Of a DNA stretch of 27,121 nucleotides, positions 1-27,121 are shown piece by piece; position 1 is the stretch's first letter; every line of letters starts with the position of its first letter. Under the pieces are notes generated by a model. It worked only from the letters and a program-made list of their open reading frames with translations. It was not told the DNA's origin and ran no database searches. Where the stretch lies: IMG/VR virus record IMGVR_UViG_3300035661_000284, positions 1 to 27,121 of that record; one strand, given 5' to 3'. The translations under genes were made by a program, and so were the position numbers. Source of the DNA: a virus. Lineage: Duplodnaviria; Caudoviricetes.

Positions 1-216
1 CCAAAATAAGCACCACTCCTTTAATGTTGGCTTCCAAATTTCTTCTAAATTAAAATCCTTAGAAATTATACTTTCTCCATTTTCTGAAAAATAACCTATA
101 CTACTATTTTTAAAAAATATTCCAATAACTGGATAATCTTTGTCATCTCTATCTGTACATAAAATTCTTACCAATTCTCCACCACTTGTATATTTCTTTC
201 CCATCTCAACTTTCAT
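1..216 (-). CDS. Hypothetical phage protein, 3' end truncated by window edge (MKVEMGKKYTSGGELVRILCTDRDDKDYPVIG...)
   Basis: Translated by hand: ATG at 216, GAAGGA RBS upstream, open to position 1, promoter at 244-265. Confidence 0.7.
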   Translation of the reverse strand, partial: MKVEMGKKYTSGGELVRILCTDRDDKDYPVIGIFFKNSSIGYFSENGESIISKDFNLEEIWKPTLKEWCLFW

Positions 217-243
217 CTCTTATCCTTCATTTCTTTATATTTT

Positions 244-265
244 ATTATATCACAAAAATACTTAA
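244..265 (-). promoter_or_regulatory. Early (host sigma70) promoter TTAAG-N11-TATAAT with extended TG
   Basis: Minus strand reads TTAAGTATTTTTGTGATATAAT; same motif recurs about 10 times in intergenic positions. Confidence 0.75.
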
Positions 266-285
266 AATATACTTACATAAACATA

Positions 286-804
286 TTAGACGTCTTGATA
301 TTCATCATTTCTACAAATAGCATCAAATACTGTTGGATTATATTCATATCTTTCAAAATCATCAATATCTGAATGACTTGTTCTATATGCATATACATCA
401 TTATCAAAGTTTACAATACATTCAACTGCTTTACCGACACCGGCAGAACGTGACATTCCAGCACGACAATGAATTATAAAACGTTTATCTTTGTTTTTTT
501 CAATGAAGTCTTTGATAGCTTTACCTTGACGTTTTGTTAATGGTTTGTATTCACCAATCTGATATTCAACATCCCAGAATTTTGTTTCAAGTACATCGTG
601 ATAACCTTCTGTAAATTCAGGATTTTCAACGCTCAACCACATTGATTTTTCTTCAGGCTCAGTGATAGAGATAAGAACAAGATCTTTACGCTCATCTTTA
701 GTGATATGTTGTGAAAAATCTTTATATTCTTTCCAACCCATAATTCCATAAAATAAATCATTGTTGATTACTGGTCCACGTTTAAAGTTAAATGAATTAA
801 TCAT
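286..804 (-). CDS. Cys-based protein-tyrosine/dual-specificity phosphatase family protein
   Basis: HCRAGMSRS matches the HCxxGxxRS P-loop; upstream FWD acid loop; ISI motif typical of phage/bacterial PTP-like proteins. Confidence 0.85.
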   Translation of the reverse strand: MINSFNFKRGPVINNDLFYGIMGWKEYKDFSQHITKDERKDLVLISITEPEEKSMWLSVENPEFTEGYHDVLETKFWDVEYQIGEYKPLTKRQGKAIKDFIEKNKDKRFIIHCRAGMSRSAGVGKAVECIVNFDNDVYAYRTSHSDIDDFERYEYNPTVFDAICRNDEYQDV

Positions 805-842
805 ATTGTTTCCTTTGTTTAATAATAATGTTGATTCTGCAA

Positions 843-869
843 AGTAAATCGGTTTTCATTCGATTTACT
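843..869. terminator. Intergenic hairpin (9-bp stem), possible terminator or processing site
   Basis: AGTAAATCG-gttttcatt-CGATTTACT. Confidence 0.4.
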
Positions 870-889
870 GTACATAAATTATTTTAAAT

Positions 890-1030
890 TTAATCTCTTG
901 GACGTTGAACCATTAGTTTATCAAATTTTTTTTGTAATTCTTTTGTATATTCATTTTTTGTATAAACTGATGAAATCTCATCACTTAATCGCTTAAGTTC
1001 ATTAATCCATTTTCTTTGTTCTTCGGTCAT
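890..1030 (-). CDS. Small hypothetical protein, 46 aa (MTEEQRKWINELKRLSDEISSVYTKNEYTKELQKKFDKLMVQRPRD)
   Basis: Hand translation; GAAGGA RBS and promoter at 1059-1079 directly upstream. Confidence 0.65.
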   Translation of the reverse strand: MTEEQRKWINELKRLSDEISSVYTKNEYTKELQKKFDKLMVQRPRD

Positions 1031-1058
1031 ATTTAAATCCTTCTTCTTTCTTTCACAT

Positions 1059-1079
1059 ATTATATCATAAATACCTTAA
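1059..1079 (-). promoter_or_regulatory. Early promoter TTAAG-N10-TATAAT
   Basis: TTAAGGTATTTATGATATAAT on minus strand. Confidence 0.75.
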
Positions 1080-1086
1080 TATAAAA

Positions 1087-2703
1087 TTAAAGATATTTTA
1101 TAGATAGATTTAATTCATTTAGATACATATCTTTTCCTCTAGTTACAAACACCTTACCATCAATACTTCTCAATGCTTTTTCAAATGGTAATTTATTATA
1201 ATTATTTTGGATTAAAAAATCCTTTAAATATCCCTGAAATAATATTCTAGAACCTTTTTTAATCTTTACCTTCTTAGTTTTTACACCTACATATAAATTA
1301 TTATTTAGTTTATATTCATCAGAAGTTATTGTTATTTTTTTGCCATCAGATAATCTAACTACAAAAACTTTATCTATAGTTGAAAATTTATCTCTCTTAA
1401 ATTGACCTTTTCTCCAACCCTCATTATTCTTTAGAAAATCGTCTAATTCATAATCCTTTATATTTTTTTGTTCTTTTGTTGTGTCATTGCATACATAAAT
1501 TAGTTTTCTAGATTGCAATGTTCCTTTTTTATAACCACCTAATTCAAATCCATCATCTATATAATTCTGTAAATCATCTGATGATACGTGTAATTGTTTA
1601 TTACCTTTGTGTATAGTAATCTTATCATTGAACCAATCAACCACTCTACCTTTAGTCCATCCTTCAGAAATATAATTATCTTGTTCAAGAGGATTAATTT
1701 TTTTATTTACTGATCCTTTAAAAACCCATATATAAAAATGCGAGATATTTCTCCCATTGGATAATTCCCATCCATTCTGAAGTAATAATTCAGATGATTT
1801 TATATCTACATTTACTTGTGTGTATGTAGTAAAATTTATTAATGATATATATTCTATATCTTCTTTCGTGATTCCACCTATTTTAAAACTAGGATTATCT
1901 AATAACCAATCATTCAATTCATTTTTTCTAATTCTTTTTTGAACAATACCATCATTTACCAATATAACATTACCTTTTATATTAGTTCCTGCATAAAAGT
2001 CAGGATTTTTATCTAAAAAATTATCAATTTCTTCATTATAGATTGCAACATTAATTAATCCATCAGATACATATCTAACACCTTTGTTTACCCACAACTT
2101 ACCTTCTGTATCTGAATGAATATTATTTCCACGAATGTATCCAGGATTATCAAGGGCAAACTGTTCAAGCTCATAAGGACATGAATAATATAGGGATTTT
2201 GTATCAATGTCATTGGTAAAATATGCAACAGAACATCTATCTTCATTATCATTATCCGAAAGATAATCTTTTATTCTTTTAATATCATCCTTGGTAAAAT
2301 ATGTATCAGTATAAAATTTACCAAATATATTTTTATTATAGAATTTTTTACGCATATTATGATTATTATCAACCCTAAGAACATTATTATTAATTTGTTC
2401 AATTACCTCATGATATGTTAATTCTGATTTTGAATAACATATTCTTATAATTTCACGCATAAATGATTCAGATCCATACAGTTTTACTGCCTCATTAAGA
2501 TCATCTGAACTTCCGTAATATGTTTCCCAATCACTTTTTATAAGTTTTTTCTTTGATTTAAATTTAAATAATTTTTTTCCTATATAGTACATAGGTGATA
2601 TATTATCTTCATTAATATTTAATCTTGTTATTTTATATATAAACCCAATTGATTTTTCTGGTATATCTGATTCTGTAAATTCTTTATTGTTATATATCCA
2701 CAT
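1087..2703 (-). CDS. Free-standing Seg-like GIY-YIG (homing) endonuclease with a tandem array of C-terminal ~35-40 aa modules
   Basis: N-terminal GFIYKIT...YYIGKK, YYGSS, F.REI and catalytic-type Glu (YHE) and FYN; repeated (W/Y)VxxG...IxxxELxxYLxxGWxxG modules; RBS-sequestering hairpin upstream. Confidence 0.8.
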   Translation of the reverse strand: MWIYNNKEFTESDIPEKSIGFIYKITRLNINEDNISPMYYIGKKLFKFKSKKKLIKSDWETYYGSSDDLNEAVKLYGSESFMREIIRICYSKSELTYHEVIEQINNNVLRVDNNHNMRKKFYNKNIFGKFYTDTYFTKDDIKRIKDYLSDNDNEDRCSVAYFTNDIDTKSLYYSCPYELEQFALDNPGYIRGNNIHSDTEGKLWVNKGVRYVSDGLINVAIYNEEIDNFLDKNPDFYAGTNIKGNVILVNDGIVQKRIRKNELNDWLLDNPSFKIGGITKEDIEYISLINFTTYTQVNVDIKSSELLLQNGWELSNGRNISHFYIWVFKGSVNKKINPLEQDNYISEGWTKGRVVDWFNDKITIHKGNKQLHVSSDDLQNYIDDGFELGGYKKGTLQSRKLIYVCNDTTKEQKNIKDYELDDFLKNNEGWRKGQFKRDKFSTIDKVFVVRLSDGKKITITSDEYKLNNNLYVGVKTKKVKIKKGSRILFQGYLKDFLIQNNYNKLPFEKALRSIDGKVFVTRGKDMYLNELNLSIKYL

Positions 2704-2711
2704 TAATATTT

Positions 2712-2752
2712 TTCCTTCGAATAAATGTATTTTAATTATTTATTCGAGGGAA
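2712..2752 (-). promoter_or_regulatory. RBS-sequestering hairpin with embedded late-promoter-like AATAAATA
   Basis: TTCCCTCGAATAAAT-11nt-ATTTATTCGAAGGAA then AAATATTA-ATG; 15-bp stem with one mismatch. Confidence 0.75.
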
Positions 2753-2763
2753 TAGATATTCTA

Positions 2764-5439
2764 TTATAGAAAATATCGGACAAACTTAATATGTTCAGCT
2801 GATAATTCCATTCTTCCGTTACGTGTTTTATAACCAATATTACGTAAGAATGATTTAAATTTTTTATAATTTAATTTTTCATCAATCTCATTTATCTGTT
2901 TATCACTATACCATTTTTCAAGTCGTTTAAGTTTCAATGAATTCAAATACGTGTAAAATGCAATTATTTCTTTGTTCTGTGTTGAGTTAACACTAAATGC
3001 AACAATATTAGATAACTTTTTCTCAATTTCTTCATGAGTTGACATTGCATCACTCAATAATTCAAGTTCTTTAATAAATTTACCATTATTCTTAATATCA
3101 AGTTCAGTTAGTAATATTAGATTATCACGTGAGATTCCTTTTTTCAATCTGGTCTTTACTTTATCAAGTATTAATGCAATTCGTTCATCTTCCGTTAAAT
3201 CAATTGTTTTAGAACGTAACTCATTGATATGTTCATCAGAATAGTCACAATTTTTGTGACGCTCAATCATCATAATTGTATCTTCTTTGACAGATTCTTT
3301 ATGTTTCTTAATCATTGTATAAAAACTGAAACTTGAATCGTTTGTTTCTACCTCATGTGTATTAAAATTGAACTGTTCAGTTAGTAGTATTTTAAATGCA
3401 TTGCTATGATTATTCTCAAATATGTTAAATAATGTTTCAATTTTATTTGAGAATTTACCTAATGAACTTAATTTAAAATCACCATCTTCATCTGTTTCAA
3501 TTAATAATGTGCTTTGTCTACCATTGAAGTAACTTACAATATCATTATTCGACATGATATCAAGATCATCACTATTTGTAGGATTATATTTCTGAGTTTC
3601 TTTTAAGAATGTATGTAATACTGTTGCTAGACGTGATCTTTTAATCATTTGTAATGAACTAATTACATCAGCAGCGTTTCCAGTATCGAAATGAAAATGA
3701 TGTTTTACATTGTTCATATTTGATACACCAACTGTCAATGTTGGGCTATAAAGTAAAATATCCCACCCAAAACCATCTTTATTATCAAATATATCGTATA
3801 TTTTTTTCTTTCGTAATTCTGGAGTTGATGCTGTTAATGTTGCAACATTGTATCCTAATTCTGTTAGTTTTTGTTCCATTGCATTTAAAGCGTTATTAGA
3901 CATTACTGACATTGTTACAGATTCACCTGGTTCACGATTTTTTAATACATTAATAACTGAACTAAAAAACATTTCTCTGTGTTTATAATTGAAATGTGAT
4001 ATTTCATCACGATAATCATTTCTTATATAGAATATAAATTTCTTATCGAATAATATATTTTCATAACCATTAAGAAATGCATCTGCGATTACTACCTTAC
4101 GTGTTCCTTGTAGGATACTCTGAAACTTACTGAGATTAAAATTCTTATTATTTTTACTCAATTCACTTCGTGATTGAAATAATAATGATACAAATTCATC
4201 AAGAATAATAATATCGAAATCTTTTAGTTTATACTTATGTAATGAATCATATTGTACAATTAGATTTTCACCACTTTTCCACATAGATGTGCCTGAATCA
4301 AGATATGTCTTAATATCATACTTTTTACTATAATCAAGTGCAACAGATATACGGTTTGATATAATAAGAATTCTCTCATCACTTCTTTCAATTATTTTAT
4401 CGATTACTAATGATTTACCGGTACCCATAGCAGATTTTATTTTCAATAATGAATTATTTGTCTGAAGAAAATTGTCAATTATATCATTGCATGTATCGAC
4501 GTTAATAAATCTATCATTAATTACAGTTAAGTTATCATATATTGTATCATCAATAATATTGTCTTCTTGTTGTTTTTTAAATAATAACTTAAGATATTCA
4601 CGACCCTCATCAGTTTTTTTAAACTGATTCCATATACTAAAATTTCTTGATTCATTATTATGATACATAACGAATGGTTTATTAATATACATGAAGAAAC
4701 CACCCTTAGATTTCACTTCAGAATGATGTGACCAGTTAATACTTCCATTTTGATTAATGTTTGTTGATACAACAGTATATCCAAGACTCAAGAAGATATT
4801 CATACATTTTTGAATAACATTTGAATTAACAATTATTTGTGTTTGTTGTATTTTTTGTTCTTGACGAGATGGAATATCATTAATTGAAATAAAACTTGTT
4901 CCATCTTCCTGAACATGAATAATCTCATTGTTCCTCGTGGGTGCATGATACGCAACATCGTTCTTTACTGTTTCATCAACTTTACAATAGCCACCTATAT
5001 GATATCTTAAAAAATCATTATGTCGTCTAATATTATCTTCTGTACTATCAACATCAATCTTAAGAAAACCTTTGATATTAAAATTATCAATACCATTAAA
5101 CGATTTAGATTGTGATAATATACAAGTGTAATCTCTTTCTTTGAAAAATTCAATTACTTTATAATAATCATCACTTGATGTTATTTCATCTAGATCTAAT
5201 ACCATTAGTTTATTTGTTACATCACGTAATTTGCTTAAATCATGTTTATCCCTGATAGCAACTAAATCCTCATCAATATTTAGTGAGTTTGAGAGACACC
5301 AATGATTACTCAATGTCTCTGCACATTCCTCTAATGATAAACATAATTTTTTGGTAAATTTGAATGCTCTGTTTCCGTAAGGAGATATGCATAATTTTGA
5401 TTTAAAATCTTTTGCGTTAAATATTGTTATATAATACAA
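2764..5439 (-). CDS. UL9/origin-binding-protein-like SF2 helicase with N-terminal primase-polymerase (AEP)-like region; TTG start
   Basis: KSAMGTGKS (Walker A), IILDEF (Walker B), IADAFL, YSPTLTVGVS, QMIKRSR; N-terminal hhhDLD motif (LMVLDLDE); AAGGA RBS before TTG. Confidence 0.8.
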   Translation of the reverse strand: MYYITIFNAKDFKSKLCISPYGNRAFKFTKKLCLSLEECAETLSNHWCLSNSLNIDEDLVAIRDKHDLSKLRDVTNKLMVLDLDEITSSDDYYKVIEFFKERDYTCILSQSKSFNGIDNFNIKGFLKIDVDSTEDNIRRHNDFLRYHIGGYCKVDETVKNDVAYHAPTRNNEIIHVQEDGTSFISINDIPSRQEQKIQQTQIIVNSNVIQKCMNIFLSLGYTVVSTNINQNGSINWSHHSEVKSKGGFFMYINKPFVMYHNNESRNFSIWNQFKKTDEGREYLKLLFKKQQEDNIIDDTIYDNLTVINDRFINVDTCNDIIDNFLQTNNSLLKIKSAMGTGKSLVIDKIIERSDERILIISNRISVALDYSKKYDIKTYLDSGTSMWKSGENLIVQYDSLHKYKLKDFDIIILDEFVSLLFQSRSELSKNNKNFNLSKFQSILQGTRKVVIADAFLNGYENILFDKKFIFYIRNDYRDEISHFNYKHREMFFSSVINVLKNREPGESVTMSVMSNNALNAMEQKLTELGYNVATLTASTPELRKKKIYDIFDNKDGFGWDILLYSPTLTVGVSNMNNVKHHFHFDTGNAADVISSLQMIKRSRLATVLHTFLKETQKYNPTNSDDLDIMSNNDIVSYFNGRQSTLLIETDEDGDFKLSSLGKFSNKIETLFNIFENNHSNAFKILLTEQFNFNTHEVETNDSSFSFYTMIKKHKESVKEDTIMMIERHKNCDYSDEHINELRSKTIDLTEDERIALILDKVKTRLKKGISRDNLILLTELDIKNNGKFIKELELLSDAMSTHEEIEKKLSNIVAFSVNSTQNKEIIAFYTYLNSLKLKRLEKWYSDKQINEIDEKLNYKKFKSFLRNIGYKTRNGRMELSAEHIKFVRYFL

Positions 5440-5462
5440 ATTTATCCTTTATGAGTTTTTAT

Positions 5463-5484
5463 ATTATAACATAATTTACCTTAG
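5463..5484 (-). promoter_or_regulatory. Early promoter CTAAG-N11-TATAAT
   Basis: CTAAGGTAAATTATGTTATAAT upstream of the helicase gene. Confidence 0.65.
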
Positions 5485-5491
5485 GAAACGA

Positions 5492-6028
5492 TTAACGTTT
5501 CTTTTTAAGTTTTGATCTTTTAACTGCACGGTTGTAAAGTTGTTCTGCTGATTGTCCACTACTGAAATTCTCAGCTGGTAAATATATCGCTTTCATGAAA
5601 TATTCGTTAGGAATAATCATTGTTTTCACTGAAATTCTTGCTTTAATATATAATCTTATTACTGCTTTTAATTTTAAATTAATAATTATGGGAGTAAGTA
5701 TTTTGTAATTAATATTAAGTGGTAATCCTCTTGCAATATTCGTTTTATTAAGTTTAAAAATATAGTTCATAAGTATTTTACGTGCAGGATGTGGTACCCA
5801 ATGAAAATTCAAACCAAGCACGTACAAATTACTTTGTCGTAGTGAAAAAATAAGAGGTGATTTATCATATACTACTTCCTGGTTCTTTGCAATATAACCA
5901 AATGCAACCATATTCCCTGATTTAAATGTCTCACTGCTACGTGCTTTTACATTAGTTTTTAACATTTTTCTAAAATGTGCAAGTGAGTCTTTTGCTCTCG
6001 CTTTGTCTTGAAGTGTTGTTGAAGCCAA
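5492..6028 (-). CDS. gp2: T4 gp2-like DNA end protector protein; TTG start
   Basis: G.M..F.Y.AK....YD..PLI....GLNFHW.P...R..L pattern of gp2 family; late promoter at 6046-6053. Confidence 0.75.
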   Translation of the reverse strand: MASTTLQDKARAKDSLAHFRKMLKTNVKARSSETFKSGNMVAFGYIAKNQEVVYDKSPLIFSLRQSNLYVLGLNFHWVPHPARKILMNYIFKLNKTNIARGLPLNINYKILTPIIINLKLKAVIRLYIKARISVKTMIIPNEYFMKAIYLPAENFSSGQSAEQLYNRAVKRSKLKKKR

Positions 6029-6045
6029 ATGAACTCCTTTTTAAA

Positions 6046-6053
6046 TATTTATA
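6046..6053 (-). promoter_or_regulatory. T4-type late promoter TATAAATA
   Basis: Exact TATAAATA 17 nt upstream of gp2 start. Confidence 0.75.
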
Positions 6054-6093
6054 GAAAATATTCAGTTTCTTTAGTTGGTATTATTGTTGTTTT

Positions 6094-6123
6094 CATAAAT
6101 AATTATAACATAAAACAACTTAA
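6094..6123. promoter_or_regulatory. Overlapping plus-strand late-like promoter (CATAAATA, 6094-6101) and minus-strand early promoter (6102-6123)
   Basis: CATAAATA-ATTATA-acataaaacaa-CTTAA; flanked by 8-bp inverted repeat GTTGTTTT/AAAACAAC. Confidence 0.55.
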
Positions 6124-6141
6124 AAATAGATAAGGAAAGAA

Positions 6142-6798
6142 ATGTATATTACAGTAGACCCATATTACACTATAAACGAATATAATAGAATGTTACAAGC
6201 CCTCGAAAACAATGGAATTGATTATTCACAATGGGTTGATACTAAGATGCCCCATCATTGGTATATAAAAATTGCTGATGCAGATCAACCTAAATTTGTC
6301 GATTTTGATGTTAAACCTATGAGTCAAGAACGATACTTAGTCAGTGCAATTGTCCCGCAACAATCACAAGATGGTTATTTACTTATGAGACGTGAGACTG
6401 ACCCTGCTACATTATATTCAAAATTTATTATGAATGATTACTGGACTGAGGCAATGAATTCTGATTATGTGGTTATATTCAAATATAAAAGCCCTGAAGA
6501 TATTCGTAAGATATCACAAGATGTAGGATGTAAAATTTATCAGATGGGAGTTCATAGATGGAAATTATCAATGGCATTTAATAAGTACGTGAAGGGTTAT
6601 TTAACTGCAGATCAAGTTATATTTGAGAGAACAAAAAAACAGATACAGGAATTTAGTCATGCAGGTGAGTTAGAGGCTGAATTTAATTATAGGGTCCTTC
6701 GAAACACAAAGATTGAAGGAAAAACTATAAAAACAACCTATTGGAATAAAGGAATAAAATATCCAGTTATTCAGGTTTCAGATCCTACTAAGGTTTGA
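6142..6798 (+). CDS. Hypothetical protein
   Basis: 218-aa ORF with AAGGA RBS; no recognised motif. Confidence 0.75.
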   Translation: MYITVDPYYTINEYNRMLQALENNGIDYSQWVDTKMPHHWYIKIADADQPKFVDFDVKPMSQERYLVSAIVPQQSQDGYLLMRRETDPATLYSKFIMNDYWTEAMNSDYVVIFKYKSPEDIRKISQDVGCKIYQMGVHRWKLSMAFNKYVKGYLTADQVIFERTKKQIQEFSHAGELEAEFNYRVLRNTKIEGKTIKTTYWNKGIKYPVIQVSDPTKV

Positions 6799-7108
6799 TA
6801 GTAATAATTATTTTACCTTCAGATTCTTTAACTTTTGCAGGTAAATCCTTTAATGTATCAAGGTATTTTAATGCTTCAGGTACGTCTGTTTTAAATGCCA
6901 ATTCAATTTGTGCATTACCTTTGTCGTCATAAACAATGTTTTTTATTTTATATCCACCAACACGAAGCAATCTTTGAATTTCAAAGATTGGATCAGTTTT
7001 AGGTTTTTCATTCAATGATACTTTTTTAATTCTTTCTCTAACAGCTTTGATTGAAGGTGCAGCACCTTCAATGATAAAATCCTTTAATGCAAATTCAGCA
7101 AAATTCAT
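6788..7108 (-). CDS. Hypothetical late protein, possible internal head protein
   Basis: AAGGA RBS, directly downstream of capsid paralogue; N-terminus MNFAEF..KDFIIE resembles T4 capsid-targeting/gp21-cleavage leader. Confidence 0.65.
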   Translation of the reverse strand: MNFAEFALKDFIIEGAAPSIKAVRERIKKVSLNEKPKTDPIFEIQRLLRVGGYKIKNIVYDDKGNAQIELAFKTDVPEALKYLDTLKDLPAKVKESEGKIIITIKP

Positions 7109-7118
7109 TTATTATTCC

Positions 7119-8075
7119 TTAGAACGCTGAAAGATCAACTGTAAATTTATAAAAGAAATCACTATTTGTACCAGTTTCATCACGATCTGCTGGATTTTTT
7201 GTTAATGCGTATCTGTTATTGACAAATATTTTCATTGTACCATCATGTCCTGATGTTGATTCATATACTTGTGTTACATAAGGTGAGAAAATATATCCTG
7301 CATCACCTGGGTCTTTCCCTTGATGTCCTACGATTACATAATCATCTGTTGCATTGTTATCGATATAAATCTGAAAATTTGCAACAGTTCCAAGGTAGTT
7401 TTTGTGTTCTGTTTTCTCAACTGTATCTGAACCCAATGTTAACATCATACCAATTGATGGTGTACATATTACAAATGGATTAAAGAAACGGTTTGTTTTT
7501 GATAGAATTTCCCCGTAAAGTTTTTGTGCTCTATAGATAATTGAGTGTGTACCACCATCAAAGTCAGAATCTGTCTTAGGAATGAGATGTCCCGCATCTC
7601 CTGCACATGCACGAATATCAGCAATTAATGCACTATTCATATCTTCAATAAGTGTGCTTTTCAACCATGCTGTTAAAAAATCATACCCATTTTCACCAAA
7701 CTGATTAACAAGATCTTGGATAAATTCAATAGTAAAATCTGTTTCTATTTTATGATCTACAGCTGCTACAAAGGTTCTACGTGTTTCTATACCTGAACCA
7801 GGTCCTTCAATAACATTATCATTTGCATCACGTTTACGACCAATTGCAATAATATGACCTTCTGGACCTGTTAATGGTTGTATACTACAAACTTGTCCTG
7901 CAAGCGAAGATGGGTAAACTTCTTTAATAAGTTTTCCAATAATTCTGTCTGTTGGTGAGATATCAGTTGAATCAGTTCCACTCTCATCGATATTATCTTT
8001 AGAGACCTCAATCAATTCAGTCATTTTTGCTTTGATAGAATTTTCAATCACTAAATCTAAAAGTTTTTCATTCAT
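7119..8075 (-). CDS. Short gp23/gp24-family capsid protein paralogue (vertex/minor capsid); likely start 8075
   Basis: VYPSSLAGQVCSIQPLTGPEG, DYVIVG..G..PGDAGYIFSPY and RYAL..NP match T4 gp23 motifs; AAGGA RBS precedes ATG at 8075. Confidence 0.8.
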   Translation of the reverse strand: MNEKLLDLVIENSIKAKMTELIEVSKDNIDESGTDSTDISPTDRIIGKLIKEVYPSSLAGQVCSIQPLTGPEGHIIAIGRKRDANDNVIEGPGSGIETRRTFVAAVDHKIETDFTIEFIQDLVNQFGENGYDFLTAWLKSTLIEDMNSALIADIRACAGDAGHLIPKTDSDFDGGTHSIIYRAQKLYGEILSKTNRFFNPFVICTPSIGMMLTLGSDTVEKTEHKNYLGTVANFQIYIDNNATDDYVIVGHQGKDPGDAGYIFSPYVTQVYESTSGHDGTMKIFVNNRYALTKNPADRDETGTNSDFFYKFTVDLSAF

Positions 8076-8105
8076 ATAATGTTCCTTTAGTTGTTTCATT
8101 TTGAT

Positions 8106-8117
8106 TATTTATAAATA
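8106..8117. promoter_or_regulatory. Bidirectional late promoter (palindromic TATTTATAAATA)
   Basis: TATAAATA on both strands between divergent structural genes. Confidence 0.75.
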
Positions 8118-8133
8118 TTCAAAAAGAGATAAT

Positions 8134-8451
8134 ATGTCACAAACAATACTAGATTCAGTAACACTTATTGGTACAAGCGTTGATGATAATGTTGGAATTA
8201 TTCAAGTAAATGGATGTACAACAATTATGACACCAGATGTTGGTGATAATTCAAAAAAACTTGCAACTCAAGAATTCATTTCTAGATTAGGTTCAGGAGT
8301 AACATTTAGTTATTATACACCAATCAATCCTGATGTTAATCCATTTAATAAAATATGGGTAGAATTAGACCCAGATAAAACAATTAATCAAATCTATTAT
8401 TGGACAAATAATAATTGGGATATTCAACCTATCAATAACGAAGAATGTTAA
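8134..8451 (+). CDS. Small late structural-type protein with tail-fibre-like motif; likely start 8134
   Basis: TPDVGDNSKKLATQEFI resembles the fibre repeat TP..GDNS..IATT.FV; late promoter upstream. Confidence 0.55.
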   Translation: MSQTILDSVTLIGTSVDDNVGIIQVNGCTTIMTPDVGDNSKKLATQEFISRLGSGVTFSYYTPINPDVNPFNKIWVELDPDKTINQIYYWTNNNWDIQPINNEEC

Positions 8452-8472
8452 AACAATATTTAAAGGATCAAT

Positions 8473-8937
8473 ATGGCACCTAAACAAGGATGGTATAAAC
8501 TAAAAAATCAGGAAAAATATATTGTTTCAAAACAATCTATAACAGAAGGAAATGGAATTCGTTATATGAGCTCATGGGAGGAGAGATTCTTCCTATTTTG
8601 TGATATGAATCCAGCAGTTAAAAAATGGAGTTCTGAACCATTTCCTATACCTTATTTTAATGAATTAGATCAGAAAGTGCATAATTATTATGTTGATTTA
8701 TATATGGAATATGAGGATGGTAGTGGAAAAACACGACGTGTTCTTGTAGAAATTAAACCATTAAAAGAGACAATGCCACCTAAAATGCCAGTTAAAAAAA
8801 CTAGTCGTGGGATGATGAATTATGAGAAGGCTATTGCAACGTTCATTATCAATCAAGCTAAATGGAACGCTGCAAAAGAATTTTGTAGTAAAAATGGAAT
8901 TGAGTTTAAGATTATAACTGAAAAAGAATTATTTTAG
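8473..8937 (+). CDS. gp4: T4 gp4-like head completion nuclease (TnsA N-terminal endonuclease family)
   Basis: SSWE..F..FCD.NP.V.KWSSE...IPY, YYVD, VEIKP, NQAKW.AA, F.IITEKEL. Confidence 0.9.
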   Translation: MAPKQGWYKLKNQEKYIVSKQSITEGNGIRYMSSWEERFFLFCDMNPAVKKWSSEPFPIPYFNELDQKVHNYYVDLYMEYEDGSGKTRRVLVEIKPLKETMPPKMPVKKTSRGMMNYEKAIATFIINQAKWNAAKEFCSKNGIEFKIITEKELF

Positions 8938-9147
8938 TTTGTCTTTAGATTTATCAGTTTCATCATCACATCCATCATTAATTAAATGTCCTTCACTACA
9001 TTCAGGACAAATATCTCCTTCAACAAATTCTTCTGTTGTTGTTTCAAAATCACAATTATCACATGCAAGATCACATATTTTTGCAATTTTAACTACTTCT
9101 TTACTAGGGGTGTTTTCATCTTCGAAGATAAATGATTTAAATTTCAT
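8929..9147 (-). CDS. Small acidic Zn-ribbon/rubredoxin-like protein; likely start 9147
   Basis: CDNC...CPEC pair plus two more Cys; AAGG RBS; MKFKSFIFE leader. Confidence 0.6.
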   Translation of the reverse strand: MKFKSFIFEDENTPSKEVVKIAKICDLACDNCDFETTTEEFVEGDICPECSEGHLINDGCDDETDKSKDKLK

Positions 9148-9274
9148 AATTATACCTTTAATCAATTTTTGAAATGTCTTTTATATACATCTAAAAACTC
9201 TTATAATCTTTATTTTTTCTTCTGTATATGTTAAATCTTGTAATGATATTTTATCATTAAGAAATACGCTAAAT

Positions 9275-10003
9275 TTATCCTGCAGTTATACCAAGAGGTG
9301 CTGACCAACGATCTAACAATTCTTGATTCAATCTATCAACATCAGTTTGACCTTGTGACATAATATCACTATAATTAAGTGTTGCTCCTGATAATATTGG
9401 TGCATTAAATTTACCAATATTATTTGCCCATTGAATACGTGCCTCTGCAACGCACATATCTTTAATCCACGGGTGATTAAAAATACCATCTATAGCATCT
9501 GGTTTATATAATGTCCAGCAATATAATAATATTTGTTTATTTCTAAGATAACAATCGTCCATAAACACTAATTTATTATTATTAGGATTGTATGAATAGT
9601 TGACTGGAATATTGAAATAATCTTGAATCATCTGAAACTGCGCTGATAACATCTGTATATCACTAAGGGACATTGCCCCACCTGTTGATTGAAATCCTAC
9701 AAAATTATAACTGTTTGTTAGAATATAACCACCAGGAAGAGAAAATGGAGAATAACTTGATGCCGTTCTGATGTCAATTATTGATGAGATACTATCATCT
9801 AATCTGTACTGAGATATGGTAGGATCCATTGGAATAATGAATAGACGTTCTTCCATCCCATCAATAGCATATTCAGAATATTTTCTGATAGTAGCATCAA
9901 TAATATCATCTATTTGTTCAGGTGTTAATTCAATATCATTTACTGGACTACCAAGACGACGTAGGATATAATCAGACAATTTATCTTTTGTATTGGTAGT
10001 CAT
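9275..10003 (-). CDS. gp13: T4 gp13-like neck protein
   Basis: L.DYILRRLG.P...IELT.EQI.D.I, W.K....A....QW..N..KF....L.G..LN, W..PLG..G. Confidence 0.9.
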   Translation of the reverse strand: MTTNTKDKLSDYILRRLGSPVNDIELTPEQIDDIIDATIRKYSEYAIDGMEERLFIIPMDPTISQYRLDDSISSIIDIRTASSYSPFSLPGGYILTNSYNFVGFQSTGGAMSLSDIQMLSAQFQMIQDYFNIPVNYSYNPNNNKLVFMDDCYLRNKQILLYCWTLYKPDAIDGIFNHPWIKDMCVAEARIQWANNIGKFNAPILSGATLNYSDIMSQGQTDVDRLNQELLDRWSAPLGITAG

Positions 10004-10008
10004 AAAAA

Positions 10009-10884
10009 TTAATTACCTGTTGTTGAAGTGTTAACTGCAGAAGAATTATCAAGTAACAATTCTTCTGTTGGTGCTACTGGTGTTTCAACAACTGGTGCTG
10101 TTGCATCTACTGGTGTTTCAACAACCGGTGCATCTACAACTGCTGGTGTTTCAACTGGTGCTTCGACAACTGGTGTTTCAACTGGTGCTTCAACAATAGG
10201 TGTTTCAACTGGGGCTTCGACAGGTGCATCAACAACTACTGGTGCTGTTTCAACTGGTGCTGTTTCAACTGGTGCATCTACAACTGGTGCATCTACAACC
10301 GGTGCATCAACAACAACTGGTGTTTCAACAACTGGTGTTTCAACTGGTGCATCTACAACTGGTACTTCAACCGCTGGTGCATCTACAACTGGTGCATCAA
10401 CAACAACTGGTGTTTCAACAACTGGTGTTTCAACTGGTGCATCTACAACTGGTACTTCAACCGCTGGTGTTTCTACAACTGGTGCATCAACAACTGGTGT
10501 TTCAACAACTGGTGTTTCAACAACTGGTGTTTCAACTGCTGGTGTTTCAACAGGTGCATCTACAACTGGTGCTGTTTCAACAACTGGTGCTTCGACAGGT
10601 GCATCAACAATAGGAGTTTCTACAGCTGGTGCTTCAACTGGTGCATCTACAACTGGTGCATCAACAACTGGTGTTTTTACAACTGGAGTTTTAACACCTT
10701 TTTTACCTGATTTTATTTTAGGTGTTTCTTCAGTTGTTTCTTCAATAATTATTTTGAAATGTTTAGGGAATTTTGTAGTAAGCTCAGATTCCATATATTC
10801 AATTCCATTTTTTATTACAACAATTTTGAATCCAAGGTCAACGCTGATACTTTCACGATCAAGATTTGCGATATATTTTTTCAT
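10009..10884 (-). CDS. Late protein with long Pro/Val/Glu/Thr/Ala low-complexity repeat (VETP/VDAP)
   Basis: AAGGA RBS, late promoter at 10911-10918, co-oriented with gp13. Confidence 0.75.
   Translation of the reverse strand: MKKYIANLDRESISVDLGFKIVVIKNGIEYMESELTTKFPKHFKIIIEETTEETPKIKSGKKGVKTPVVKTPVVDAPVVDAPVEAPAVETPIVDAPVEAPVVETAPVVDAPVETPAVETPVVETPVVETPVVDAPVVETPAVEVPVVDAPVETPVVETPVVVDAPVVDAPAVEVPVVDAPVETPVVETPVVVDAPVVDAPVVDAPVETAPVETAPVVVDAPVEAPVETPIVEAPVETPVVEAPVETPAVVDAPVVETPVDATAPVVETPVAPTEELLLDNSSAVNTSTTGN
10070..10690 (-). repeat. Degenerate 12-18 bp tandem coding repeat (CCAGTTGTTGAAACA / CCAGTTGTAGATGCA)
   Basis: Directly visible repeat encoding PVVET/PVVDA/PVET. Confidence 0.9.
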
Positions 10885-10910
10885 TAGGTTTCCTTTATTA
10901 TGTTTATCTT

Positions 10911-10918
10911 TATTTATA
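10911..10918 (-). promoter_or_regulatory. T4-type late promoter TATAAATA
   Basis: Exact match upstream of the repeat protein-gp13 operon. Confidence 0.75.
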
Positions 10919-10921
10919 TGT

Positions 10922-11641
10922 TTATATTACACAGATACCAGATTTACCATAATCACAATAGTCACAAAGTTTTGTTATATTCTTAACATAATCTTCACAT
11001 TTCTCAATTTTAGTAATCTTGTTTGAATATGTTGTTGCATAGTTTTGTAGATATTTTCTCTTGAATATGTACTTATGTTCCTTGCAATGCTCGACAAATA
11101 CATAAGTCATCTCAATCTCATCTACGTCTTTATATTCTCTGAAAAACCAAAGTGCATACAATATACCTTGACCATTATCATGATATTGTTGCTCAGGAAA
11201 TTTTCCTGTCTTCCAGTCGACGATAATATACTTATTGTTTTTTCTGATAACTTTATCAATTTTACCACGCATAATTGCGTCTTTAGCATAATACGATACT
11301 GGTTGTAGTTTCATATCTAAACCAAATTCTACCTCTTCACCAATGAGTTCAATATCCTCAAGATAATATTTTCCAATATCAGATACTACAAAATCTTGTA
11401 CTATTTTCTTTGCATTATCTTGTTCAACAGGATCAAGAACACTAAAATTAAAATTAGGAAAAGTGTTAAAATTATCATTTTTAAACGTTTCATAATGCTC
11501 GAGAACTAAGTGAACGAATGTACCTTTTTCAAGTGCAGGACTTGTATTAGGTCCACGGATTTTATCAATGTAATATAATTTAAATTTATGGGGGCAGTTA
11601 AATAATGATATTTTACTGTATGAATAAGGAGAGAATTTAAT
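10922..11641 (-). CDS. PD-(D/E)XK (RecB/Cas4-like) exonuclease, 239 aa, apparent ATT start codon
   Basis: Frame of the 130-aa ORF is open up to ATT at 11641 with AAGGA 5 nt upstream; gives FSPYSYSKISLFNCPHKFKLYYI, G.F.H, E, RGKID, IVDWKTG, Q..LY, C-terminal CDYC...C. Confidence 0.8.
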   Translation of the reverse strand: MKFSPYSYSKISLFNCPHKFKLYYIDKIRGPNTSPALEKGTFVHLVLEHYETFKNDNFNTFPNFNFSVLDPVEQDNAKKIVQDFVVSDIGKYYLEDIELIGEEVEFGLDMKLQPVSYYAKDAIMRGKIDKVIRKNNKYIIVDWKTGKFPEQQYHDNGQGILYALWFFREYKDVDEIEMTYVFVEHCKEHKYIFKRKYLQNYATTYSNKITKIEKCEDYVKNITKLCDYCDYGKSGICVI

Positions 11642-11642
11642 G

Positions 11643-11804
11643 TTAGTCCTTTTTTGTAATTGCTTCCAATTCGTTTTCTAGGTCAATGATATCTGAAAGC
11701 ATTCTTTTTTTATCTTCAGGTGATTGTTTATCATATATTGAAATTATCTCATCAAGAATTTTCTCTAGTTTTTCTACCCTGTTATCATTGTTAATTGTGT
11801 TCAT
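11643..11804 (-). CDS. Small coiled-coil hypothetical protein, 53 aa (MNTINNDNRVEKLEKILDEII...EAITKKD)
   Basis: Hand translation; AAGG RBS, late promoter at 11821-11828. Confidence 0.65.
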   Translation of the reverse strand: MNTINNDNRVEKLEKILDEIISIYDKQSPEDKKRMLSDIIDLENELEAITKKD

Positions 11805-11820
11805 ATTGTACCTTTTTTAA

Positions 11821-11828
11821 TATTTATA
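11821..11828 (-). promoter_or_regulatory. T4-type late promoter TATAAATA
   Basis: Exact match 16 nt upstream of ATG 11804. Confidence 0.65.
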
Positions 11829-11917
11829 GGTCAATATCTGGAAATTCAAACCCATCAAATATTCCTGATATTATATTTAATCAAATAGAGATTTTATGAT
11901 TTTTATATAATGTAAGA

Positions 11918-12292
11918 TTAAATAATCTTACATGGAATACTTGCATCTTCATCATATGCATAAATCGCACACATACGGTGATATCCGTCTGCAATGATAA
12001 CTTTACCATTTACTTCATCTCTAACAAGTAAAAGTGGTGATAATGAATCACCTTTTTTTATTTTTTGTTTGTTCTTTCTAACGTGAGAATTACTTACACC
12101 TAATAAAGAAAGGTCAGAAGCCCTGAATATATCCTTAGCTTTAAACGCTGACATTGTAGTTTGTTTAAGTTGTTTAACTAAATTCTCTACCATCACTGAA
12201 TCATAAATCAAACTTAAATAAGATTCCGCTGCAGGATAATCATGTTCTTCTGGTTCATTTAACCATTTAATTTCATATGTGTTTGATGCCAT
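11918..12292 (-). CDS. ParB/Sulfiredoxin-fold small protein
   Basis: SPLLLV....VIIADGYHR (DGxHR) motif; AGGAG RBS. Confidence 0.7.
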   Translation of the reverse strand: MASNTYEIKWLNEPEEHDYPAAESYLSLIYDSVMVENLVKQLKQTTMSAFKAKDIFRASDLSLLGVSNSHVRKNKQKIKKGDSLSPLLLVRDEVNGKVIIADGYHRMCAIYAYDEDASIPCKII

Positions 12293-12322
12293 TGTTTTTC
12301 TCCTAATTTTTAATTATTTGTT

Positions 12323-12649
12323 TTAATTAATAGTACATTTTTCTTTTTCACGCAAAATATCTATTTCAGTTATATAATTAATATCATATTTATGAAATAT
12401 CTTAAGAAAGAGTTTATGAGTATTCTCGTATTCAGCAATGTTTTTATCTGCTTCAACTAATTTTTCATATAAATCTGTTATCATTATTGATTTCTCATAT
12501 GAAAGATATGAAATCTTGTGATGTGAATTCTTATATCTCTTATTTAATTCTTCTAATTCTTTTAATCTATTTTTTTCAGTGATAAAACCATATATGTATA
12601 ATATTATTACGATCAAAATAGCTATTCCTGAGGCGATTAAATCTACCAT
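12323..12649 (-). CDS. Hypothetical membrane-anchored coiled-coil protein
   Basis: N-terminal hydrophobic segment IASGIAILIVIILYIYGFI; AAGGA RBS. Confidence 0.7.
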   Translation of the reverse strand: MVDLIASGIAILIVIILYIYGFITEKNRLKELEELNKRYKNSHHKISYLSYEKSIMITDLYEKLVEADKNIAEYENTHKLFLKIFHKYDINYITEIDILREKEKCTIN

Positions 12650-12693
12650 GCAAATTCCTTATAACACATTATCTTTTAAAAATGATGAATGAA

Positions 12694-13761
12694 TCATTGA
12701 ATATTTTTTACAAGTTCATCATTAAACCATCGACGTGCAACATTATTAATTAAACTACTTACATCTTTAGGTTCTAAATTTTTTTCTGCAAGAATATCCA
12801 TTTCTTCTTTAACTACATCATTCATAACTGCTTTAAGGAAATTACCCAATGATTTAATTGATGGTTCTAATTTCTCATTATTGATACCGAATGTGTTTTG
12901 CCACGCTTGTTCAAGTCTAAGTGGGTTAGCAGCGTAATTTGCAAAATCAATTTTAATTTGTTCTTTTTCATTATCAACAGGTTTAAGAGTTTTTACTTTA
13001 GAATTAGAATGTTTCTCACCTTTTACCTTAAACCGTTGTAATGTTCCATTGAGTAAGAAAACAAATACAATACCTTCACCTACATTTGATTCTTGTCCAA
13101 ATGCTTTACCAACAGGTGATGCAGGTTCTATTACTTCTTCAACTAGTTTAATCATTTCATTCTGTGAAAGTAATGGATTATTAAAATCAATCTCAATTTC
13201 ATATGTAGGAAAGTTAGAAATATTATAAATTTTAAAATCTAAATTATCTGGTTGAATTCCCATAGTATCATACCATACAGATAATTCTTCATTAAAAGTA
13301 TCGATAGGTGATACTTTAAAATGTTGGAAAATAATTGATGTTTTTTCGATTCCAGTCAATGCTGACTTAGCCTGGATATTTCCACCACACCATTCATAGA
13401 ACACAGAAACGGTATACATATCTACATCGATATTATAAATTTTAACTAATCTTGAGATTACATCAAACCAACCATCTTTATTACGATTAACAGCAAATGC
13501 ACATCCTGCATTATCATTCTCGATTGTAATGATATTATTACGTGATTGAACCCATAACCCGTCAATGTTGTTATAACAAACTGCAGCGTTTGTACCATGA
13601 ATTTTTTCTGTACCAGTTACAACAATTTTAGGCATTAACGCATTATGATTATAGATTGGATTACCTTCAGCGTCTTGACCCTTATATTGAGCAACATGTT
13701 GTACGTTTTTAATTATCTCACGGAATTGCCCGATTGAACCAAAATTAATAAATTTTTGCAT
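12694..13761 (-). CDS. RNA ligase, Rnl2-like nucleotidyltransferase
   Basis: Motif I EKIHGTN, QSRN, motif III FYEWCG, motif IV GEGIV, motif V FKVK. Confidence 0.85.
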   Translation of the reverse strand: MQKFINFGSIGQFREIIKNVQHVAQYKGQDAEGNPIYNHNALMPKIVVTGTEKIHGTNAAVCYNNIDGLWVQSRNNIITIENDNAGCAFAVNRNKDGWFDVISRLVKIYNIDVDMYTVSVFYEWCGGNIQAKSALTGIEKTSIIFQHFKVSPIDTFNEELSVWYDTMGIQPDNLDFKIYNISNFPTYEIEIDFNNPLLSQNEMIKLVEEVIEPASPVGKAFGQESNVGEGIVFVFLLNGTLQRFKVKGEKHSNSKVKTLKPVDNEKEQIKIDFANYAANPLRLEQAWQNTFGINNEKLEPSIKSLGNFLKAVMNDVVKEEMDILAEKNLEPKDVSSLINNVARRWFNDELVKNIQ

Positions 13762-13865
13762 ATATTTTTCCTTAATTGATTATTATGTATATTTTTATAC
13801 TTGAATTTTGATGTCCACAACCAGATTCAATCTAGGTAGTTTAAAATTCTTCTTTTTGTACATAT

Positions 13866-13886
13866 ATTATATCATAATAAACTTAA
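13866..13886 (-). promoter_or_regulatory. Early promoter TTAAG-N10-TATAAT
   Basis: TTAAGTTTATTATGATATAAT upstream of RNA ligase. Confidence 0.75.
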
Positions 13887-14025
13887 AATTAGATTAATAA
13901 TTATCACTAAAATCATATTGTTGTAAAGTAAGATGTGAAATTTCTATATAATTAACATTGAAAAATGTTTTTGAGAAAGGTAAATTTGCGGGTTGACAGC
14001 GATTTTATGTTTTCTTTTTCAATCA

Positions 14026-14051
14026 CAACATACCCATCATTAGGTATGTTG
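14026..14051 (-). terminator. Hairpin downstream of thermonuclease gene, probable terminator
   Basis: CAACATACC-8nt-GGTATGTTG; weak U-tract. Confidence 0.45.
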
Positions 14052-14082
14052 GTTTCAAATTATGAATTTTTGGAACTGATTA

Positions 14083-14604
14083 TCATTTGTGATATTTAGT
14101 TAAACAATTCATAACATCAGGATATGACTGCCATAAACCTGAGTGAGTTTGAATAGATAATGATTGGTCTTGAAGTAATTGATCACGATATTTTATATCA
14201 CTCATATCACGACCAGTGTGCCACACATATGCATAACCATCTTTTATCATCATTTCATTAAGATTAATATTTTTTAAGAATACAATCGCTACATCACGGT
14301 CATGTGATGCATCACCCGTTGGTTTTATCTCAACAATATCACCTATCTTGATGATTGAATCAAGATGATTTGAAGATAATTTAGCTGCATCCACTGTGGT
14401 TTTACCACACTCTTTAATATCACTTTTTGCTTTGTAAGAAAATAAAAATTTCTCTGGAGAATCAATATCAGCAAAACGTAATTTTGTTACATTACCATCA
14501 TTTGATTTTACTGTAATAGTATCACCATCAATAAGTTTAACAACAGTTGCTGGATATGCAAATAACGTAGCAATGAATAACAATGTCAATATAATTTTTT
14601 TCAT
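14083..14604 (-). CDS. Secreted thermonuclease (SNase family)
   Basis: Signal peptide MKKIILTLLFIATLFA; IDGDTI, LRFADIDSPE, LNE.MI..GYA, GLW. Confidence 0.9.
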   Translation of the reverse strand: MKKIILTLLFIATLFAYPATVVKLIDGDTITVKSNDGNVTKLRFADIDSPEKFLFSYKAKSDIKECGKTTVDAAKLSSNHLDSIIKIGDIVEIKPTGDASHDRDVAIVFLKNINLNEMMIKDGYAYVWHTGRDMSDIKYRDQLLQDQSLSIQTHSGLWQSYPDVMNCLTKYHK

Positions 14605-14643
14605 TTTTTTCCTTTTTTAAATTATATGCACCAGATGGGTGCA

Positions 14644-14973
14644 TTAATCTTTTTCAATTAATCTTGCAATTTGATTCTTAATACCAAAATCACTTTCTAG
14701 CAATGCAAGAACAAGTTCTTCCTCACCTTTTTCAAGATCAGTAATTTTCATCTCTTTTTTGAGAATCTTAATTGCATTCATCACTTGTCCTACAAGAATA
14801 CCAGAACTTTTAGCATCTTTTTTAATATCTTTGATGTAACCATCAATTTCTTTTTTCTGTAATGCATGTGTAAGAATTGCTGATGCAAATTGTAACGTTA
14901 AATTTTGTTCTTCACTTTTTTTCGTTTCGATAAACGTTTCTATCATTGCTTCTTCGTCTGTAGATAAAGCCAT
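14644..14973 (-). CDS. T4 DsbA / GapR (DUF2312)-like dsDNA-binding protein
   Basis: KKEI...IKDI..DAK..G........I...K pattern shared with GapR/DsbA. Confidence 0.55.
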   Translation of the reverse strand: MALSTDEEAMIETFIETKKSEEQNLTLQFASAILTHALQKKEIDGYIKDIKKDAKSSGILVGQVMNAIKILKKEMKITDLEKGEEELVLALLESDFGIKNQIARLIEKD

Positions 14974-15443
14974 TAATTCCCCTCAATTGAAATAAATTTT
15001 GTTGCATTTTCAAGTGCTTTCACATTTTCAAGATACGTTTCGTTATTTTGAAAATCCCAATAACAGAAATCAGATGACATTGTATATACACCACCTTGTA
15101 GTTGAATTTCTTTTGAATAATCAAGATTGAAGATGATACGATTTTTTCCGCCATCAAATACAATATTTGCAACGTGATCACCATTGATTACATAATGATT
15201 AGGATCAGAACTTATTAGAACATTCTTACCCATTGCCTTGATAACACCTTGCATAACAGATTTTAAATCGTTATCATAAAATACATATGTGTAATCTGCA
15301 ACCATGTTACCATTACGTAATGTAATACTGTGTGAATAATTGAATATTGCTTTTGTTTCACCTTCAGGTGTTGATTTAAAACCTACACTCGATACTGCAT
15401 CAAGATTGATGATTTTTTGTCCTGGGACTCTTATATTGTTCAT
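14973..15443 (-). CDS. Hypothetical protein with internal two-fold repeat
   Basis: IINLDAVSSV.F...IFN...DY.Y repeated as VINGDHVANI.F...IIFN...DF.Y. Confidence 0.75.
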   Translation of the reverse strand: MNNIRVPGQKIINLDAVSSVGFKSTPEGETKAIFNYSHSITLRNGNMVADYTYVFYDNDLKSVMQGVIKAMGKNVLISSDPNHYVINGDHVANIVFDGGKNRIIFNLDYSKEIQLQGGVYTMSSDFCYWDFQNNETYLENVKALENATKFISIEGN

Positions 15444-15457
15444 GTTTTTCCTTCAAA

Positions 15458-15691
15458 TTATAATTTATCTTTAATTTCTCTCATAAGATTATATACTTCC
15501 TTATCACCACTAAAGGTAATAGAATATCCAAAATCTTTTTCTGTACGTATAATTAGTATGTTAGGAGCATTCTTTCTTACATACATAGTTTTTCCTGTAA
15601 GATCAATAATAAATTCTTCTATAGCTTCAGAGTAAAATGACTCCTTGATACCAATTACTTTATTTTCACCTACTTTAAAATGTAATGTCAT
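15458..15691 (-). CDS. Hypothetical protein
   Basis: 77-aa ORF, AAGGA RBS, late promoter at 15748-15755. Confidence 0.65.
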   Translation of the reverse strand: MTLHFKVGENKVIGIKESFYSEAIEEFIIDLTGKTMYVRKNAPNILIIRTEKDFGYSITFSGDKEVYNLMREIKDKL

Positions 15692-15747
15692 ATTTCTTCC
15701 TTATCTCATTATGATTCGCTCCAATTCTATCAAGGATACGTTCTGAT

Positions 15748-15755
15748 TATTTATA
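15748..15755 (-). promoter_or_regulatory. T4-type late promoter TATAAATA
   Basis: Exact intergenic match, inside the small palindrome TGATTA-TTTA-TAATCA. Confidence 0.55.
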
Positions 15756-15772
15756 ATCAAAATGTTTAAATC

Positions 15773-16669
15773 TTATATTTTTATTATTTTATCTAATTCC
15801 TGCAATACACGTTGAGAATTTGATTTTTTGTAAATATCATCCCACATTTCTTTGATTGCCTTGTAAGATGTTTTGTCTGGATTAAATCCTTTTACAGAAA
15901 CAAATCTCATAAATCTCCAGGCACGAAGATAATCTTCTTTGATTCTGTCTTTTGGTTTACCAACAAAACGTAATGTTTTTGATTTAATATCATTAAGTCC
16001 TTGCGTTGTAGGGTCAATCAATCTACGAGTTGTTAGGTTAAAATATAATGCATTTACAGTAAAATCACGTCTTTCTGCATCATCATAAATTGTTCCAATC
16101 TCAACACTTTCGGGACGTCTACCATCAACATATGTGCCATCTTTTCTATAATTTGCAATTTCATAATTAACATTATCCTTTGATACAATCATAACAAGAA
16201 ATTGTTTTCCTTCTTCTTTAACAGTGAACCCTGCATTGATAAAAAGTTTTTCTAATTCTTCATAAGGAATATCTGTAACAAAATCGAAATCTTTTGGCGT
16301 TTTGTCAATCAATATATCACGAACACATCCACCAACGAGACATGAATTTTCTGAATGTTGAAGAACCTCAATAATATCTTTAGATAAAAATGATGAAATG
16401 AGTTTAAATTTAAAACTTGCATTATCAAGATCTCTTAAGATATTATTAAGGATTTCTGACAATATTGTAAAATCTTTATTTCCAATACAGATTTCAAATA
16501 AATCATGTACTGTATAAAACAATTCAATATCTGTATTGTCTGCAAGGTCAATAAGTTTTCCTACCTGTTCAGCAGTACAATTTGTTTTAAGTGCTTTATA
16601 ATCATTTACTTTGTATCGGAAAAAATCTTCATTAATTTTATTAACTAGTATTTTTTTATATTCTTTCAT
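15773..16669 (-). CDS. cca: Class II tRNA nucleotidyltransferase (CCA-adding enzyme), compact, no HD domain
   Basis: LVGGCVRD, DFDFVT, EIA..R.D..Y.DGRRP loop, RRDFTVNAL, EDYLR templating motif. Confidence 0.9.
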   Translation of the reverse strand: MKEYKKILVNKINEDFFRYKVNDYKALKTNCTAEQVGKLIDLADNTDIELFYTVHDLFEICIGNKDFTILSEILNNILRDLDNASFKFKLISSFLSKDIIEVLQHSENSCLVGGCVRDILIDKTPKDFDFVTDIPYEELEKLFINAGFTVKEEGKQFLVMIVSKDNVNYEIANYRKDGTYVDGRRPESVEIGTIYDDAERRDFTVNALYFNLTTRRLIDPTTQGLNDIKSKTLRFVGKPKDRIKEDYLRAWRFMRFVSVKGFNPDKTSYKAIKEMWDDIYKKSNSQRVLQELDKIIKI

Positions 16670-16694
16670 AATTGTTCTTTCCTTCTTATGTTAT

Positions 16695-16716
16695 ATTATA
16701 ACACATTAAACCTTAA
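16695..16716 (-). promoter_or_regulatory. Early promoter TTAAG-N11-TATAAT
   Basis: TTAAGGTTTAATGTGTTATAAT upstream of cca. Confidence 0.75.
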
Positions 16717-16727
16717 TTATTGTTTAA

Positions 16728-16746
16728 ATTGATAATAATTATCAAT
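16728..16746. promoter_or_regulatory. Fur box (perfect 7-1-7 TGATAAT-A-ATTATCA; 9-1-9 palindrome)
   Basis: ATTGATAATAATTATCAAT, intergenic, 11 bp upstream of the cca promoter TTAAG. Confidence 0.7.
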
Positions 16747-16750
16747 ATAA

Positions 16751-16909
16751 TCATAATTTATTTTTTATATCTTTTATGCGTTGCGCTTGCTTTGGTGTCT
16801 GTCTTCTCCAAGCAAAGGTTGTAGGTTTTTTCCTCTTAATATACATATCTGATAACATGCACATGATGAGCACTAATGGAATAATTAGAAATAATATTTC
16901 ACATCTCAT
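16751..16909 (-). CDS. Small membrane protein, 52 aa (MRCEILFLIIPLVLIMCMLSDMYIKRKKP...)
   Basis: Hand translation; AGGAG RBS; one hydrophobic segment then basic tail. Confidence 0.65.
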   Translation of the reverse strand: MRCEILFLIIPLVLIMCMLSDMYIKRKKPTTFAWRRQTPKQAQRIKDIKNKL

Positions 16910-16946
16910 GTAATCTCCTAAATAAACATTTTTTCTTTCTAATTAA

Positions 16947-17315
16947 TCAAATATCTTGTTCAATTATGAGAGTATCATAATCAACATGTAATACAAGATC
17001 AATAAGCCATTTTACACGAAATTGACACATGAATCTATCTGATACATATGAAAGATCACCTGCAATATTTGTATAACCATATGTTTCAAATCCCGTTCTT
17101 CTATCTCTATATGAAGAACGGTCAAAATATTTATAAAGAACCATTAAATGTTTATATTCTTTTCGAAGTAAATCAAGTGTTTCGATAGTATTATCAGTGG
17201 TTAATTTATCAAAGATTAATCTAATCTTATATCTTGCTTTATCGACATTTATAGTTGATTTTCCTAGATGACGTTTTTTGAAATAAGTTTTTAATCCATT
17301 AGAACGTTTAATCAT
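16947..17315 (-). CDS. Hypothetical protein
   Basis: 122-aa ORF, AGGAG RBS, ATGA coupling with upstream gene. Confidence 0.65.
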   Translation of the reverse strand: MIKRSNGLKTYFKKRHLGKSTINVDKARYKIRLIFDKLTTDNTIETLDLLRKEYKHLMVLYKYFDRSSYRDRRTGFETYGYTNIAGDLSYVSDRFMCQFRVKWLIDLVLHVDYDTLIIEQDI

Positions 17316-17530
17316 AACATTTCTCCTGTGAGATCATCATCTGATAATGCTTCATTTAAATGTTTTCTAAATAAATTTACTATATCTTCTGATGTAAAAT
17401 TACCATCTTCTATTGCTTTTTCAATAGCACCTAAAGGAAGATCTTCATCTTCTTTTCTATCATAAAAAAGAAAATCAAATATTAAATCTTTAATATTGTA
17501 ATCTATGTTTTTAATAGTTAGATCGCTCAT
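17312..17530 (-). CDS. Hypothetical acidic phage protein; likely start 17530
   Basis: GAGGA RBS before MSDLTIK; FLFYDRKEDEDLP.G.IE.AI segment. Confidence 0.7.
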   Translation of the reverse strand: MSDLTIKNIDYNIKDLIFDFLFYDRKEDEDLPLGAIEKAIEDGNFTSEDIVNLFRKHLNEALSDDDLTGEML

Positions 17531-17648
17531 ATAAATTCCTCTTTCTTTCTTCTGCAATTACCTTATTCACTATATCATCAATTTTATCATCAATACATTT
17601 TTTTTCTTCATCAGTAAGAGGTGTAGTAAGTTCATTAATTGTTTTCAT
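17511..17648 (-). CDS. Small hypothetical protein, 45 aa (MKTINELTTPLTDEEKKCIDDKIDDIVNKVIAEERKRNLYERSNY)
   Basis: Hand translation; AAGGA RBS; directly after promoter 17674-17694. Confidence 0.6.
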   Translation of the reverse strand: MKTINELTTPLTDEEKKCIDDKIDDIVNKVIAEERKRNLYERSNY

Positions 17649-17664
17649 GTCAATCCTTTTTTTT

Positions 17665-17705
17665 TATAAATATATTATATCATAATAAACTTAAGGTGAC
17701 CTTAA
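17665..17705. promoter_or_regulatory. Plus-strand late promoter (17665-17672) overlapping minus-strand early promoter (17674-17694), plus RBS hairpin TTAAGG-TGA-CCTTAA
   Basis: TATAAATA-T-ATTATA-tcataataaa-CTTAA-GGTGACCTTAA-ATG. Confidence 0.7.
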
Positions 17706-18287
17706 ATGACTTTTCAAAAACTACTAGAAAAATTTACAGATATTGGAAAATTATCCGATACACAACTCAAGAAAGGACACCCACTTACTAATGAAGATTT
17801 TGTAGAAGTTGATGGCACTGTTTTTTTCAATGCAATTACAAAAATAAAAATTAATGACATTGCAAGATTAAACAAGGGATTGCCGTCAAAAGGATTACAT
17901 ACTCTTACAGTATATAAGCGTGATGATTATAACAAGATGAAATGTTACATAGGTGAAAATAATTCATCAGGATATGCATTACAAGATAAACACGAACTTG
18001 TATCTGTATTCAGTTCATTAGGTTCTTCAGGTAATGCAATTATGTTGTCTGCTGTTAAAAATGGTGCTAATCATTTAGATTGTTTTGCGTTACGTGATAA
18101 AGAAGGAAATATCTCAGGTCCATTGTACTCATTGTATTCAAAACATGGTTTCAAAATTGACAAATCAATGAATTCAGGAAAACCAGGTGAGTCATATGCA
18201 ATTGTTAAAGGCGTTTCAGATTACGTTGATGATAATGAAATTGTTCATCCTGATGATGAAAGAGTCGTTATCTTTATGAAACGATAA
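17706..18287 (+). CDS. GNAT-fold acetyltransferase-like late protein
   Basis: ELVSVFS...G.GNAIMLSAVKNGANHLDCF...LYSLYSKHGF resembles GNAT motifs A and B. Confidence 0.6.
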   Translation: MTFQKLLEKFTDIGKLSDTQLKKGHPLTNEDFVEVDGTVFFNAITKIKINDIARLNKGLPSKGLHTLTVYKRDDYNKMKCYIGENNSSGYALQDKHELVSVFSSLGSSGNAIMLSAVKNGANHLDCFALRDKEGNISGPLYSLYSKHGFKIDKSMNSGKPGESYAIVKGVSDYVDDNEIVHPDDERVVIFMKR

Positions 18288-19017
18288 TCATTCCTGCTTC
18301 ATAATTGCTGATAATTTCAAGAACATTGAATATATCAGCTTTTAAATTATCGAAATTATCAGTCTTAATTGCAACAAAATCTTCATTCCTCATATACAAT
18401 TTCCTATTAACCTCAATCATAATGCTTTGAACTTTATCACGATGTGTTGCATACCTATCAGGACATATGCTACCACTGTATGGATAATTGAAACTTACCT
18501 TATATCCTTTAGATGATAGATATTTGTAAATTTTCAATATGAGATACTGATCGGGTGCGTTATAATCAGTGAATCCAATACATATATCAGGTTCTGCAAT
18601 TCCTGCAATTCTATAACCAATTCCTTCTTGAAAAGAATGGCAATCAACAATTACTGAAACTGGATATATACCATGATATTGTTCTACAAAACTCTCTAAT
18701 TTTTTGTGATAATCAATATATTCTGATATATCATAATTTTCAACAGTTTTTAGTCGAAAACCATCAAGTGTTTTTGTGTAGATAATACCACGACCAGCAT
18801 TATTATTATCATATTCACGTGAATCATTGAATCGTTCCATATCAATATGTAGACGGCTTTTATCTGCAATCAATCTGGTTGATGCATCATACACAAATAA
18901 TTCATCTGTGAACCAGTCAGTTGAATAGAATAATTCTTTTTTAAGTGTTTCATCATTTACGAGGAATAATCCACGCTCATAAATTTTCGAACTTGCATGT
19001 GGGATGTTTAATATCAT
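18274..19017 (-). CDS. hutG: N-formylglutamate amidohydrolase (FGase family)
   Basis: IPHAS, TDWFTDELF, SRL.ID.ERF, G.G.IY..T, YH, DCHSF, PDICIG, N.PYSG, SIMIEVNR.LYM. Confidence 0.9.
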   Translation of the reverse strand: MILNIPHASSKIYERGLFLVNDETLKKELFYSTDWFTDELFVYDASTRLIADKSRLHIDMERFNDSREYDNNNAGRGIIYTKTLDGFRLKTVENYDISEYIDYHKKLESFVEQYHGIYPVSVIVDCHSFQEGIGYRIAGIAEPDICIGFTDYNAPDQYLILKIYKYLSSKGYKVSFNYPYSGSICPDRYATHRDKVQSIMIEVNRKLYMRNEDFVAIKTDNFDNLKADIFNVLEIISNYEAGMIIVS

Positions 19018-19070
19018 AATTTCACTTCTTCGGCACTGTTGTACCTTTTATTTTTATTTAAGGTTATATC

Positions 19071-20090
19071 TTAATCCATCTTTAAACGAACTAATGCTGA
19101 TAATCCTTGGAACACATTATTATCAAGAAACTTTTGTAATTTCTCTCTGCTTCCGCCTCTTGTAAGTATAGCATTAAAGTCTTTAAAGTTAATTTTAGGC
19201 CACACCATAACTTTAAAATTACGGATTGCATAATTTATTGCTTTTTTTAAACCAGTTTTATCAATATTAGTGTTATCATATACAAATATAGGTTCTTTTG
19301 CCATCTTGAGGAATTCCTCAGGAAAATCTGCACCTAAACAAGCAACTACATTTTTATCTTCAATACTCATTGCATCAAAGGTAGCCTCAAAAATATATAA
19401 CGGTTTATTAAAATCAACATTAAATAGATTCCACACTTTCCATCCTACATTATCTTCAGGAATTCTTGTGTAGAAATCTTTGTTCTTTGTACTTCTTGAT
19501 GTAAACCCATATAATCTCTTTCCATAAAACAATGGTATTATTATGTAATCAGTAAGGTTCTTTTCTTTATCATCATCTTTAAATATCCCATTTCCTTGAA
19601 CCTCAAAGAAATAATGATAATCATCCTTTGCAATTCCTCGTGTTTGTAGGTATTCATCCGCATATGAACCATCAGTGATATTATGAAAAATATCTGGAAT
19701 ATCAAACACATAAGGTGGACGAAAGGTATCATCTATATCTAATGTCTCTATAACAGGTTCAGATTTTTCTTGTTGAAGGAATTCTTGAATATGATTGATT
19801 TTGTTACCATTCATTTCTTGAGTGTATGATTGAAGTAATGAAGGATAATAATCCCTAAGGAAACCATACATATTGCTTGAATATTCACAATCTCCATTGA
19901 AACATTTTACAACGTCATGATCAAATGATGATTTTGTATATAGATGAAATCGTTTAGAGCGTTTGTTTTTACCATCACCACATATTGGGCAACGTGCAGT
20001 ATAATCTTGTCGTGTTCTTCTGCCAAGTGAATTCGATGGAAGCGCTAACTCAAAGAATTTGACATTAATATCATTTAGCGTTGCACCCAT
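19071..20090 (-). CDS. gp61: T4 gp61-like DNA primase
   Basis: Zn finger RCPICGD...CFNGDC, YL..RGI, IIIP, TOPRIM IFEATFDAM, VYDN, KDFN. Confidence 0.9.
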   Translation of the reverse strand: MGATLNDINVKFFELALPSNSLGRRTRQDYTARCPICGDGKNKRSKRFHLYTKSSFDHDVVKCFNGDCEYSSNMYGFLRDYYPSLLQSYTQEMNGNKINHIQEFLQQEKSEPVIETLDIDDTFRPPYVFDIPDIFHNITDGSYADEYLQTRGIAKDDYHYFFEVQGNGIFKDDDKEKNLTDYIIIPLFYGKRLYGFTSRSTKNKDFYTRIPEDNVGWKVWNLFNVDFNKPLYIFEATFDAMSIEDKNVVACLGADFPEEFLKMAKEPIFVYDNTNIDKTGLKKAINYAIRNFKVMVWPKINFKDFNAILTRGGSREKLQKFLDNNVFQGLSALVRLKMD

Positions 20091-20116
20091 TTATTCCCCT
20101 TAATTTAAAAATCCAA

Positions 20117-20344
20117 TCATACAACCTCTATTTTCTGAATATCATTGAAACTAAATGAATATTCTTCACATTCTTTATCGATACAACAAAAATATTCTTC
20201 TTCATCTAAATCAACATCTGTAATCCTATACAACATATCGTTAACTGTAACCATAACATCACCAGTCATTTGTAACTCAATAATGTCTTCTATTGTGACG
20301 TTAGGTAATGAATTTCTATATTCTGTGTATGTAATTGTTCTCAT
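20117..20344 (-). CDS. Hypothetical acidic early protein
   Basis: 75-aa ORF behind promoter+RBS cassette. Confidence 0.65.
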   Translation of the reverse strand: MRTITYTEYRNSLPNVTIEDIIELQMTGDVMVTVNDMLYRITDVDLDEEEYFCCIDKECEEYSFSFNDIQKIEVV

Positions 20345-20398
20345 TTAAATTCCTTCTTTCATTCGTTTGTTACAATAATTATATCATAATAATCTTAA
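20341..20398 (-). repeat. Promoter+RBS cassette copy 1 (58 bp)
   Basis: Near-identical to 20711-20768; contains TTAAG-N10-TATAAT, GAAGGA and ATG. Confidence 0.85.
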
Positions 20399-20405
20399 AA
20401 TAAGA

Positions 20406-20714
20406 TTAATAATTATCATTATATTTTTTCTTTGAAGATGAAAATGTAGCCATATCCTCAGAACAAAGATATAAATTACTCATAATAGTATTGAGTTTCA
20501 TATCATCTGATGTACGATTAACGCTCTGAATAAAGCGTGCAATATGTGTCTTACTACGAAATGCACCTGCAATCTTCAATAACGTTTCTTTTTTCCATGC
20601 AATGTCATGTGAATTCCAAAATTCTTTAACCAAATCTTTTGATAATTTGTTAAGATTTTCTTTGTTATCAAAGTTCCATTTTGTGTCATTAATAATTACG
20701 ATGTTATCAGTCAT
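20406..20714 (-). CDS. Hypothetical early protein; likely start 20714
   Basis: GAAGGA RBS before MTDNIV; lies between the two cassette copies. Confidence 0.7.
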   Translation of the reverse strand: MTDNIVIINDTKWNFDNKENLNKLSKDLVKEFWNSHDIAWKKETLLKIAGAFRSKTHIARFIQSVNRTSDDMKLNTIMSNLYLCSEDMATFSSSKKKYNDNY

Positions 20715-20768
20715 TTTAAATCCTTCTTTCATTCATTTGTTACAATAATTATATCATAATAACCTTAA
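20711..20768 (-). repeat. Promoter+RBS cassette copy 2 (58 bp)
   Basis: Near-identical to 20341-20398. Confidence 0.85.
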
Positions 20769-20796
20769 TGTATTATAAAGAAAATCTTCTAATTAT

Positions 20797-20856
20797 TCAA
20801 TGTATAAAATAAAATAACTGGGTTATATATTATAGTTATTTTATTTTATACATTGA
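20797..20856. repeat. Perfect 23-bp inverted repeat with 14-bp spacer
   Basis: TCAATGTATAAAATAAAATAACT / AGTTATTTTATTTTATACATTGA. Confidence 0.9.
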
Positions 20857-20874
20857 TTGGGAAACCCCAATCAA
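20853..20874 (-). terminator. 9-bp hairpin at the receptor stop codon (no clear U-tract)
   Basis: TTGATTGGG-GTTT-CCCAATCAA on minus strand. Confidence 0.45.
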
Positions 20875-22577
20875 AAATTATACCCAAGTCTTGCAGTAAA
20901 ACTTCGCTCAGGTACATCAACTGCAGAACCCATAACCCTACCATCATTATTGAATATATTGTTTAATGTTATTCCATATAACCATTTATTGTAAGTATTT
21001 GAATAACCAACATCAAATGTATTCAATCCTTTATTGTTATATTCATTATATGCAGAATTTATAACTCTTACATCATTCATATCTGATGCAGATAAGTTAA
21101 TTCCTTTATGTGCATAATTCCAGGTAACAAAATAATGATTATATTCATTTTTCCAATAAACTTTCCAAGGAGTGATTTTACTCATATAATCTGAATCATC
21201 TTTCCCATATACATATTGAAAATTAAATACAGAACCGAATAAATCTTTATCATATGTTAATGTTGCATCTACACCTTTAACGATACCATTTCCAACATTT
21301 TGTACTTGATATTGATCTACACCAGATATACGACCAACTTTAACACTTGATATTGCATTATCAAGATGCATATAATAACCACTGATATTGTAAGTAAAAT
21401 AATTAATCACATCTTTAATACCTAAAGAATATGTTGTTGACGTTTCTGGAACTAATGAATTATTCGGTACATCATTTCCTTTACCTGTAGTTATTGAATA
21501 ATAAAGATTATTCGCTGTAGGAAGTTTATATCCACCTCTTATGCTACCATATACAATATTTTTTTGTAATTCTACATTGTAACTGTATGTGTCGAAATTC
21601 TTAGTAACATCATTTTGTCTGTTTGTAGTTTGTGCCCATACACCATCAATATTTGTTTTTAATTTAATACCATCCAGTTCATTTTTGTAACCGATACCTG
21701 CAGTTGTAGTATTATATGTAAAATCTTTTTGATTATACATAAGATCTTCGTATGAATCCATCAATTTAACATTAAAACCAGAATCAAAATTATGTATATA
21801 TTTAGCACCATAAACATTATTAGTTGAATCAATCTCATTACCATTATCGTCTACATTTTCTACAAATCGTTGATAACTTATATTGAATATATCATTACTA
21901 GTTAGTTTATATGAATCTTTGATGAAAATATAATTCTGATCTAGATATGTATATGTTTTTCCTTGAATATATTTGTCTAATCTGTCAATATCTGATGATG
22001 TGCTATATAAAGCAATAAAAGTATTGTTTCCTGTATTATTTTTAATAAAGATTGCATTTTGATTGTATGCAGTATGATCGATATTATTATAATCATCTGT
22101 TTTGTATAACTTCAACCCGACAGTTGTATTATCATATTTCTCAGTTGCAATTAATTTTCTACCTTGATCATATGAACTATATTCTGTGTATATTTGTGAA
22201 ACATCAGTAAGATGCGAATCAACACTTAAACCAATTGCATTTCCTGATTCCAATTTGTAATCTACAAACTCATTAGGTATCCATGAAAAATATTGATTTG
22301 GGCCGCTTCTGAAATTTGAATTATTCATAATAACATCTTCAAATTTGACACCAACTAATTCGCCTTGAAGTCCCTGAATTACTGGACTATTCATTCCAGG
22401 TGCAGTTTGTTGAATATTCATTTTAGTTTGTATTGCACTAAAATCAACCTCATTATCTCTGTATTCAGGAATAGATATATATGATGATGAATTTGCATCA
22501 ACAATTATTGGTGGTAATGTAATATTATCTGATGCAGATAATATCATTCCTATTAATAATGATAAAAATATTTTCAT
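20871..22577 (-). CDS. TonB-dependent outer-membrane receptor
   Basis: Signal peptide; TonB-box-like TLPPIIVDA; plug SPVIQG...MNNSNFRSGPNQY; FRAP-like YKLPT..NLY and NPNL-like NNSLVPE; NNIFN; C-terminal PERSFTARLGYNF beta-signal. Confidence 0.88.
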   Translation of the reverse strand: MKIFLSLLIGMILSASDNITLPPIIVDANSSSYISIPEYRDNEVDFSAIQTKMNIQQTAPGMNSPVIQGLQGELVGVKFEDVIMNNSNFRSGPNQYFSWIPNEFVDYKLESGNAIGLSVDSHLTDVSQIYTEYSSYDQGRKLIATEKYDNTTVGLKLYKTDDYNNIDHTAYNQNAIFIKNNTGNNTFIALYSTSSDIDRLDKYIQGKTYTYLDQNYIFIKDSYKLTSNDIFNISYQRFVENVDDNGNEIDSTNNVYGAKYIHNFDSGFNVKLMDSYEDLMYNQKDFTYNTTTAGIGYKNELDGIKLKTNIDGVWAQTTNRQNDVTKNFDTYSYNVELQKNIVYGSIRGGYKLPTANNLYYSITTGKGNDVPNNSLVPETSTTYSLGIKDVINYFTYNISGYYMHLDNAISSVKVGRISGVDQYQVQNVGNGIVKGVDATLTYDKDLFGSVFNFQYVYGKDDSDYMSKITPWKVYWKNEYNHYFVTWNYAHKGINLSASDMNDVRVINSAYNEYNNKGLNTFDVGYSNTYNKWLYGITLNNIFNNDGRVMGSAVDVPERSFTARLGYNF

Positions 22578-22588
22578 TTATTTCCTTT

Positions 22589-22596
22589 TATAAATA
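22589..22596 (+). promoter_or_regulatory. T4-type late promoter TATAAATA
   Basis: Exact match 24 nt upstream of ORF 22621, adjacent to the receptor RBS on the other strand. Confidence 0.65.
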
Positions 22597-22620
22597 TCGT
22601 AATTAACCTAAAGGCCAATT

Positions 22621-23058
22621 TTGAAAAGATTCGATTTGATGTATCTAGATTTGTTAAATTCAGACTTATTAACTGATGATATGAGAAAAAATCTCAATAT
22701 TGATGATGTTCGTGAGGAATTCTATGAGAAAACAAGATTCAACGAGATAAACAGTTATGAAATTGTTTATGCCTGTTTTGAGATTGCTATCACACAGAAT
22801 ATTAAATTTAGCATTAATAATCTTATCAATGCTTTCAATGTAGTTAACCCAAAACATCATGTATTAGTTAAAGATTATCTTGATGATAAAATCATTAAAT
22901 TAATAAACGAATATAAGGATCAAACTGAAATTTATATTCTTATTGAATTAACTCAAGCACATCATTATTTTGATTATACTGCAGGATTTAATCCAAATAA
23001 GAAGATATGGTTAAAACATAAAGTTGTATCCCATATCATTCAGAAATTCAAAAATTAA
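22621..23058 (+). CDS. Hypothetical late protein; TTG start
   Basis: 145-aa ORF, AAGG RBS, late promoter. Confidence 0.65.
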   Translation: MKRFDLMYLDLLNSDLLTDDMRKNLNIDDVREEFYEKTRFNEINSYEIVYACFEIAITQNIKFSINNLINAFNVVNPKHHVLVKDYLDDKIIKLINEYKDQTEIYILIELTQAHHYFDYTAGFNPNKKIWLKHKVVSHIIQKFKN

Positions 23059-23273
23059 ACTTCTGAAGGCGCTTCAACATCAACAACAGTAAACTGTTCT
23101 TTCAATGAACTAAGTTCAACTGTAAGTGCTTGAACTGCTGCATTATGAATGATTTGTTCCAATTGAAATTTCTCCTGAATTTGCACGATACGAGCAAAAA
23201 TCATTTTAGCTTGTTCTGGCAATGTTGCCATATCATAAGTTACACCGTCAAGTACGAATTGTTTTTCTTCCAT
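23055..23273 (-). CDS. Small conserved-type phage protein (coiled-coil)
   Basis: F.LDG..YD...L.EQAK pattern; AAGGA RBS. Confidence 0.7.
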   Translation of the reverse strand: MEEKQFVLDGVTYDMATLPEQAKMIFARIVQIQEKFQLEQIIHNAAVQALTVELSSLKEQFTVVDVEAPSEV

Positions 23274-23274
23274 T

Positions 23275-23448
23275 TTAGTTTCCTTTTATTTTGATTAATG
23301 TGTTTATATTAACAGTAATTGTCTCAGGATGTCCTGATTGAGTCATATAGATGGCATCTACTAAGTTTCCTTTAAATGCATTAACAACCATTTTTGGCGA
23401 ATCTGCAAGTTTTAATCTTACATTATCACCTAGTTTAATTTCTTTCAT
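23275..23448 (-). CDS. YodC/DUF2158-like small beta-barrel protein; likely start 23448
   Basis: IKLGDNVRLK..SPKMVV matches the GD.V.LK..GP.MTV pattern; AAGGA RBS. Confidence 0.6.
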   Translation of the reverse strand: MKEIKLGDNVRLKLADSPKMVVNAFKGNLVDAIYMTQSGHPETITVNINTLIKIKGN

Positions 23449-23458
23449 TTTTATTCCT

Positions 23459-24556
23459 TTATAACCAATCATCTAATGATGAGGTTTCTTTAACAACGAA
23501 TTGTTTTTCATCAAGATAAAAATCTTGTACGTTTTTAGCTAGTTCAATAAAATTATTTTCACCAAGAAATGTAAGGATACTGTTTTTGTTATAAAATAAT
23601 TCAGTTTGTGAAAATTCTGCAAGTATTTTATCTTCTATGTTTTTAGGTATTTCAGAAAACATCACTAATGTTTTGTTTCTCTCATAATTCTGACGATACA
23701 TTGGATGTGCATTGAGGTTTTCCTCAAGATTAAGTATAAAATTTTCTATTGCTTTAGCACCGAATGAAACTGTTTTGAATATGTCTAATTCACCTGTTTC
23801 TATACCTTTATTAGGTCCTGATTTGAATTTTTTTTGAACGGTAAATTCTTTATATAATTTCTCTGAGATTGTTAATGAATTGAAATCGTTGACCTGTTTA
23901 ACATGAATGTCATTAGTTTTTAAATAGCTTATGAAGGCATCACTGAATTCCGTACCTTGTTTGATATTAGGAACATTATCCGCACTATCACCTGAAAGTA
24001 TATGTTCTTTAGTCCATTTTTCCATCTCATTTTTTGATAATGAGACAAATGATTGTTTAATTGGTGCGTATAATGCAATGTTATCAAGTTTCAATAATTG
24101 TTTAAAGTCTTTATCTTCTGATATTACAAGTGTTCTTTCTTTAAGGTTTTTTGCAAGAATAGCGATTACATCATCACCTTCAGCACCTTTTACACCAATA
24201 ACTTTATATGGAAAAATCTCTCTAATTTGTTCAATAAACTGATTTGCGAATTCATAAAATTCTTCAAAGTTAATATCTGACTCATCCCTACTCTTTGCAC
24301 GTTGTGCTTTATAATCAGGATAAAAATCTTTTCTCCAGTTGTTTCCTCGTACATCAAGGCATAACACCATCTCACCATATTCACATTGATATTTCTTTTG
24401 GATCAATCTCAATGAATTAAGCATAAGGTGTTTATAAAATTGTATAAAATCAACTGTTTTGTATTTTTTTGTTTCTTTATCTTTCTTAGGTCTTGCCTGA
24501 GAAACTGCTGTGAACAAATTTCTTGATGAAAGATGTGAATAATCTACAAGTATCAA
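23459..24556 (-). CDS. rnh: T4-type RNase H (5'-3' exonuclease/FEN family); TTG start
   Basis: ILVD, NWRKDFYP.YK..R, EGDDVIA, ISEDKDFKQL, GDSADNVP, NY.RN..L.....IP. Confidence 0.92.
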   Translation of the reverse strand: MILVDYSHLSSRNLFTAVSQARPKKDKETKKYKTVDFIQFYKHLMLNSLRLIQKKYQCEYGEMVLCLDVRGNNWRKDFYPDYKAQRAKSRDESDINFEEFYEFANQFIEQIREIFPYKVIGVKGAEGDDVIAILAKNLKERTLVISEDKDFKQLLKLDNIALYAPIKQSFVSLSKNEMEKWTKEHILSGDSADNVPNIKQGTEFSDAFISYLKTNDIHVKQVNDFNSLTISEKLYKEFTVQKKFKSGPNKGIETGELDIFKTVSFGAKAIENFILNLEENLNAHPMYRQNYERNKTLVMFSEIPKNIEDKILAEFSQTELFYNKNSILTFLGENNFIELAKNVQDFYLDEKQFVVKETSSLDDWL

Positions 24557-24586
24557 ATCTATCCTTTCATTTTTATTGTGGACCTA

Positions 24587-25549
24587 TTAAAGGTCCGACA
24601 AGAATGCTAAATCATCTGCATCATCAATTGAATCCGCTTCTTTTTCTACAACTTTTTCAGTTTTTATTTTTTTAACTGGTTCGTCTGCAATAGTTTTTCT
24701 ATCTGCCTTCATTACCATATCGTCAAGATCATCAAGACCTGTATCGATTGCTGGTGCAGATTTACCAGTTCCTTGTGCAGGTTTGTTTGTTTCTTTTGTT
24801 CCCATTACGAAAGCAAATTTATCAGCAAGTTCTGCATATGTTTTGAAATGTTTTACATCTTCAAATTCTTTAAGATTTATTGTACGAGTTGTAATAACAT
24901 CAATTGCTTCATCTTTTGAATCAAAAACTTCTGATGGTGACATGATAACTGTGTCATCATATGTTGGAAATCCACCTGCACCATTTTTAATTTTCAATTT
25001 GATGTTTGCACCTTTAAATGCATGCCACAATGGAATTGGTTTTTCACCCATTGACAAATCTTTTTCTGATGGATTTGTAACTGACATAAATTTATCATAC
25101 AATTTTGTTCCAAATTTCCAGTAAAAGATTTTACCTTCATTAGATGGATTTTCAGGATCTTTAACGATAAGTACGTTAGTAATGTAATTGATTTTACGAC
25201 TAAATGGACGTGCTTCATCTTTTGCTTCATCAGTTCCGATAGCATTCATTTCAAGGTAATGTTCAGTAATAGGACATGGTAATCCTAATGTAGATGGACT
25301 ATCTTCGATATACCACAATTTTTTATTACGGGATTTACTCCAAATACCAAATGAATGTGAATACATTTTTGTGTATGGTTTACCATTTTGATCTGGTAAT
25401 AAACGAATGATTGCTTGACCATCACCTTTTTCATCACGTGATAATTTCCATTCACGTTCATCTGGCACGTATGTCGATTTTGTTTGTTGGCTATGTGCCG
25501 ATAAATTTTTTGTAACGTCTGCCCAGTTTTCTTCAAATAAATTAATCAT
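24587..25549 (-). CDS. gp32: T4 gp32-like single-stranded DNA-binding protein; start 25549
   Basis: D.R.WKL..D..G.G.A.IR.LP, WYIE..P.T.G..CP, NVLIVKDP.NP.NEGK.F, GAN.KLK, YD, acidic tail; AAGGA RBS before ATG 25549. Confidence 0.93.
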   Translation of the reverse strand: MINLFEENWADVTKNLSAHSQQTKSTYVPDEREWKLSRDEKGDGQAIIRLLPDQNGKPYTKMYSHSFGIWSKSRNKKLWYIEDSPSTLGLPCPITEHYLEMNAIGTDEAKDEARPFSRKINYITNVLIVKDPENPSNEGKIFYWKFGTKLYDKFMSVTNPSEKDLSMGEKPIPLWHAFKGANIKLKIKNGAGGFPTYDDTVIMSPSEVFDSKDEAIDVITTRTINLKEFEDVKHFKTYAELADKFAFVMGTKETNKPAQGTGKSAPAIDTGLDDLDDMVMKADRKTIADEPVKKIKTEKVVEKEADSIDDADDLAFLSDL

Positions 25550-25562
25550 AATTTTGTTCCTT

Positions 25563-25635
25563 TTTAACGATTGTTTAACGATGTGTTTTAGATATAATAT
25601 CAACTTTAGCGATTGTTTAACGATAATGTAACGAG
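25563..25635 (-). promoter_or_regulatory. Phased (T)CGTTA(AA) direct repeats in gp32 leader, putative operator
   Basis: 20-bp repeat at 25563-25582 and 25605-25624 (1 mismatch); TAACGA-like cores at 25565, 25576, 25607, 25618, 25629. Confidence 0.6.
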
Positions 25636-25683
25636 TAAAATTCTTTTACATTTTTGGATGTCTCCTTTTTATGTAATCGAATT

Positions 25684-25691
25684 TATTTATA
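25684..25691 (-). promoter_or_regulatory. T4-type late promoter TATAAATA upstream of gp32
   Basis: Exact intergenic match. Confidence 0.65.
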
Positions 25692-25699
25692 TTTTTAAA

Positions 25700-26398
25700 T
25701 TACTCAGATACTACGTTAATAACGACTTGTAAACTTGGAACATCCAAAGATGTAAACATTGTGATATACGATTTTGTTTTAGCATTTTGTGCAACTTTTA
25801 CAGAATAATTACTTGCAGGAAGTTTTTTGATGTTTTCCATATCAATAATTATATTATGTACACCTGTGTTTGTTGCATCTGCAATCTTGATTTTAAAATT
25901 GTTTGATGATACTTTGTTCTGACCTGTAATTGTAAGATCGATTGAATCATCATTTGATGCAACAACAATATGCTCAAGTTTCAATAATGAAGATGTTTTT
26001 TTCAACTTTTCAAGAACTGCACTTTCTAGTTTGAACTCCATTGCTGATGGTGCTGCTGCAATATTTTCAGGAATTTTTGGGTTTGCTGAAAATGTCTGAC
26101 TCAATAGGTCAATGTTTGTTGTAAAATATTTGATTGAACTGTTATCATTTTTGATAGTAATAACACCATCATCCAATGTAACTTTTGCATTATCAATAAC
26201 ACCTAAAACTGATAGTAATTCTGAAAGATTAAAAATACCATAATCCTCAAATTCTTCTTCACCAAATTGTGAAAGATCAATAAATGCGACCATTGATTTA
26301 CCTGAATCTTGAATACCTGTAATTGGGTATCTGATGATTGCTGCTGTAGAAATTGATGCTAGATCACCTAATATCGCTTGTGTTTTTTTGCTTAACAA
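25700..26398 (-). CDS. gp45: T4 gp45-like sliding clamp; TTG start
   Basis: MLSK.T..IL.....I, F...GI..L.E.LS.L, N.K.LP..Y.V.V; size 232 aa; synteny with gp32/rnh. Confidence 0.8.
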   Translation of the reverse strand: MLSKKTQAILGDLASISTAAIIRYPITGIQDSGKSMVAFIDLSQFGEEEFEDYGIFNLSELLSVLGVIDNAKVTLDDGVITIKNDNSSIKYFTTNIDLLSQTFSANPKIPENIAAAPSAMEFKLESAVLEKLKKTSSLLKLEHIVVASNDDSIDLTITGQNKVSSNNFKIKIADATNTGVHNIIIDMENIKKLPASNYSVKVAQNAKTKSYITMFTSLDVPSLQVVINVVSE

Positions 26399-26474
26399 AT
26401 GTGCTCCTTTAACGAAATAAAAATTGTTGAGACCAGTTTAGATATTGGGCTCAATCACTTCTGTTTGTTGTGAT

Positions 26475-26493
26475 GATAATGATAATCATTATC
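26475..26493. promoter_or_regulatory. Fur box, exact 19-bp consensus GATAATGATAATCATTATC
   Basis: 19/19 match to the classical Fur consensus. Confidence 0.85.
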
Positions 26494-26511
26494 AATTAAA
26501 TTTTTTGAGTT

Positions 26512-26536
26512 AAAAAAAACGGATATTTCTATCCGT
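26512..26536 (-). terminator. Rho-independent terminator (copy 1)
   Basis: ACGGATA-GAAA-TATCCGT followed by T-run on minus strand. Confidence 0.85.
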
Positions 26537-26550
26537 CTATTATCATTATT

Positions 26551-26569
26551 GATAATGATTATCATTATC
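26551..26569. promoter_or_regulatory. Fur box, exact 19-bp consensus in reverse orientation
   Basis: GATAATGATTATCATTATC is the reverse complement of the consensus; extra ATTATC/ATTATT hexamers at 26539-26550. Confidence 0.85.
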
Positions 26570-26587
26570 AATTAAATTTTTTGAGTT

Positions 26588-26612
26588 AAAAAAAACGGAT
26601 ATTTCTATCCGT
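26588..26612 (-). terminator. Rho-independent terminator (copy 2)
   Basis: Same GAAA-tetraloop hairpin plus T-run, 25 nt after stop of ORF 26638..26922. Confidence 0.85.
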
Positions 26613-26637
26613 CTATTAAATATGTTTGTGAATTGTC

Positions 26638-26922
26638 TTAATTGATACGTGCGATGATTTGTTCTGATTGTTTTGTGATTACTTCTTTTGCAATACGTGC
26701 TGCCATACGTTTATCAGCACCTTGTAAAATTAAATCATCTTTTGCTTTCGCAATAAACTCATTTACAATTGATGGAATGTTACGTGTACATTCAATTTTC
26801 ATTATTTTACCAAATGCTTCTGCAATGTCAGAAACTGCTGTTCCTTCAATTAACTTTTGTGCATATGCTTTCAATTCTTTTTCTAAATCTGCAACGATAT
26901 TTGTGTTTACTGTGATTGCCAT
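26638..26922 (-). CDS. Hypothetical helical early protein
   Basis: GAAGGA RBS, own promoter and terminator. Confidence 0.75.
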   Translation of the reverse strand: MAITVNTNIVADLEKELKAYAQKLIEGTAVSDIAEAFGKIMKIECTRNIPSIVNEFIAKAKDDLILQGADKRMAARIAKEVITKQSEQIIARIN

Positions 26923-26953
26923 TTTAAAATCCTTCTTTCTTTTGATATGTATT

Positions 26954-26975
26954 ATTATAACACATTTAAACTTAA
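26954..26975 (-). promoter_or_regulatory. Early promoter TTAAG-N11-TATAAT
   Basis: TTAAGTTTAAATGTGTTATAAT. Confidence 0.75.
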
Positions 26976-27009
26976 TTTTCGATTAAAAACTTACAAGTTT
27001 TTAAATCTT

Positions 27010-27120
27010 TTACCAAACGAACCCAACTAATCCCATAATAGCACCGAATGGAAATGCAAATACACCAATAATTTTAAGAACAATTATTAATGTTAAGCCA
27101 CCACCTTTTACTGCGTAGAT
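27010..27120 (-). CDS. 3' end of a small membrane protein (…LIIVLKIIGVFAFPFGAIMGLVGFVW), truncated by window edge
   Basis: Hand translation; hydrophobic, IG.F..P.GA..G pattern. Confidence 0.6.
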   Translation of the reverse strand: MYAVKGGGLTLIIVLKIIGVFAFPFGAIMGLVGFVW

Positions 27121-27121
27121 T

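Follow-up and report, generated by a model that had tools for sequence, protein, structure and literature searches.

Organization of the orf94-gp45 region

On the minus strand of the window (the whole stretch of phage DNA that was analysed, 27,121 nucleotides), orf94 is followed by a predicted terminator, a box, a second predicted terminator, a second box, a leader, gp45, gp32, and the gene of an RNase H-type exonuclease, here called rnh (Table 1). The order gp45, gp32, rnh downstream of the boxes, given in a preliminary description of this DNA, was confirmed by the gene annotation. Positions 26475-26493 read GATAATGATAATCATTATC, the exact Fur 19-mer, and the exact reverse complement of this sequence is found at 26551-26569. 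The units that contain the 19-mers, 26474-26542 (proximal to gp45) and 26550-26618 (distal), are alike at 68 of 69 bases, and their sole mismatch is the box centre, with A at 26484 and T at 26560. The claim of two perfect boxes in paired units was thus upheld, with 0 mismatches to the Fur operator consensus in both 19-mers and three perfect sites of the 7-1-7 form. The identification of the 19-mer as the classical Fur consensus agrees with the available text of PMC3788343, PMC7762939, and PMC4506495, where the 19-bp consensus is read as two overlapping 7-1-7 sites bound by two dimers; in the MgFur structure (PMC4506495, available part), the 19-mer is occupied by two dimers.

Table 1. Positions of the genes and predicted elements discussed in the text
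Feature	Position	Strand	Remarks
orf94 promoter, strong early-type (predicted)	26954..26975	-	TTAAG-N11-TATAAT; 33.6 bits, with this promoter included in the matrix training set
orf94 (94 aa)	26638..26922	-	Precedes the units; in relatives without boxes, it likewise precedes gp45
Distal intrinsic terminator (predicted)	26588..26614	-	GAAA-loop hairpin, then eight T; identical to the folded proximal copy
Distal Fur box (putative)	26548..26572	.	19-mer 26551-26569 within a 25-bp palindrome, centre unpaired; AATCAT, not TATCAT, toward gp45
Inter-unit junction (7 bp)	26543..26549	.	Box-like letters; covered by unitigs in X2, X3, and X4
Proximal intrinsic terminator (predicted)	26512..26538	-	T run ends 17 bases before the box
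Candidate host-type promoter	26479..26499	-	TTAAT-N10-TATCAT; inside the proximal box, toward gp45; probable start near 26472
Proximal Fur box (putative)	26474..26494	.	19-mer 26475-26493, two overlapping 7-1-7 sites
gp45 leader (about 75 bases)	26399..26472	-	Contains a ribosome-binding site; last 40 bases conserved in relatives
gp45, sliding clamp	25700..26398	-	PF09116; phrog_223, E 3e-29
Late-type element of gp32	25691-25684	-	TATAAATA
gp32, single-strand DNA binding protein	24587..25549	-	PF08804, E 2.5e-35
rnh, RNase H-type 5'-3' exonuclease	23459..24556	-	PF02739, E 4.6e-19
TonB-dependent receptor	20871-22577	-	PF00593; 83-87% in three relatives; also in other viral contigs
Third Fur box (putative)	16728..16746	.	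Perfect 7-1-7 at 16730-16744

The genome is 71% A+T, and all three boxes of the window are intergenic. The scan against a shuffled background bore out the earlier description: three sites at three or fewer mismatches from the 19-mer were observed in the window, compared with 0.10 expected (100 shuffles). Markov models of order 2-4 predicted 1e-5 to 7e-5 exact 19-mers per window; in these chance estimates, the two unit copies were counted as one event. Since one exact 19-mer is possible by chance over very many windows, the case leans on context as well.

The presence of a GAAA-tetraloop terminator in each unit was also verified, a minus-strand hairpin and eight T residues being found in both. 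The hairpin has a folding energy of -10.2 kcal/mol (z -3.7) with only three G-C pairs, and the predicted terminator starts 24 bases past the orf94 stop codon, so that a stable hairpin and a U run lie downstream of a gene as in intrinsic terminators. By the filter criteria of this analysis, these two are the sole minus-strand terminators of such a type in the 27-kb window.

Family and fold searches with the orf94 product gave no family and no usable fold match; orf94 is 43% identical in L002 and L144. In the gp45 leader, TTGAG...CTCAA arms (26427-26454, minus strand) are kept in L002 and L003 around a differing inner sequence. The leader stem folds in two of three phages, and its z values of -0.1 to -1.0 are not significant.

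No iron gene was identified in the window. The TonB-dependent receptor was considered as the iron gene to which the boxes might belong, and this was not supported: the best site near it scored 11.3 with the host motif described below, and a plus-strand ORF separates it from the gp45 block. The neighbourhoods of its cellular relatives also speak against such a role. In L064 and L065, these relatives sit among PhoD, PhoX, purple acid phosphatase, and GDPD genes, and two of the three annotated cellular neighbourhoods hold PhoD, PhoX, or other phosphoesterase genes; the phage receptor may therefore serve phosphorus uptake. Just downstream of the receptor gene is a perfect 23-bp inverted repeat with a 14-base spacer (20797-20856). 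Two 72-bp promoter-plus-leader cassettes, 86% alike, lie at 20341-20412 and 20711-20782, each before a small gene of unknown function. Elsewhere in the window are a host-like protein of the N-formylglutamate amidohydrolase family (18274-19017, minus strand), a 291-aa protein (10009-10884, minus strand) in which imperfect 15-base repeats encode a repetitive low-complexity stretch, and a 326-aa gp23-like protein (7119-8099, minus strand), which is shorter than the usual T4 major capsid protein and is possibly a vertex-type paralog.

Duplication of the unit and natural alleles

The junction between the units was spanned by mismatch-free unitigs in the runs X2, X3, and X4, which may stem from one campaign. 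In X3, the 58 shared bases had a depth of 54.8, the unique pieces being at 26.2, 26.4, and 29.7. The centre bases of both units were covered as well. Misassembly of the second unit, which had been raised as a possibility, was ruled out because the junction is spanned in three other runs and the repeat stands at twice the flank depth in one of them. The distal unit is genuine and is a recent tandem duplication.

Single-unit alleles were found as well. In type 1 (X5, depth 15.1; X5 and X6 gave near-identical tables and were counted once), position 26479 is joined to 26550, the one unit exceeds by six bases what a plain deletion would leave, and a G-U pair of the hairpin is changed to A-U at 26613. 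Type 2 was seen in X3 (depth 11.2) and X5 (depth 7.1, joint 3.5) and has a different left flank; among its listed changes, the TTAAT element is gone and a hexamer is added on the terminator side. The changes given are those listed for each allele, and further differences near the ends of the pieces can be missing, so that the box sequences of these alleles are approximate readings. A 34-base piece from X9 with unlike flanks and a joint of 26459 to 26536 (depth 3.8, side 22) were left out of the allele evidence. Across the natural alleles, the site has thus been made longer or been doubled by three different routes, and the allele without TTAAT but with a longer hexamer run fits selection for binding better than selection for the promoter.

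Similarity of the boxes to the iron-gene motif of the probable host family

The host is probably a Sulfurimonas-type member of the Campylobacterota, as judged from gp45, the promoters, the TonB receptor, and the sample types. Among cultured phages, gp45 is matched best in those of Campylobacter, at about 33% (52 of 58 records), the TTAAG-N10/11-TATAAT promoters of the phage correspond to the Campylobacterota type, and the nearest cellular relatives of the TonB receptor are from Sulfurimonas, Sulfuricurvum, and Campylobacterota assemblies. The runs that contain the phage DNA are from sediment, mat, and vent samples. The family of genome G006 (Sulfurimonas sp.) was taken as the host-family set. 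Fur-family genes (PF01475) were present in all five of its genomes tested, with up to four per genome, and feoA was present in 58 of 61 genomes.

None of 151 host-family genomes had the 19-mer within 1 mismatch. Within 2 mismatches, it occurred in 17 genomes (23 sites, all with exactly 2), compared with 12 sites in nine genomes for the control. Among 17 host loci retrieved at 2 mismatches, 12 are intergenic; three precede iron-uptake genes (feoAB twice and ChaN) and three precede porin-like genes. Of 13 host places retrieved at three or fewer mismatches, four adjoin imelysin genes, one adjoins a TonB receptor gene, and five are inside ORFs. The host operators upstream of feoAB, imelysin, and ChaN genes are themselves predictions.

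In order to avoid circularity, a palindrome sampler was run without any consensus on 26 feoA upstream regions, which were obtained from 30 loci after removal of unlocated, short, and near-identical ones. The de novo motif, AATGATAATNATTATCATT, has the 7-1-7 Fur form and reached 15 bits, compared with about 8 in shuffles. When this motif was applied to the window, the top five sites (18.5-21.4) all fell in the three boxes and the next site scored 11.3. The best three window sites scored 20.5-21.4, compared with a median of 17.7 and a best score of 21.4 for the host feoA sites. The phage boxes therefore match the iron-regulon motif of the inferred host lineage, and the three of them rank first. 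On these grounds, the boxes are very probably bound by a Fur-family protein.

The third box lies 13 bases upstream of a TTAAG-N11-TATAAT promoter (16716-16695) of the tRNA nucleotidyltransferase gene at 15773-16669. In the sister phage L143, the best site (15.8; next 7.6) is at the position of the third box, and it is weaker than that of the window by a matrix built from 21 of the 26 host feoA sites, five unclear rows having been dropped. The location at a canonical promoter and the counterpart in L143 fit a putative operator role for this box. The product of the gene (minus strand) is a host-like tRNA nucleotidyltransferase that is short but has some 100 additional residues at its N terminus.

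A candidate promoter in the proximal box

The preliminary description placed a promoter, TTAAT-N10-TATCAT, inside the proximal box. As a variant of the phage's own strong promoters, which are of the type TTAAG-N10/11-TATAAT and score 22-38 bits in their own matrix, this element is poor; nothing above -13.8 was found with the strong-promoter matrix on the minus strand at 26440-26660. On the other hand, its layout is that seen upstream of host feoA. The pattern TTAAN-N10/11-TAT(A/C)AT, with the -10 inside the box, was directed toward feoA in 13 of the 26 host-family upstream regions and was reversed in two of the 26 (Fisher p 0.002), for a pattern that was set after inspection of the host sequences and among genomes that are mutually related. 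The spacer is N11 in 11 of the 13 host cases and N10 in two; that of the phage is N10. The same promoter pattern occurs without any box at 22903, 1215, and 4517.

Only the proximal copy has the host-type layout toward gp45 (26499-26479); in the distal one the hexamer is AATCAT, and there is no good -10. The centre base of the box had been described as the position that a palindrome leaves free. Either A or T keeps the consensus, but only a T on the minus strand yields the -10 hexamer. As TATCAT is directed toward gp45 in the proximal copy only, the centre base would be free for Fur and not for the candidate promoter.

Occurrence in related phages and other viral sequences

The relatives L002, L003, and L004, whose gp45 is 76-79% identical, have the same gene order, and the box, the T-run terminator, and the promoter pattern were absent in 3/3, with L003 and L004 reading alike at the orf94-gp45 site. 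In 4/4 related, incomplete records, no 19-mer within 3 mismatches was found. The preliminary description had named absence of the motif from the syntenic site of relatives as evidence against its reading; the motif is missing at this distance, which counts in part against that reading, and one unit is kept in the closer alleles. The cassette is therefore confined to a narrow lineage, for which it would be a tuner rather than the core switch of the phage group.

The relatives show other hairpins at this site. In L003 and L004, positions 9815-9890, at the orf94-gp45 site, contain a different short duplication, a CCTCCTCT stretch, and an AGACAG motif that is shared with L002. The site seems to collect lineage-specific repeats. 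Metagenomes yielded at least one close locus (L036), in which the upstream sequence covers 91 bases only.

The exact 19-mer was found in 31 viral stretches, which form 15 clusters with this phage counted in; one composition-matched control palindrome gave six stretches (4 clusters). Of the 31, 27 are outside ORFs of at least 70 aa. Representatives of five of the clusters are near terminase large-subunit genes. Matches in cultured phages were too short and mixed and were left out. Among the matches listed, a terminator before the box was present in 7/88 viral clusters and 2/89 clusters of the control palindrome, which is not significant (Fisher p 0.10); the counts were the same with the terminator filter at 4 or 3 G-C pairs, and the 4-pair setting misses the hairpin of the window itself. 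In five of the seven terminator-bearing viral clusters listed, the terminator is 13-19 bases before the box. In 13 related viral loci (L005-L007, L010-L015, L026, L031, L034, and L035), an exact 19-mer upstream of terminase genes is preceded, at a distance of 14 bases, by a terminator. Some of these boxes have A at the centre and others T, which may be a real inversion or an effect of short-word assembly. In L017, 14 near-perfect 7-1-7 sites occupy about 550 bases (1501-2064) next to tail genes and extend to the contig end.

Discussion

The anatomy described above can be read as a predicted terminator and a Fur-overlapped promoter that head the gp45-gp32-rnh operon and were recently duplicated, a reading to which we give even chances. 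The terminator would close the orf94 message and shield gp45 from transcription that begins at the strong orf94 promoter. The boxes would be operators for host Fur, with the gp45-side copy overlapping a weak host-type promoter from which the gp45-gp32-rnh message would start. Iron-loaded Fur would then damp gp45-gp32-rnh, with release under iron shortage or once the growing number of phage genomes has diluted Fur. The distal unit would supply one more terminator and one more high-affinity site; since it has no good -10, a role in tighter insulation or as an auxiliary operator is suggested. If Fur represses, the supply of the clamp under iron-rich conditions would depend either on transcription through both terminators or on a promoter that was not recognised. 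The sign of the regulation is not fixed as repression, because Fur of C. jejuni also has activating modes according to the available text of PMC5940780. The earlier suggestion that clamp and SSB expression are gated together applies less well to the SSB, which need not be gated, as gp32 has its own late-type TATAAATA at 25691.

The preliminary description left open whether the phage gates these genes on host iron or uses its boxes as a sponge for Fur. The layout shared with 13 of 26 host feoA regions favours gating, and no positive evidence for a sponge was found here. If the amplified boxes acted as a decoy that pulls Fur off host iron-uptake promoters, the position before gp45 would be merely a tolerated intergenic spot. 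Such a function, which we consider unlikely, would suit an exact consensus in the phage when 0/151 host-family genomes have a site within 1 mismatch, the three ways in which natural alleles lengthen or double the site, and a distal copy without a good -10; multicopy boxes are known to titrate Fur in FURTA (available part of PMC3788343). A decoy would be expected to consist of many or dense sites away from promoters. Only three boxes occur in the 38.5 kb in view, about a quarter of the genome (completeness 24%), so that the remaining genome could alter the count, and two of them are at promoter-like positions. The terminator and the promoter layout are not needed for a decoy, and the window contains no identified iron gene. 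Fur is present in thousands of copies per cell, and host transcription has usually been shut down in T4-like phage infection by the time of DNA amplification, both of which weigh against a decoy. That viral contigs can carry arrays is seen in L017, which is a better decoy candidate than this window. It is rather improbable that gp45 is transcribed by read-through from the orf94 promoter and that the polymerase is stalled on the terminator by Fur sitting 17 bases beyond the T run, so that the leak is closed, an effect that doubling of the unit would square. A roadblock of this kind would explain why terminator and box were duplicated jointly. Read-through looks ancestral because the relatives have neither the T-run terminator nor the promoter pattern, and the 13-19-base spacing recurs in 5/7 of the viral clusters listed, including the 13 related loci upstream of terminase genes. 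Against it, the excess of 7/88 over 2/89 clusters listed has a p value of 0.10 and is confounded, since true boxes are intergenic; moreover, two of the seven clusters seem to belong to a single family. Equal spacing would also result if a Fur-overlapped promoter came after a terminator, as in L321 with TTGACA-N17-TATCAT. Our literature search returned no paper on the pairing of a terminator with a Fur box.

The palindromes might also have nothing to do with Fur and be near-neutral: an AT-rich site for a phage protein or for a different paralog of the Fur family, or a run of hexamers that is prone to slippage at a rapidly changing intergenic site. The hypervariability of the site, the different short duplication in L003 and L004, the up to four Fur-family genes of the hosts, and a 71% A+T genome that is only partly in view are consistent with this. 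We nevertheless regard it as improbable, given that the host feoA motif is matched three times, to all appearance independently, at two locations, and given the occurrence of the exact 19-mer in 15 viral clusters compared with 4 for the control and mostly (27/31 stretches) outside ORFs of at least 70 aa, and the retention of orf94 in relatives without boxes. A role of the palindromes at the RNA level, as hairpins or small RNAs within the orf94-gp45 message, is very hard to credit. Both boxes do fold as hairpins (z about -3.0 and -3.2), as any palindrome would, and the relatives have other hairpins here. The stems are AU-rich, however, the distal box lies behind a terminator, the sequence matches the host operator motif beyond mere pairing, and Rfam gave no match. 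A wider reading, which combines elements of those above and which we hold to be doubtful, is that gp45-gp32-rnh was rewired from plain read-through to an iron-gated terminator and Fur-box cassette that is tuned in populations by lengthening or doubling; Fur would act both on the promoter and as a roadblock to read-through, and replication would track host iron or Fur titration.

The putative gp45 operator resembles the classical Fur box in that the exact sequence is present twice and a candidate -10 is overlapped, as in classical repression. It differs in that it is found in a T4-like phage at replication genes instead of iron genes, is paired with a terminator and duplicated, and is a site of putative binding. 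With the feoAB, imelysin, and ChaN operators predicted in the Sulfurimonas family, it shares the 7-1-7 motif and the TTAAN-N10/11-TATCAT layout with the -10 inside the box; the host sites, in contrast, are degenerate (none within 1 mismatch in 151 genomes) and mostly N11. The stx1 promoter of lambdoid prophages is repressed by Fur and is likewise a phage-borne promoter overlapped by a Fur box, but stx1 is a cargo gene of temperate phages, whereas the genes concerned here are core replication genes. The nearest tested precedent is the binding of host PhoB to the DNA polymerase promoter of cyanophage S-PM2d, shown by gel shift in the available part of PMC10976474, where the S-PM2d DNA polymerase and uvsX promoters and pstS of P-SSM2 are given as PhoB-controlled. 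In both cases, a T4-like phage would tie replication genes to a nutrient regulator of the host through promoter boxes. As far as the available text describes it, PhoB activates under phosphate starvation, whereas Fur probably represses here, a prediction from sequence. Among the papers listed in a literature search, with most subscription journals outside its range, none dealt with Fur boxes at lytic-phage genes, and the main text of PMC11531552, on Sulfurimonas phages, contains none of the whole words Fur, iron, and TonB.

The cassette is small, its target gene is named, and it has a one-base control built in (TATCAT and AATCAT) as well as natural one- and two-unit alleles. It therefore allows the operator, roadblock, and decoy models to be separated by reporter and gel shift assays with the phage itself uncultured. 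If the gating reading is true, a virulent-type phage of sulfur-oxidising Campylobacterota would use Fur to sense the iron status of its host at the core genes of replication, and the precedent of phosphate and PhoB would extend to iron, in habitats with wide swings in iron.
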